This document shows positions 1 to 64,000 of a stretch of 64,000 nt of DNA, piece after piece. A program made the position numbers and the translations under genes. Every line of letters starts with the position of its first letter. Positions within the stretch are counted from its first letter, which is position 1. Source of the DNA: Trichosphaerium sp. ATCC 40318 (Eukaryota; Protista; Tubulinea); assembly GCA_038496445.1 (NCBI GenBank), contig JALMLS010000030.1, positions 124,001 to 188,000 of the forward strand, written 5' to 3'. The notes under the pieces are model-generated. The model made no database searches. It was not told the origin of the DNA and saw nothing but the letters and a program-made list of their open reading frames with translations.

Positions 1-591
1 CCAAATACATGTTTGTGCTGCTAAAGCCGGTGTTGACGCAACAACAAGAGTGTTAGCACTTGAGTGGGCAAAGCACGGCATTCGGGTGAATGGTAAGTCC
101 AAATATCCCGAATTTTTCCCGTTGTTTACAAATACACAAGGTGTTGCTCCTGGTCCTATTGGTGGTACAGAGGGTATGAAACGTTTGGCACTTCCTGGTT
201 TCCGCGCTCAAGATTTACTATCAAAGCGTATGGGTACACCAACAGAGATTGGACATGCTTGTGTATTCCTTGCTTGCAGTCGTAAGTGAAATGGTTTTTT
301 TCAAACAAAAAAAAAAAAAACTTTGTACATTGTGACACGTGACATGTCATGTGTCATTCCGCTTATTTTTTCCCTTTTCAATACCTTCTCACTATTGTCT
401 TACAATTTTTTCCTTTACTTGTAGCATACATATCTGGAGAAATCATTACAGTTGATGGAGGTCAACAGAATGTTGTTGGAGCCAGTATTCCACAAGAAGT
501 TTACGAACAATTCCGCGATAATTCTAGAAAGCTTCAATTGAAGCAAAAGGCAAAACGTGAAGCTGAAAGGAGACAAAGAGCAAAGTTGTAA
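1..591 (+). CDS. DECR2: Peroxisomal 2,4-dienoyl-CoA reductase-like SDR (5'-partial, spliced)
   Basis: Exons read HVCAAKAGVDATTRVLALEWAKHGIRVN / VAPGPIGGTEGMKRL / RMGTPTEIGHACVFL / YISGEIITVDGG, the C-terminal half of a DECR2/SPS19-type SDR; ends in PTS1 -AKL*. Confidence 0.85.
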
Positions 592-821
592 CAAACCCTT
601 TTACAATAAAAACTGCTGCGAATGCCTTGAGACGCGCTTAAAGTCTCGTCTCTTGCTAATTAAGTCAAGTTGTTTGTGTACTCTTTCATATGCTTTCATT
701 TGCAGCTAGGTAAGATATAGTAGTGATAAGGAGTGTTTAAAGAGCTTTTTGGACTAAATCAGGCTACAGGTCTGCTCGTCATACTCGCAAGGTCTGTAGT
801 GCGTCTACATCAACACGCGCA

Positions 822-2255
822 ATGTCGTCGCAACGACTAAAAAGCGTTCCGCCAAGTCATATCAAACCTACAGCAAAACACGAAGCAAGGTTACCACAGC
901 TTTTTTGACGCGTATTAAACAATATTTAGCGCAATATTTCTTCATGGCTTAGGAGACAGCGCGTACGTTTCGTACCTGAAATAATTTAATACTAACAGAG
1001 CTATAGAGAAGGTTGGTTATCAGCTATGCAAATATTAGCTCACCGTACACCTTCTATCCATTACATCATCCCCAACGCGTACGTAGGCTTAGAAACATTC
1101 CAAAGGAAGCATTAATGCTCCAAACAAACGCATTTTATAAACTAACAACTGAGAAATAGACCTCACAGGCCTGTAACTATCAATGGCGGTATGGTGCGTT
1201 ATATCTAGCATACAACACAAGGACACCTTTTTGCATTTGACACAAAGACTGCTCTATAACTTTGTGAGCTAATCACGTGACAAAAAAAACTGTTTTTTTT
1301 AACGGTTAATTTACAAGTTCGTTTTTAGAGTATGCCTGCATGGTATGATATAAAAGATCTTTGTACGGTTTGTTTATAAATTCATTGTTGAATTTTATGT
1401 CTGATGTAATGTTCAGCAAATAGAGAAGGAGAGGACTTTGATGGTCTTGATGAGACAAAAGAAACAAGTAAGCTTTGAGAGTCAACCTTTGATTTTTTTA
1501 TGATTTTAACGGACTTTGGCCTTAGTTTATGATTTGATACAAGCGGAACTTGATGCTGGTATCCCGTCTGATAAAATTATCGTTGGTGGTTTCTCTCAAG
1601 GTGGAGCATCAGCGCTATACGCTGGGTATGAATAGTTCTTTCGAAGCTTTTTGTCGTCAAGAAGAATTTTCTCATTATTTTTTTTATTTCTTACAATTAT
1701 ATAGTTATCAGTATGATAAACCACTAGCAGGAATAGCATCTTTATCAGCATATTTGCCAAAGATCAACTCTTTCCATAAGGTAAAAAAGTAGTAGTGATT
1801 TCAAAAAAAAAAAACAATATTCAATGCTGATCGTTTTTCTTAGTTAATAAATTCTGCTAATGCTAATACCCCATTATTCTGGTATGCTAATAAATGCATG
1901 TATTATTTTATTTGTTTATTAATACCTATTATAGGGGTCATGGAGACTGGTACTTCAAAAAAAAACTATAAAAAACACGACTTATTCAATTCATTTTCCA
2001 ACTCATTTTACTTAGTGACCCAATGGTTCGTATTGACTGGGGAAAACAAAGTTTTAAGACTCTTCAAAATAACGGAGTCAAAGGAGAGTTTAATACTTAC
2101 CAAGGTACGGTGAACAACGCCACAGAGCAAAGACATAAAACACAAATTTTTTAACTGAATTCTTTTAAGGCATGCAACATTCAGCGTGTGAACAAGAACT
2201 TGATGACCTATTACGATTTATGCAAAAGTGCCTACCTGAAAAAGCTAAATTATAA
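822..2255 (+). CDS. Acyl-protein thioesterase / lysophospholipase (abhydrolase_2), multi-exon
   Basis: IFLHGLGDS, PVTINGGM-MPAWYDI, IIVGGFSQGG (nucleophile), GHGTG-DPMV, GMQHSAC; ends CLPEKAKL*. Confidence 0.9.
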
Positions 2256-2309
2256 ACAGACAATAATAAATACGATAATAGCATATAGATTAACAGTCAT
2301 CTATGTTTG

Positions 2310-4913
2310 TTATAAAGCGATAACCGAGATCAAGGTTAAAAGATTGCAAAGCAGCTTTTCTTGTCTGTGCAACTCTGAAATACTGCGCTTATCCTATTGG
2401 TGTTATTATTGAAAACAATCACATGATCTGATCGAGCACACCAAAGAGAATTTGATTGAAGTTCGAATTTGTCGATGGATTTTTTTTATTTAAATAGTTT
2501 TCTTTTTTACAATCATGGTATAGCTTCTGCTATGTTGCCATTTCCATATGAATTTGTTCTTTGCTTATTTACACTACTACCTATAGTAGTCCTTTTGTTA
2601 AAACGCTCAGAAAGAACCAAGGAAGGAACTATTATAGGTGTAGCAGCTGCTAATGCTAGAATAAGAATTCCGCTTGAAACAATATAGAAAACTTGAAAGT
2701 ATCGCTTATCTTTGATACCAATTAACAGAGAACAAAAGAGTAATCCTATATTTAAAGTAAATCACACGTGTTCTAATTGTTCAGGTTGAGTGAAAGAACG
2801 TACCAAATACAACAGAGTTGTACACTGCCAAACTAACATACTTTTCGTCTATTGATTTGTACTTTGATTTCAGTGTTCTTACTGTGAACGCAAGCCATCC
2901 AAATACAAGAAGTGATAGTAGCTTAAGCCCCACAGAAACCGAGGCAAAGTATATATTTACTGAACAAAACAGGTCAACTGTATCAAACCTAGTGGAGTGA
3001 TAAGCAAAAATGAGAAAAAACCCAGAATTGTAAAGGATGTAAATTCGCTTTTTGTACCTTTCTTTAACTTGATTCAATTCAACCCTAGATGGTGCTACCA
3101 GTTGCCAAATAGTCACAAATATTATTTCAATGATGACAGATCCTAAAACAATCTTTGCTAGTAGAGTATCTTTGATAGTAACAATTTTCTTTGCTACGTT
3201 TGACTTGAACAAAACACAAATTCTCGCAATCTTAACCAAACTCCCAGTGTACGCCTATAGTTAAGTCAACACTAATAAAAACTAGTTATCAAATACGTAC
3301 CAGTGAATACCCAACACTCATTGTCCATATCCGTAGTGAACATGATGTAGCACTGGGTTCTTCAAGCCAAAAAAAAATTGAAGAAACGAAGATCGCGAAC
3401 CCAGATAGAGATAGTATGCTGAACCAAAACCCTTTCTTTCCATTTTCTGTATCTCGTAGTGATAAATGATATACAGCAATACCCATCAACACTATAATTT
3501 CTATGGCCGCTATACAGACAATCACTATTGTCCCAGGCTTGGAGAAATCAACCCATTTCTAAGAAAAAACCAATTACTAAAAAACTGAAGACTGGGCGTT
3601 CTTACCACTATTTTGGGTGACACATCATCACAGTTTGGTCCTTCCCAGCCTATTTCGCATACACAAGTAAACGTGATATTATTATTGACGCATGAACCAC
3701 TCTGTTGATTGCAACTCTTAAGACAAGCCTCTTTATCTGAATCGAATATTCCAATTGTATCTAGCAACGCAAATACACATCTGTAGTTTAAAGGAAACGT
3801 CCAGTGAGAGTATCCTCCGAGTACAGCTGCACTTGAATTATTCTGTATATAAAATAGAGAGAGAATCAATTGTCTAGGCAAAGTGTTAGAGATACTACGA
3901 CAAACAAAGGAAGTTGGAAATTTGTTTCAAAACAAGATAAAAAAAAAGTTGAAACTCTGTACCTTATTTCAATAACTTCACTGGCTTGATCTGTTATCGC
4001 AAAAGGCCATTCAGGGAAAAGTTGTGTAGTACGAGGGAATACAAAGTCAGAGGTTATTTCTTCAAAAATCTCGTATTCTTCGGCGTATTGAGGGAAGTCT
4101 TGGATGAATTTCTCAATTTGATCAGTACGTATAAATCCAACATCTGTCACACCATCAAAAACGTTTTGAGTGATTTCATTTTGATTTGGAATGAAAGTCA
4201 CGTTCAGTTTTGACGTATCAACGCCTCTCTCCTTCAAGTATCCTATCTGCATGAGGTAACCGCCAAGTCCAGTTGTACTAACGGCTTGAATACGAGAGTT
4301 TACAATATCATCAATAGTCGTAATATTATTCCTCTTTAACGTCAATATAACTCCTCCAAACTGCGTCAATACATTCCCTTGGCGTAGATTTACAAGACTA
4401 GCAATACGTGAAATAGAATACTTTACCTATAACAAACATCAATAGACGTATTCCCATAAAACAGTTCACTGTACAAAAAAAGAATAAAAAAACGTCATTT
4501 TTTCCGTTTTGTTGCAAAAAAGAGTTTCTCCGTACCTCCATCACCATGTAATGTGCAGGGTTTGTAAAAACAAAGTCAACAGTACCATTAGCTACGACTT
4601 GTTCGAGTTCTTCGGTGTGTAAGGCTAAAATAGAAAAAGTGTGCGTCGCAGAGAAAAATTGACTAGAAGTGTCTTGTAGGTGCTTTGCAGTTGGTTCCCA
4701 TTGGTTTACCGCGTCATCAATGCCTCTATTAGCCAACACGCCTAAAAATGGGTCAAACAAAGCTTATATAGCATTAAATACCTATTATGAAGTGTTCTGA
4801 GCGTATTGGCACCATTTGTGAAAGAAATAGTAGAATTTGAACCCTACAGTCAAAACATTACATTAAAATACTTCTATCGCGTTTATAAGAGCTTACAATA
4901 CCAATAGCGACAT
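2310..4913 (-). CDS. Class C-type 7TM GPCR with N-terminal phosphonate-binding (PhnD/TtrS-like) periplasmic-binding domain and an EGF domain
   Basis: Signal peptide MSLLVLVQILLFL; GVLANRG..QWEPTAKHL, VDFVFTNPAHY, FGGVIL, VSTTGLGGYLMQ, DVGFIRTD, TQLFPEWPFA; EGF C..GSC..CVCEIGWEGPNC; 7tm_3 motifs CSLRIW, KIARI, DEKYVSLAVYN. 3' end approximate. Confidence 0.8.
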
Positions 4914-6662
4914 TGCCAATAGTGTATTATTTGTTTTCGTTACAATTCGCGTGTAAACAACAGATAGACGTTAAAATCAATACCAAGTTCGTGAATTCTG
5001 TCTACAAAGATGTGCGGTTTTTAAAGTAGGTTATCGAATACCTTGTTGTTTTCCAGAAAATAGTCTATTTTTAGAAAATTCTTATCCAAAAAATTAAAAC
5101 CAAACTGGCTAGTTAAGGAAAAAAGCTATCTTGGTCCTTTTGAGTTCCGTTCGTTTCTCGGTATTTTCCATTATCATATTAATACGATATTCTTACGGAT
5201 TGTGGAACCGAAATTCTTGGTAACAATTTAATTGGGTTTGACCTTAATAACTCTATTTGTGGTAGGGCTAAGCCTGAGTTTGTGAACATAGGCAGACCAT
5301 ATTCCTAAAAAGGATATCCATTACTTAACTACTACCACCCGGAATCATCTATCAGAGTCGGAAATCCATTTTAGATTTTAGTCGCGACTAGTCCAATAAA
5401 TGCTCTTTTTTACAAAGTTGCTCGTGTTATAGACTAATGGAGGTGTTGTTTTATGACAAATACATGCTTGTTGCAAAATGTCGCTATATTACGCGAATTC
5501 TCCTGAAATATCACGAATGCACTTTCAATTATTAGACTAATTTTACGTTGTCTTGCAATACTGTAACTTAAAAATGTGAAGAGTATGAGTTCAGCAATAT
5601 TGACCAGTATTATGCAAGGAATATGTTTAACCAGACGTTATGGGATACTTTCAAATACTGCAAAATTTTATGAGTACCTAACGAAAAAGTACCAACCACC
5701 ACTTTTTTTTTGCTGTGAAAAAGGATCTCAGAGTCTGAAAAAGGGCTCAGGATTTTACTTATTGGAAACACAAATTACAAAATTTGAAACGTAAATGACG
5801 TGTGATTTTTTTCGAAAAAAATATTGTTTTGCCATAACATCCCTACCTCTTCAACATGAAAGAAACTAGCACCTAGATTATTTTGTGAACCTAGCAACGA
5901 ATTTGTTTCCATTGTCACTGTTTACATTCTGCACTATTGTACGACCTTAGGTGCTGAAAAAAAACCCCCGCTCTCCCATTCCATTGTAATTATTGGATAG
6001 GCAAGGGTGGTTCATTTCCAAGCTACATAAGCGAAACTTTTATACTTAAGTTATTTTTATAAATATCACGCAATCATGTGATCACAAAGAGTGCTTGTCT
6101 AGATCCATAGATCTAACCTTTGTAGCTACAAAGGCATCCAAATCATATGAGTTGGGACTCATTATATAAAGATTTAGTACAAAACTGCGTTTTGATGTCC
6201 AGCAACAAAGAAAAAGGTAGTAATTCAAAATAAGAAAGAACATAGAAGTACGAAGAGGGTATTTACAGTCGTTGAGGTATCTAAACCCCTAAATTTAACA
6301 AAACTCTTTTGGGTATTCTTTGCAAACGCTGTCATCAGTGCAGTTCGAGCATAAGGCACTTAGATTGGTATCAGTCTGAGGTTCCGGTTCCCTAAAATTA
6401 CAATAAATTTCCATTTGGGCAAATATGGGATTAAATCAACTTCACTAAAGAATCACGAATACCAGAAATCGAATTCCATAAACCAAGATGTAGAATACCA
6501 AGAAAAACACACTCTGCCATCAGTGTTTGTACTTCAAGGGTGGACCACTCTTAAATGAGTATCTTTTTGGTTTTTTGCTTTGATTTGGTTTTATTATACA
6601 TTGTAAAAGTACATTACACATTGTGGTGGGATTGGTTTTTTTTTGCCTTTTTTTTTTTTTGT

Positions 6663-9600
6663 TTAGAACAGTCTCAGCTTACGTTTTGCTTCTTTTTGTC
6701 GCCAAGGCTCAAGCTTTGAAAAAGATTCTTTGTCAGTACCAAAATACTGAGCAAACTCAGCGTCATTGAGGTATTTCTAAGGAACAAAAATGATTAGCAA
6801 ACTCACTAAATAAAACTAAAAAAAAAAGCTTTGGGTTTGCTGAACTCATAAAGGAGACACTATCATTCGTTCTTACCTCTAAATGTGTAGGATCAAGTTC
6901 CCGCCTTCTAGGAGTTTTACATAGTTCCTCATAGGTAACTGCAGTTTCGAAAGGTAGATAACTAAGTGATGATCAACACAACATTTTAAGCAAGTAACAT
7001 AAAAAAAAAAAGGAATTGGTCTTCGTACTCGATTTCAGGTTGTTCAGCCTCTTCAGCATCCAGCTGCTCCGCAAGCTTATCTATGGCTTCTTTACGTTTA
7101 AGCATCTTATCATGAAGTTCTGGATGCTTTTCCTTTATATGAGCCATAGCTGGCTTATCCTCTAACTTTACTGGACGTAACTCAAAATTTTCAATAGATT
7201 TAGTAATGGCAGGTCGGAATTGAGGAGCCTTGAAAGAAAGTCAGTGGGTGTTGCAGTGGTACTTAAGGGTGCCCTTAATTTCGTAGGCTTCAAAACAAGA
7301 TCTTTACATACCACTTGAATAGACTTCAACTCATTAACAAGTTCACTAGAATGTACACTCAACTCAGTACTCTTAATCAAATGATATCTCTCAAGGTTCG
7401 TCAATGCTTTTTCTGTCAAGTTATCACAACTCTTTAGTGTTATCGATCGAATTGCAGGAAGGTATTTTGCCTAAAAAGAAAGAGCTTGTCAACAACAGCA
7501 AGTACTGGGTTACATTGTTAGCGTACCAGAGCAATAACAGACTTATCTGTAAGTTTACTTAGACCTGAAAGGTCTAAAGATCGTATTGATGGTACAGCAG
7601 CAGCTAGAGCATGAACGCCAGAATCTGAAACACTGTAACACCTAGTAGTATTCTTGTAAATAAAAGTTTGAAGAAGAGATGTTGAGGGAGTGAACATACT
7701 TGGCAAGTTTTATGGTGCGTAATTTCCTCATATGTTGAGCAATATTACAAAGAGCTCGATCAGTAACAACACAACCACACATATCAAGGAAAGTCAAGTT
7801 AGCAAGAGACTTGCAAATCGTCTCAATACCAACATCCTAAAAAAACTCCTTTAGACACAAAAAAGTAGCTAAAAAAATAAAGAAAAAAAAAACTGATGTG
7901 AGGTTTTCTCATTTCGTTTGGAGGCCTCCAGCGCTCTTATATACACCCTTTTATGAATATAGTTGTGTATACCAATGACAGATGTATGGTAAGTGATTTA
8001 CGTACTGAGAATTTTGAGCAATTTGCGATATTCAAATGTTTAAGTGTGAATGAATGTTTTGCCAAAAGCATACAAACATTATCAGTTATTTGCATACGGC
8101 TTATATCCAGATGTGTCAACTTTTTTAATCTAAGAATAACTTTACATATTGATGCATCATTACCAGGACAACCAGAAACATCAAGTTGTGTTAACTACAT
8201 CAAAAAGATTAAAAATGGAAAAAAAAAAAAAGAGAAAAGAATAAGAAAAAAATGAGAAGCAATTCTGCGTGAAAAAAAAAGCTGTCCACGTGTACATTTT
8301 GAGAATATTCAGCTATCTCTGAAATACACTCGTGGTTGATTCCTTGACATGTATTTAGTGTTAACGTTTGTAGATTTATTGCTCGTTTGACTAAGGAACG
8401 TAATGGATCTAAACCAAAGCGGTGAAGACCTAAAGAAGAGTTAGGCAAGAACTCGTATTAAAGTCTTTGTGCCTGATATATTAAGGTGCTTTAGAGGTTC
8501 ACCAAGAGCAGTGGCTATATCCATACAAACTTGAGGTAAACGTTCGATGTCTAATTTAGATAGATTCCTTAGTAGCATATCGGACATGTTCAGGCTTTCA
8601 AGATTAGGGAACAAAGCGTTTGCCATTATTAAAAAGTCGTCTAAGTCTTTTAAAGGGCATCTAAAAAAATGAAAATAAGCACCGCACCATCAACAGGTAC
8701 TAGATGTTAGAATACCTTGAGATATCAAGGCGTTTCAAATTAAAGAATCGAACAAGACCTCTCTACAAAAAAAGTTAAAAAAAAGTTCATTGACAAGGTA
8801 TATGTGTAGCGTACATAGCCTTTAGCGTAGATCTTGACGTTTCGAATATTGAGCTCAACAAGGTTTGGTAAGTACCTATCATACGTAATAATTAATTAAA
8901 GCCGTTGAAGAGGTATTGCGTACATGGATAGCGTCTCGATTGCAGTGTCTTTGACACGGTAGTCAGACTCTAGAGCCAAGCTCGTTAAATTTGTAGCACC
9001 TCTTGCAACAGCCATGATAGCCTTAATGAGTCTTTAGCATATACCACAACAATCGAATATATTGCATACCTCATCCGTAAGCATGGAGCATCCGCTGAAA
9101 TTGAGAGATTTTAAGTTGTACTTGTTGTGTGGCACTAGTATCTAATTTAAGAACAAAATAGAAACGTTTTGTCTTGACGTACTCGACGAGAAAAATTCTT
9201 CAACAACCTCTACGCCTATTTTCGAACAAGATCGAAGTGATAGGAACTTTAAAGAGTAACATTTATAATGATGAAGATAGTAGATAGCCTTTGAAGTCAA
9301 CTTGCATTTCTCAACATTCAAGTGAACGATGTCTATCGCCTTGATTAGAAAGTTTTTAAACAAATTTCTTTGACTTACTTTTGCAATTACAAGCGATGTA
9401 CTTGATCGCTTTATCTGTTAATGTGGTTACAGCTGTGAGGTTAAGCTTTGTGAGATTCTCACAGTTTCGTGAAAGGTGCTTGATGGCCTTAAGAAATTGG
9501 TAAGCAAGTTTAAGCGACATGTTAGCATACAGTGTTTGTTATTGTACATCCGGTGAAATCGGCTTCGTGAAGGTTTGTGCATGTCTCAGATAATGACTTA

Positions 9601-12600
9601 ACGCCCTTGTCTGTTATAGATTCACAATATGCTACATTTATGCTGAGCATTTGTGGTAAAATCTTTGATACTTCAAACAACATTGAATCTTAACAGAAAA
9701 GTTAAAACAAAGGTACTCATTCAAAACCGAAGTTTCTAACATTTTACCTGACATTGTAGGACATTCAGATAAATCCAGAGTTGTTGTATTTTTAAATAAT
9801 TCAGATAAACGAGAACTCATTAACTTGGAATGAAGACACATCTCAATAATCGACTTGAGAGCAGTTCTGTAAAAAAAAATTAGAAAAAAAAATCTAAGTT
9901 CGGCTTTAACAGTTTGTACGTACCCTTGCAGAGCAATAACACTTTTAAGTTGCTTATCAAGATAAGTTATATCAGATTTGAGTACCCTCTGAAAATATTT
10001 TGCAGCTTGTCCAACAAATCCTTAAGGACAGGGTCAGCTGAAACTTAATAGTAAATTATATACTAACCTTTGTGTTTAAGTTCCTCGTGGTAATGCAAGT
10101 CAGCGTAGTTATAATAACTCTTTGCTAGCTTGAATGTAATATATATATCCCTTGGATAATGTTTATGAAGAACTTGAAACATCTCTGCAGCAGCAAAGAA
10201 GTACTTTCTATTTGCTATAAAAAGGTCAACAAAAAACCAAAACGCAAAAAAAAAATCCAATTACTTTTAGCCTTCTTAAAGAGCTCATTAGCCCGTCTCT
10301 TTAATTTCTCAAGCTCACTGCTATCTTCTTTAATAAGTAGTTTATACTTTTGCGCAGCTAAAAAATAAAGAATCAGCAGAGTGTTTAATAGAATAAACTA
10401 AACACGTGCCTTCACGAAAGTACTTTTCAAAAGCATCACTCTCTTCATCTATAACACTTGCATAATAAATCAACGCATCACCTAGATGAACACATGATAA
10501 GAAAAATAGTGTACTTAACATGTACCACATACCCCATAATATAAGCAAATCACGTAACATCTTCTTAACCTCATCAATACGCTCATTCCGTAATGAGCTG
10601 ACATTAAGCGTTGTCTCATCTCTCATGTGAGCAATCGTAGTTTTATCACAACCATCTGTACTAGAACGTAACGGTACTGTATAATCAGACTGTTTCTAAA
10701 AAACAAGTCAACAAAATGAGTACAATGCTAAACATAAAGATTTAAACACGTGCCGGTGATATCAAAGAAGAGGTAGTAGAACAAGAAATGTCTTCATTTC
10801 CAGAATTTGATAAATGATCCAAATAACCTGATGGCCTTAAGGTTGTTGGGAGAGGCGCTATTGGAAGGCGTGCTATTTGAATAAGCAAGAGCGAAAGATG
10901 AAGCCATAAAGTATAAGAAAAGGGGCTTACGCTTAGTTCCAGGCATTGGTGGTGGGTGAGGGACATTGACATAGCCTAGTTCAGCAGGCGCAAGTGTAAC
11001 TTTTCTTGGAGATGGATCATCATGTGGATGAAGAAAAACGTTCTCATAACCAGGTACATTTGCCAATGTAGGAGAACTATTCTTACTATTCAAAGGAGAA
11101 CTAGTGTTGCTGACACCATTGTTATCTCCGTCCAAGTCTTTATAGCTGTCTATGACGATGTTAATCGTGTTCAAAATGATTTTGTATAAAAGTGTGTACT
11201 GTCACATTTGCGCATTTGAGGTGGTGTAGGCCAAGTTTCTGAGCCTCCAGTTGGAACAGGTGGTGGTACGGGTGGTGGTAACGGTGGCATAGTTTCCAGG
11301 GTCGCTTTTAGGGCTTTATGTGTGCTACTATTTACAGGCGGAGGTAGAACAGTGGCTGTTTCAAGTATTTTTTTGCCTTTCTTCTGGGTGGACTCTAAAG
11401 CCTTGTTTTAAAACTTCATAATTACTTCAACAACATACCTGTAGCATCACGTGTATTAAAAAAAGCTGATGCTTCGTCGTCAGAAAAAGAATCGTCAAGA
11501 TCAAGAGGTTCAGATAAAGACAAGTTAGAGTTTATAGTCCTTATATCTTCAACTTTCTTGTTGAATTTCCTTATATCTTTCAACATTGTCAACCGCGCGT
11601 TTTTGATTTCTGGTACACTTGTCATTGATTTCAGGTTTTCTTGTGATCCTTTATCGATAACTAAACGCTCATTAATTGATATAGGGCATAAAACAAAGGG
11701 AAAAATAAGTGAAAGATATGTACAAGAATCAGCTGTTTTATCTGCAACGCTTATAACAGAAAGAGCCTTGTAGTCATTGGGTTCAACACGTTGTATCTTT
11801 CTAACTTTTCCAGAGCGTTTACTAGTCTGTGTCATATTCTTCAAGTCTACAACATGAACCTAGAAGCTGTGAGACATATACTGTAAAATAAGTAAGGCTT
11901 GGTTACTTTGGTACTGAAAAAGTCGTGATCTAGCACAAGCTGTTCTTTGCTATTAAGATACGCCGTTTCAAGCATCGCTGCAGTAACATCATCATATTCC
12001 TCCCATTGACCATAGTTAACCCAACGCCAAACACCAGGACCTTCAGATATATCTTGAGACTTATCTAAACAACACATCAACAAAAAAAAACATACAACAT
12101 TCCACGTGGTTATGGATACGTACTTGGTACATGAGGTGACAATGATATATTATCCATGAAAGAGTTAGGTTTCTTTAAGTTTGCAGTATGATGTCTCCTA
12201 TAACAATACGGCATAAGTCAAACTATTCTTAACAGCGTAAACGTACACTTCTTGCAACATAACATTCCTTGGAATTTCTCTAAAGGTTGTTGGTGATTCA
12301 AGCTTTATGTTCTCAACTATTTCTGTTGGATTAACATCCCAAACACTATTTTCTAGTTCTCCTTCAACAAAATTGGAGAAAGAATGCTTTAGAGTATTTC
12401 TACTGTTATTCCTGACAACTTTTCCACTTGGTCCGCTATGATTACTCCGATTACCTTTTCGTAGTCTTCCAGTTATCAACTAGTAATGAAACTAAGTAAG
12501 AGAGCAGAGGTATGGAATGAGGAATCATACCTTGTTACTAATAATACGACCTTTAAATCTTTTTAAATTGGCATACAAACTCGCTGCTAGTGTATGAACA

Positions 12601-15600
12601 CCTTAACAAAAAAACATAAGCGAACTTAATCCAAAAAAAATTCAAAAAGGTCTCATCAAAACAAACGTACCAAACATTAGAAGGCTACCCTTCTTTCTAT
12701 TTTGGTCAGCCAGAGTTAAAGCATCTTTAAATAGGTTTTGAATTGCTTCAAATACTTTTTCAAACATGAAACCAGGTGCTTCTGTTGATTTTACATAAGA
12801 CTTTCCTGCTTCATAGAAAAATTCATAGACTTTATCCTTCTTTACTTCCATAGCAACTGCTTTTTTTAACTGTGTTTTAGCAAGTTCTACAAGAGTTTCA
12901 CCAAGTCTAATAAAAGATGCTTGAAACTTTGGGTTAATTTCAGAGGCCTCTTTGAATTTCTGACTGGCTCGCTCTAAAACTTTTTGAATGTCATTACCAC
13001 GGAACATCTTGGCTTGCTCCATAAGCACAGTACCTAAAAAATACATCAAAACACCTCCTCAATCAGCAAGAACATCTTTTCTTTTCATACAAAACCTGGG
13101 AAGACGTACCCCAGCGATACATTGCCATGTAACTGTTTGGCTGTGACTGAAGCGCAAGAGAAAATTTACTAGCAGCTAGTTTGAGTAACCTTAACCTAGA
13201 TAACTTCTTCTTCCTTCTCGCCATGATTGCCAACGCCATACCCTCTTTAATAAGAAACAAGTAAGTACCATGCTATTTACACTCTCTGATAAAAAACAAA
13301 AAAAGAAAAGAAAACAGAACATACCAGCGTAATTCACAATATTAAGATGTTTTACTGTTGGATAGACTTCAAGAACATCTGAATCTACAAATTCGAATGT
13401 ATCATGATTCTTTTTTAAGTCTTCTAAAGAAGCAGCAGTCATAGCAACCTAAGAAATCATTAATTAGCACTTGTTAAAGAATACAAATTACCGTACCCCA
13501 AGAAGTTCATTTGTTCTATTAAAAAGTACAGGCATATTAAGCTTGCCTTGTAACCTTTTTATGTGCAAGTACTCTTCTTTAGGTGATAAAGCAAATCTGA
13601 ATTTTTCAACCAACTTCGCTTTAATATGTCTCCATAACTAATAGATTATTACAATCACAAGCAATGCCAAGTGTTTGATTCAATTAAAAAAAAACAAGAA
13701 TAAAATGGGAAAAGCACTAGTTGTTAGTTATAAAGTTAAACGGTTGTAAAAAGGAAACGATAGTAAAACAGTTTATAAAGTAATTGTATGAAATAAGGAA
13801 TAGTACCTCCATGCTTGCGTCACTTTTATCTTTGATTAAATTAAACAATGTAACAACAATACGCTATAACGCAAAGTCAAACAAACGTACTCAGTTAAAA
13901 TATCTAGCATACCTTGAACGGCTCTTCAGATAAGACTTTAAGTTCACTTCTAGTCTGAGCAGCCGCTCTGAATTGAGCACGAACAATATCTTTAATTACA
14001 CGAGCTACCATCTACAGATAAAAAATGTTAACAGTGTTCGAACAGGTAGCCTTAGCTACAAATAACGCTAACCTCTACAAGTAGGAGTGATCGCATACGA
14101 GAGGAAGCACACTTGCGTCTTACATAACCCATATGTCTTATATTAATACCATACCGATGTAGCTCCTAAAGAGAAACGTAAGTAATGAGGATACATAATA
14201 AATTGGATTGTATCAGGTTGGTTTAGTCTTAAAAATAAATCATACCACGACTAGACTCAGACTGTCGTACACTCCTGATATCGTATTAGAAACATTCAAG
14301 TCACGCTCTAAGCTACGCTCAGAAAAATAAATGTCCCTAAACATACAAGTCAACTACCAATAAAACTTGATGATTTTTGGATGAAATTTCCAATAATAAA
14401 AACATAAACCGTACTTTCTTCTTCGCTGTATGACTGCAAATTGTTGTGCAAAGCTCTCTCTATTTTTTAAAAATTTCTGGTTGGCCGATATATTAGGGTA
14501 TAACGAATCCAGTCGCGCTGCAAACTCTGCCACAGTCTTTGTCAACAAAAACTTTGTTGCTTTCGCAACTTCATCATTATTTTCCTAAATATGTTAAGCG
14601 AAATGGAACCCAATCAAGTATAGATTTTACCTGAGCATGCAAGTCTACTTTTTGCCAACTTGTATACGCATCGCTGCACAAAGGTTTTTGCCATTTTATA
14701 ACGAACTCTGGACGTAAAAGTTTATAGTATACTTGACGCTTATTGGTATATCTTGGATCATCGCTTGGCGCTTCTGGAGGGAAAGTACGTGCAAAATCAA
14801 GCAGATAAAATCGCCCATCAGTACCAAGATGACCTTCAAGGTCTCCTGCAGAGTGTAACTCGGACCAATCACTTGATGTACCAACACGATGTCCTTTCAA
14901 ATTTAAAGTTTCAGCAGCTTGCTTTATCCTTCTATTCATTCTCGGGTTTTCACTGAACACATTCTGACCGCCATCACCAGAACCATATATAATCGTATCC
15001 TTATTAATAGGTAACATACATACAGCTGTAACACGGAAACCCTTGTAATCAATAACAGCCATCTAGTACACCATTAAATACACAAAAATAAAATTCTATG
15101 AAATTCAAGCTAAATTTCAGTGAGTTTAAAAAAGACATACCAGAGGTACATGTAATCCCTTAATATTACATTCATAGTAACCCATTAAACCTTTAAGTTC
15201 ATGGGAAGCAGATTTAAGAGCTTTTTCATCATCTCTCTTCTTTCCACCGTACATCCAAATTGTTGTTTTTTCGATCTTGTTATCTTCAGTAAGTTTGAAC
15301 AGAATATTTTGACATATATATTTTCTAGTCACAGTATTAATACGTTGTGGTGACATAACCAAAAAACTTTTGATAAAGGCCACCCAATCTCAAAAATAAT
15401 TTTTTTACTTTTTTAGTAATTTTTAGCCTATAAAACTTTGGACGTACTTTCCACCTGCTACTCCACCAAGGTATCCAGCAGGTTTTATTGTTTTTTGTTC
15501 ATCAGGTAGTGAAAGCTCTGATATAATAATTTTTGCATAACTCAGTATTGTCAAGGAGCAACATCCATCAAAAGAAGAAAAAGAAAAAACTTCTACCAAA

Positions 15601-16289
15601 AAAAAAAAAATCAATTAACTAACGGTTCATTTGAAACAGTTATTATGATGACAACCATGAACATATGATGTTATATTTTTCATGTAAGGATACGTTTGTG
15701 CAGCGTAAACAAAGTTATGCGCCAAATGAAAGAGTTTCTTATACTTCACCTCCGTATCAGGCAGTGCAAGATATTTTTGAAATTCTTCATTCCAGTCTTT
15801 TAATACTGCAGCACTCTCTTCGCTTGGGCAATGATTTTAGTACACGAAAAAACACTTTTTATCGCGTTAAGAATTTTTTATATTTGGTTCGTTATTTTTT
15901 TCACCAAAACGTATAAATTACGTACCGACACGATTGAATAAACGCTGCTAGCTTATCGGCGAATGATTCTGGTTGTTTATTCTTTTCCTTTGCTACTTTG
16001 GTTACAAAAGCACGTAATTGGGATTCATCCAGGCTCTTGAGCAGTAACTCGACTTGTTCGTCTTCTTTATTTGGTTTTGCGTCTGCTACAGCAAAATGTC
16101 GTTACAATCGGTTAAATACATACCAAATGCTTTCGTACACGCTGAGAAACTGTATTTTGATAAATCTGGATCTAAAACGTAAGTGCTGTCATCGTCTGAG
16201 GCATAACCATCGTTATAGTTGGTTTGTAGGCCTCCTGCGTATATTTGGTTTGTGTGCTTTGACAAATGCGTGGTATAATTGTCGCTCAT
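6663..16289 (-). CDS. Large multi-exon CLU-domain protein: CLU, TPR-like helices, WWE, Pro-rich linker, LRR array, C-terminal villin headpiece
   Basis: CLU: DWNEEFQ, GGVAGGKY, ASHELKGL, IDYKGFRVTA, YGSGDGG, DLEGHLGTDGRFYLLDFARTFPPE, LLRPEF; WWE: WRWVNYGQWEEYDDVTAAMLETAY..VDLKNMTQ..RKIQR; many LxxLxLxxC LRRs at 7.2-9.9 kb; headpiece KYLNDAEFAQYFG..FSKLEPWRQKEAKRKLRLF*. Confidence 0.8.
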
Positions 16290-16635
16290 CTCGCTACGAC
16301 ATCAAAGAACGCGGCGTAGACAGTAGTCTCGCGTGACGTATCAGAATAGTACAAATTCACGCCAGATGCACATTGACCAACACATGTCGGCACTTTGTTA
16401 TTTTTTTCTTCGCCTGGTTTCCTACATGCGTTTTGTGATGGCTCAAACTTACGTGTCATTTCTAGCGATAAATTACTACTCTTTTACAAAATGCAACTAA
16501 GGCGTAGATTGTTATAATAATTTTAGTACATACGCGCTAACGCGATTTTTAAGGGTTAATGTTGAGTTATCTTTACAATAAGCCAACAAGTGTTTTTGGT
16601 TTGCCACCAGGTCTTCGTTTGTTCCTCCGCGTGGT

Positions 16636-16923
16636 TTAACCGCGTTGGCCTTCCATTTGGGCTCGAATATCTGCCGTAATTTGTATTTCGATAGCTGCTG
16701 CCATTACAAGAGGTACTGAGAGTACTACGAAGCCAGTAGAAAAGCACCAGAAAAACTTATAACCAGTTGAAATCAAATATTGACCAGTGGCCATCAAAGA
16801 ACGTATTGTGCTATTGTAAGCGTTGAATATAGAAAATACGCCAGTGAATGGAGCTGGTTTTTTTGGTTTATCCTTCCACAAGCTACCGGTTTTTAGACCT
16901 GGTTTCATAAGAGCGGATGCCAT
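16636..16923 (-). CDS. Tom22-like mitochondrial import receptor subunit (short type)
   Basis: 95 aa from ATG 16923; TM signature FWCFSTGFVVLSVPLVMAAAIE matches the Tom22 W-x-x-x-T...VPL...E pattern. Confidence 0.55.
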   Translation of the reverse strand: MASALMKPGLKTGSLWKDKPKKPAPFTGVFSIFNAYNSTIRSLMATGQYLISTGYKFFWCFSTGFVVLSVPLVMAAAIEIQITADIRAQMEGQRG

Positions 16924-17440
16924 TTTGTATGAGTTCACTAGCAAGAGATAAACGCAAGAATGAAAAAGGTTAAGTCGTGCGCCTAAGAACGCGACGAACT
17001 CAAAGACTAATGTCTGAGTGCCCAAAACAGCAAATTAAGAAGCTTTTTGGAGTACACGCACCTGGTTTTAAATTATCAAAGAAGGCACCGCTTTTTGTAC
17101 GTTTAGCCAATTGTACCCTCTGGCAAATGTGTATTAATGGTTACAGGCGTATTTGAACTATCTGGTGTTTGTAAAAAAATTAACAGCCGAAATAGACGCT
17201 CAAGTTGCTCGAGATACCACAGACGACGTTTACACAGAGCACGTAGAACTTGCGTTAAAGGTTGTCACCGTTTGTTATTTGGCGCGTTTATTAATGTTCA
17301 AATAGAAAGTTCTACGCGAAATGAAGGCATAAACAGCAGTTTCGAAGCGAGAAAAAAATTACAGCAACAGTTGTACTTGAACAAACCTAAAACGCGCTTT
17401 GGCTGAAGCGAAGGATACCAACCTTTATTGTACATACTCA

Positions 17441-18183
17441 CTAAGATAAAAAGATGTGATTTAGACCAAGATAATTGAATGTTTTTGGATGCTTCTTCAT
17501 AAATGTAATGAGCTCTTCAGGTGTCAACATCCCGTCACCATTTGAATCTACCTTTGAAAATATTTGCTCTACAACCTTCTCTGGACTATTAAGTTGTTCG
17601 GCTACAACGTCCTCCATCCCAGGATAATGTTTAAAGAGCAGTTCAACAGCATGAAGCACTTCGCTTCGCGTAAGGTGTCCATCATTATTTACATCTAAAG
17701 AACGGAAACAAAACAATAACTTTTCTTCAGGGTTATCACTTGAGCTTAAACTGATAGCTACCAGAGGGAGTTAGACGCACGTCTAGATATCCAGTTTTTT
17801 AAAAGCACGTGTTTGGTAACAGGTTCAATTAATTTGTAGTTTTTGTAAGCAACAATGTGAAAAGATTAAAGGACAAGTACTTTTGGGCTGGACAATATCG
17901 TACCTATCATAAACTCTCGAAAATCAATACCTCCACTATTGTCTGTGTCAAAAGCGTTAAAAAGTCTGTCTATGAGCATAGGAGAGCGTTGATTCTCTGG
18001 TAAGAAGTCTCCTACCATCCTAGCAAAGCCAGCTTTGTCTATTTCTCCATTAGGGTAATCCCTCTTAAATTCTTTGTAAGAATGCGCTAGATCCTCTTTT
18101 GACATAGATGTAAGCTTCTGTGTTGAACGTAAGAGTTTTATTTCCTTCGCTGTAAGTTTGTCGTTGGTGTTTTTATTGCCCAT
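17441..18183 (-). CDS. Neuronal calcium sensor / frequenin-like EF-hand protein
   Basis: MGNKNT myristoylation-type start, FKRDYPNGEIDK, EF loops DTDNSGGIDFREF, DVNNDGHLTRSE, DSNGDGMLTPEE; one intron. Confidence 0.9.
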
Positions 18184-18421
18184 TTTTACTACTGACGTTG
18201 TTCAAATTGTATCTCATACGAAAAAGGGCGGTTTAAATGTCACTAAACGCAATTAATGTGAAGATTGTTAATAAGTCGCTTTAAAAATGCGTGGTAGTAC
18301 CTAAAACGAACTCTTCCGCGAAAGAGTTGTCTAAACACAAGATACAAAGAATTAAAAAGATCAGACCTTTTTTGACCTTATTAGTCTAACGTCGATTGGA
18401 TTCGCTGCTTTTGGTCTCTGC

Positions 18422-21400
18422 GATGCATAAACTATGGCTGGGTGTGAAATGCACTACATGGAAAGATTTTGACACGCTATGCTGTGTAAGAGGCGTTAAA
18501 ACTTTTAAACGAGCGTCAGAAGATCAAATACATAACTTACCGAGTTTAAAGGGTTTTGTAACGAAGGTACAATTTCACATTCATTAAAACACCAACACGT
18601 TACAGCTAGGTAACGCTCTGAACCTAAAAACGCCGAAAGACTGGTATAGAATTAAATTCACAGATGTCATCGCAAATGGCGGTAAAAGCTTGCTATTGTA
18701 CGTCACTACATCAATATTAGCTTGCAGTGGGCGGTATCGGCTCACTGGAGATTATAGAACTTATGACAATGATCTGCATAAAATGTTGTCTTTGTCTTTA
18801 CCTCATCATGAATGGGACCCATGGCTTTTCGGTACGCTCTAATATTGTTGTATAGCAAGATCTTAATGTATTCTTTCAAAAAGACACAAAGCCACATGGA
18901 TTCTGGGAGTGTCCTGATAACCGTACAGGTTATTTCCGTTGGGTAAATAAGCTCATTTTATGGTTTCTTATTTTTTTACGGTTTTTGAGTTAATGGAGTT
19001 TAGTTGGAACAAAAACTCTGTATAGAGCACCCAGCGGATTGGGAAAATATCAGTGTTGCCGATGTAAATAAATTAGGTGGTAGAGATTTCTTAACGCACG
19101 TGATTTGTAACAATTTTGACGAAAAAACCTTGAAGTTAATTTCTAGTTGTAGGGATTATATGCACTCTGTACACGGTATGGTGAGTCATTTCTACCCCAC
19201 AAATATATGGCATCCTTGGAAATTTAGTAAGTATTTCTTGCGAATCATTCTTTGGTGTTAACATTTTGATGAGATGGTAAGGTTGCAGATAAATATTGGG
19301 ATGATGAAGAAAATACTTTGACCTTTGTTATTGAAGTTAGTTACTTTTTTGATTGTTACCTTCAATCTGACATCTGACTGTTGGTTAGTTTGAACGGTTT
19401 TATAGTATAAAAGAATTAGATGACTACTATAAATTCACACAACAACATGTTCTAGATATAGGTGGAAATAGTCTAATGATGTAAGATCTTTTAGTGTTAT
19501 CATTTTTAATTAGATTCTTAAAGGAAGTTCGCAAGTTTCCAATACATCGTCAATTATTTCTATCCTGATAAATACTGGTGTCCTTGGAAATTTGGTTAGT
19601 GATCATTAAAGGTTCTTCTATTTCACCTCTTAACACTCACTAGTAAGTGTCACGCGGAATTTTTGGACGCAGGAAGAAAATCAAATAGCATTTTTGAGAC
19701 ATGTAAGTTGATGGTACCATAGTGTCTATTCATCAATGTGACCGCTATAGGTTGAGACTAAGAAAGGGTTAAAAGTACCTGAAGATTGGTATGGTATTAA
19801 TACGACTGATATAGTAGATTTGAGTGGTTCAGGACTTATATTTAGGTTCGTTTTTTTGAAACTAGTATTTATATGTTATGTCTTACCAAATAGTTTATTT
19901 AACGGTTCAGTGATTGGTTTGGTGTCACAGTTTTATCCTGAAATAAAGTGGGATATAAAAGGATTCAGTACGTGTTAAATCATGGTAGTTGAGTACTCAA
20001 CCTTTCAGAACGTGTTAGTGCAAACTATTGGAAACAAGAAGAGAATCAGCAGGAATTTATGAGAAAGGTTCTTTGTTTTATTACCACAAAAGATAACGAT
20101 ACCTAGGTCGAAGAAAAGCTTAATATAAACAAAGTATCTGACTGGTACAATGTAAACACTGTTGATATTCGGGATCTTGGTGGATCTGGATTAATAAGGC
20201 AGCCATTTTACAAAAACCAAATCTTGTGTCAAACTTTTTTTCTGACTAAATCTAATAGTCACTTTGGCTCAATATCAGCTCTTGTTGGTAACTTATATAC
20301 AGAATTTGATTGGAAAAAGAGTCGTAGAACTGATTCACAATCAAAAACGCGCATAGCAGCTCAAAAACGATTTATAAATCAGGTACATTACATGGTGAAC
20401 CTTTCAGTGTGTTAACATAATTATAGCTTGAGCAGAGATTAGGTATTGAAGAGCCAGATGAATGGTATGGTGTGACTTATGCAGAGGTTTATCAATGTGA
20501 TGATTTGGGTTTCTTGAGGTAAGTTCTTGGACAGTAACTCCTCTTATTGACTAAACGGCTGTAGAAATTTTGATGGTTCTTTGTACAAAGTGTTAAAAAA
20601 TGTTTACCCTAATGTTGATTGGGTAGCATCGAAGTTTAAAAGTACTGTTTGCGTTATTCTTAACTCAAATAATAGTAATAATATACCATAGGTATGTCTG
20701 ATCACGGACTTTCTTGGGCTGTCCATGAGAACAAGAAACTTCTGTTGAAAGAGGCAAGTTTTTTGGTGGTTGTCTACTTTTGCTTGCTGTTTACTATAAC
20801 TGTGTTATTCTTACTCATACAAGACTGAAAAACGGCTTAAAGTTCAAAAACCTGAAGATTGGTACAAAGTACGACATGAGGACCTTAGACTAGCCGGAGC
20901 ATCTCGTCTAAGATCGTATGTTGAGCAGCCCTTTATTTAGCTTGTTTTCAGTTAAACCTAACCCTGTTATTAGATTTGGGACTTTACCTGTCATGCTACA
21001 AAACTTTTATCCAGACTATGAATGGGACGTTAGTCGATTCAAGACAAATAAACGTGAGTATCCCATTTAGAAATGAAAAAAAACCGGTTTTTTACCTCGT
21101 CTGGTTTTCTGGTTTTGACGTCATTGCGTGGCAATGCAATTCACTTGCTATATTGGCACCAAAACCAGTCGGTCCATCCAAACTCCAAACCAGTCAAATC
21201 AGTCTTGGTATCACAAAGCATTGTCTTTTTTTTTAACACTCTTTTTTTTCAGAAACTGTACCAGCTAATTTTTGGCGTGATACTGGGAATGTTAGTGCCT
21301 TTTTAGACGATGCTGCAAAGAAATTACGCCTAAAAACACTTATGGAGTGGTATGATGTATCTCCAAATACTGATTTTGAGCGTATGGGTGTAAAAGGACT

Positions 21401-21608
21401 TACACAATATTGGCCAGATATTCTTGGTGTCATTTATCCTAAATTTAATTGGGACTTTAGTTTGTTCGCTAAGAAAGATAAACGTGCTAATCAAAGGTAT
21501 TCTTTGATATTTGTTTACTTCTCAATATATTTTACTTTCTCACCAACAATGCTTAGATGGGTAGTCCTTGGTTTGAGTGACTTGTTCCAAAAACAAAAGA
21601 GAACCTAG
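18422..21608 (+). CDS. Trp-rich tandem-repeat protein (8 repeats of ~73 aa), about 23 short exons
   Basis: Recurring unit FW...EN...F..(V/L)E..L.I...EDWY.V...D....GG.GL...F.GS...LV...YP...W....F reconstructed over successive exons. Confidence 0.75.
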
Positions 21609-22038
21609 AGGTAAAATGAATGAAGAACCTGAAAGAAGACATGCCGTGGGATGTTGCACTACCACATAAAATGTGGTATTAGTGGTAGTTTATTGGCAAT
21701 TTGGGTGATTAGCGGCAATTCAATGTCTTAGTAATGGCTGCTAGTCATATAGGAACGAGCAACTCATACAAACAGCCAAGTTAGCTTTTCACTAAGTGTT
21801 AAAGAGAAAGCTTTATTGAGACTAACATAATTCCGAGCTAGTATTCGTCAACTTCAGCTTTAAAGGATGCAAGAATGAATCACGTATAGCAAACAGAGAT
21901 TCCTATTCTATAAAAAAAGGTGCTTGTACAACACTTGGAAAAGACTGTCTTTCAGGCAATAAACACAGCAAGTGATACAAAAAACAACTTTGTAATAAAG
22001 CAATATGGAAGGAGTTCTTTGTTGATACATCGTAGTTG

Positions 22039-22443
22039 TCATTGGTTGTTAAGGGTTAAAAACACTTTTTTAGATATCACGTGATAGTTATATACATCTG
22101 TTATTTTAACATTATCGTTCTCCATCCACTTTGACAAGATTTTATTCTCGTATCGGAAACGTTGCATGTGATATGTTTCATCGATCAAAACACAATGGTC
22201 AAACATCAAAGAAGCCATTTCTTCGTTTGTATCAATATCAAACGCCCCTAAGTTACCATGCATGTTTCTGTGTATAAATTTGCATTCACCTACGTGATCA
22301 TCACGATCCACACCCAGATACGAGTTGGTCTGTATTTGTATCAACAGTTTTTTTACAACATCCATTGGAATCGAAAAAAACCAACATTTCAAAGAAGTAT
22401 CATACTTTGAACATGTTACGAAATTGTAGTTCAGACACGGCAA
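22039..22443 (-). CDS. Hypothetical protein, start uncertain
   Basis: 134-aa uninterrupted ORF with protein-like composition; no recognised motif. Confidence 0.3.
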   Translation of the reverse strand: MPCLNYNFVTCSKYDTSLKCWFFSIPMDVVKKLLIQIQTNSYLGVDRDDHVGECKFIHRNMHGNLGAFDIDTNEEMASLMFDHCVLIDETYHMQRFRYENKILSKWMENDNVKITDVYNYHVISKKVFLTLNNQ

Positions 22444-22683
22444 TGTATTTTCTACACTTTAATACTTCACAAGGGACATGGACGCTACAGATGTGATGTC
22501 ACTGACATTGTCTTATTTCTGTAGCTATTTATGACATGTTTACACTTGATCTTCTAAAGATTGCTGTGTTTTCACTCGTGGCGCGTGACCCTCTAGTTTT
22601 TTTGGGCGTTCAGTGATTACCGGGTCGCTATGCGCTTAACTCAAGTGTTAATATTGCTTGCAACTAAAGGCTGTAGTATCTAT

Positions 22684-23739
22684 ATGCGAAAGCTACTTAC
22701 AAAGGCGTTGGTAGCAGTAAACAAAATAAAATCGTCAACAAGCAATGAAGTAACGTACGTTTATGTGTGAAACGCAACCCCTAGGTATTTCCCGGCTGTT
22801 TTACCGAATGGGTTGTTTGTTATTTCTGGATTTGATCAAATTGCCATCTAACGCGTCGTAGGGATAGTAAACCTTGTTATTTATTCGAATTGCTACCTCC
22901 TGAGGTGTATCACATCATTATAAGCTTATATCCTCCATTGGCTGATACATGGAATAAATTATGCGTCCATAGCGCTATATCTACGCGATATAGGTACGCA
23001 ACGTCATATTACGATAAGAAAGGCCTACAAAAACGAACAACAAACTAAAAACAGCCTAAACTGCTCGTATTTATTCATCCATCTTGTTGCACTTTTTACA
23101 ATGTGTCAACAAAATGTAAAACGCCATTTTGACATAAGTTTTTATTTTCTTCGTAGCTTTAGTCAACTCAAATCCACGCTGAAAAAATTTTACAAAACAG
23201 AAAAATAAGCTATGTTTCGTGTTTTTTTGATGTTCGTTAACCGTAATGAGCTTTCGCTTGCATTTTTTTATTCTTTATTTATTAACTTTGTTTTCTAAAG
23301 GTTGTTTGAAGGCGAACTTGTGAAGCATGGTACTTTCAAACAATGGTACAGATGTAAGAACTCACCACTTAAGTTTGAAGGACAATTTATAGATGGTAAG
23401 CCAATAGGAGAACATATATCATACTTTCCAGGTGGTAGAGTAAAATCACATTGTATCTTTACAAAGCATGGTATAAAAGATAAGAAAAAAAGAAGAAACA
23501 TTGGTGTATATAAGTCATACTTTCACACAGGTGAAGTTAAGTCAATATATCATTATAAAAATGGATCACTTAGTGGAACTTTTGAATCTTGGTATATAAA
23601 TGGTTCTAAGCATGAAAGTGGTAGTTATCTTTATGGTAAGAAGGAAGGGATATGGGAAAGATGGAGTAGAACTGGACATCAAACTGGAAAAGCAAAGTTT
23701 AGTTTTGGTAGATTTATACCAGGAGGTGCGCATCACTAA
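22684..23739 (+). CDS. F-box-like N-terminus plus MORN-variant (MORN_2/YwqK-like) repeat protein, 2 introns
   Basis: Spliced MRKLLTKA..EVT/DSKPCYLFELLPPEVYHIIISLY..STRY/RLFEGELVKHGTFKQWY; repeats GEHISYFPGG, GVYKSYFHTGE, GTFESWYINGSK, GKKEGIWERW. Confidence 0.75.
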
Positions 23740-24138
23740 GGATGCATAATATTTCTGCACTTTCACCGAGTCGTTCGTCAAAAAACCCTTGTAAATAAAA
23801 ATACTGTTCTACTATATTTTGATGCCTAGCCTTTTGTAAAATAATATGCCCCGCGTCTATTGTCCACTGTCAACCTCATATGTAGTGTGATTTAGGCCTT
23901 CATAGGGTGGCCATACCTACGCCAGCATACATACACGCCATCACAGCTGGCACTGTAAATAGTTTTCGATCTTTCTTCTGGTTCTTGATTTAAGCTGTGG
24001 ATTGGTGTTGGTATACACTGGGCAATTTGTTGAATACGCTAGTGTTGTGCCCATTAACACTATTTTGGTATCACTGTAAAAATATTGCAGCTTTAATCCA
24101 CAATGATATTAAAACCAAACAGATTGAAAAGATTTACT

Positions 24139-27100
24139 TCGGCTTACTGAGAAAATACAAACGAATTTACCATTCAATCAAGTATTATGTTACAGCAAAC
24201 AAGCGTTTTGAAGCTATAGTCGTAGCTCTACTGATGACAAGTCTTATGTACTTGCATCAAATTTATAACGAATAGTATCAACAACTCCACACTGTCACAA
24301 GCTTTTGAAAGTTGATCAGTGAGTAATTATACCACTTCTAAGACGAAGAGATATCTATGTGCAAGTTAATGCCTAACGCCTTCTTTAAATGATCTGTAAT
24401 CTTCTATTTCAAACACCAACGCCGACACCAGACCAAAAGCAGCAAGTCACAGCAAACACCCCCAAAAATATGTAAATAAGACTTTTTATACTACAATTGT
24501 ATACACATGGAGTCCCTCTCTGCACATTAACACTCTCGAGACAGTGAACTTTGTTTCATCTGACGCCTAATAACAAACAGTTGCGAATCTTCCTACTACT
24601 ATTACATATTAATCCTAACGTATTAACAATACAATGCAGTCCAATCGTAATAACAACAAACATATGAGAGTGTTTTCATTGAATAGCGCATCGGGTATTC
24701 ATCGGACAAACTTTAAGCATCACGTGACACACTTGTCAGTATTCAATGAATCAAATCCTCGAGACTTCTCGTCAAACCTTTCATTTAGAACATTCGTTAT
24801 ATATTTGTCGACACGTGATTTTACGTTGTACAAACAATATTCGGAGATGTAAACGCTCCACTAACCTCTTAAAAGTCAAAAAAAAAGAGACTTCAATACT
24901 ATTGGCGAGATGTAGTACTGCGGAGCGTATAGATGAACCTAATAATGTATTTGAGCCGAACGTTAAAATGTAAACCTATAATTAAACCGTTTCTAATTTA
25001 TGTAGAAGTAGGGTGTTCTTTCAGCGCCTTTTTTGTGTTTGAGATCAAAAATCCTCGTCAAATCACGCAAAAAAACGATCCGAGATTATGCGTGATGAAG
25101 TAGTGCAGATTCGTGCGACAAAGGTGCGGCGTAGTAAAGCAAGGTAGCTTTACAATATATGTTTCTTGCAGGTTGTTTGGGATGATACAATTAGGCCCGG
25201 AGCTCACACAATGATTCACATCAAGAATGTCAATCGTGGTCAAAACCACGAATAAATTAAACAAACGAACCAAACCAACAACAGCAACAAGTGAAACATG
25301 AATAGAAGTACAATCTTAGTTGTAATATGCACGCGTACGTATAATCAGAAGGCTTCTATATTGATTTTCTGCTGTTTTTTTCTTGTTATAATGTGGGAGT
25401 AACATAATTGTCTTTCTAGTTTTTGTAATGGCATTTGCCCAGTATGAACCTGAGATTTGTGATAGATGCTTGGACTGTAATATCACACCCTGCTTTAATG
25501 CAGGAGATGATTGCTATCAAAGGGTAATGGGTGGTGAGTGTTGGAGAATAGGAACCGACCATGTAGATAGAAACAGTACGTGCGGTTTTTTGTTTGTTTT
25601 TGAATTATATTAAATCAACATCACGTGGCTACGGTTTTGGTATTTTATAAGACTAAGTGCTTTATTTGTTGTTTCTGATACATTTATGCAAGTCGATATG
25701 GAAAGGGATTTATCATATCCTTGTATTTTTATCGAGCCGGGTGTTCAATTTTATGGCACCATTACTGGAACGAATGGGGATGACTGTCTCATCCTTGAAG
25801 AGGGTGCCGAGCTGTATTCACAAGTAGATCTAAAAGGAGGGAATGACTATGTATTAATGGCACCAGGTAGTTACCACGACGGAGACATGGTAATGGGTAC
25901 GTTACTTGCGTTGCTGCTTTAGTGTTTTTTGTGTTTTTGAACACAGAATATAACCTTTTGATACAGGAGGTGGTGATGATTGTCATATTGGTATAGTTTA
26001 TCAAACAGGTGATATAAATACAGGATCTGGAAATGATGCTATTTTTTCTTTTGGGCGTGCTTTAGGGTAAAGTATTTTTATTGTTCATCATAACCAAGTT
26101 GCTAATATTGTACCTTTAGGAATGAAGAATTCCGTATGGGAAGTGGTGATGATTGTTTGCTATTTAATATTGATCCTGGTCTCCTTGAACCATCTGGTAA
26201 GAAGAAAAGAGATGGAAGTATGACATTACGTGACTTGGGTGCTAGTACGTTTTCTTTCTTTTTTTTTTTTTTTTGGCGTTTTTCATGAAGAAACAAAATC
26301 ACTGTCTTCAATTAACGTTTGTTTTCTTTCTTCATGTACTAAGACACCTTTCCATAGTTGCTCAAGACGATTCCCCTATGGATAATTATTTCAGGATGAT
26401 GATCAAAGAAGGACTAAATTATCAACAACAAAACAGTAAACGAAATGAGGAACTAAGAATTAAAAATAATAATACCAAACCTGCTCATAAACGTTCCACT
26501 GAGGGAGGTACTGGCATTGGTGATGTTTTTCTTAATGCTGGAAATGATTGCGTACTATATACTGATATGGCCGTCTTTGGACAAACAAGAGGTATGCACA
26601 GACATATATTCTTAATTTTTTCTTATCATGTAAAAAAAAAACCTTTTGTGTTCTCTACAGTTCCATACATTCACATCATACATTTTTACCCTTAAAAAAA
26701 ACACTTTTTTTGAATAAGCAACCTAAAAAGCAAGGCGTTTCTGTGGTGGGGGTTAAAAAAAAGCGAAGAATTTGAAGTGTAACATTTGAAATCACTTTTT
26801 CAAAATACTCTCTCCAAAGTTTACTAGCCATATTCATTCTACTGTGTAATTATGAGTTAAGACTTTATTTAGCGGGAAGCGGAGATGATTGTGTTCAGGG
26901 ATATGATTTTGTATTGGGTGACAACATCATTGCTGGGTCAGGTGATGATGTTATAGATATTTTGGACTGGGGTATTATCTACAACGATAATTTACGTTTC
27001 CTTGGTGGTTTAGGAGATGATACTATTTTTGTTCGTATTGATAACTATCCGCCACCTACTCGTCGCCACGAGATTAACGGAGGAGGTGATACAGATTTTT

Positions 27101-27480
27101 GTTGCAGCAGATATTTCGCACCAACAACGGACCCAACAACAGCGCCAGTTAAGAGACAGGAAGGATATGGTGGTCCTCCTATGGCTGTTGATATCATAAG
27201 AGGATGTGAAGAGCTTTGTACTATGCCTACATCTACACCTACGCCTCCTTGATTCTAGCTTTTTTTTTGTTTTCTCTTTGACTTGATTTTTTACAGACTT
27301 GTTAGTTGTCAAACAAAAAAATCTGCAACATAGATAAAATAAAACGTTTTACATATTACAACCTGGATTCCAGTACTTGTTTTGTCATTTTTGTTTTTCT
27401 GTTCATTTTGCTTCAAGAGATTATGGTGTGCAATAACTAAGAAAAAACCGAGATTGTGTCATATCTTGTTTTTTTGCTTA
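24139..27480 (+). repeat. Left arm of ~3 kb inverted segmental duplication (partner 38076-41029)
   Basis: Near-identical reverse complement from TCGGCTTACT..GAGAAAATACAAACG to ..CCGAGATTGT..TATCTTGTTTT; left arm has two extra ~160-bp blocks (~25085-25245, ~26640-26800). Confidence 0.95.
25298..27252 (+). CDS. Secreted Cys-containing protein with RTX/hemolysin-type Ca-binding repeats, copy A
   Basis: Signal peptide MNRSTILVVICTLFVMAFA; GTNGDDCL, GGNDYV, GGGDDCH, GSGNDAI, GSGDDCL, AGNDCV, GSGDDCV, AGSGDDVI, GGLGDDTI, NGGGDTDFC; 7 exons. Confidence 0.8.
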
Positions 27481-27632
27481 TCTCTTACAGAGGTATTACT
27501 CCAAACAATTGTTTTGTACATTTTAATTTAATTTATTACAGAAAAAAAAAAGAGAATTGTAATCTTCTACATCGCGATAAAGACTTCTTTTCTACCAAGT
27601 TCCAGATCCAAAGAACAAAGGTTATTGTCTCT

Positions 27633-30600
27633 CTAGTGCTTAAACATCTGCGAAAGCTTAGACTTAGAAAGAGACCGTACACTCAATCGAACATCCTCTA
27701 GAGGTTGTTTTGTTGAGTACGTTACAATGTACGTTGGTAATATCTGTTCTTCCTAAAAAGAGCACGTGGTTAGAAAGGCTGACACAATAGTCATTCATTT
27801 CGTATTTATTTTTGGCTTTTTTGCCACGTGATCAAATAATAAAATCACGTAATAACAATTCCAACGAAAGAAAAAAGCAAAAAAAATTTACTAGTCTTTT
27901 TTTGATGTTTTTTTTTTCCTCTATGTTAAGGACTGTGAGTAGAGATATGTACCTGCGTAATAAATATGCCATCAAATGTTGGTACTTTCTTTATAGAATC
28001 TATAGGCACATGAACATTTCTCTTTTTATACAAAGGCAGATAATGTGCATCAAAGTCATTGATTTTAAGTTTATCTTCTTTTAATCTCCTTATATCTGCT
28101 TCAGTCATCGGAAGCAGCTAAAAAACGATGAGAGTGTATCTTTAAAAACTTGGATCATGATGATTACGTACGTTACTAACAGCTAAGAAACATAATAGTA
28201 GAATACCTTGGTTATCTAACCTAGCAGCATAATCTGCTTGAGGTGTAACATAAATACCACTACCATAATGAACTAAGAAACGTCAGTATTGTTTATCACG
28301 TACGCATTGCCATTAATGCTCTAATAATTTACCTGACTCAGAAACAGACAAACCAGCCGCTGCAATAAGAGGAATTTGGTCTTTCCTACAAAAGACAAAG
28401 AATCAGCACTGAAGACATCGAAATAAAAGAGCAACAAGAAGTTTGGTTTGTTGTTGAACTCAACATTAACTCTTTGTTCAAAGATATACGTACTTGACAG
28501 CATACCATACTGGTATTATAGTGACATTATTATGTGGTGCATATGTAAAATTTGAAAACCGTTTAAGTAACTTTGCACGTAGCTTTGCGCTACCTAAAGG
28601 TGATGCAGGAGGTGTTTTTTTATCTGAAACACGAATCGAAAGACGTTCAAGTTTTGTTTCGAAACTTTCTCTCAACTTATCATTACGTAAAGCCTAACAT
28701 ATTAAATGTTTAGTACATGCCAATCAAACAAAAAAAAAACTTTTTTCTGAAAAAGTCACGTGGTGGTGGAAGAGAGCAAAAAAAGTTGAACTTGCCTCGA
28801 TTTTTTCAATCGTAAAATTACGAGCGACAGCAATATCAGCAATGTGCTCATAGAAGATATCTTCGACAAGCTGACATTGCTCAACCACACTACTACTATT
28901 ATTACTACGCTTAATTTCAAGCGTATTATAATGCTCAGTCTTAACCCATCCTTTACGTTTGAGTATCTTTTTAGGGAAACGCCAAGGTGTTGGCATATTT
29001 CTATTTCTATCAACTTGCTTAGCTAATTGATTATCTATAAGTTTAGCTATTTCTTTATTGCCTGTCACGTGATATTAGTATATTGATATAATCATATTGT
29101 AAAGTACCTTTCTTTCTAGCATCATCAGAAGCTGTATCACCGAGTCTGTTACGAGAAATGGCGATATTGTTCTCAAGTAAGAATTTACAAACTTTTAAAT
29201 GTCCACCCCAAGCAGCTCCTTAATAAACTCATGTAAGTTTACATGTATTATAAAAATATCTTGTCGTACCATGCAAAGCAGTTGATCCGTGAATTTGTAC
29301 ATGATTAATATTTGCTCCAAGTTTAAGTAATTGTTTAACAATTAACATTTGTCCATGTCTTGCAGCACTATAAAGAATGGAACTTCCAAAATGATTTGGA
29401 TCACCAGCATCAATAGGACCACCTACACATGACCATAAACATTTATAATAAGGAACGCTATCACTCTTACCTTGATTTATCCAAGACATAGTCATAGATA
29501 CATTACCCGTCATGGCAGCTTTCCATGGATTGATGCCTTAACAAGGTTATTAAGTAGGGCTTTTTTTGGTTTATGCGCTTACCGGTGCTCTTTTCTACGT
29601 CTTCTGCAGATAGAAATGACTCTTCTACTCTTCCTGTATGATCTATACTTCTCTTACGAGAAGGTAATGGTACTCTACATCCTACAGACCTAGAAGATCC
29701 TCTAACTGATTTACCATGCCATTCTTTGTTCATATTTTTTTTAAGTTTAGATACAATCTTCTTTGCTGTAGGTCGACAAAAAGGATCACGTTGCCAGCAC
29801 TTTTTAATAAGTTTGACATAAAAATCAGGCCAAAGTCTTTCAGGTATTGATGGCCTTAGATCCTGGTATATTATTGCATCAACAAGCTTTAACTTGTCCC
29901 AGGTTTCTTTATATGCCATACCCTTTTCTTCATCCCAAAGAATTCCACTCTTACCTAAAATACTCGGTTAGTATTCCGCACAATATACACAATATACTGT
30001 ACCTCTTGACTTATATGAATCGTAATCAGACTTCGATACTTGTTGTCTATTCACATACTCCTCAAATTCCGAAAAAGGGTCTTGGCTGAAAAACTCAAGT
30101 TAGACGAACACAAGAAAGGTTTGTTGAATAGTGTACCATGTCATTAGCTCCCACAATAAAATACCAAAGCTATACATATCGCTTCGTTCATCGTAATGTG
30201 CTGCTGTAGGATCAATCACTTCAGGAGCCAAATAAGTGAATGACAGAAGCAACTCGCAAAGTGCAGGTCTCGTTTGAGCAGCTAAGAAAATTTTAAGAAA
30301 AAAGTCCTGGACGCTAAAACAATCTTCGTAATACCTAATCCAAAGTCTCCAATGATTGCATTTCTTTCAGCAGATGGATCAAGAGAAGTCACCTACACAA
30401 ATATTAGAAACAAGAAGAAAAACGTCCAGAAAAGTAGTCATACAAAAATATTTGCTGGTTTCAAGTCTCTGTGTGCTATAGGAGGTCGTAGTGTATGTAG
30501 ATGGTTCAAACCACGTGCAACATTAAGTGCAATCTTAATTTGAAGTTCCCAAGATAAATTACCCTTTAAAGAGAAGAAAAGTAAGCTTAAACCTGTGCTA

Positions 30601-33506
30601 TTATTTTTTTCCTACTTTTTTCAAATGATGATCGAGTGATTTATCAGGCATGTACTCTATGACCATCCTCAGTGGATTCTTGGTAACACCAATTAGTGAG
30701 ATAAGGTTAGGATGTTCCATAAAACTATAAACATATGAGTATAATATATAAAAAAGAAAAGGAGCACCTCGTCAAGTACGACTCATGTTGGAAAGCTAAA
30801 AATTTGTTCAAAAATTCCTCGTTCTCATCACGTTGATGTAACTCCTTTAGTGCAACAGAATTTTCCCCGATTTTACCCTTATAAACTTTACCAAATCCTC
30901 CTAATCGAGGAAATCAATAAGTGTAATTAAGCAACTGTTTAACAAACCTTGTCCAAGCACCTCCATAATTTCTACATTATCAATTGCTTTAGTATAAGCA
31001 AAGTCCATGTCTGGCGCTACTTCTATAAGACTCACAGCGCCTATGGTACACTCTTAGAATCGAACACGACTAGTAATTTTTACCTTGTGCAGCAGCGAAA
31101 GTATATTCTCCACGCATCACTGCACCAAGACAGACACTGAAAGGAACAAACTAGAAAAAAATGTTATAAAAAGTAATAGGTGACGGATTGTTTGCAATTA
31201 CCTGGTTTGCTACAAGTACTTCTCTTGAAACACGATTACTCAAGTGTCCGTAATGAAGCGTTATTAGCTGTTCAATACCATGAGCAATCTCAGTGAATAA
31301 GTCTATATCGCCAGTTTCACCAAGACCACTTAATAAAAAAATGAGGTTAAGCTATATTTTTTGTCTTTTAAGGCCTAAAGAACAACCCACTTACGAATCA
31401 CGTTTTCTTATAACATCAATCCATAAATTACGTTTCTTTTTAATATTACCCGTCGTGTATGATATTATAGCATGTTGCCTATTTAAAGAGAATAAACAAG
31501 AAATCTGGTACCGAAAAAAAAACTTTTTTTTTCCGTACTGGTTACTTATCTCAGCTTCCATATAATTTGCAAAAACTTGGGGTGCATTAACACCAGGTAT
31601 ATTATGTACTTTTGCTAAAATCCTTTCAAAAAAAGCGAAAGGGTATGCCGAAAACTCATATCTTCGGCCCCATCTATAATACTTTTTCATACTTACTTCC
31701 TATTTTAGGCAAAAGTAATTAATTAACCGATTCCTTTTTTTTTTGGACGTCACTTACTTCGTGTTCTTTGAATACATCCGTAAAGTCATTTCTATGCGGT
31801 AAAAATGTTGGTACAAGATACGATACTATCGAACCATTAACACGTGGTAGCGGGTATATAAGTTCGAATCTATCAAGTAACAGCAACATAGGTAGTTGTA
31901 AGGACTCTGGAACCCGTACACGGACTTCCTCCTAGCAAGAAACTATTAATTTCCGTTCATTTTTTTCGATCAAAGAAATGACTTACAAAAATGTCATCTG
32001 TCAAAGCTTGACCATTACTAACAATCCTCGAAATCGGTTTTATAAAATTAGTAACCAATCTAAAAATATAAAATCAACTGAAGATAACCATAGGTGAGAG
32101 CGAAGTAACAAAATAAATACCTTGGATCAACAATAACAATATTCTTCAACCGAATATCTGATTTAAAATGAAGAATAATGCCATGATCATTAAGAAAATC
32201 CGCTGCCTAGTAAGGTACCATAAGCGATTAGTGAAATGGTACAAGCTAATAACGTACTAGTTCAACTTCATCCTCAGCAAAATTAAGTTGATTCGTTAGA
32301 GTCTCAAATTGTTCATAAGTCATATAAAGAGTAGTTTTCCTCATCTCTATGACTTCTTCCATTAATCTTTTAAAGCGAACTGGCTTGCTCCCTCTTAAAC
32401 GTCTTTTGGAAACAACCTACCAAACACAAAAACGTGATCAGCACGCATACACACACAGAGGCCAAAAAACACCAAAGAAAAAAAACCGTACTGTGTTTAG
32501 TTTGTCTTTAAACTCATGTAAAATTTGAACTGCATCTCTTTTTTTAGTGGCACAATTCAAAACAACACAGTCAGTTATTGACTGTACTTTGAAATAAGAT
32601 TTAAGAGTATCACATGATTCAATTGCATCCTTTCTATTGACCTATACAATCACATAAGAACGTCAGAACACAACAACCAACCTTTCCAAAAAAAAAGAAA
32701 AAAAAAGCATTATTCTACTGTAAATCAATAACAAATAACCCTCGAATGGACTTTTGTCGCTGTAGAACGCGTTGGCAAGGTTTTCACGCAAAAATTCGTT
32801 GATTTTTTGTTACTTTCGAAATCTGTTTTCAGACGTTATGTACCTCATCGAAATGAGTCCCTACTAAGAATATAGGCGCATATTTTTGTCTAGAGCGTAT
32901 TGATTTTACCCAATAGTCCAAATGATGCGGGTTTGGGTCACGTAAGCTAAAAACGATAGTATAAATGCTGACGCTGCTTAGAACCTAAAGAGAGTATTAA
33001 AGAAAGAAGAAAAAAATAAAATGTCAAATACGGACTATTTAAACAAAAAGGTTACGGATTGCTACAATTATCCGTTTATGGCGAAGTAGTATGTATTTTA
33101 TTACAAAGATAGCGTTTAAACGTACGAATTGGTGCGTAGAGTAAAGTAAATCTGCTGAAAAGTCCCACACTTCCCATTCAACCTTGTTGGAGCGTCAATG
33201 GTATTTGTAAGCGTCATGGCGTACATTAGGTCCTGTAACGGTTTGAACGTGAATGCCATCGTTTTTAGGAGAAGAGGACGTTTCGTACGCGCTACCAGGC
33301 ACTTCTGTTGCAAAGAAAGAAGCAAACTGAGATTTTCCTAAAAGTTTTTTTTAACTTGTTGCTCAAACATGCTATGCAACACGCGTTTATACGCTACAGT
33401 GCTATATGATGGGATTTTTGAGTGCATAAGGCGAGAACAACGCACCAACTTGCCGGTGACCCAATATTATCAGGTTTACTCTGTTAATAGTAGCGTTTTC
33501 CTCCAT
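27633..33506 (-). CDS. Roco-family protein: Roc GTPase, COR, protein kinase, ankyrin repeats, degenerate PARP-like ADP-ribosyltransferase domain
   Basis: Roc: LIILGHRQVGKS, VWDFSA..YSTHQF, IFLVGTHFD; COR: FLNDHGIILHF..IVDPR, YLVPTFLP, YPFAFFERIL; kinase: LGQGGFGKVY, VALKE, HRDLKPAN, GDFGL, YLAPE, SDMYSFG; ANK: LYSAARHG, GSTALHGAAWGGH; ART: YGSGIYVTPQADYA..QILPTYIVTY. Confidence 0.85.
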
Positions 33507-33786
33507 TAAGAGCCAAAATAGTGGTGAGCGTTCTAAAACACTAACAGCCTACTAAAAAAACAAAAGAGCAAAGAGCACTGCCACACCTCTTGTGAGGATT
33601 GCGTGATTGTTGTACGGGGTAAGAAAAGTCAATACAAAAAAAAAACGGCGAATGACGTCTTTTTGCTTTTTGTTCTATTTTTTTCACGTTTTTCTGTCCT
33701 TCAGAGTAAAGCAACATACAAAGCTATTAGCTAATAATAAACCCAATTCAGCTAACACTATTTTGACACCCAACTAAGAAGGAATA

Positions 33787-34277
33787 ATGGAAGACAAGCT
33801 GAAAGAGTCTGATAAGTATAAGAATGATCTATTGAGGGATCAACAAGCTGTTACTGATAAGTTATTTGCCGAAGCTGTTGCTCCAGATAATATGCGTAAC
33901 GACTCATTTTTTAAATACGCCATACAAAGGCCGCCATTGTTCTTGGGTACGCCGTTAAAGTGTATTAAGAGTAATAATACTTGTCTAGGCATTGGTTTAG
34001 CGCTTACTGCGTTTGGTTGGTCCACATCGCTTTTTTTTAGAGGTTTACCTGCGTCAACTCCAACAATACTATGGATGCGCGCGTCTGGCATGTACGGATT
34101 AATTCTGTAATTTACGAAGTGTCATTAAAATCATATAGTACGCTCGTTCTAGGCTCATCGTTTATATATTCGGTAATAGAGAGCGATGAGTATAAAAGAG
34201 AGGTAAAAATTGCTCTTGATGAAAGAGATAGACTACGAGCAATAGAAAAGCAAAAAACACAAACTACTCGGCTGTAA
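33787..34277 (+). CDS. Small membrane protein, possibly HIG1/Rcf1-like
   Basis: 3 exons; FFKYAIQRPPLFLGIGLALTAFG..FFRG..WMRASGTLVLG resembles the HIG1 two-helix pattern. Confidence 0.4.
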
Positions 34278-34664
34278 CAGAGCAACTATGTCAAAAAATG
34301 AAAAAAAACCAAAAAACTGTCTAAATTCTTGCCAACCGATTTTGGCATCTGTACGCTATTGTATTTAATAAACAAACATCACTAGTTAGTCTACCTTATT
34401 TACTGATAACTTGGAGAGGACTTGGGACACCTCTCATTCCAGAACAAACGCCCAGAACTGAACAATGCAAAAAAATCTTCACAGCTGTTGCAAAAGAGTA
34501 TACCTAATACATATAATGAATATTGCAAGGGTCTGTGTTATGTTAACAGTATCTATCTCTTGATTGGCAGAATTCCACGTGTGGCTTAAGATAGCCCAGT
34601 TTCTGGTCTTTTTTAATTTAGACGCCGACTTCATTTTCCATACAACGAGTATTAATAATAAAGC

Positions 34665-35230
34665 ATGTCCCAGCTTCCTGTGGTAGTATTACCTCAATGT
34701 AAAGTTTCAAAACCAGAATCACGTGTTACGCGATCTCATACATCACGTGGGTTTACTAAAAAGAAAAGGTGACTCCGCTAGTTGTTTTGTTCCGAAAACT
34801 GTTAATTTGTTAAGCATAGGCGACACAGACGACGTCCTACATACCCGCCACCACGTTCGAGGGATAGTAGGCACATCAGATCCCTTGCGAACAAATATAA
34901 CGATGATCACGAGACAGAAGCAACAGAACCTACATTTAGCTTACGTAACGTGTATGATGCGCTTCCTGACCCAAATTCGGCTGTGATACCACGTGATATT
35001 AGACAATCAAGACCATTGAACCCAAAAGCAAAAAGGAGGCATACTCATCACCGCACTAGGTCTCACAGCTATAGTATAGCACTGGAACCATGTTTAGGCT
35101 CAGACAGTCCAGTCTTGAGGTAACAACTTGTTTTGTTGTTTAGCTGGTGCGACTCAATACTAACTACTATTCCAGGCGCTCTGTTTATTTAAAGTACAAC
35201 AGTTCAAAGAAGGAAGAAGGACATCAGTAG
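34665..35230 (+). CDS. Small basic low-complexity hypothetical protein
   Basis: Three exons join in frame with GT-AG introns: MSQLPVV..TKKKR/RHRRRPTYPPPRSR..SPVLR/RSVYLKY..EGHQ*. Confidence 0.5.
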
Positions 35231-35467
35231 GCCAATTTTGCATCGGTTTTTTCATTGTACACTACGTTGATTTCTAAGTGCATAGCGTTGCACAAGGATT
35301 GCCCAAATACACCATAATATGCCTATATTAGTTCTGTTATTCTCTAGCTATATGTTTATAAAATGCAATTCACTAATGAAGTTTCAAAACGCCGATACTG
35401 GACTGCGAATGAAAAACATCATAAAAATGTTGAGCAGAAAAGAAAAAGGATTGACTTTTCAGTTATT

Positions 35468-37487
35468 ATGAGCAATCTTTACGTCAACAGGCCTTCATGG
35501 GCTAATATTCCGCTATCTAACTTACAACAAACACATACAAAAGGTATTCTAGGCAGACAGCGTTTTACAATCCGCCATAACTTTTCCTTTTGCTAAAATG
35601 GACTAGAACAGCTTTCAGATGCTAATATACTACCTATTACATACAATGACCTTATTCATGACGTATTAACGGCCGAACAAGTACAACATTTCAAAGACGA
35701 CGGTTACCTTGTATGACTTAACTCGATTGTCGCTATTAAAACCGTCTTAACTTCTTTCGTAGGTTGTTCATGATGCGCTCAATAACGATCAGTGTAATGT
35801 AGTTATAGATGCATTAATAGATGCACTAAACAAAACAATGCTGAAAGAAGAGGAGTTTAAATTAAGTCGAGAAGATTACTCAACATTTGACATTTTGACA
35901 CATCCAAAACTTCGCAAAGAAAAGCTCAAAAACCCTGATGCGGTGTACTCTACAAAGAGAAAAGGGAAATGGAAGACACTAGAAATAGGTACTTTGACAT
36001 ACTCAGTAAAATCTAACCCACGTGATTGATAACAGGCACAGCTGGAATGACAAATTTCTTCTTTTTGCCAAGTGCAATGGTTTTAAAGTACAACAAAACG
36101 ACATACAACACCTTGCGCCAGCTTTATGGTGCTACTGATGTATGTGTATCTAAATTATCTCATATCTTGTTTAATCATTTTTAATAGTTGCATATGGCAA
36201 TGGAACGTCTTGGTGTAAAGGCCAATGGAGACAATAAAATGAGACTGCACATGGATGTAAACTTATTTTCTGTATGTTTTTTTTTCCTTTGGACTTTTCG
36301 ACTTTCTTCTTTGTTGGTTAATTCTCTTGTTCAGGATTTTGATCCGTTAACACGTATTCAATCTCTTTTGACTCTTGAAATTGATAAGGACTCTCCACCA
36401 GTAAGTTCTGGTACTCTTGCAGTAATTCCTGGATTCCAACACTATATTGGAGTGGCACGTGCTTTGATGCACCCTAAAACAGGTACAATAAATCAAAGAA
36501 ACATTTTCTTGTACTAAACAAGCCTAAGGATACAAGGAATTACGAGTACCTTATCCAACATGTGATTTTTTTTGCCTTGACAGAAAGGATGGTAAAAAAA
36601 ACATAAATTGGGAAAAGCAACATTTACCTGTACTTAATGAGTATATTAAAATGTGGACAATGATTCAACATCAACCTCAAGATGTACCCGAGGTATGTAC
36701 ATTATGATCTCTAATCAAGCTTAAAACCTAACTTGTAACAGGCAAGGAAAGCAAGTGAAATGCAGTCTATATCAACCTTTGATAGTAAATCTTTGTGGGA
36801 ACATGCTGTTAATGCACAGCGTTCTAACCCTGGTGTAACAGTACCCAAGGAGCATAGGCTTTTACGCGTTTTACCAATAAGAGCTCAAAAAGGTGATTTG
36901 GTACTATGGTCTTGGGCTCTACCTCACAGAAATCAAATCAAGAAAAGGACGAAAGGAAAAAAAATAAGGTACAAACTTTGCGCATCTATATTATGTCTAA
37001 TTACATGTTTCAGTCCACCACGTATTTGTGCTTATATGCAATATAATAAAGTTACTGGTCCCCACGGTAGTAGATATGAAGATGTTGAATATAGGAAGAG
37101 ATTATTCAAGCAAGTATTTGGCACTGTAGGAAAAAGATATCCCGAAAATGACTTGGAAAGAAGATGGGTTATGAACGAACTTTCTGTAGAAAAATACTCT
37201 CCTCTGTTCACTCAGGTACTACTTCAATAAAGGAAAATACGTGAGTATTATATCTATGGATAGTAACACTAAAATAGGATGGATTTTATGCTCATCCAAG
37301 GACAGATAACCTACTTCTCAAAGCGCTTTTGGGTTTTGATCCAAAAACTTTTGAAGATTTTACTTGGGATGATTATCGTTCTCTCAGTGTTACACCAGTT
37401 TCCACCAAATCAAAGCGAGAAGCCCCAGGAAAGCCATTGGTAGAACATATATCAAAAAAAAGGCGAACAGAAAAACCGACCAACTAA
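35468..37487 (+). CDS. PhyH-family Fe(II)/2-oxoglutarate dioxygenase
   Basis: LTAEQVQHFKDDGYLVVHDAL start; HxD (LHMD), IQSLLTL, SGTLAVIPGF, AQKGDLVLWSWALPHRN, PRICAYM. Confidence 0.8.
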
Positions 37488-37527
37488 AATACTGAAAATG
37501 TCAACAATAACTAATAAGATTATTTTT

Positions 37528-38050
37528 GAACAAATGACCTGTCTTGTTCTTTGAAGGGCACTAAATTAATTCCATGAATTGATTTGCAACTTCATAGTTA
37601 GATCTGTTAATGGCTCGGTCTCAGACCTCTCTTAAGCTTAGTTGAGTCAACAGGTGTCTGGCCAAACTGAATTGGTCCTAAAAAAAAACACGTGCAACTA
37701 ATATGACAGTTATACACGAGCAACGTATTTCAACCAACTTGACCTTTATATCCACAATGGCTGTACACGCGTTTTCTCCATTACAGACGTTTGGGTAAGA
37801 CTTGGTATGACTCACATAAATCAACTACAAACGCCGACAACGTGTATACAGAACATGGCGAGCAGCAATCACCCACATCCCACCGAAAAATTTCCTTTTC
37901 AATTTGATTTAAAATACTGTAAAACTTTCTTTTATTTCCAAGTGTTTCTTGTATAATATAACAAATGCTTGGCGCTGCGCTAGAGCCACAAGATATTTTG
38001 TCTTTCTCCCAACATCGTCTAAAGTTGATTCCTTGGTTAGTTGATAGAAG
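37528..38050 (-). pseudogene. Orphan spliced exons (3' remnant of an unidentified gene) abutting the duplication arm
   Basis: GT-AG-bounded segments reading ESTLDDVGRKTKYLVALAQRQAF / EIFRWDVGDCCSPCS / SYPNVCNGENACTAIVDIK; no start codon before the repeat boundary. Confidence 0.3.
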
Positions 38051-38075
38051 AGTAGTATTAGTGGTATAACTCTTA

Positions 38076-41029
38076 TTAGCAACAAAACAAGATATTTACA
38101 ATCTCGGTTTTTTCTTACTTATTGCGCACCGTAATCTCTGATCAGTCTGCTAGATATGAAGCAAAATGAACAGAAAAACAAAAATGACAAAACAAGTACT
38201 GTAATCCAGGTTGTAATATGTAAAACGTTTTATTTTATCTATGGGTTGCAGATTTTTTTGTTTGACAACGAGTCATGTAAAAATCAAGTCAAAGAGAAAA
38301 CAAAAAAAGCTAGAATCAAGGAGGCGTAGGTGTAGATGTAGGCATAGTACAAAGCTCTTCACATCCTCTTATGATATCAACAGCCATAGGAGGACCACCA
38401 TATCCTTCCTGTCTCTTAACTGGCGCTGTTGTTGGGTCCGTTATTGGTGCGAAATATCTGCTGCAACAAAAATCTGTATCACCTCCTCCGTTAATCTCGT
38501 GGCGACGAGTAGGTGAAGGATCCTCATCAATACGAACAAAAATAGTATCATCTCCTAAACCACCAAGGAAACGTAAATTATCGTTGTAGACAATACCCCA
38601 GTCCAAAATATCTACAACATCATCACCTGACCCAGCAATGATATTGTCACCCAATGCAAAATCATATCCCTGAACACAATCATCTCCGCTTCCCGCTAAA
38701 TAAAGTCTTTAACTCATTATTGCATTGTAGAATGAATATGGCCCTAGTAAACTTTGGAGAGAGTATTTTGCGCGGTTTTTTAACATGATAAGAAAAAATT
38801 AAGAATATATGTCTGTGCATACCTCTTGTTTGTCCAAAGACGGCCATATCAGTATATACTACACAATCATTTCCAGCATTAAGAAAAACATCACCAATGC
38901 CAGTACCTCCCTCAGTGGAACGTTTATGAGCAGGTTTGGTATTATTATTTTTAATTCTTAGTTCCTCATTTCGTTTACTGTTTTGTTGTTGATAATTTAG
39001 TCCTTCTTTAATCATCATCCTGAAATAATTATCCATAGGGGAATCGTCTTGAGCAACTATGGAAAGGTGTCTTAGTACATGAAGAAAAGAAAATAAACGT
39101 TAATTGAAGACAGTAATTTTTGTTTCTGTTCATGAAAATCGCCCAAAAAAAAAAAAAGATCACGTACTAGCACCCAAGTCACGTAATGTCATACTTCCAT
39201 CTCTTTTCTTCTTATCAGATTGTCCAAAGAGCTCAAAATCAATATTAAATAGCAAACAATCATCACCACTTCCCATACGGAATTCTTCATTCCTAAAGGT
39301 ACAATATTAGCAACTTGGTTATGATGAACAATAAAAATACTTACCCTGTAATACGCTCAAAAGAAAAAATAGCATCATTTCCAGATCCTGTATTTATATC
39401 ACCTGTTTGATGATTAAAACCAATATGACAATCATCACCACCTCCTGTATCAAAAGGTTATATTCTGTGTTCAAAAACACAAAAAACACTAAAGCAGCAA
39501 CGCAAGTAACGTACCCATTACCATATCTCCTTCGTGGTAACTACCTGGAACCATTACTACATTGTCATTCCCTCCTTTTAGATCTACTTGTGAATACAGC
39601 TCGGCACCAAATTCAAGGATGAGACAGTCATCCCCATTCGTTCCAGTAATGGTGCCATAAAATTGAACACCCGGCTCGATGAGAATACAAGGATATGATA
39701 AATCCCTTTCCATATCGACTTGCATAAATGTATCAGAAACAACAAATAAAGCACTTAGTCTTATAAAATACCAAACCGTAGCCACATGATGTTGATGTAA
39801 AAAAAAAAAAAAAAACACAAAAAACTGCACGTACTGTTTCTATCTACATGGTCGGTTCCTATTATCCAACACTCACCAGCTGTTACCCTTTGAAAGCAAT
39901 CCTCTCCTGTTTCAAAGCAGGATGTGATATCACAGTCCAAGCATCTATCACAAATCTCAGGTTCATACTGGGCAAATGCCATTACAAAAACTAGAAAGAC
40001 AATTATGTTACTTCCACATTATAACAAGAAAAAAACAGCAGAAAATTAATATAGAAGCCTTCTGATTATACGTACGCGTGCATAGCACAACTAAGATTGT
40101 ACTTCTATTCATATTTCACTTGTTGCTGTTGTTGGTTTGGTTCGTTTGTTTAATTTATTCGGGTGATCTCGGATGGTTTTTTTGCGTGATTTGACGAGGA
40201 TTTTTTGAATCTCAAACACAAAAAAGGCGCTGAAAGAACACCCTACTTCTACATAAATTAGAAACGGTTTAACACAAGGTTTACATTTTAACGTTCGGCT
40301 CAAATACATTATTAGGTTCATCTATACGCTCCGCAGTACTACATCTCGCCAATAGTATTGAAGTCTCTTTTTTTTTTGACTTTTAAGAGGTTAGTGGAGC
40401 GTTTACATCTCCGAATATTGTTTGTACAACGTAAAATCACGTGTCGACAATATATAACGAATGTTCTAAATGAAAGGTTTGACGAGAAGTCTCGAGGATT
40501 TGATTCATTGAATACTGACAAGTGTGTCACGTGATGCTTAAAGTTTGTCCGATGAATACCCGATGCGCTATTCAATGAAAACACTCTCTGTATTTCACAT
40601 GTTTGTTGTTATTAGGCTTCCAGATGAAACAAAGTCCACTGAATAGTCTGGAGAGCATTAATGTGTATACAATACAATGTCTTATTTACATATTTTTGGG
40701 GTGTTTGCTGTTTGACTTGCTGCTTTTGCTGGTCTAGTGTTGGCGTTGGTGTTTGAAATAAAAGATTACAAATCATTTAACGAAGACTAAAGCATTACCT
40801 TGCGCACACAGATATCTCTTGGTCTTAGAAGTGGTATAATTACTCACTAATCAACTTTTAACACTTGTGACAATGTGTGGAGTTGTTGATACTATTCGTT
40901 ATAAATTTGATGCAAGTACATAAGACTTGGCATCAGTAGAGCTACGACTGTAGCTTCAAAATGCTTGTTTGCTGTAACATAATATGTGATTGAATGGTAA
41001 ATTCGTTTGTATTTTCTCAGAGTAAGCCG
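38076..41029 (-). repeat. Right arm of inverted segmental duplication
   Basis: Reverse complement of 24139-27480. Confidence 0.95.
38316..40112 (-). CDS. Secreted RTX-repeat protein, copy B
   Basis: Same exon structure as 25298-27252 with reading frame intact. Confidence 0.8.
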
Positions 41030-41684
41030 ATACAAGATCAGTTTTAGGTTCATTTAGAGAAGGTGCTCGTTTATTGATATGTCGTTTCATTGTGCAATGT
41101 ACGGTTTGTTGTAAATTGAAGCCACCTACCTGGTCTTCCAGGTGTAATACCTTTTCTTATCGAATCATGCAAGCATCTGGTAGATATCCAACAAATTCGT
41201 AAGGGAAGGTATCCAATGTGTGGAAGCCAGCTAGTAGAAAACAATTAGATTTACTATACTTTGTCTGGGCTTAACCTGTTGCATCTTTGTAGTATATCCG
41301 TAACAATTCACCATTAGTAGTAACACAAATAAATGGATTGAGCTTGAAAGCAAACAAGTTAGCAAGAACAAAAAAAAGAAGGAAAGATGATATCAGTCAA
41401 GGGAATGCGTACTTAGTCCTTCGGTTTTAAAGTCGTTAAAGACATACTTAGAGCCTCCAGCAATTTCCCCGTCAGCACAGGCTGATACTACAAAATGTGA
41501 ATGAGATTGATCAAGGGTCAAAAAAGTGACAACACTGTTGACATACAAACTAAGTGGCCTTCACTAGCAAAATGATAGATTTTAGAGGTTCAATCAAAAC
41601 ACCATTCAATCGATGAAATAATGAAATTTGAGTAATGCATTTGTGAAAAAAATTCAAGTAAATCGTTTCAATCTCCAATGTTTA

Positions 41685-42135
41685 GATTGGAACAATGATC
41701 ATGTATGAGACAGTATTCTTTTGGACACTTCACAACCTTCATTGTAATGTTTTGAGATGGCTTCTTGGAGTAGGTTTTGCGTAAGTGAAATCATAATTTT
41801 GTAATAGCCATAGGATGTCGCTTTTCCCATTGAATAACACGTGATAGTTGGCTTATGGAGCAATGTTTGCTCGTATTTACAGAATTGGTCAAATATTTTT
41901 TGAAAAACGTTTGGCAGTCAAAACAGTCACCAACAGGATGATCCTTCCAATTGTTACTGGTATCGTTGTCACTGAGGTGCTGATATTGGCTATATGGACA
42001 GGTGTGAGTCCATCAAGAGCTGAATGTAAAGATGCGTCAACACCACACATTCTATCTGATGACTACTTTGAATGTTCAAACACAACAACAGATAGTGTGT
42101 TCATGTCAATACTAATTGCTTTAAATACTTGTATC
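41685..42135 (+). pseudogene. Partial copy (TM2-TM5) of the GPCR at 48797-52426, first piece
   Basis: Matches 51122-51565 (AYGAMFARIYRIGQIFFEKRLAVK..); no N-terminal domain; breaks off at LNTC. Confidence 0.85.
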
Positions 42136-42249
42136 ATATTATTCATTATTGTAACCGGAGAAAGGTGATCACTATGGCAAACTTACATAGAATAAGGTAA
42201 ACTTCTTATTTTATTTATTCAATTGAATAGTTGTTTACTTTTACAGGCT

Positions 42250-45200
42250 TTACGAGTTGTATTCTGACTCCGTGACGGTTGTATTTCTAAATAATATTTA
42301 ATGATAGTATGAAAAGTTTTAGACGCACTTTGTATAAGAAGTGCCTACAGAAGATGACCTTGACGAGTTTACACTTGCCACGAAAGTTGAAAAACGTGTC
42401 TTATGCAAGAAAATAGAGTTGACAGTAATAGCTAACAACAAGTTAATATCACGTGCAAGTAGGGTTTTTTTAAATGTTTGTACTGGATCCCAATATAATG
42501 AATAACGATAGAAGGAAGAACTGGGTAAATCTTTCTATACGTGAGAGCGCAAGAGCAAAACAAAGCAATGGGAAAAAAGTTACATTGTAAACAGAAAAGA
42601 AAATGAGTTTGGACTCATTAAACTGCTTGATTGGTATCAATCGAACTCTAAAAGCTACAATGCTTGTAACCAGTAGTAATATACCCTATTAAAGAGTTCA
42701 GCAACTTGCACAAAGAATAAAACTTACGTTACAAGCAGCAATGATGTACACAATAATGTTATATCCAGGCTTCATTTCACAGCTATAGTAATTATTATTG
42801 ACTCGAATAGCATCTAGTACAACTATTCCTCTCTTCGGCAGACCGACAACGGACTAGTAGGTATACTTTTAGCTTCACAGCGAGAGATTTTAGATACTAG
42901 TCACATACCGTAACAATCAACAAAACAGTGTGAGCACCAACAAGTACAAGAACCCAAAGAAGCACTGTTTTATCTGTAATTTTAAAAATTTCTGCTGTTT
43001 TGTTGGAGTACAAGCGCTCTACACGAAGAGTTTTTGCGAACAAAGGCCTTAAAGGTGTTATTAATATTGAACTCAATAACGTTGAACACTTCATACCCGA
43101 ATAATAATATAAAACCAAGATCAAGCATCCACGCTCTAAAGTAGCAACCTGTTGTAGTCACTACATTAGGAAGAAGAGTAAAAACACTTCCAATGAGAAT
43201 ACTGCTACCGAAGAGCATGATGCCCATGAAAAGAGGTGATGATCCCTAGAGAAAAATTTAACCAACAATTTCTTCAGCAAAAAAAGTGAAAGATCACAAA
43301 AATCCACGTGATACTTGACATACTTTTACTTTTTTGTCTTTGATATTTAGTATCAAGAATATCAGCCAAGCGATGTTAACAAGGAAAAATACTATTGCCA
43401 AAATAGTTATAAACACTTCTGTCAAATGGCCTAACAAACTATTAATTTCGTCACGTGTTAGCTTCTAGTAGATGGTACCATATTGAGGATCAAATATACG
43501 TTCTTTCCATGTTGGCATTGGATATATAAGCTCTTTGACTTCTGTCCTTATAGGCGCTAACAAATATGTTTAGTTGAATGGTTTTGGTTATGATAAGTTC
43601 TTCAGCACCTATTAGATCAAATGTTCCTTTTTCTTGGCTCTGTAATAATAACCAATCTCTTTGTTGCGCAGAATTTGAATCCCAAGAATAACATCCAGTT
43701 ATAGTATCAAGTTTAAGACGGAAAATCTCATCATAAAGTACGTCGTATATCTAAAACACATAAGTCGACAAAGGATATTTTTCACATCTCAAGAAAAAAT
43801 ACACACGTTTTTTTCATTACATCCAGAGCTGTTGTTTTCTTGTAAAAGTACAAGCTGTGATTCTGTAGTCAACTAAAAGAACCAAAAGTGTCAGCTCAAG
43901 TGTCTTTCTTCAGTAGTTTTTATCTGTACGTACTGCCACTCTTGAACCGTACTTTTGTACAGCGGTATTTATGGATTGTTGGTACATTGCAAACATTGCT
44001 AGAAGACTAGGGAATGAGGCATGAAAATGAGTTACACCACGACTGAATAGCTCTTCTTCAACATCTTTGTATGTGCCAAACATACCAGTCTTCGGAAACT
44101 TTGTGTCTGTGTGCGACTGCGAAATATTAACTATTAAAAGACGATATTTGAAAATGCGTACAAGTCCTGTTCCACACGTGTACCACCACAAGTCGGTATC
44201 AAATAAAAAAAAGAAGTCTTGAATACCATGAGTGAGACCAACATATCTCGGTGTATAATCTTCATCTCTCAAGGTCTTCATCATGAGGCCTGTAGCATCG
44301 AAAGAATTGTACAATACAACCTTTAAGGGTTTAAGGAACTGGTTTTTTTGCTTGAAGAGTGTACCATGAATCAGCATCGTCATCCTTAGCAAGAAGTGCT
44401 GTAGCACTTATATTTCTTTTTACATCATCTGGATAATTATCATGAGGTCCTGAAGCGACGGCAAATATATTTGGAGCTAGTGCCTGGTCAGACTTGAACA
44501 GGATAAAAAAAAACTTCAACTTACGATCTAATATTGCATACTCTGACTTTACAGTGAAACCCTGAAGAGCTAACTCATCACGCAACAACTCGCTATGACA
44601 TCTATAAAGTGTTTTAACGCGATAATAAGGTATAAAGCCGACGTACCTCCTTGATATTATATCATCTCCTTCCGAATAAAATAATGTAACTGTCTTAGCA
44701 CCAACTCTTCTTAAGTTAGGTAGAGATACGTGGAAGGAAGATTCAGCGTTTAGACCAGTAGATAGAGAGTAACTTGTTCCTGCAGCAAGCTGGTTGAACT
44801 CGTTACCAGTAGACACTTTTTGGAACAAAAAAAAGTTAGTACGAGTTGTTACGAGGTTTTTCTGACAACACAATAAACTGTGTTCGCCTCAAATAATAGA
44901 GTGTAAAAAAATTGATAATTTTTTTCGGTTCTACGTTTGCAGAACAAACCCAAAAAAAGAAGTTGTTATTTGAACCCATTAAAATTAGGAAGTACGTACT
45001 TAGTACACGTTCTTGCTCTGCTAGGTCTACTATTGGTTGCGACTGTCGTGAGTCCGGTGCGATAAATAAACAAGTTGAGTTATCATTAAACCAGTCGGTG
45101 TATATTTGATTTACAACAGTCTGGTTTCTTTCGCCGTCTTTAATCCTAAAAAAGGTAAGTTCCTTTAGGAAGTGGACTTCGAAAAAAAAACAATGCAACC

Positions 45201-45591
45201 ATCTTTAGAGCGGGTTTACATACTGCACAATAGCATGTATTCAAGGGTAAAGACGTACTCTTACTGCAACCCGATTTTTTCACCGTTTATGTCGACAAAA
45301 GCGTCATTCTCTACTATCCATTCTTCGATGTAGTCGAACAAGATTCTATTGGTAACAACAAAAATAAGCACTTTTTTTTTTTTCGAAATGAACGAGAAAC
45401 TTCGCTATCACGGTACCTTACATCCTCAAGGAAAAATGGAGTACCTCCTGAATTATAAACAACACCTTTTTACACTATAATTAGTTCAATAGACTTCAAG
45501 TTAGTTGTACAGTACCTATTGTTATATTGCGCTCTGCAATACAAGTTGCTATTAAGCAAACTATTGCGAGAAGTACTTCGTGCAACTTCAT
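42250..45591 (-). CDS. Class C (GABA-B/Grl-like) GPCR with Venus-flytrap-type ectodomain, apparently intact
   Basis: MKLHEVLLAIVCLIATCIA signal; NITIG, FIAPDS, LDTITG..SWDS, LIYPMPTWKER; 7TM GSSPLFMGIMLFG, CYFRAW, LFAKTLRV, QFNESKLIFFSVYN. Confidence 0.85.
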
Positions 45592-45703
45592 AATGAGAAC
45601 TGTGTTCAAAGTATGTTTTGTTTGACTTAAGCAAAGTTTAAATGCAGACGCAACCAGACAACACAGATTCGCCACCCCTATTTGTTCAAAGATTTGTCGG
45701 GTC

Positions 45704-46720
45704 CATGTGTATTGTTGTATGGCATTTATTGGGTGTTCAGAATATGGAAATTGAAAGCAGTTCTTTACAACGAATCAAAGTACGAGAGCAGCAATATTGA
45801 AAATCTTTCTGACTGATTTCAAATAGATCAATTGGATTCGCAGTTTACACTCACATTCTTTATCTGTAAGAGGGTAAGGTAGTCAAGAGTAGTGGTTGAG
45901 CTGTTGTATAGTATTTATTATGGTCTTAAGGACCGTGTACATTAAGTAGAGTACGGTGAACGTCAGTTGAACCGTCAATGTGATTCCTGTTGACTTTCCA
46001 CCTTACATATCATCATCTTCATCATCGTTCAGGTACCACTTTATTGTATTTAATGAAAATATGCTTAATACTTGTGTAGGTGTTTGGAAGCAGCTATCGT
46101 TCAGTTGCGTTTATTCTCCGTTTTTGCAGTGCTTTATTAAAGCCAAATAATCAATCAAAACAAGCATATTTTGTGAATGGGGAGAAGTTGATGCTTTCAA
46201 AATAATAATGACTGACAAAATATAAAAAATATTTTAGTCAAACAACAATGAATTTAAGTGTCTTCTCTCTATCTAATCAATTTAGCTAGCGATTTTTGTT
46301 TCATATAATCTGAAATAAAAAAAATTATAAACTAAAGTCATTTTGCAATATCAGTATTACATGACACTTTCAAAAGAACAACTTTCTCTCTATGATAGAC
46401 AAAGTGATAAAAGAACACCATTATCAAATATATCGCAAACAATGACAACAATGCAAGAGTTACAAGCGACCAATGATACACTACGAGAGACACTGAAGAA
46501 ATACTATCAACAGGAAGAAAACGCAAAACAATCAAATGCAGCAACAACAGCAATACAAGAGTTGCAAGCAACCATTGATAAACTAAACTACAAAAAGAAC
46601 TGAAGGAATGCAAACAAGAAGAAAATGAGAAACAATCAGATGAAACATATGACTCAGACTCAGAGATAGTGTTGTAGTCACAACAGCAATCATTAATTTT
46701 AGATGTTCATCGTTCAATAA
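45704..46720 (+). pseudogene. Partial copy (TM5 to C-terminus) of the GPCR at 48797-52426, second piece, disrupted by insertions
   Basis: Resumes at CATGTGTATTGTTGTATGGC (parent 51561), ends DSDSEIVL* plus 3'UTR; contains insertions, TM7 replaced, frameshift in coiled-coil tail. Confidence 0.85.
45865..46007 (-). mobile_element. 143-bp solo-LTR-like (or Ginger-like) insertion with 4-bp target-site duplication TATC
   Basis: TGTAAG...CTTACA ends; TATC at 45861-45864 and 46008-46011; parent locus (~51716) has one TATC and no insert; AATAAA on minus strand ~55 nt from its end. Confidence 0.75.
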
Positions 46721-46896
46721 ATAATAATATTACTGATGTTGTCAAAAGGAGTTCACACCGTCAGGGTATGGAACACTCTTATTGTTCTGTCAACATAGAT
46801 CAAGTCAGAAAATAATAAGAAAAAATAGTATCATAAGATTGTATATTGTGTTTCCCTAGAAACTAAAGTCGTTTTACTGATTCATGTGCAGAGTAC

Positions 46897-47089
46897 ATGA
46901 CTTAACAGCCAGCACAAATGCTTCAGAAAAGGAAGAGATACGACTTTTTTTATATCCAAAAAGCAGCTACTCCGACAGTAAACAGCAGTTTTTTATAAAC
47001 ATGAAATGTACAAGTACGCCACAAAATGAAGAAATGATTATTTTTTTGTGTTTTTATTTAGAACAACCTCAAAGCTGTCTCTATTGCAT
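46897..47089 (+). repeat. ~190-bp segment duplicated in inverted orientation at 52557-52748
   Basis: ACAGCCAGCACAA..GGAAGAGATACGA..CTCAAAGCTGTCTCTATTGCAT on opposite strands. Confidence 0.9.
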
Positions 47090-47199
47090 TTCAAATACGT
47101 TTTAACGCGTAAAATAGCACTTTGATCAAATTTAAAAGGAGTTAAATTAAATACCGGCTTATTTTCACTTGTATTCGCTCTAAATACTTCACGCAATAG

Positions 47200-48401
47200 C
47201 TATCATTATAGATAATGGATCTGGGATGATAAAAGCCGGTTTCTCAGGAGAAGATGCTCCACGAGCTGTCTTTCCATCAGTTGTAGGTCGCTATTCATCA
47301 GATACCACTGGCAGCGCGTTCATTGGCTACGAAGCACAATCTACACATGGTAAAACGGTATTGACAAGACCAATAAATCGTGGCGTTGTAACCGACATGG
47401 ATGACATGCAAAGGACGTGGAACCATACCTTCGAAAACGAACTACGTGCTAAGCCAGAGGATCACCCTGTTCTCCTCACTGAAGCCCCACTAAATCTAAA
47501 ATCTAACCGGTACAATTTTCTGCTTTTTTATTCACTTTTTTTCTGACATTCTTTCGTCAGAGAAAAAATGACTGAAATCATGTTTGAGACTTTTAAAACA
47601 CCTGCAATGTATTTATCAACACCGGAAGTACTCTCCTTATTCGCTTCTGGACGAACAACTGGTATGCAACAGTACAAGCTTCTGATTGTATCGAAAACAG
47701 TTTATTTGCTTACTTTTTGTTGAGGTATTGTACTCGATTCTGGCTTTGGTGTTACCCATGCTGTACCAATATACGAAGGATACGCTGTTACTCATGCTAT
47801 ATCACGTGTATATATTGGTGGTTATGATCTAGACGAATACTTACAGTCGATGCTCAATGAAAGCGGTTGCTCTTTCAAAACGGAACAAAAACTTGATATT
47901 GTTCGTGACATTAAAGAGAACCTCTGTTATGTTGCTCTTGACTTTGAAGAAGAGAAAATAAAGCAAATACAATCAGATTCTCTTGAGAAGACCTACAGCG
48001 TTCCTATTAAATCTCATATTGGCGCTGAACGCTTCAAGTGCCCAGAATCTCTGTTCAAACCTTCTTTGATTGGATTGGAATCACGTGGAATACATGAACT
48101 GATAAACAAGTCAATTATGATGTGTGACTATGATATACGTAGGCAGATGTATGGTAATGTTATACTATCTGGTGGAAACACAATGTTTGAAGGTATTGAT
48201 CAGCGTTTACATAAGGAGTTATCTGCTATTGCTTCGCCTTCTGATGTCAAGGTAAAGATTGTTGCTCCACCAGAGAGAAAACATTCAGCTTGGATTGGAG
48301 GATCTATCCTTGCTGACCTTCCTACTTTTGGTGATATGTGTATAAGAAAAGAAGAATATGACGAGTGTGGCGCATCTGTTGTCCATAGAAAGTGCGTATA
48401 A
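47200..48401 (+). CDS. Divergent actin / actin-related protein (5' exon not found)
   Basis: [111 protein letters not shown]; begins at an acceptor AG. Confidence 0.85.
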
Positions 48402-48796
48402 CTCTGTACTCTCAAAAAGGTCACGTGGTGTAAACAAACCCTCACTGCGATGAATACAACAAAAATATTGAATATAATTGTGATCGCTAGAAACGGCATT
48501 TATACTCACAATGCTGAATATACTCTTGGACTAACTACAACCAAACCTACAATATAAGGGTAACTGACTTTTACATTATTCGTTTCATATTGTCTCATTC
48601 AATAATTAGAGGTTCTAACAATTTGTTTGTTTGTTACTTTGGACTCATTGCTATTAATAATAAAACTTGTTCGAAAAAACTTGTTCGAAAAATTGTTCTT
48701 AGAGAAGAGTACTGTGAAAAATACCTTGCAGAAATTACACTCCTAGCTACTTAACGTTTCTATTCAAGTCATATCCACAAATAAAACGGTGTCAAC

Positions 48797-51700
48797 ATGA
48801 GACAAGCAACAACGACTGTTTTACAACTATTGTTGGTTACATTCATAGTTATCACGTGGTCCCATGATCCCGTTATACGTATTGGTCTTATATACGGATT
48901 AAACAACAACATAACCCATTCGGGAGACCAACTTGCACTACAAGGTCATCAGATGTGGCAAGACGAAGTAATTTTTTTATCTGAGCTTTCTGCGATTGTA
49001 TTGACACTTTTTTTAATTTACCAGGTCAATGCTCGCGGCGGTATTACTATCAATACCATTAAACACCAAGTAGAACTTGTTCTGTTTGCATTTGACTATA
49101 GCTGTATGCAAAAGTTCTATTTAGCTCACTAATGCCTTCACCTAGCCTGGAATGATACCTCGAAGGAGGTCTGGGAAAATGGCGCCAGAAAGTTGATTGA
49201 CCAAGAAGTTGACTTTGTATTGTTGGTGCGTTGTTTGACTTTTAGTCCTAATTCTCGTATGTGCGATAACTAGCAGCCGCAGTATTACTGTTGTAGGTTA
49301 TTCTTCTTAAAATTAATAAGTGTAGCCAGCGCGTTGGACAGACTTTTTTAATATTATAACAAACGAACATGGAATCAACGCAATACTGCGTACGACTTTT
49401 TGTTAGAATTTTCCCTGTTGTTTTTGCTTTGTACTAGTTGAGTATCATACTTGAGTCACAGCAATGCCAGGTATTGGTGTTTGGTATTTATTGTTATAGC
49501 GCAACCTGTTCGACCTGAGTATAATGCATGTGATGAAAGATTAAAACCTCCATGTACTGTGCCTGTAGGAAGAAGGTTTAAATACTATTTTGGATTACTT
49601 GCACCATATGCAAACAGTTACACAGAATCTTTTAGCTTGTTGGCAAGTCGTGGTGCCCGCACTGTAGCCATTATATGGCCAGGTACTGTCAACTTCTTAT
49701 GTCGGCTTCATTTAAAAGCTGGACATTTTTTGGGACAAAAACATAAATTTTGAGTTTTCTAGGCTCCTACAATCACTTGACCTAGTTCAAACGTCCCAGC
49801 TTTACATCGAATCCTACACGTTATACATCTTAAGTGCTCACCAAATGTCTATGCTTAGATGGGGCGGGATATGACAGTTTAATTGAAGATGCAATTAAAT
49901 CTATGCCATTTCTTAATCTGACAGTTATATACACAAACAACATACCAGCACAAACAATAAACATGCTCAATGTATCCATAAAAAGTACATTGCGACCAAT
50001 TGTCAAAGAACTCAAGGAACATAATCCAGGTACACAATTTTTAAATACTGGTGAAAATGCTTACCAGACTTTAGATATTGTATTGATAGAAGCATTTGCC
50101 ATTTGTGGGGATTTTATCACTGTTTCAAAAGAGCTTGACTTTAATCCAAAGGTGTGAATTATTTCTTATGCGTTTTACTACATTGTACAAACTGTCAATT
50201 TTGTAACCTAACTTTGCTTTACAGGCTTATATATTTTCATATCTTTGTGTTAGTCCGTTTGATGAGATTACTGATGATTTAAAGTATACCTTGTCTATCG
50301 GATTTTTTGTAATACACTCTTATTATTCTATTTTATTTGAATAACTCATTTTAGTGGGACAAAAACCTTAACACTGAATTTCATGACGAAAACAACATGA
50401 CAAATTTCCATCATTTTGTGAGCAATGGAACAATCGCATCACCAATGATATTCAACAACAAGTATAAACAACGATTTGGACAGGATCCCACTGCTGTTGG
50501 TGCCATGGGTTACGTTTCAGGATACATAATTCAGTACGCGTATGAAACAGCAAAGTACGGCAACAAAAAACTGATTTTTTTATGTATCACGTGACAATCA
50601 CACATCTTGATTACCCTTTATATTAGTACATATGATGGTGAAACAATTCAACAGACAATCCTTACAATGGATATCACTGGGTTTTATGGAGAGGTTACTT
50701 TTGATAGGTTTGGTCAGAATAGCGGAAGGAATCGATTGGTGTATCAATATGGACAAGATCTCAATCAAAAAATTGTTGGTCCTCTTTATGCTGCAACTAC
50801 ACAGCTCATATATCCAGCTCCAAAACGGAATGAACGTCATACTACATTTGGATGGTACAGTACGTTCTTTTTATTTTCTTATTTCGTTTCTCTTTTTCTT
50901 CATTTATTCTCACTTTATTTGTATTTCAAGAACAAACAAGTGAGCTTGTGATGCTTTGTTTGGTTAGCGGTCTCATAGTCATCACTCTTGGTCTCATTCC
51001 GTGGGTATTAATATACCGCAACCATCGGGCAATGTGTGCATCACAACCTTTGTTCGTTGTACTTGCTCTTGTATGTTCCTAAATCTACGCAAACCTATTG
51101 TTCACTAATTTTTATTGTTTAGATTGGAACAATATTCATGTATGCGACTGTCTTCTTTTGGACACTTCACACTGATGATTTGCATTGTAATGTTGTGAGA
51201 TGGCTTCTTGGAGTCGGTTTTGGTGTAAGTCAAAATTTTGTAATACATAGTAGGATGTCACATTGACTAACACGTGATAGCTGGCATATGGAGCAATGTT
51301 TGCTCGTATTTACAGAATTGGTCAAATATTTTTTGAAAAACGTTTGGCAGTCAAAACAGTCACCAACAGGATGATCCTTCCAATTGTCACTGGTATTGTT
51401 GTCACTGAGGTGCTGATATTAGCTATATGGACAGGTGTGAGTCCATCGAAAGCTGAATATGAGCAAGTGTCAACACCACACATTCTATCTGATGACTACT
51501 ATGATTGTTCAAACACAACAACAGATACAGTGTTCTTGTCAATACTCCTTGCTTTCAATACATGCGTATTGTTGTATGGCATTTATTGGGTGTTCAGAAT
51601 ATGGAGATTGAAGGCTGTTCTTTACAACGAATCAAAGTACGATAGTAGCAATATTGAAAATCCATCTGAATTTGAATAGATCAATTGGATTCGCAGTTTA

Positions 51701-52426
51701 CACTCTTACATTCTTTATCATCATCTTCATCATCGTTCAGGTACCACTTATTGTATTTAATGAAAAAAAGCTTTTAATACTTGTTTAGGTGTTTGGAAGT
51801 AGCAATCGTCCAGTTGCATTTATTCTTCGTTCCTCGTGTCTTATTCTTGGACCTTTCATCTCCATCTTATCAATTCTCATTCCAAAATGTATTACATGAC
51901 ACTTTCAAAAGAACAACTTGCTATCTATGATAGAGAAAGTGATAAAAGAACAACATTATCCAATATACCAACAGCTATGACAACAATGCAAGAGTTGCAA
52001 GCGACCAATGAAGTACTACAAGAGAAAATGAAGATATACAAAGCCAAAAAAGAAAAAAATGTGAAACAACTTGGTGACAAACTAATAACAATACAAGAAT
52101 TGCAAGCAACTAATTCAAAACTACGAAAACGAGTAAAGAAATACAAAAAAGAAAGAACAACATTATCGGAAGCATTGAAAACAGTTCCAACAATACAAGA
52201 GTTACAAGAATTGAAGGCAACCAACGATAAACTGCAAAAGCAATTGGAGGAATACAAAAAAGAAGAAAATGCAAAACAATCCAATGCACTGACAACAACT
52301 ACAACAATACAAGAGTTGCAAGCAACCATCGACAAACTACAAAAGGAACTGAAGGAATACAAAGAAGAAGAAAATGAGAAACAATCAGATGAAAAAAACG
52401 ATTCAGACTCGGAGATAGTGTTGTAG
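48797..52426 (+). CDS. Class C (GABA-B/Grl-like) GPCR with Venus-flytrap ectodomain and repetitive coiled-coil tail
   Basis: Signal peptide; VNARGGI, RRFKYYFGLL, DFNPK, GFYGEVTFDRFGQN, LIYPAP; ASQPLF, MFARIYRI, LYNES; tail repeats T(M/I)QELQAT. Confidence 0.85.
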
Positions 52427-52556
52427 TCACAACAGCAATCATTAGTTTTAGATGTTTAACGTTCAATAAATAAACTTTGTATTTATACCAAAATAGAGCC
52501 GTGCCAGGTCCGAAAACTTTTGGAAATTATTTTTTGTCCAAAGGAGAGATGATTTC

Positions 52557-52748
52557 ATGCAATAGAGACAGCTTTGAGGTTGTTCTAAAAAAAACACAAA
52601 AAAAATCATTTCTTCATTTTGTGGCGTACTTGTACATTTCATGTTTATAAAAAACTGCTGTTTACTGTCGGAGTAGCTGCTTTTTGGATATAAAAAAAAT
52701 CGTATCTCTTCCTTTTCCGAAGCAGTTGTGCTGGCTGTTAGGTTATGA
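52557..52748 (-). repeat. Inverted partner of 46897-47089
   Basis: Direct sequence comparison. Confidence 0.9.
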
Positions 52749-53629
52749 CCTTTCAAATGCACGTGTTGATTAATCGAACATCATTTATGAACAGCTTCAT
52801 CCCAATACTGATGTAATATGTCTGGAGCTTATTGTTGGAATGTTGAGCTTTCTGGACGATCTGCATTACACAATATATAATTATGGGCACACGTGTGACT
52901 TGTGGTATATGAACAAGACTGGGATGTTGATGATGATAAAGACGTCAATGAGGTTCTATACATTCGAGAATGCTTTTTAACCACTCTGCAAAACGCTTGG
53001 TATTAAACAAATGGCTCTTGGTAAACACGCTACTAAAAATTGACATGGCGTACTCGGCATTATCAGTAAAAAGACTTTATTTTCAAGATAAACACGATAC
53101 AATCTTATGATACTATTTTTCAGTCTAGCAAATTCTTGTATGGAAAAAAACATACGAAACGATAAACCTATTATAGTATCTGTATGTTTTTTCTATTTTT
53201 TGTATTTGACCAAAATACACGGTTTAGGATAGATGACCATGATAGGCATCACTTGTGTTGATGCAAATACAAAAAAAATTCGGTAGCATGACACTTTAAG
53301 GCGTTTATGAAAACGATTTTGAAAACTCAAACTTCTTACTTTTTAATTTATGCTCAACAATTGATTCTAATTCCTTGCCTCCATTTTCTTGCAACAGTAA
53401 TATAAATATAACAGTGATTTGTAATGCAGTGCCTGATCTGAATTATATTAGGTATCTGTCTATATCTTCAGCATTGAGCGGAAGTTCGCTTACAAAAGCT
53501 ACACAAACAATGAGAACTGTATAAACAAAACTAACTGTCTTCTTCCGTCAAGGTAACAAAGACAATGTACCGCTATTTGTTGGTGAGAAATCACATGGTA
53601 AAAATAACACCATAGTATTTTTCTTTTGC

Positions 53630-54010
53630 AACAAAAAAGGGGAGATCGCGGCACGTGTATTTTTGTCTTGCGCTGGGTTAATACCTAATGTGATTCCACA
53701 CTAGGCGTGTCAGGCCCCGCAAGCTTGATGTGGGTATTGGTCTTTCATTTTGTCGTCTTGAGAATGCCCTTGTAGAATTGAATCGGTACCAAAACAAAAA
53801 AGGGGAGATCGCGGCACGTGTATTTTGTCTTGCGCTGGGTTTATGCCTAATGTGATTCCACACTAGGCGTGTCAGGCCACGCAAGCTTGATGTGGGTATT
53901 GGAACCGCAGATTGACTCCATTCGGAGCCCCACAGTCCTCTTTGGAAAGATTTAGTGATTGGCCAAGAGGAAGGAGAGGTCTTTCATTTTGTCGTCTTGA
54001 AAATGCCCAT
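53630..54010. repeat. GC-richer imperfect tandem duplication (~110-bp block plus ~30-bp block)
   Basis: CAAAAAAGGGGAGATCGCGGCACGTG..GATGTGGGTATTGG at ~53633 and ~53795; TCTTTCATTTTGTCGTCTTGA at 53741 and ~53980. Confidence 0.85.
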
Positions 54011-55082
54011 GGGCACTTTTAAGACTACCTCGTTGCTGTACTCTTCCTCGAGAAACATTGAAACGGATTAACGTTTTCAGTCTTGGTGACAATAACACCG
54101 CATTGAAATTCGAAGAATCACGTATCCATGGCCACACAGTCCTACCGCTTCCATCCTTGACTTTGTTTTTTTCTTTATATTGAATTTAAACATAGTAGGT
54201 TTCAAGGTTTAATACGGAAGGCTGTGTTTGTTTAGTAGCCGCTCCCCACTAGAATTGACAATCTGTTAAGTTTTAAGTCCGTGACGTTTGAAAACAAAAA
54301 AAAAGTGGTACCTATGGTTTGTATGTAAAACCGTATTAGGGCTTCCTATGATCTATCTAATCAAAGTAGTAAACCAAATATTTTTTGTGGTAGTTCAGAA
54401 AACAGGGAGGTATATTTCGCATTTTCTTTCAGGTGTCCAGAAAACTCACTTTTTTTCAGATTTTGCATACATTGTAACTTACAATTCCCTCGCTGCACAG
54501 GATCTACTCCACGTGCTAACCTAAACGTCGTATGTATTAGCATTAAAAAGTACAATGTCACGAGAACGTTATCTATTCCAAACCAGTTATGTACCTCACA
54601 ACGGGTGAGTGCTAACAATCCGCTACCATATTGCATAAATTATCATAAAACTAAGTTGCATATTCACGCTCTTGGATTCATAGGCGTTAGTAGACGAGTT
54701 TAAAACCCAAGAGAACTTGTGCCTTTACTAACAACCTTGTAGAAATTGCTATATCTTCACTTGTTGTTAACGTTGCAAGAGGTATTGCCACAGGAGGTCT
54801 AGTTGGTGTTATGTAAATAAATTGAAACTTGCACCTTTAAAATTCTTAGAATACATGGAAGCTAAATCACGTGCGGGTAGTTACAAAAATCCTTCACAGT
54901 GGTTGGACACTATCGGGTTAATTTTTGATTGAGTATTGTTATACTGTTGAAGTGATGTTGTTGTCACAGCGTGAGTGAAGCATCTTGCCTTGACGGAGAT
55001 TTTCTGGTGAGAAAAAAAAATGGCAACAAAATCAGCTTGTTGACGTCAACGATCTTATTTTCGTATTTCAGTCCTTCACACA

Positions 55083-55998
55083 ATGGCAGAATCTAATCCA
55101 AAGGTATTTTTTGATGTTAAAGTCGGCCGAAAAGCCCTAGGCAGAATCGAGATGGAAGTAAGTTCATAAACAACGCTATAATCATGATTTACAACGTTTT
55201 ATAGTTGTTTGCCGACGTTGTTCCAAAGACTGCTGAAAATTTCCGCTGCCTATGCACCGGTACGTTACTTGTACCTTCCGATCGCGTTTGTGATGTCTTT
55301 TTGTATCTTTACGTTCTAATTTTTTTTACAACAGGCGAAAAGGGTGTCACAAAGAGCGGCAAGAAGCTACACTACAAGGGATCCAAGTTTCACCGTGTAA
55401 GAAATTAATCTTATCAAGATTTATCTAAAACTCCCTTTAGGTTATCCCACAGTTTATGTTACAAGGTGGTGACTTCACCAAAGGCAACGGCACCGGTAAA
55501 TAACGACTAATACTGATATTTAAACAAAAAAATGTTTCCATGTCTCCAAAACTCTAAAATACCCTCCCTAGGCGGTGTATCCATCTACGGCAACAAGTTC
55601 GAAGATGAGAACTTTGAATTGACGCATACAGGACCAGGAACACTATCTATGGCTAACGCTGGACCTAACACCAACGGATCTCAGTTCTTTATCTGTACTG
55701 TTAAGACTGAATGGCTTGATGGGAAACACGTTGTTTTTGGTAAAGTAACGAAGGGCATGGAGGTTGTAGAAGCCATCGAAAAGTACGTGATCCTCATTGA
55801 CACGCTGAGATGAGAAAAAAAAAAGATCCAGTTTGGACGGTTTTTTTTTGGTTTTTTTTTGTTTCTTCTTTCTTTTGCAGCGTACTGCTGTTTTGAGGTT
55901 CGTTTAATTAACGATTTTTCCTTTATAGACTTGGAAGCAAACATGGTAAGACTAAAAAAACCATTACTATCGATGATTGCGGTGAATTGAAGGAGTAA
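55083..55998 (+). CDS. Cyclophilin A-type peptidyl-prolyl isomerase (divergent-loop type)
   Basis: [88 protein letters not shown]. Confidence 0.97.
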
Positions 55999-57048
55999 AA
56001 AAAGATCTCTATTTCTGATGTTCAAATAAAATTTAAAATGGTAAACACTTGCCATTTTTTTATTAATCACGTGTAAACAACACAAAGTAAATTCTCGAAA
56101 TGTTGTTTCTAAATTACTATTCTGTTTTCGGTGAGGTGTTTAAATCCTTGTCAGAACGACGTTCACGTAGATTCACTGTCTTGTATGCATTGGTCTATTT
56201 TCCTCACTCACCTTGTTAGTGAGTTTACTATTAGTTATTGTGAGTTGCTTTGAGCACGTGCAAGCAAGTAAAATCTGAGTACTTAACAGTCATTTTACTT
56301 CCAATAACGTTGTTTCAAGCGAAAATAAATGCAGACAAACAAATGCTAGCCAAATGGTCCGAAAAACCCAAATGACAGTTTTTTTCTGATCAAAGACAAT
56401 ACATCTCCGAAGGAGAACCTTCGCTAGATCAAAACAAACTAAATCGTAACCTACATACATAACCTGAATGGCAGTAAAAACTGTAGAGCCTTGTACAATA
56501 CAACGCATTTTTCATGAAAAACCGGTTGACAGAACTTACGTTTCAAAGTGCTCTTATAAAATAAATCATGGAATAAACGCTATCTGGGTAATTCACATTG
56601 TACCATTTTCAAAATGCATGATGCATTATGGTCAGATGTACTAATCTATCCTGTTCGAATTCTTTATCTTCTACCCTATTTCGCTTTCATAAAAAAAAAT
56701 GCTGATCTTCCGCACCCTCAATCATGAACACCCACGGAACCCTCTACTTTGTCAGACGTGATACTTAGTGGCTATATACCGGTTATAGCAGACAAAACAA
56801 AAAGAAGCAGATAGTGTCAATACTACTTCCATAGTTGTTCAAAATGTGACATATAATTTTGCGTTAAAATCACAAAAAATCGGTCCCAGTTTCTTTGCCA
56901 AAGGATAATACTTTTTGGTTTAGTTGTGACAGGACTATGACCACCTTTACTACGGCAATATAAAGTGATTGTCCGAGAAGAGTTACTAGTTGTGTAGTTT
57001 GGATTTTTTTCAGATTTTTTATTTTATTTACAACACAGTGTATCATTG

Positions 57049-58744
57049 TTACATAACCATCATTGAGCTTCTTTGATTAAAAAAATTACGCACAACCAAG
57101 TTTACATTACCACCATGCTTTGTAAGAAGATTAAGGGTCTCTTTGTTCTTTTGAAAACCCATTTCATAAAGTTGTTCCATTTCTCGAGCGTAAAAAGGAT
57201 AAGAGAATCCATTATTACAATAATCCTCAACCTCATAATCACTAGAGAATGATTCTGTCATCTCGTCAGCATCGTTACCGACGCTTATTATTTTAACACC
57301 AAGGCGCGGCCCAAATCTGCTTCCATTACCCGAAAGGCGAAAGAACGCATTATAGGTACCAGGTACTACAAGGAGAAGTTAACAACTTGCATACAAAAAA
57401 ATACACGCTCCGACAGGCAAAAGAAACCCATGAATGTAAGGCGCACGCCAACAACAATTTTTCAGTGAAAAGGCTGTTTCGGCTCAACTTTTTGACCGCG
57501 GTCTAAAAACGTACCCTCTGGCGCGCGTAGGTTAACGCTGACTAAGATTTCCTGCCCAGGATTAACCTCTCTTAAAAGAGGGATCTCCTGAGGAGCAGAT
57601 AAATTATTATAACTGCTAACAAGTAACAGTGTTGTGCCTAAAAAATCCCAAGTCAAAAAAAAAACCAAAAAAAAAAAAAAACAATTGAACCATTCTGTGC
57701 ACGTTTTTGTTGAAACTCCAACGATCTTTTTTAACAATAACAATCACATTCACGTGTCTGTTGTAAAAGAAAAAATTGCAATTTGCAATTTTTTTGTGTA
57801 CCTTGTGGCCAACTCTTTGAGCAAATGTTTTGGACCTTCCAGGTCTTAACAAAATCGCATCCAGCAGAAATCTCAGTATTATTCTGTATGGTTGCATGCG
57901 CAACTAATCGCGCCCCAAAACCATGCTTTGACCCTGAACCACCAAAGGACGAAGCTTTTATATTATTTCCGCGGTTTATCCAACCTCCGCGGCCTTTTTT
58001 ACCTCTTTGTACATTAACACATCCCTTACCACTCAAAATACCACGAGAGGCTAATTCAGCCAATACTACTCGTTTCTGCAAGAGTTTTTTGTTGGGCTTT
58101 TTTCCAACGCTTTCTTTTTTCATTTGGACATGTAAGCGTTGTTTCTCTTGCCTATAGAGATACAATGGTAAGGATATGAGGTCTATAGATGTTGACAGAA
58201 AAAAATAAAAAGGCGCGTGGAATTCGTAGAGAAAACTTGGTTTTATAGCGTGTTGGTTGTTTACGGGTTCTATACGTACTTGATGAGCGGGCTTTTGGGT
58301 TTTGGAGTGTGCCGTTTTTCCGAAACGGTAGATTCTACCGTATCAGCTGCAATTAAGCTTTCTACTGCCTTCCTAGAAAGAGCATTGTTATCCTTCTGTT
58401 GTAGAGTATTCGACGAGCTTGTGCCACAATAAACCCAAACACGAAGAGGTTTTTTATGACTCAACGCAATGTGAAGATCTGTGAGGCTATGAGGGTTGTT
58501 AGGAGATCAGAACGGGGGAAAGTGGTAGAAATCTGGTTTATACGCACCACACCATCGTTACTTTCTCCTGTTCGTCATCCTCATATTTTATACGGATGTC
58601 TTGCCCGTATAAGCCGTACGCTTCGAGAATATTATTTCGAAGTGCATCGAAGGAGTCGCGAGGGAAGTAAAATACTCTAATGTCGTCGTGGAAGTAAGCT
58701 TTGCATTTAATCTTGTTGGTGGAGGTAAAATCAGTCATTTTCAT
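57049..58744 (-). CDS. NBR1-like autophagy receptor: PB1, NBR1_FW domain, UBA
   Basis: PB1 KCKAYFHDDIRVF..IKYEDDEQEKVTM; FW FVKTWKVQN..WPQG..VNPGQEILVSVNLRAP..PGTYNAFFRL..RFGPRL; UBA QLYEMGF..NLLTKHGGNVNLVV. Confidence 0.85.
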
Positions 58745-59205
58745 CAAAGTTTGCCGTTGGTGTATAAGTAAGCCACCTATGAGTACGGTAAGGATAAAAT
58801 AGAGCAAGACGATCCATTTATAAGCTTCGAAGTAGCTAATACTTTCATAAATTAAACCACAACGCACCTGTGGATTCGTTGATGAGGTCGGAATGAAAAA
58901 AAGCCTTAAGCTGCCATAGATTACAACTTAAGTGAATGGAATTAACCACGTTGTACTTTTTTTGTGATAAATACGCGAACCCATGTTTTATATTGCAAGT
59001 TGTACCGGTTCATGTGAAACTTTTTCGTGGTACAAATATGACAAATGGCCACCAAAGTACTCAGTTATACCGACCAGAGGTGCTCGTGCATGTGACGCGT
59101 AGTATTGGGCAATTTATACGCGGCAGAGTTGCTCTGGCTAAACGTACATACGACAGCACTTCAGTGAAACTATCAGCTAGCTATGCCTTAGCCACTAAAG
59201 TTGAA

Positions 59206-60273
59206 ATGTCGTTCCATGTAGTACAACCGTACCAGTACTATTGTGTTCTTGACTTTGAAGCTACTTGCGAGCGTTATTTTCCACGTTCATACCAAAATGA
59301 AATAATAGAGTTCCCAGTAGTTGTAATAGACGCCGCTAACTACCGTGTATTGCCTGAAAGCTTCAGAGTGTTTGTAAAACCAAATATAAATCCTAAGCTC
59401 ACAGAATTTTGTACAGAGCTCACAGGCATTACACAGGTGCGTAATAACTTGCATAAATACGAACGAACCGTTAATGGTTCCCAAAGGACCAAGTTGACAA
59501 AGGAGTAACTCTATCGGAAGCAGTTGACCTTTTTGATGCGTGGCAGGCCAAACATATTCCGGGTTAGCAATTTTACAGATGATTCCGTTAACGCTAACAC
59601 GTGAAAAATTTCCAGGTTCATGGGCGTTCATAACAGACGGGTATGAATGAAAAAGATGATAATCTTCTGGTTGTTCAAAAAAATTGCTGATGTTTATCTT
59701 GTTTGAAGTTGATCACTTTTTAGGCCATGGGATTTAAGGAGGTTCTTGGATAGGGAGTGTAAATTAAAGAATATAAAGAAGCCTTCATATTGTGATAGTT
59801 GGGTTAACATTAGATGGTTGAATGCTTCATTCTATAACAAGAAACGTGGTAACATCGAAAGAATGCTTGGAGATTTTGGCATGCAGTTTCAAGGAAGCCC
59901 GCATTCAGGTTCCTTTATAACAACCAATAATTTGGATTGCCATTAAAAAATTACTTTAGGAATCGATGACGCAAGGAACATTGCAAGGATAGCACGTGCG
60001 GCACTTATTATTTTTTTCTTATTTTTTTCTCGTTTGTTGGTTTTGTTTACAGTCTATCTAGTACGCATGATGTGTGATGGATGTTTGATGGTTATAAATG
60101 ACTCTTTGGCTTACCCTATAGATGGTCAATACGAAACTAATACTCCAACATACATTGATACAAAGCGTTGTAATCACTGTAAAAAGATTGGACATATTGA
60201 TGACAAGTGTTGGTTTAAGCATCCACATCTTAACCCGTATAATCAAAGAGCTTCGATTGTTGTACCTAATTAA
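59206..60273 (+). CDS. ERI1/ERI2/ERI3-family DEDDh 3'-5' exoribonuclease with C-terminal CCHC zinc knuckle
   Basis: VLDFEATC, EIIEFP, FVKPNINPKLTEFCTELTGITQ, TDGPWDL, FQGSPHSGIDDARNIA; CNHCKKIGHIDDKC. Confidence 0.9.
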
Positions 60274-60525
60274 TCAACAAAAAGTCTACAGGCTTGAATA
60301 AATATTTTCTAGCCTTTTACCTTCATGCTTTGTACGGGAAACGAACGTTTTATGCCAATCAAACTTTTTGTCCATTTTTTGTGTTACTCAATTATTTGAC
60401 TGGTACCAGAATTAACTGAACTGAACAAACACGGCTAGGAGTAAGCCTGAATACAAAATTCTAAGCCACAACACTCCACTCAAGCGACACAACGTTTTTC
60501 AATATTAAAACACCGATCCGCGGAT

Positions 60526-61458
60526 ATGAGCGCTCCAGAATCACTTGATAGCATACTATCATACCTACCGGTAGAGATACAGCTTGATATTATCGATTTG
60601 GACCTCGAAGTGTACAAAAAGTGGCCTATCTTGTCTAAACACGCTGCAACTACAACAAGATTTGATAGTGAGCTTAATAAGAGCGGTAAATGGAAACGAA
60701 TAGAGATTATACCACGGTATAGCAAATCGCCAGTCGAACAATTTAGTATTGTAAACTGGGCACGTGGTAAAAAACATGGAGAATCCAAGTCGTGGCGTGA
60801 CACATTGACATTAAAATGTAACTATGTCAATGGTGAGCTTGAAGGAGAGTATAAAGAGTGGTATTCAGATGGATCATTTAATAATGATGGTGAGTTAGAA
60901 GGAGAGTTGAATGGTAGTAAATTGTGTAAGCAATGTTATTATGTCAATGGTAAGCGTGAAGGAGTGAGAAAAGAATGGTTTCAGGATGGTACTCTAGAGC
61001 TGCATTGCCATTATGTATTTGGTAGACTGGAAGGAGAATATAAAAGGTGGTTTGAGACTGGTCAATTGGAGTGTAGTGGTAACTTTGTTTGTAGAAAAAG
61101 AACAGGAGTGTGGCGGTTTTGGTATGATAATGGCCAACTGAAAGAGCATGCTAATTATGTCAATGATGTAAAAGAAGGAGCATATCAATGTTGGTATAAG
61201 AATGGACAGTTATGGGAACAGGTTACCAATGATGGAGCGTATATGCGTTGGTATGAAAATGGTCAAGCAAGAGAACAGTTTTATTATAATAGTAATGGTC
61301 ACCAAGAAGGAGAGTATAAGGAATGGCATAGCAATGGCCAGTTGAGGAAGAAATGTTATTTCGTCAAAGGTAGATTTCATGGAGAATATAAAAGATGGAG
61401 TAAAACAGGCTTCCTGATTGTACACCATAAATACGTTGATGGTATGCAATTGAAGTAA
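60526..61458 (+). CDS. Intronless F-box-like plus MORN-variant repeat protein
   Basis: 310-aa single ORF; ILSYLPVEIQLDII; about 9 repeats GxxEGxYxxWYxNGQL. Confidence 0.85.
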   Translation: MSAPESLDSILSYLPVEIQLDIIDLDLEVYKKWPILSKHAATTTRFDSELNKSGKWKRIEIIPRYSKSPVEQFSIVNWARGKKHGESKSWRDTLTLKCNYVNGELEGEYKEWYSDGSFNNDGELEGELNGSKLCKQCYYVNGKREGVRKEWFQDGTLELHCHYVFGRLEGEYKRWFETGQLECSGNFVCRKRTGVWRFWYDNGQLKEHANYVNDVKEGAYQCWYKNGQLWEQVTNDGAYMRWYENGQAREQFYYNSNGHQEGEYKEWHSNGQLRKKCYFVKGRFHGEYKRWSKTGFLIVHHKYVDGMQLK

Positions 61459-61598
61459 TTAACACAAGGCATAAGCTTTGCAATATGGACCATAGATTCT
61501 GTTGAGCCAACTACCAAACAACCAGACTCGGTGAGAAGTTTGGTAAAAAATAAACATGATTTTTAGCTTGAAGGTGACTGGTTTTTATTGTAGGTCAT

Positions 61599-62859
61599 TT
61601 AAAAGTTACGACGTCTAATTGCCTGTGGAGAGTTTTGAGTTAGCATTCCCGAGCCAATATCAATCTCTAAGCCATCGGTTGCCTAGAAAAACCAGGAGTC
61701 AGTACTTGGAACTGATATAAAAGTTGTTTTTTTGTTGCTAGCATCACATACAGTTCTGCGAATGACATCAACTACTGTTCTTGCTGCTGATACTGGGAGG
61801 TACTCTGTACGATAAACAGTGGAGGTACATGTTGAGTTACTACAAAAGGACTTGAAACAAAAAAAGTGAGTCGTTAGCTACAATCAACACGTGTACATTT
61901 TGGGCAGTTTCTCCAAAGTTTGCGTTTAGGACTTGCTTTCCAGCTTGATCGTAGAAAATGATGAAGAAGTGATCCTCATTTAGTCCCATCTGATATCCGC
62001 TAACATCTTTCATGCATCCTGTAGGACACGTGGCTTCAACAGCGATTTTGGACGAAGACTCAATTGAAGCTCCAACTTTTGGAGATTTGAAAGCTAAATC
62101 GGACTCAAAAGGCAACTGTTGCACTAAGGTATGGCTAACAACGCCTGTGGCAGGGAATACGTTTACATAGGTGAGCGCCTGAGTGCTATCATCGAGTATA
62201 GCCATGTAGGCTTCGAGAACTTCAATGTATTTTGATTCGTATCTTATCGCTTCAGAACACGTGGTGACGCCATTACAGTACGCCTAAAGAAGTGTGAGGT
62301 AATATTAATCGATTTTAAGACGTACTGGAGGTAGTTTGGTGTTGTTGGGGTAAAAGTCTACATTGTATACAAGGCCATACGAAGGATCAGGCACACTTTG
62401 TATTTCTGTATAGAACCCAAGTTAGAAAGTTCATTGCGACATTTCTCAACGGATTGTCATGTCACAAATCAAACTATAAAACGGTTTGCAGGGCGTTTTA
62501 GCGTGTAACAAAGAGGCATAGGAATACGACAAAAAGAAGAAAAGGTAGTCAAGAAAAAAGGCCTCTTAAAAAATCAGGAAGAACTGGAGTGTTTTGCTTT
62601 GAGGGAGGAAGTTATTGTAACACGTGCGTTTAAAAAGTTGGAGTTGAGGAAGACCTGTAGCGAAGTTTCTGCCTAGCTTGTAGTGTGTAGCAATGTTAAA
62701 CTGTTGTAAAGTGTTAGCGAACACGTCGTGATGAACAAAATAAAAACCAATGATTTACTAGTTCTTACGTACACAGACTGGAGAGAAATTGCATAGATCA
62801 GCGTGTACTGAAACAAAAAGAAGACATAGAGCAAAGAGAAGAATCTTATGTGGTGTCAT
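61599..62859 (-). CDS. Secreted hypothetical protein (5 exons)
   Basis: Signal peptide MTPHKILLFALCLLFVSVHA; exons joined through GT-AG introns to ..QAIRRRNF*; no family recognised. Confidence 0.6.
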
Positions 62860-64000
62860 GGTGATGTGATACCTAAATTAACCGGTTTTCTTATCTGACT
62901 TAAATAAAAAGGTGAGCCAAGGAAATGTGTTCATGATTGTTTACGGTATATAGTAGAAAAGGTGCAACGGTTATAAGTATGTAAAGATGTTTAATAGGAC
63001 AAAAGTCAACATTGGTTCAGGCCAAATGTGACTTGTAAGTACAATGCTGTAACCACGCAGCTTGTATATTCACTTCTAATTGTAACACAATGAAAGTATA
63101 CACATTTTGGATGTACAGCACGTCACTTTGTATAAATAATGCCCTTATCAATAGATTTTTTTGTATATGTGTTTGTAAAAGACCTTTAGGTCTGTAGATG
63201 ATAAACAAATTGTATTTGGATGAGCTAAATTAGTCACACATGAAGAGTGTCCCAAATCAGGTGAAGTGTCCCAAAAAAATTTATAATGTTAGAACCTATC
63301 CTTTCTCAATCCTTCTACTCATTCGCAATTCATTTAACTAGACGGCTTTGGGTGGGAAGACATCAACGTCTAGTGACTCTAGCCCGGCACTTGATGTTGT
63401 TTTTACTAGCCAAAACAGCATACAAGTTGTACTGCAATACCATGTTATTTTTGTAATTTCGCAATATTATCGTGGAAAGCGTTTTCGGTTTGTAAGAATA
63501 ATCTATTTAATCAAAGATCGATTGAACTTGTCAACAAAAGTGTTCATTTCATATCATGGAAAAACATCAACTTTAATACTGTTTCCTGCCCAGTATTTAG
63601 TATTTGTGTCCCTCAAGTTTTTTTCTTATATTTTTCTTAATAGTAAATTTTTAACGTTCAGTTTCTCTGCACGTGTTGGTTATCACGTGCTCTTTTACAC
63701 GTAATTCTGGTACAATTATAAGCATGCTCCTTCTCCACTTAAACTAGGTTCCGTGACATATCAGGCTCCTCAGTTCATCAACCTCAAAATTTTACCGCAT
63801 CATACACGTTGTTTGTGCGCAGTGACCTCGTTTTGCTTGGTTAGAGCTCCGTTTGTGAAAGAAAATATTTGGGACACTAATCTGAGATACCTAGATACTA
63901 AAAATTATCAGATATTCGAAAATAAGGCACCTTCATATTTTCAAATACCACGTTGTACCACAGGAAGTGGGATTTGAAAACACCTTTTAAAATATCTAGA

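Follow-up and report, generated by a model that had tools for sequence, protein, structure and literature searches.

Hypervariable exposed positions on a conserved solenoid scaffold are found in the LRR-based variable lymphocyte receptors and in the LRRs of plant NLRs. The calcium β-helix of the ice-binding adhesin from Marinomonas primoryensis (MpIBP-RIV; PDB code 3p4g) has the turn consensus G-T-x-G-x-D, and RTX proteins (PF00353) carry G-G-x-G-x-D-x-U-x-like turns followed by short strands. Similar turns, also followed by short strands, recur in the products of two genes, A and B, of the amoeba Trichosphaerium sp. ATCC 40318, whose scaffold has so far been known from bacterial adhesins and toxins. 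The original prediction for this locus held that A and B are two RTX copies that differ almost only at nonsynonymous sites, as a signature of diversifying selection. Here, we describe the locus and assess that claim.

Results

Two intact genes in an inverted duplication

Genes A and B are best explained as real, recently formed paralogues that arose when one member of a lineage-specific family underwent inverted segmental duplication. They lie in a 3.3-kb inverted duplication whose arms are 90 to 98% identical by block (blastn/MAFFT), with one intact gene in each arm. Coordinates refer to the window, that is, the whole 64,000-nt stretch of contig JALMLS010000030.1 that was analyzed.

24139..27478, forward strand: arm A, aligned by blastn/MAFFT with the reverse complement of 38078-41030
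25298..27252, forward strand: gene A, 411 aa, 7 exons, frame continuous over six GT-AG introns
25298-25334, 25420-25575, 25693-25896, 25967-26066, 26120-26244, 26358-26591, 26873-27252, forward strand: exons of the gene A model
26639..26800, forward strand: A-specific insertion of ~160 nt in intron 6, an alignment gap in B
27479..38077, no strand: unique 10.6-kb inter-arm spacer
38078..41030, reverse strand: arm B, the blastn/MAFFT partner of arm A
38316..40112, reverse strand: gene B, 411 aa, 7 exons, open reading frame (ORF) and all splice sites intact
40112-40076, 39990-39835, 39718-39515, 39444-39345, 39292-39168, 39056-38823, 38695-38316, reverse strand: exons of the gene B model

A whole-arm DNA search of the 70-Mb assembly found only these two near-identical arm copies. 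Both arms are internal to the contig, their outer and inner flanks are mutually unrelated unique sequence on all four sides, and the spacer is single copy in the assembly across positions 29000 to 35000. The sole read data touching the window came from one low-coverage short-read run, in which two contigs of 151 nt were 100% identical to copy A, with exact matches at 19 A-specific variant bases. The A-only insertion in intron 6 is TE-like, and the arms differ by further indels as well. The core of this insertion (26656-26776; query 2518-2638) has similar dispersed copies on five other contigs, including matches at 74 to 80% on C3, C92, C70, and C63.

Gene A encodes a predicted N-terminal signal peptide (MNRSTILVVICTLFVMAFAQ), and a signal peptide is present in both genes. 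A GTACGT donor is found in four of the six introns of gene A, whose splice sites are also kept in three further paralogues (C, D, and E) that lie in tandem on another contig and show variation of the same kind as A and B. A pseudogene reading was rejected because ORFs, splice sites, Cys residues, and motifs are all intact in both genes. An Rfam search over 23.5 to 41.5 kb gave no match.

An almost orphan family

The RTX label did not hold up in the exon-by-exon Pfam search, where the best match to PF00353 (exon 7; E = 6.6) scored 7.2 bits, where the cut-off is 23, and the other exons had none; single-exon Pfam searches gave no family match. Among PDB sequences, phmmer and profile searches found no match at E values up to 10, and a word search that used a 240-aa open frame from paralogue C returned nothing. 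A profile of exon 7 had only two distant matches among 1.84 billion protein representatives. The best distant match (P0001) passes PF00353 (26 bits), and the look-alikes proposed by a protein language model were RTX clusters (0.91 to 0.93). The A/B family is almost an orphan.

Variable residues lie at a fixed register on a conserved scaffold

The encoded proteins contain one G-x-G-(D/N)-D per unit, with a motif-to-motif spacing of 19 to 24 residues. The model of exon 3 is a β-solenoid with a strand period of 21 residues (pLDDT 89.4); a fold of exon 7 predicted from five sequences was discarded (pLDDT 39.5). Variable and conserved parts are arranged as follows.

25516..25584, forward strand: variable part of the Cys-rich cap, gene A, codons 33-55, with nine residues replaced between invariant Cys residues
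25800..26198, forward strand: variable turns of solenoid 1, gene A, codons 101, 117-127, 142-144, 162-165, and 185-192
26199..26591, forward strand: conserved KKKR...HKR-flanked spacer, comprising the end of exon 5, intron 5, and exon 6
27043..27054, forward strand: variable turn of solenoid 2 (NYPP/EDPS), codons 343-346, in the same register, after GGLGDDTIFVRID
27157..27249, forward strand: C-terminal peptide that follows a KR site, with no difference between A and B

The gene models bear out much of what had been read from this region. Nine codons of exon 2 differ and all nine change the amino acid; every peptide pair that had been quoted is present in A versus B; and none of the Cys residues or GxGxD-type motifs has changed, nor has the KKKR...KR spacer. 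The variable span of the cap crosses the exon 2 donor (exon 2 ends at 25575), and the cap positions that vary between A and B also vary among C, D, and E. Codons 193 to 273 show no amino acid difference between A and B (pN = 0 in codons 193 to 256). In the alignment, all five paralogues share an unchanged QEGYGGPPMAVDIIR core and both Cys residues of the C-terminal peptide; substitutions and changes of length occur beyond that core.

Variable residues had also been proposed to follow the repeat motifs and perhaps to map to one face of the fold. The first proposal is supported by a register enrichment: at offsets +5 to +9 after G(D/N)D, 12 of 46 residues changed, compared with 11 of 110 elsewhere (p = 0.014). 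For the second, the exon-3 model puts the changes in or beside the turn across the coil from the GxGxD turn and at every other position of the short strand, facing outward and flanked by invariant residues. This fixed register is consistent with one edge of the modeled β-solenoid.

Coding and noncoding DNA have diverged about equally

Divergence between A and B is about equal in exons (4.45%), silent sites (3.7 to 4.0%), and introns and flanks (3.9 to 5.6%). All noncoding DNA of the arms differs at 84 of 1,664 positions (5.0%, or 3.85% without columns near gaps). The introns, most of whose sequence had been described as nearly identical, differ at 31 of 554 positions (5.6%), and no intron other than 3 and 4 is free of differences. 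These two introns and a substitution-free tract of more than 300 nt (24666-24977) adjoin blocks with 6 to 10% divergence.

The coding sequences have 55 nucleotide differences in 42 codons, 36 with a replacement and 6 purely silent (Nd = 45.25 over 970.5 sites; Sd = 9.75 over 262.5 sites), which is a weaker bias than differences "almost only" at nonsynonymous sites. Whole-gene dN/dS was 1.28 (NG86), 1.18 (ML), or 1.54 (LWL85) and not significantly above 1 (binomial p = 0.36), a result that the original prediction had itself named as counting against it. In codons 21 to 192, pN was 8.6% and pS 4.5% (omega 1.9, p = 0.22).

Clustering of changes in noncoding DNA is comparable to that in exons, with 11 adjacent pairs versus 1.95 expected. 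Multi-base clusters make up 26% of noncoding events versus 41% of exon events, and clusters in exons (5 to 7 changes) exceed those of noncoding DNA in size. Within clusters, codon positions 1 and 2 differed in 24 of 44 cases, versus 7 of 22 for position 3 (hand count). DGR-like adenine-specific mutation was rejected, since the substitutions affect all base classes.

Clustered mutation inflates standard tests of selection

Site and branch-site tests were run on the five paralogues A to E only, and our own M0 likelihood equaled that of IQ-TREE. The comparisons M1a/M2a, M7/M8, and M8a/M8 gave 2ΔlnL values of 48.6, 49.0, and 48.4, respectively (44 to 50 over the standard models, and stable to topology and gap removal); p was about 1e-11 for the classical site test, which recombination among paralogues may have inflated, and about 2e-6 for the branch-site test. 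In M1a, about half of the codons fell into a class with an omega of ~0.03. Allowing double and triple hits improved the fit by a 2ΔlnL of ~133. With these hits included, the site test dropped to a 2ΔlnL of 5.5 (p = 0.064, with 37% of sites at an omega of 1.7) and the branch-site test of A and B to p = 0.083. Clustered mutation inflates the classical dN/dS signature, which does not prove selection.

Partitions set independently of the A/B comparison gave a modest replacement excess. Replacements between A and B fall preferentially in columns variable among C, D, and E (odds ratio 3.9, p = 2e-4), where pN(A,B) is 8.8%, compared with a pS of 3.7% (p = 0.024) and a noncoding divergence of 5.0% (p = 0.014). 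By a count that is robust to multi-base changes, 17% of C/D/E-variable codons are replaced versus 9 to 9.6% of noncoding triplets changed (p = 0.025). Overall, the replacement excess over silent and noncoding change at these columns is ~2-fold (p = 0.01 to 0.03). In the reciprocal test, C/D/E pN at A/B-variable columns (0.22 to 0.28) was not above C/D/E intron divergence (0.18 to 0.27). Changes derived on the A lineage and on the B lineage fell within two codons of each other in 11 of 18 cases versus 4.9 expected (p = 0.002). Because changes from the two lineages colocalize, a single mutational event per patch cannot explain the patches. The replacement-rich positions evolve at least at the speed of neutral DNA and probably at about twice that speed. 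Diversifying selection, the core of the original prediction, gains support from the enrichment of replacements at C/D/E-variable columns, their ~2-fold excess there, and their fixed register, but not from the pairwise omega or from the multi-hit-aware tests.

Discussion

We propose that the A/B family consists of secreted, Cys-capped proteins built of 19- to 24-residue β-solenoid coils, each of which would pair a single variable turn with a single conserved turn of the calcium type (G-x-G-(D/N)-D), presumably calcium binding. Both copies have changed by ~4 to 5% throughout since they were duplicated, much of it as short multi-base clusters. Purifying selection would have kept the scaffold (21 Cys residues, the motif turns, and the hydrophobic core positions, together with the dibasic-flanked spacer and C-terminal peptide) and would therefore have concentrated replacements in the cap, the exposed turn, and the outward strand positions of solenoid 1. 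The replacement-rich positions are those that are variable in the three older paralogues. For a young pair with a conserved scaffold and a ligand-facing variable edge under mild diversifying selection, we see an even chance; diversifying selection on fast-evolving surface loops is plausible, if unproven.

Unconstrained loops hit by multi-base mutation could also, with no positive selection, yield replacement-rich clusters that mimic a dN/dS above 1, and we take this to be a serious possibility, if short of an even one. It would fit the equal divergence of exons, silent sites, and noncoding DNA, the occurrence of multi-base clusters in noncoding DNA too, the nonsignificant multi-hit-aware likelihood tests, and C/D/E hot columns that evolve at about the intron rate; moreover, multi-nucleotide changes are on record as the source of this type of artefact in branch-site tests (bioRxiv 10.1101/165969; PMC6332903). 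However, given that roughly half the codons are under strong constraint, pure neutrality predicts a whole-gene omega near 0.5 rather than the 1.2 to 1.5 seen, and the a priori partitions still give a 2-fold excess. Neither the greater size of exon clusters, nor their bias toward codon positions 1 and 2, nor the independent changes that strike the same patches on both lineages is readily explained in this way. The present case is mainly cautionary: equal divergence, a conserved scaffold, and clustered mutation can together yield a striking replacement excess, and standard codon tests can be misled by mutation clusters between young paralogues.

Two further explanations bear on the history of the arms. 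Gene conversion might have homogenized most of two old arms and left unconverted islands, or might have copied patches from family members, as had been suggested for this locus; the mosaic of substitution-free tracts and identical introns beside 6 to 10% blocks is of this kind, and seven A/B-variable sites have both states among C, D, and E (at codons 33, 36, and 42, for example, B matches C). Yet consecutive sites never agree as a tract with any single paralogue among C, D, and E; instead, they alternate in state, and the whole-arm DNA search found no other exon-like locus in the assembly, which leaves the suggested patchwork with no donor. The islands span merely 3 to 8 codons, and their third positions are less diverged than their first and second positions, the opposite of what old neutral islands would show. 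We thus consider conversion improbable. Very improbable, in our view, is an assembly artefact in which alleles of one locus were misjoined as an inverted repeat, an outcome that the original prediction had listed among its possible refutations. Divergence of ~5% is within the allelic range of some protists, and the assembly that is the likely source had been purged of haplotigs (PMC10521059), but the contig-internal arms with their unrelated unique flanks, the single-copy spacer, the TE-like insertion and other arm-specific indels, and the similar variation of the three tandem paralogues all argue against misjoining.

Should diversifying selection really act on the loops, the family, nearly an orphan, would become a candidate for a recognition system in an amoebozoan that has received little study. 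More speculatively, and as a minority possibility, these genes may form part of a germline repertoire of secreted molecules for recognition, in which the diversifying turns of a calcium-stiffened β-solenoid would serve as the edge that binds prey, kin, or viruses and new specificities would arise by local inverted and tandem duplication followed by positive selection.

Comparison with known systems

In structural comparisons, Foldseek found no match to the exon-3 model in the PDB at E ≤ 0.001, and many unrelated solenoids outscored the RTX chains. The model aligns to the RTX lipase 2qua (Z 3.6) and to CyaA 6sus (Z 3.1). A/B proteins differ from RTX proteins in having one motif turn per 19- to 24-residue coil, whereas RTX proteins have two per 18 residues (tandem 9-residue units). 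Their genes are eukaryotic and contain introns, the products carry an N-terminal signal peptide as well as a Cys-rich cap and dibasic sites, and a type I secretion context is absent.

The M. primoryensis adhesin has one calcium-type turn per ~19- to 21-residue coil, which the A/B spacing fits, and the highest identity among the top rows of structural matches to exon 3 (18%; Z 4.3, RMSD of 1.9 Å over 61 residues, a Z not above the solenoid background). That Z lies below the level that separates solenoid subtypes and below the score of bactofilin (Z 6.4, also above the RTX chains), and a sequence match of A/B to the PDB chain is absent. The functional face of 3p4g is the row of calcium turns, whereas in A/B it is the opposite turn that varies.

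With the LRR systems, the A/B family shares a conserved repeat framework, variation at a fixed register, tandem and inverted family expansion, and high dN/dS. The fold and motif are different, selection is only plausible in A/B, and evidence of somatic assembly or of a binding partner is lacking. If the germline repertoire is real, it would be a eukaryotic, solenoid-based counterpart of the variable LRR receptors.

Two intact genes in an inverted duplication

In this eukaryotic assembly (70.3 Mb, 642 contigs), the window, with a local GC content of 34-40%, carries a 3.3-kb inverted duplication; a 10.6-kb spacer separates its arms, which have a blockwise identity of 90-98%. Each arm contains an intact seven-exon gene (A and B) encoding a 411-aa product, with GT-AG introns of 52-281 nt.

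Features of the duplication and gene A
24139-27478 (+), arm A
41030-38078 (-), arm B
26199-26210, KKKR, dibasic site bordering the conserved spacer
~26530-26540, HKR at the end of exon 6, dibasic site bordering the conserved spacer
27151-27249, KR followed by a C-terminal peptide of ~30 aa with two Cys

The protein runs from a signal peptide through a six-Cys cap and five solenoid coils to the KKKR...HKR-flanked spacer, followed by five to six more coils, a CC pair with a Thr/Pro linker, the KR site, and the C-terminal peptide. This dibasic layout, as read from the sequence, resembles that of a proprotein cut by a kexin/furin-type protease; of the gene's products, the C-terminal peptide may thus be under the strongest constraint. 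No residue of the peptide differs between A and B, and all five paralogues share its core (QEGYGGPPMAVDIIR) and both Cys without change. The other three, C, D, and E, lie in tandem on contig C124, have the splice sites of A and B, and show 70-73% DNA identity to A with introns counted. The genome has at least 24 further members of the family, all more distant. GTACGT forms four of six donor sites in A and in B, and likewise in C, D, and E; this genome may favour it as its donor consensus. In C, D, and E, the Thr/Pro linker ahead of the C-terminal peptide is a TSTPDP hexapeptide array of varying copy number, reminiscent of a mucin-like stalk that differs in length; A and B contain no such units.

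TSTPDP arrays in the older paralogues
L005:1501-2010, paralogue C, ~9 units
L008:9190-9642, paralogue D, ~6 units
L010:5410-5802, paralogue E, ~1 unit

Several other elements lie in or near the arms. The ~140-nt stretch upstream of both genes, which is 100% identical between arms, has copies on at least 8 other contigs (83-96% identity) and is thus a dispersed repeat; it had no match in Rfam. The second duplication, downstream of arm B, is separate and includes a Q/E/K-rich coding segment with internal repeats, resembling a coiled coil.

Other elements
24648-24785 (arm B, 40449-40606), dispersed repeat
24490-24660, further A/B indel block
25087-25244, ~158-nt insertion in arm A only, immediately 5' of the start codon of gene A
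41670-42124 and 51107-51557, second duplication, 84-95% identity
45704-47055 and 51561-52747, second duplication, 84-95% identity

Divergence between A and B

All of the peptide differences listed in the original prediction were found, and in exon 2 all nine changed codons are replacements. The claim that the copies differ almost only at non-synonymous sites, as a signature of diversifying selection, does not extend to the whole coding sequence, in which 55 nucleotide differences fall in 42 codons (36 replacements, 6 purely silent); this silent share is as neutrality predicts, and the dN/dS signature is not significant (p = 0.36). By NG86, YN00, and ML, dN was 0.047-0.049, dS was 0.037-0.040, and omega was 1.18-1.30; LWL85 gave a dS of 0.029 and an omega of 1.54. 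Nor is most intron sequence nearly identical, as had been stated: introns differ by 5.6% (31/554), exons by 4.45%, and all non-coding arm DNA by 5.0% (3.85% once columns up to 5 nt from a gap are dropped). Divergence is mosaic in exons and non-coding DNA alike, with zero substitutions in introns 3 and 4 and 24666-24977 and 6-10% in introns 2, 5, and 6 and 24139-24489.

Gene conversion from other family members had been proposed to have patchworked A and B. No donor was found in the assembly: A/B states alternate in which of C, D, and E they match, and the exons resemble no other locus. It is also unlikely that the arms are mis-assembled haplotypes of one locus, since unrelated unique sequence adjoins all four arm boundaries, the spacer is single copy, and a TE-like insertion in intron 6 is private to arm A. 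In reads from one low-coverage run, 19 variant bases specific to A were recovered exactly. A and B are a real gene pair with fast-evolving loops.

Clustered changes and tests for selection

We fitted codon models to the five paralogues with our own likelihood program, whose M0 lnL (-4213.722) equals the IQ-TREE GY+F3X4 value. Standard models strongly favoured a positively selected class.

Standard codon-model tests (2dlnL)
M1a vs M2a: 48.6, omega 4.0 in 17% of sites
M7 vs M8: 49.0
M8a vs M8: 48.4
M1a vs M2a, two alternative topologies: 46.0 and 49.8
M1a vs M2a, gapped columns removed: 44.1
Branch-site, A and B foreground: 21.6, p = 2e-6

Codons changed at two or three bases are known to mislead such tests (bioRxiv 10.1101/165969; PMC6332903), and 13 of the 42 changed codons are of this kind. 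Adding double- and triple-hit rates, with several starts, improved the fit by 2dlnL ~133 and left a site test of 2dlnL = 5.5 (p = 0.064; omega 1.7 in 37% of sites) and a branch-site test of 2dlnL = 1.9 (p = 0.083). Non-coding arm DNA served as an independent control for clustering: adjacent changed pairs numbered 11 against 1.95 expected there, and 14 against 2.4 in exons, with genuine clusters outside exons such as ATAA/TGTG and TGTGTAATT/AATGCAATA. When changes within 5 nt were merged, event density was 27/1233 in exons and 34/1375 in non-coding DNA.

A signal remained when columns were sorted as variable or invariant by C, D, and E alone. A/B replacements were enriched at the variable columns (22/128 vs 14/276; OR 3.9, p = 2e-4), where pN was 8.8% against a pS of 3.7% (p = 0.024) and a non-coding divergence of 5.0% (p = 0.014). 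With each codon counted once, 17% were replaced there, against 9-9.6% of non-coding triplets with any change (p = 0.025). Polarisation with C, D, and E gave near-equal shares per lineage (18 A-derived and 17 B-derived codons), and the two sets co-localised within 2 codons (11/18 vs 4.9 expected, p = 0.002), which rules out single mutational events as the cause of the patches; at codon 101, for example, Y became E in A but F in B. Pointing the other way, pN among C, D, and E at A/B-variable columns (0.22-0.28) is not above their intron divergence (0.18-0.27). Within the family, pairwise omega ranges from 0.5 to 1.3 and is highest in the youngest pairs. We read about half of the protein as a strictly conserved scaffold and the remainder as evolving at the neutral rate or up to twice as fast. 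Diversifying selection on the A/B loops is plausible, with the balance about even, but not demonstrated.

Repeat structure and distant relatives

Motifs recur every 19-24 residues, and each unit has a single G-x-G-(D/N)-D turn. A fold prediction for exon 3 from 25 paralogous sequences was confident (pLDDT 89.4) and shows strands in a 21-residue period of motif turn, 4-residue strand, short turn, and 7-residue strand. A/B differences concentrate at offsets +5 to +9 past the motif (12/46 vs 11/110, p = 0.014), which comprise the non-motif turn and alternate short-strand positions whose neighbours are invariant. The suggestion that variable residues may lie on one face of the beta-roll fits this register and the model, its basis being periodicity and the predicted structure of one exon.

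Database, family, and fold searches were run exon by exon, and the spliced CDS was used for codon statistics only. Pfam gave no family for any exon (HemolysinCabind scored only 7.2 bits; cut-off 23). The exon-7 profile had two matches among 1.84 billion representatives, and the better one, P0001, is its sole clear outside relative: a 1,724-aa repeat protein from a 7.3-kb contig (NCBI source), with an N-terminal Calx-beta domain, a marginal HemolysinCabind match, and ~40-residue 'NNxIxMxGGxGxDTLxhxLxADAS' units. This architecture indicates that repeats of long units, each with one motif turn, also occur beyond this genome. The exon-3 model matches beta-solenoids, none of which stands out: it aligns with bactofilin (Z 6.4), autotransporter passengers (Z ~5), the calcium-dependent ice-binding helix 3p4g (Z 4.3, RMSD 1.9 Å over 61 aa, 18% identity), and RTX chains (Z 3.1-3.6).

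Follow-up and report, generated by a model that had tools for sequence, protein, structure and literature searches.

Gene structure and predicted domains

The window (the whole 64,000-nt stretch analysed) derives from Trichosphaerium sp., a marine amoeba, and carries on its minus strand (33506-27633) a spliced gene with a start ATG at 33506 and a stop TAG at 27633-27635. There is no long open reading frame at the locus, and the coding region is divided into 30 exons. A numeric check of the predicted exon chain revealed no internal stops and agreement of all phases, yielding a protein of ~1,266 aa, and the introns of the model (42-202 nt) comprise 28 of the GT-AG type and one of the GC-AG type (the GC donor, that of exon 25, lies at 28795, and use of a GT at 28759 instead would lengthen this exon by 12 aa). 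The predicted domain order is Roc - COR - TKL kinase - ~3.5 ankyrin repeats - C-terminal region of ~215 aa (Table 1). Considering that the 30 exons join in frame, that their splice sites are canonical, and that the last ankyrin repeat (GDTASDDARKK/G/NKEIAKLIDNQL) crosses the junction between exons 24 and 25, the latter of which also holds the start of the tail, the locus is one intact gene, continuous from Roc to the tail. The gene sits within a segment flanked by a 2.2-kb inverted duplication whose arms are 92-94% identical.

Table 1. Features of the Roco gene, with positions counted from the first letter of the window
Feature	Position	Strand	Basis
Whole coding region, 30 exons, ~1,266 aa	27633..33506	-	exon-chain check
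Roc GTPase domain, exons 1-5	32492..33506	-	Pfam Roc on exon 4, E=0.0023
G3/switch II motif DFSA (Ala for the Gly of DxxG; next Gln missing)	33153..33164	-	BLASTP of exon 3 against L053
COR domain, exons 6-13	31084..32416	-	Pfam COR-A on exon 7, E=2.1e-4
TKL-type protein kinase domain, exons 14-21	29735..31040	-	Pfam Pkinase / PK_Tyr_Ser-Thr on exons 16, 17, 19, 21
~3.5 ankyrin repeats, exons 22-25	28994..29536	-	Pfam Ank families on exons 22-24
Exon 25 (Ea), end of ankyrin cap and start of C-terminal region (PTPW...EHYNTLEI...FTIEKIE)	28796..29061	-	
Exon 26 (Eb), ALRNDKL...IIPVWYAV	28494..28693	-	colinear by eye with P0229
Exon 27 (Ec), KDQIPLIAAAGLSVSES, putatively placed at the PARP 'I..AGF' helix	28333..28385	-	block test
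Exon 28 (Ed), HYGSGIYVTPQADYAARLDNQGILLLCFLAVSN, similar to the PARP donor-site segment, both tyrosines retained	28172..28272	-	BLASTP, profile, hhalign
Exon 29 (Ee), LLPMTEAD...AHYLPL...PTFDGIFITQ	27953..28117	-	colinear by eye
Exon 30 (Ef), EEQILPTYIVTY, 27-aa tail and TAG, putatively at the position of the last PARP-fold beta-strand	27633..27752	-	
Poly(A)-signal-like hexamers (two), ~100 nt 3' of the stop	27522..27537	-	

The Roc-COR core, kinase, and ankyrin repeats

A Roc domain immediately followed by COR identifies the product as a Roco protein. The same genome also encodes a classical Ank-LRR-Roc-COR-kinase gene (L053), and four BLASTP matches to this paralogue, from exon 3 (E=1e-4), exon 4 (E=2e-10), the end of COR-A (E=6e-4), and COR-B (E=2e-6), run colinear. 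The first strand of Roc and its P-loop (NLIILGHRQVGKS) start at about residue 9-11; the P-loop motif GHRQVGKS straddles the junction of exons 1 and 2, and G4 (GTHFD) and a G5-like motif (NCAT) were read directly. An open stretch (QKINEF...) was ruled out as a Roc exon because its frame cannot be joined by any intron, and the 202-nt intron modelled in its place restores the proper spacing between G4 and G5. No LRR exons were found upstream, where Pfam was blank on minus-strand segments across 4.5 kb, and a plus-strand ORF opening with ATG begins 280 nt upstream of the start codon. The position of the P-loop and the empty upstream region bear out the sequence-only reading, which had placed Roc at about residue 9 without N-terminal LRRs.

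That reading had also given G3 as DFSA instead of DFxG, in agreement with the BLASTP alignment of exon 3, in which DFSA-D pairs with DFGGQ of L053. Switch I reads KNDGI as compared with STDGI in L053, i.e., Asn for Thr, which stays a by-eye assignment because exon 2 gave no BLASTP alignment to L053. Roc thus departs from the canonical switch motifs at the Gly of DxxG and, by eye, at the Thr of switch I, which concerns its activity and not its membership in the Roco family. The kinase motifs read in the sequence are complete (GQGGFGKV, VALK, HRDLKPAN, DFG, and APE), and the kinase is active-looking on this basis. Behind it, the Pfam families Ank, Ank_2, Ank_3, and Ank_4 were matched with E ~2e-5. 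It had been proposed that ankyrin repeats and a PARP-like domain follow the kinase: the repeats and a further C-terminal region are evident from Pfam and the exon chain, whereas the PARP/ADP-ribosyltransferase (ART) identity of that region is partly supported.

Similarity of the C-terminal region to PARP domains

The nearest detectable relative of the tail is the PARP domain of a family of Ank - PARP - coiled coil proteins, of which the genome carries at least 25 copies (loci L033-L052). A transcript product of this family, P0229, matches Pfam PARP with 38 bits (E=1.3e-9). Exon 28 is similar to PARP domains: it aligned with the PARP domain of P0229 (BLASTP, E=5e-6), ranked first among the ~2,800 segments from all six frames of the window with the profile of the Ank-PARP family (10.3-12.5 bits), and was placed by hhalign at the right columns of an independent PARP alignment (P=0.0024). 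In that alignment exon 30 fell on the terminal strand QVLPSYLIVY (P=0.0062), and the two exons occupy correct PARP segments in the correct order. A broad PARP profile also ranked exon 30 first in the window (6.2 bits); this exon gave no BLASTP alignment to P0229 and was not significant against the Ank-PARP family block. Exon 27 ranked 44 of 2,797 in the block test (p ~0.016), and exon 29 is colinear by eye with PVTEKP...SHYTLV...DELVVAQ of the family, with a weak block test (p ~0.08) and no match by BLASTP against P0229 or by hhalign. A four-block colinear test specified in advance gave Fisher p=7e-5 (p ~1e-4), recalculated as p ~4e-4 when two N-terminal blocks were also included; the apparent significance is inflated because the PARP hypothesis came from the same motifs. 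The statistical signal lies almost wholly within one 33-aa exon, the last exon matching more weakly, and the margin of exon 28 is small considering that an off-frame chance match of 10 residues within an intron reached 11.1 bits as compared with 12.5.

These results suggest that the tail is most likely a strongly diverged PARP-type ADP-ribosyltransferase fold. It could instead be an unrelated lineage-specific domain or partly disordered, with YGxGIY..YA and QxLPxY as chance likenesses, and the protein would then simply be a Roco kinase that lacks LRRs and in which the ankyrin repeats are followed by a tail of some other kind. Several results would fit such a tail, including the chance match in the same window and the noise level of the N-terminal half (exons 25-26) against PARP blocks. 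Exon 25 showed no measurable similarity to PARP profiles, and an ESM Atlas look-alike search with it returned nothing informative. Pfam PARP was not matched by stop-free pieces or the exact tail exons even at E<=10 (exon by exon), the tail exons had no other Pfam match, a whole-genome scan with PF00644 listed nothing inside the gene, a small local PARP profile gave ~0 bits, and a PDB sequence search found no match with exon 28, nor with P0229. However, the Ank-PARP family has itself diverged to such a degree (its match to Pfam is 38 bits) that a pseudo-enzyme derivative of it would be expected to evade exon-wise detection. Moreover, with two different PARP profiles, two separate exons fall on the appropriate PARP segments and in the expected order, the combined colinear test favours a PARP relationship, and the order of ankyrin repeats and then PARP equals that of the Ank-PARP family. 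We therefore consider a non-ART tail somewhat unlikely. The ART identity proposed earlier thus finds support in exon 28 and more weakly in exon 30, but not in the N-terminal half or from Pfam; the spliced frames do contain each of the strings that had been cited, namely WYA (28507-28499), YGSGIY..DYA (28267-28226), FDGIF (27976-27962), and QILPTY (27746-27729).

When the tail is read colinearly with P0229 and A1, the H-Y-E triad corresponds to Tyr 28504-28502, Tyr 28252-28250, and Gly 27970-27968, and only the middle Tyr falls in a statistically supported alignment. The Tyr of exon 26 at the catalytic His position was assigned by eye against P0229 and is not significant alone, and the Gly of exon 29 at the catalytic Glu position was likewise assigned by eye. 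The triad thus reads Y-Y-G and not H-Y-E or H-Y-hydrophobic, which suggests that the tail, if PARP-like, is probably catalytically dead. On the same proviso, the earlier view that the catalytic positions are degenerate holds (H to Y, G to A, and E to G).

Relatives and expression

A large library search with the longest exon detected no orthologue, and the gene's own protein was absent; the best match showed 39% identity over the kinase C-lobe of multi-kinase proteins from Tritrichomonas and a chytrid. No paralogues of exons 26 and 29 were found in the whole genome. Roc or COR was not found adjoining PARP in genome-wide COR-A/Roc/PARP coordinates or upstream of eight PARP matches, and an exon of the WWE-PARP type from the same genome (L022) yielded nothing when used for a word search. 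No transcript-derived protein covered exon 21 in the library, which included the MMETSP transcriptome of this organism, and no transcript or intron-free relative of exons 25 and 29 was present in the metagenome and viral contigs scanned.

It may be asked whether the gene is a recent chimera made by rearrangement, unexpressed or functionless, and intact only through its youth. The lack of transcripts for exons 21, 25, and 29, the lack of orthologues and paralogues in the searches above, the degenerate motifs in two of the three enzyme-like modules, and the inverted duplication bounding the segment would all be consistent with such an origin. However, absence from the transcriptome of one culture is weak evidence, 30 exons still read through in frame without a stop and have canonical splice sites, the kinase motifs are all intact, and the tail has diverged from the Ank-PARP family far beyond the divergence within that family, which implies age and not a recent origin. 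A recent chimera that is unexpressed or functionless appears unlikely.

NAD+ binding

In PARP1, NAD+ is contacted by the catalytic His, the adjacent Gly, and a Ser three residues ahead of the second Tyr. These positions read Tyr, Ala, and Gln in the tail, and PARP13, which is not known to bind NAD+, carries the same change from His to Tyr. As the His, the Gly, and the nicotinamide-anchoring Ser are all replaced, NAD+ binding by the tail looks unlikely. The sequence-only reading had envisaged that a degenerate ART tail still binds NAD+ or ADP-ribose and relays a signal to the GTPase-kinase, possibly in defence. Both NAD+-stacking PARP tyrosines are retained in exon 28, and PARP, WWE, and Roco genes abound in the genome, implying that ADP-ribose signalling has clearly expanded in this amoeba; however, given the three replaced contact residues and the parallel with PARP13, we regard such a relay as improbable, and nothing in the analysis favours an NAD+/ADP-ribose-sensing or defence role. 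A WWE gene had also been noticed ~15 kb away, perhaps by coincidence: WWE-profile matches do occur at 11788-12032 (minus strand), ~15.6 kb from the gene, but the genome contains 44 WWE matches in total, this one included, and there is no sign of linkage.

Proposed function and significance

Overall, the reading that we favour, with somewhat better than even confidence, is a single intact LRR-less gene of Roc - COR - active-looking TKL kinase - ankyrin architecture whose tail is most likely a dead PARP-type fold. The ankyrin and pseudo-PARP module may have been recruited from, or have co-descended with, the Ank-PARP family, and would act as a targeting or partner-binding module and not as an enzyme. 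With its intact P-loop, G4, and G5, Roc probably still binds guanine nucleotide, but with DFSA, no switch II Gln, and the by-eye Asn in switch I, a normal GTP-driven switch would probably be impossible. Such a switch-defective Roc would make Roc-COR mainly a scaffold or dimerization device. The kinase would be the sole catalytic output. We judge it very improbable that the protein works as an NLR-like immune sensor equipped with an 'integrated decoy', a Roco counterpart of the integrated decoys of plant NLRs if true, in which the ankyrin and dead-PARP tail would mimic the abundant Ank-PARP enzymes of the amoeba and a pathogen factor (e.g., from giant viruses exchanging genes with this amoeba) would bind or modify it, whereupon the Roc-COR scaffold would free the kinase.

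Roco proteins, including LRRK2, are studied for the control of a kinase by a GTPase within one polypeptide. The favoured architecture, an LRR-less Roco kinase with a PARP-like tail, would offer a natural variant with three departures, namely the absence of LRRs, the replaced switch Gly of Roc, and an ankyrin and PARP-like region instead of WD40. It may thus serve as a useful point of comparison when asking which elements of the Roco core kinase control depends on and how pseudo-enzymes come to be recruited for targeting. In Trichosphaerium, ADP-ribosylation and Roco genes have undergone a large lineage-specific expansion, a picture to which the gene contributes, although the value of the example is limited by its being one gene in one species.

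Comparison with known systems

The order Roc - COR - TKL kinase is shared with LRRK1 and LRRK2 of animals and with Roco4 and other Roco kinases of Dictyostelium, as are the Roc-type THxD G4 motif and the placement of a protein-interaction module behind the kinase. LRRK1/2 and Roco4 carry WD40 at that place, where the present protein has ankyrin repeats and a PARP-like region; unlike LRRK-type proteins, nothing precedes its Roc domain, LRRs are absent, and G3 is DFSA and not DFxG. Because the classical L053 is encoded in the same genome, the gene represents a departure within the lineage. DAPK1 is another Roco protein in which LRRs are absent and a kinase and ankyrin repeats occur together with Roc-COR (PMC6337361). 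The order of DAPK1 is kinase - Ank - Roc - COR - death domain, as compared with Roc - COR - kinase - Ank - PARP-like here, and its kinase is of the CaMK type, whereas the Pfam matches here are TKL-type. A review of Roco proteins names no ART or PARP domain among them (PMC6337361), and our literature search found no paper on a Roco-ART fusion, in keeping with the initial remark that no Roco protein with an ART domain was known from Dictyostelium or animals. Roc-COR-kinase with ankyrin repeats and a PARP-like region is thus probably a combination not described in the literature searched, the PARP identity resting on modest sequence evidence.

The Ank-PARP family shares the order of ankyrin repeats and then PARP with the present protein, and its colinear matches by eye extend to the last strand. 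However, it retains H-Y-E (MVHGT, GIYFT, and DELVV), where the tail has Y-Y-G, it possesses an Ank-PARP linker of ~250 aa, a Lys-rich tail, and a coiled coil but no Roc, COR, or kinase, and its intron positions mostly differ. Among inactive PARPs, the triad is Y-Y-V in PARP13/ZAP and Q-Y-T in PARP9, and the domain serves as a non-enzymatic module. In these proteins, as in the tail, the His and Glu of the triad are substituted and the Tyr is kept, a likeness for which no kinship closer than the PARP family is claimed; they join the PARP-like domain to zinc fingers and WWE or to macrodomains, and here it is joined to a Roco kinase. In tankyrases, ankyrin repeats likewise lie N-terminal to the PARP catalytic domain, but these enzymes are active, with an H-Y-E triad, and additionally possess a SAM domain and ankyrin repeats in long clusters.

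Gene structure and genomic surroundings

At 27.6-33.5 kb of the window no long open reading frame is present, and recognizable protein segments are carried by stop-free pieces of the minus strand, which are read in three frames and form a chain of 30 exons. Numerical checking of phases, stops, and splice dinucleotides showed no internal stop in this chain and a frame that closes exactly on TAG, giving a predicted product of approximately 1,266 aa. The introns (28 GT-AG and one GC-AG) are 42-202 nt long, with intron 2 measuring just 42 nt. Intron 25 is GC-AG in the best model; the end of exon 25 is ambiguous, as an in-phase GT donor lies 36 nt downstream of the GC donor and would add 12 aa if used. 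An open stretch within intron 4 was rejected as coding because no intron can join its frame. Some 100 nt past the stop there are two poly(A)-like signals.

The sequence-only reading had proposed a Roco protein without N-terminal LRRs, and this was borne out: Roc begins at about residue 9, the frame 5' of the ATG is open for 14 codons only, and Pfam searches of minus-strand segments across 4.5 kb upstream yielded no match. A plus-strand ORF with an ATG begins 280 nt upstream of the ATG of the gene. The WWE gene placed by the same reading about 15 kb away was also recovered, as two adjacent WWE-profile exon matches (23.7 and 22.8 bits) approximately 15.6 kb from the 3' end of the gene; the genome contains 44 WWE matches, including this locus. 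A 2.2-kb inverted duplication (92-94% identical) flanks approximately 10.6 kb of sequence containing the gene and the neighboring plus-strand gene(s).

Positions of the exons and of other features (window coordinates unless a contig or locus is named)
Feature	Position	Strand
Exons 1-5	33506-33446, 33337-33225, 33182-33126, 32984-32844, 32641-32492	minus
Exons 6-10	32416-32258, 32206-32121, 32059-31987, 31931-31758, 31699-31539	minus
Exons 11-15	31478-31395, 31328-31202, 31150-31084, 31040-30948, 30900-30768	minus
Exons 16-20	30724-30616, 30563-30444, 30392-30335, 30281-30137, 30085-30003	minus
Exons 21-25	29954-29583, 29536-29471, 29422-29270, 29218-29108, 29061-28796	minus
Exons 26-30	28693-28494, 28385-28333, 28272-28172, 28117-27953, 27752-27633	minus
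Intron 25 (GC donor 28795; alternative GT donor 28759)	28694-28795	minus
QGIYFVTSL translation in intron 7	32077-32145	minus
WWE exon matches	11788-12032	minus
Inverted duplication	25250-27481 and 38075-40254	
Plus-strand gene(s)	33787-38000	plus
Classical Roco gene L053	G000:C107:6500-16499	minus
Ank-PARP family	L033-L052; contigs C310, C270, C294, C64, C94 and others	
Single-exon PARP genes with Cys-rich insertion	L012-L015; contigs C20, C102, C1, C28	

Roc, COR, kinase, and ankyrin regions

Exon-by-exon Pfam searches matched Roc, COR-A, Pkinase/PK_Tyr_Ser-Thr, and Ank. The same genome encodes a classical Ank-LRR-Roc-COR-kinase Roco gene (L053) with a canonical G3 motif (DFGGQ), downstream of which a WD40-like region was seen by eye in one stop-free segment. 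BLASTP against L053 gave matches for exon 3 (E=1e-4) and exon 4 (E=2e-10) of Roc, the COR-A end (E=6e-4), and COR-B (E=2e-6), all in colinear order. The P-loop (GHRQVGKS), G4 (THFD), and a G5-like motif (NCAT) are kept, whereas G3 reads DFSA, and the alignment of DFSA-D with DFGGQ of L053 indicates loss of the switch II Gly as well as of the next Gln. In switch I, whose exon was left unaligned by BLASTP against L053, Asn (KNDGI) is found by eye where L053 has Thr (STDGI). All kinase motifs examined are kept (GQGGFGKV, VALK, HRDLKPAN, DFG, and APE), and the kinase is followed by about 3.5 ankyrin repeats. The Roc start, the DFSA motif, and the kinase-ankyrin order thus agree with the sequence-only reading. 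Considering that the last repeat spans the exon 24/25 junction and that exon 25 holds both the ankyrin end and the start of the C-terminal tail, the tail is not separately transcribed unless exon 25 is split.

This layout is unique within the genome; COR-A, Roc, and PARP matches are never adjacent in the genome lists, and neither Roc nor COR was found upstream of the eight PARP loci checked. In several genome scans, the contig pairs C107/C414, C126/C587, C214/C516, C28/C340, and C15/C311 gave the same match scores and lengths, which suggests duplication of contigs in the assembly, either as haplotigs or through recent segmental duplication. Our literature search found no Roco-PARP or Roco-ART fusion, and the Roco review consulted names no ART or PARP domain. 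Roco, LRRK, and PARP go unmentioned in the paper on the 70.87-Mb draft genome of Trichosphaerium sp. (PMC10521059), an amoeba, as the sequence-only reading had supposed.

Relationship of the C-terminal tail to PARP

A genome-wide PF00644 scan gave 91 matches, none inside the gene. Many of them form one family of at least 25 copies, with ankyrin repeats, a conserved linker, PARP, a Lys-rich tail, and a coiled coil; H-Y-E is intact, and two subgroups (VTEKP and VIEKPGD types) can be distinguished. Splice junctions of this Ank-PARP family are confirmed by the transcript product P0229 (MMETSP0405), which is itself a Pfam PARP match (38 bits, E=1.3e-9). For one single-exon PARP gene, identity to an MMETSP transcript product is 100%, and the transcript contig matches the genome at 99.9%. 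In the single-exon PARP genes L012-L015 the HGT motif is followed by a Cys-rich insertion (CN..C..CNIC); the closest named relatives, with 37-49% identity, come from brown algae (Ectocarpus) and a haptophyte (Emiliania).

Exon 28 matches the P0229 segment YYGQGIYFT..YAC.YD (BLASTP, E=5e-6) and, at 10.3-12.5 bits, outscores all others among about 2,800 six-frame window segments compared with a family profile built on P0229 columns. An off-frame translation inside intron 7 (QGIYFVTSL) scores 11.1 bits with the PARP donor-site block; this match is due to chance and calibrates the trust to be placed in short-motif scores. In a colinear test set beforehand, in which 2,797 segments were ranked against four consecutive profile blocks, the expected exons ranked 1st, 44th, 229th, and 512th (Fisher's method, p=7e-5). 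For the two N-terminal blocks they ranked only 1,125th and 1,488th, and the recalculated six-block p is about 4e-4. When compared by hhalign with a separate alignment built from other PARP subfamilies, exon 28 fell on YGxGLYFS..NDYA (P=0.0024), and the terminal strand QVLPSYLIVY was matched by exon 30 (P=0.0062), which is also the top window match of a broad 76-sequence PARP profile (6.2 bits). Further resemblances to the Ank-PARP family were noted by eye, none significant alone: PLIAAAGLSVS and SIVKAGFGTVS, ILLLCFLAVSNLLPMTEAD and TLVLSLVTPGNVYPVTEKP, AHYLPLYKKR and SHYTLVDKKG, and DGIFITQ/EEQILPTYIVTY and DELVVAQ/DVQAVARYIIKV (gene and family, respectively; slash, intron), the last pair with an intron at a nearly identical place.

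The main rival reading is that the tail is unrelated to PARP. All searches and scorings treated the exons one by one; no tail exon matched Pfam PARP even at E<=10, exon 28 had no match among PDB sequences, exon 29 had none in the independent PARP alignment by hhalign, and no paralogues of exons 26 and 29 were found in the whole genome. A large library search with exon 21 found no orthologue, and scans of metagenome and viral contigs with exons 25 and 29 found no transcripts or viral relatives. The PARP signal is genuine yet narrow, and the same motifs had given rise to the hypothesis. Weighing these results, we regard a diverged PARP-type fold as the likely identity of the tail; the proposed ART identity is partly supported, through the matches of exons 28 and 30.

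If the tail is PARP-like, its triad positions are Tyr, Tyr, and Gly, with Ala replacing the Gly after the triad His and Gln in place of the Ser that precedes the second Tyr by three residues, in line with the degeneracy previously suspected. PARP13 has the triad Y-Y-V and is inactive. Based on this precedent and on known PARP1 contacts, such a tail is predicted to lack catalysis, and NAD+ binding is probably absent. A second rival, in which the tail is an NAD+/ADP-ribose sensor, is unlikely, and these substitutions speak against it. A third rival, an unexpressed chimera, is also unlikely: the lack of an orthologue or transcript in the library and contig searches fits it, whereas a frame uninterrupted over the whole exon chain argues against it.

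Possible function and comparison with other Roco kinases

The kinase is most likely the sole intact enzyme of the protein. Roc-COR would probably bind nucleotide but could not switch normally, and would thus act as a scaffold. The ankyrin and putative dead-PARP module would most likely target the kinase or bind partners, which may be shared with the Ank-PARP family. The gene differs from other Roco kinases, which have WD40 at the position where it carries ankyrin repeats and the putative dead-PARP module.
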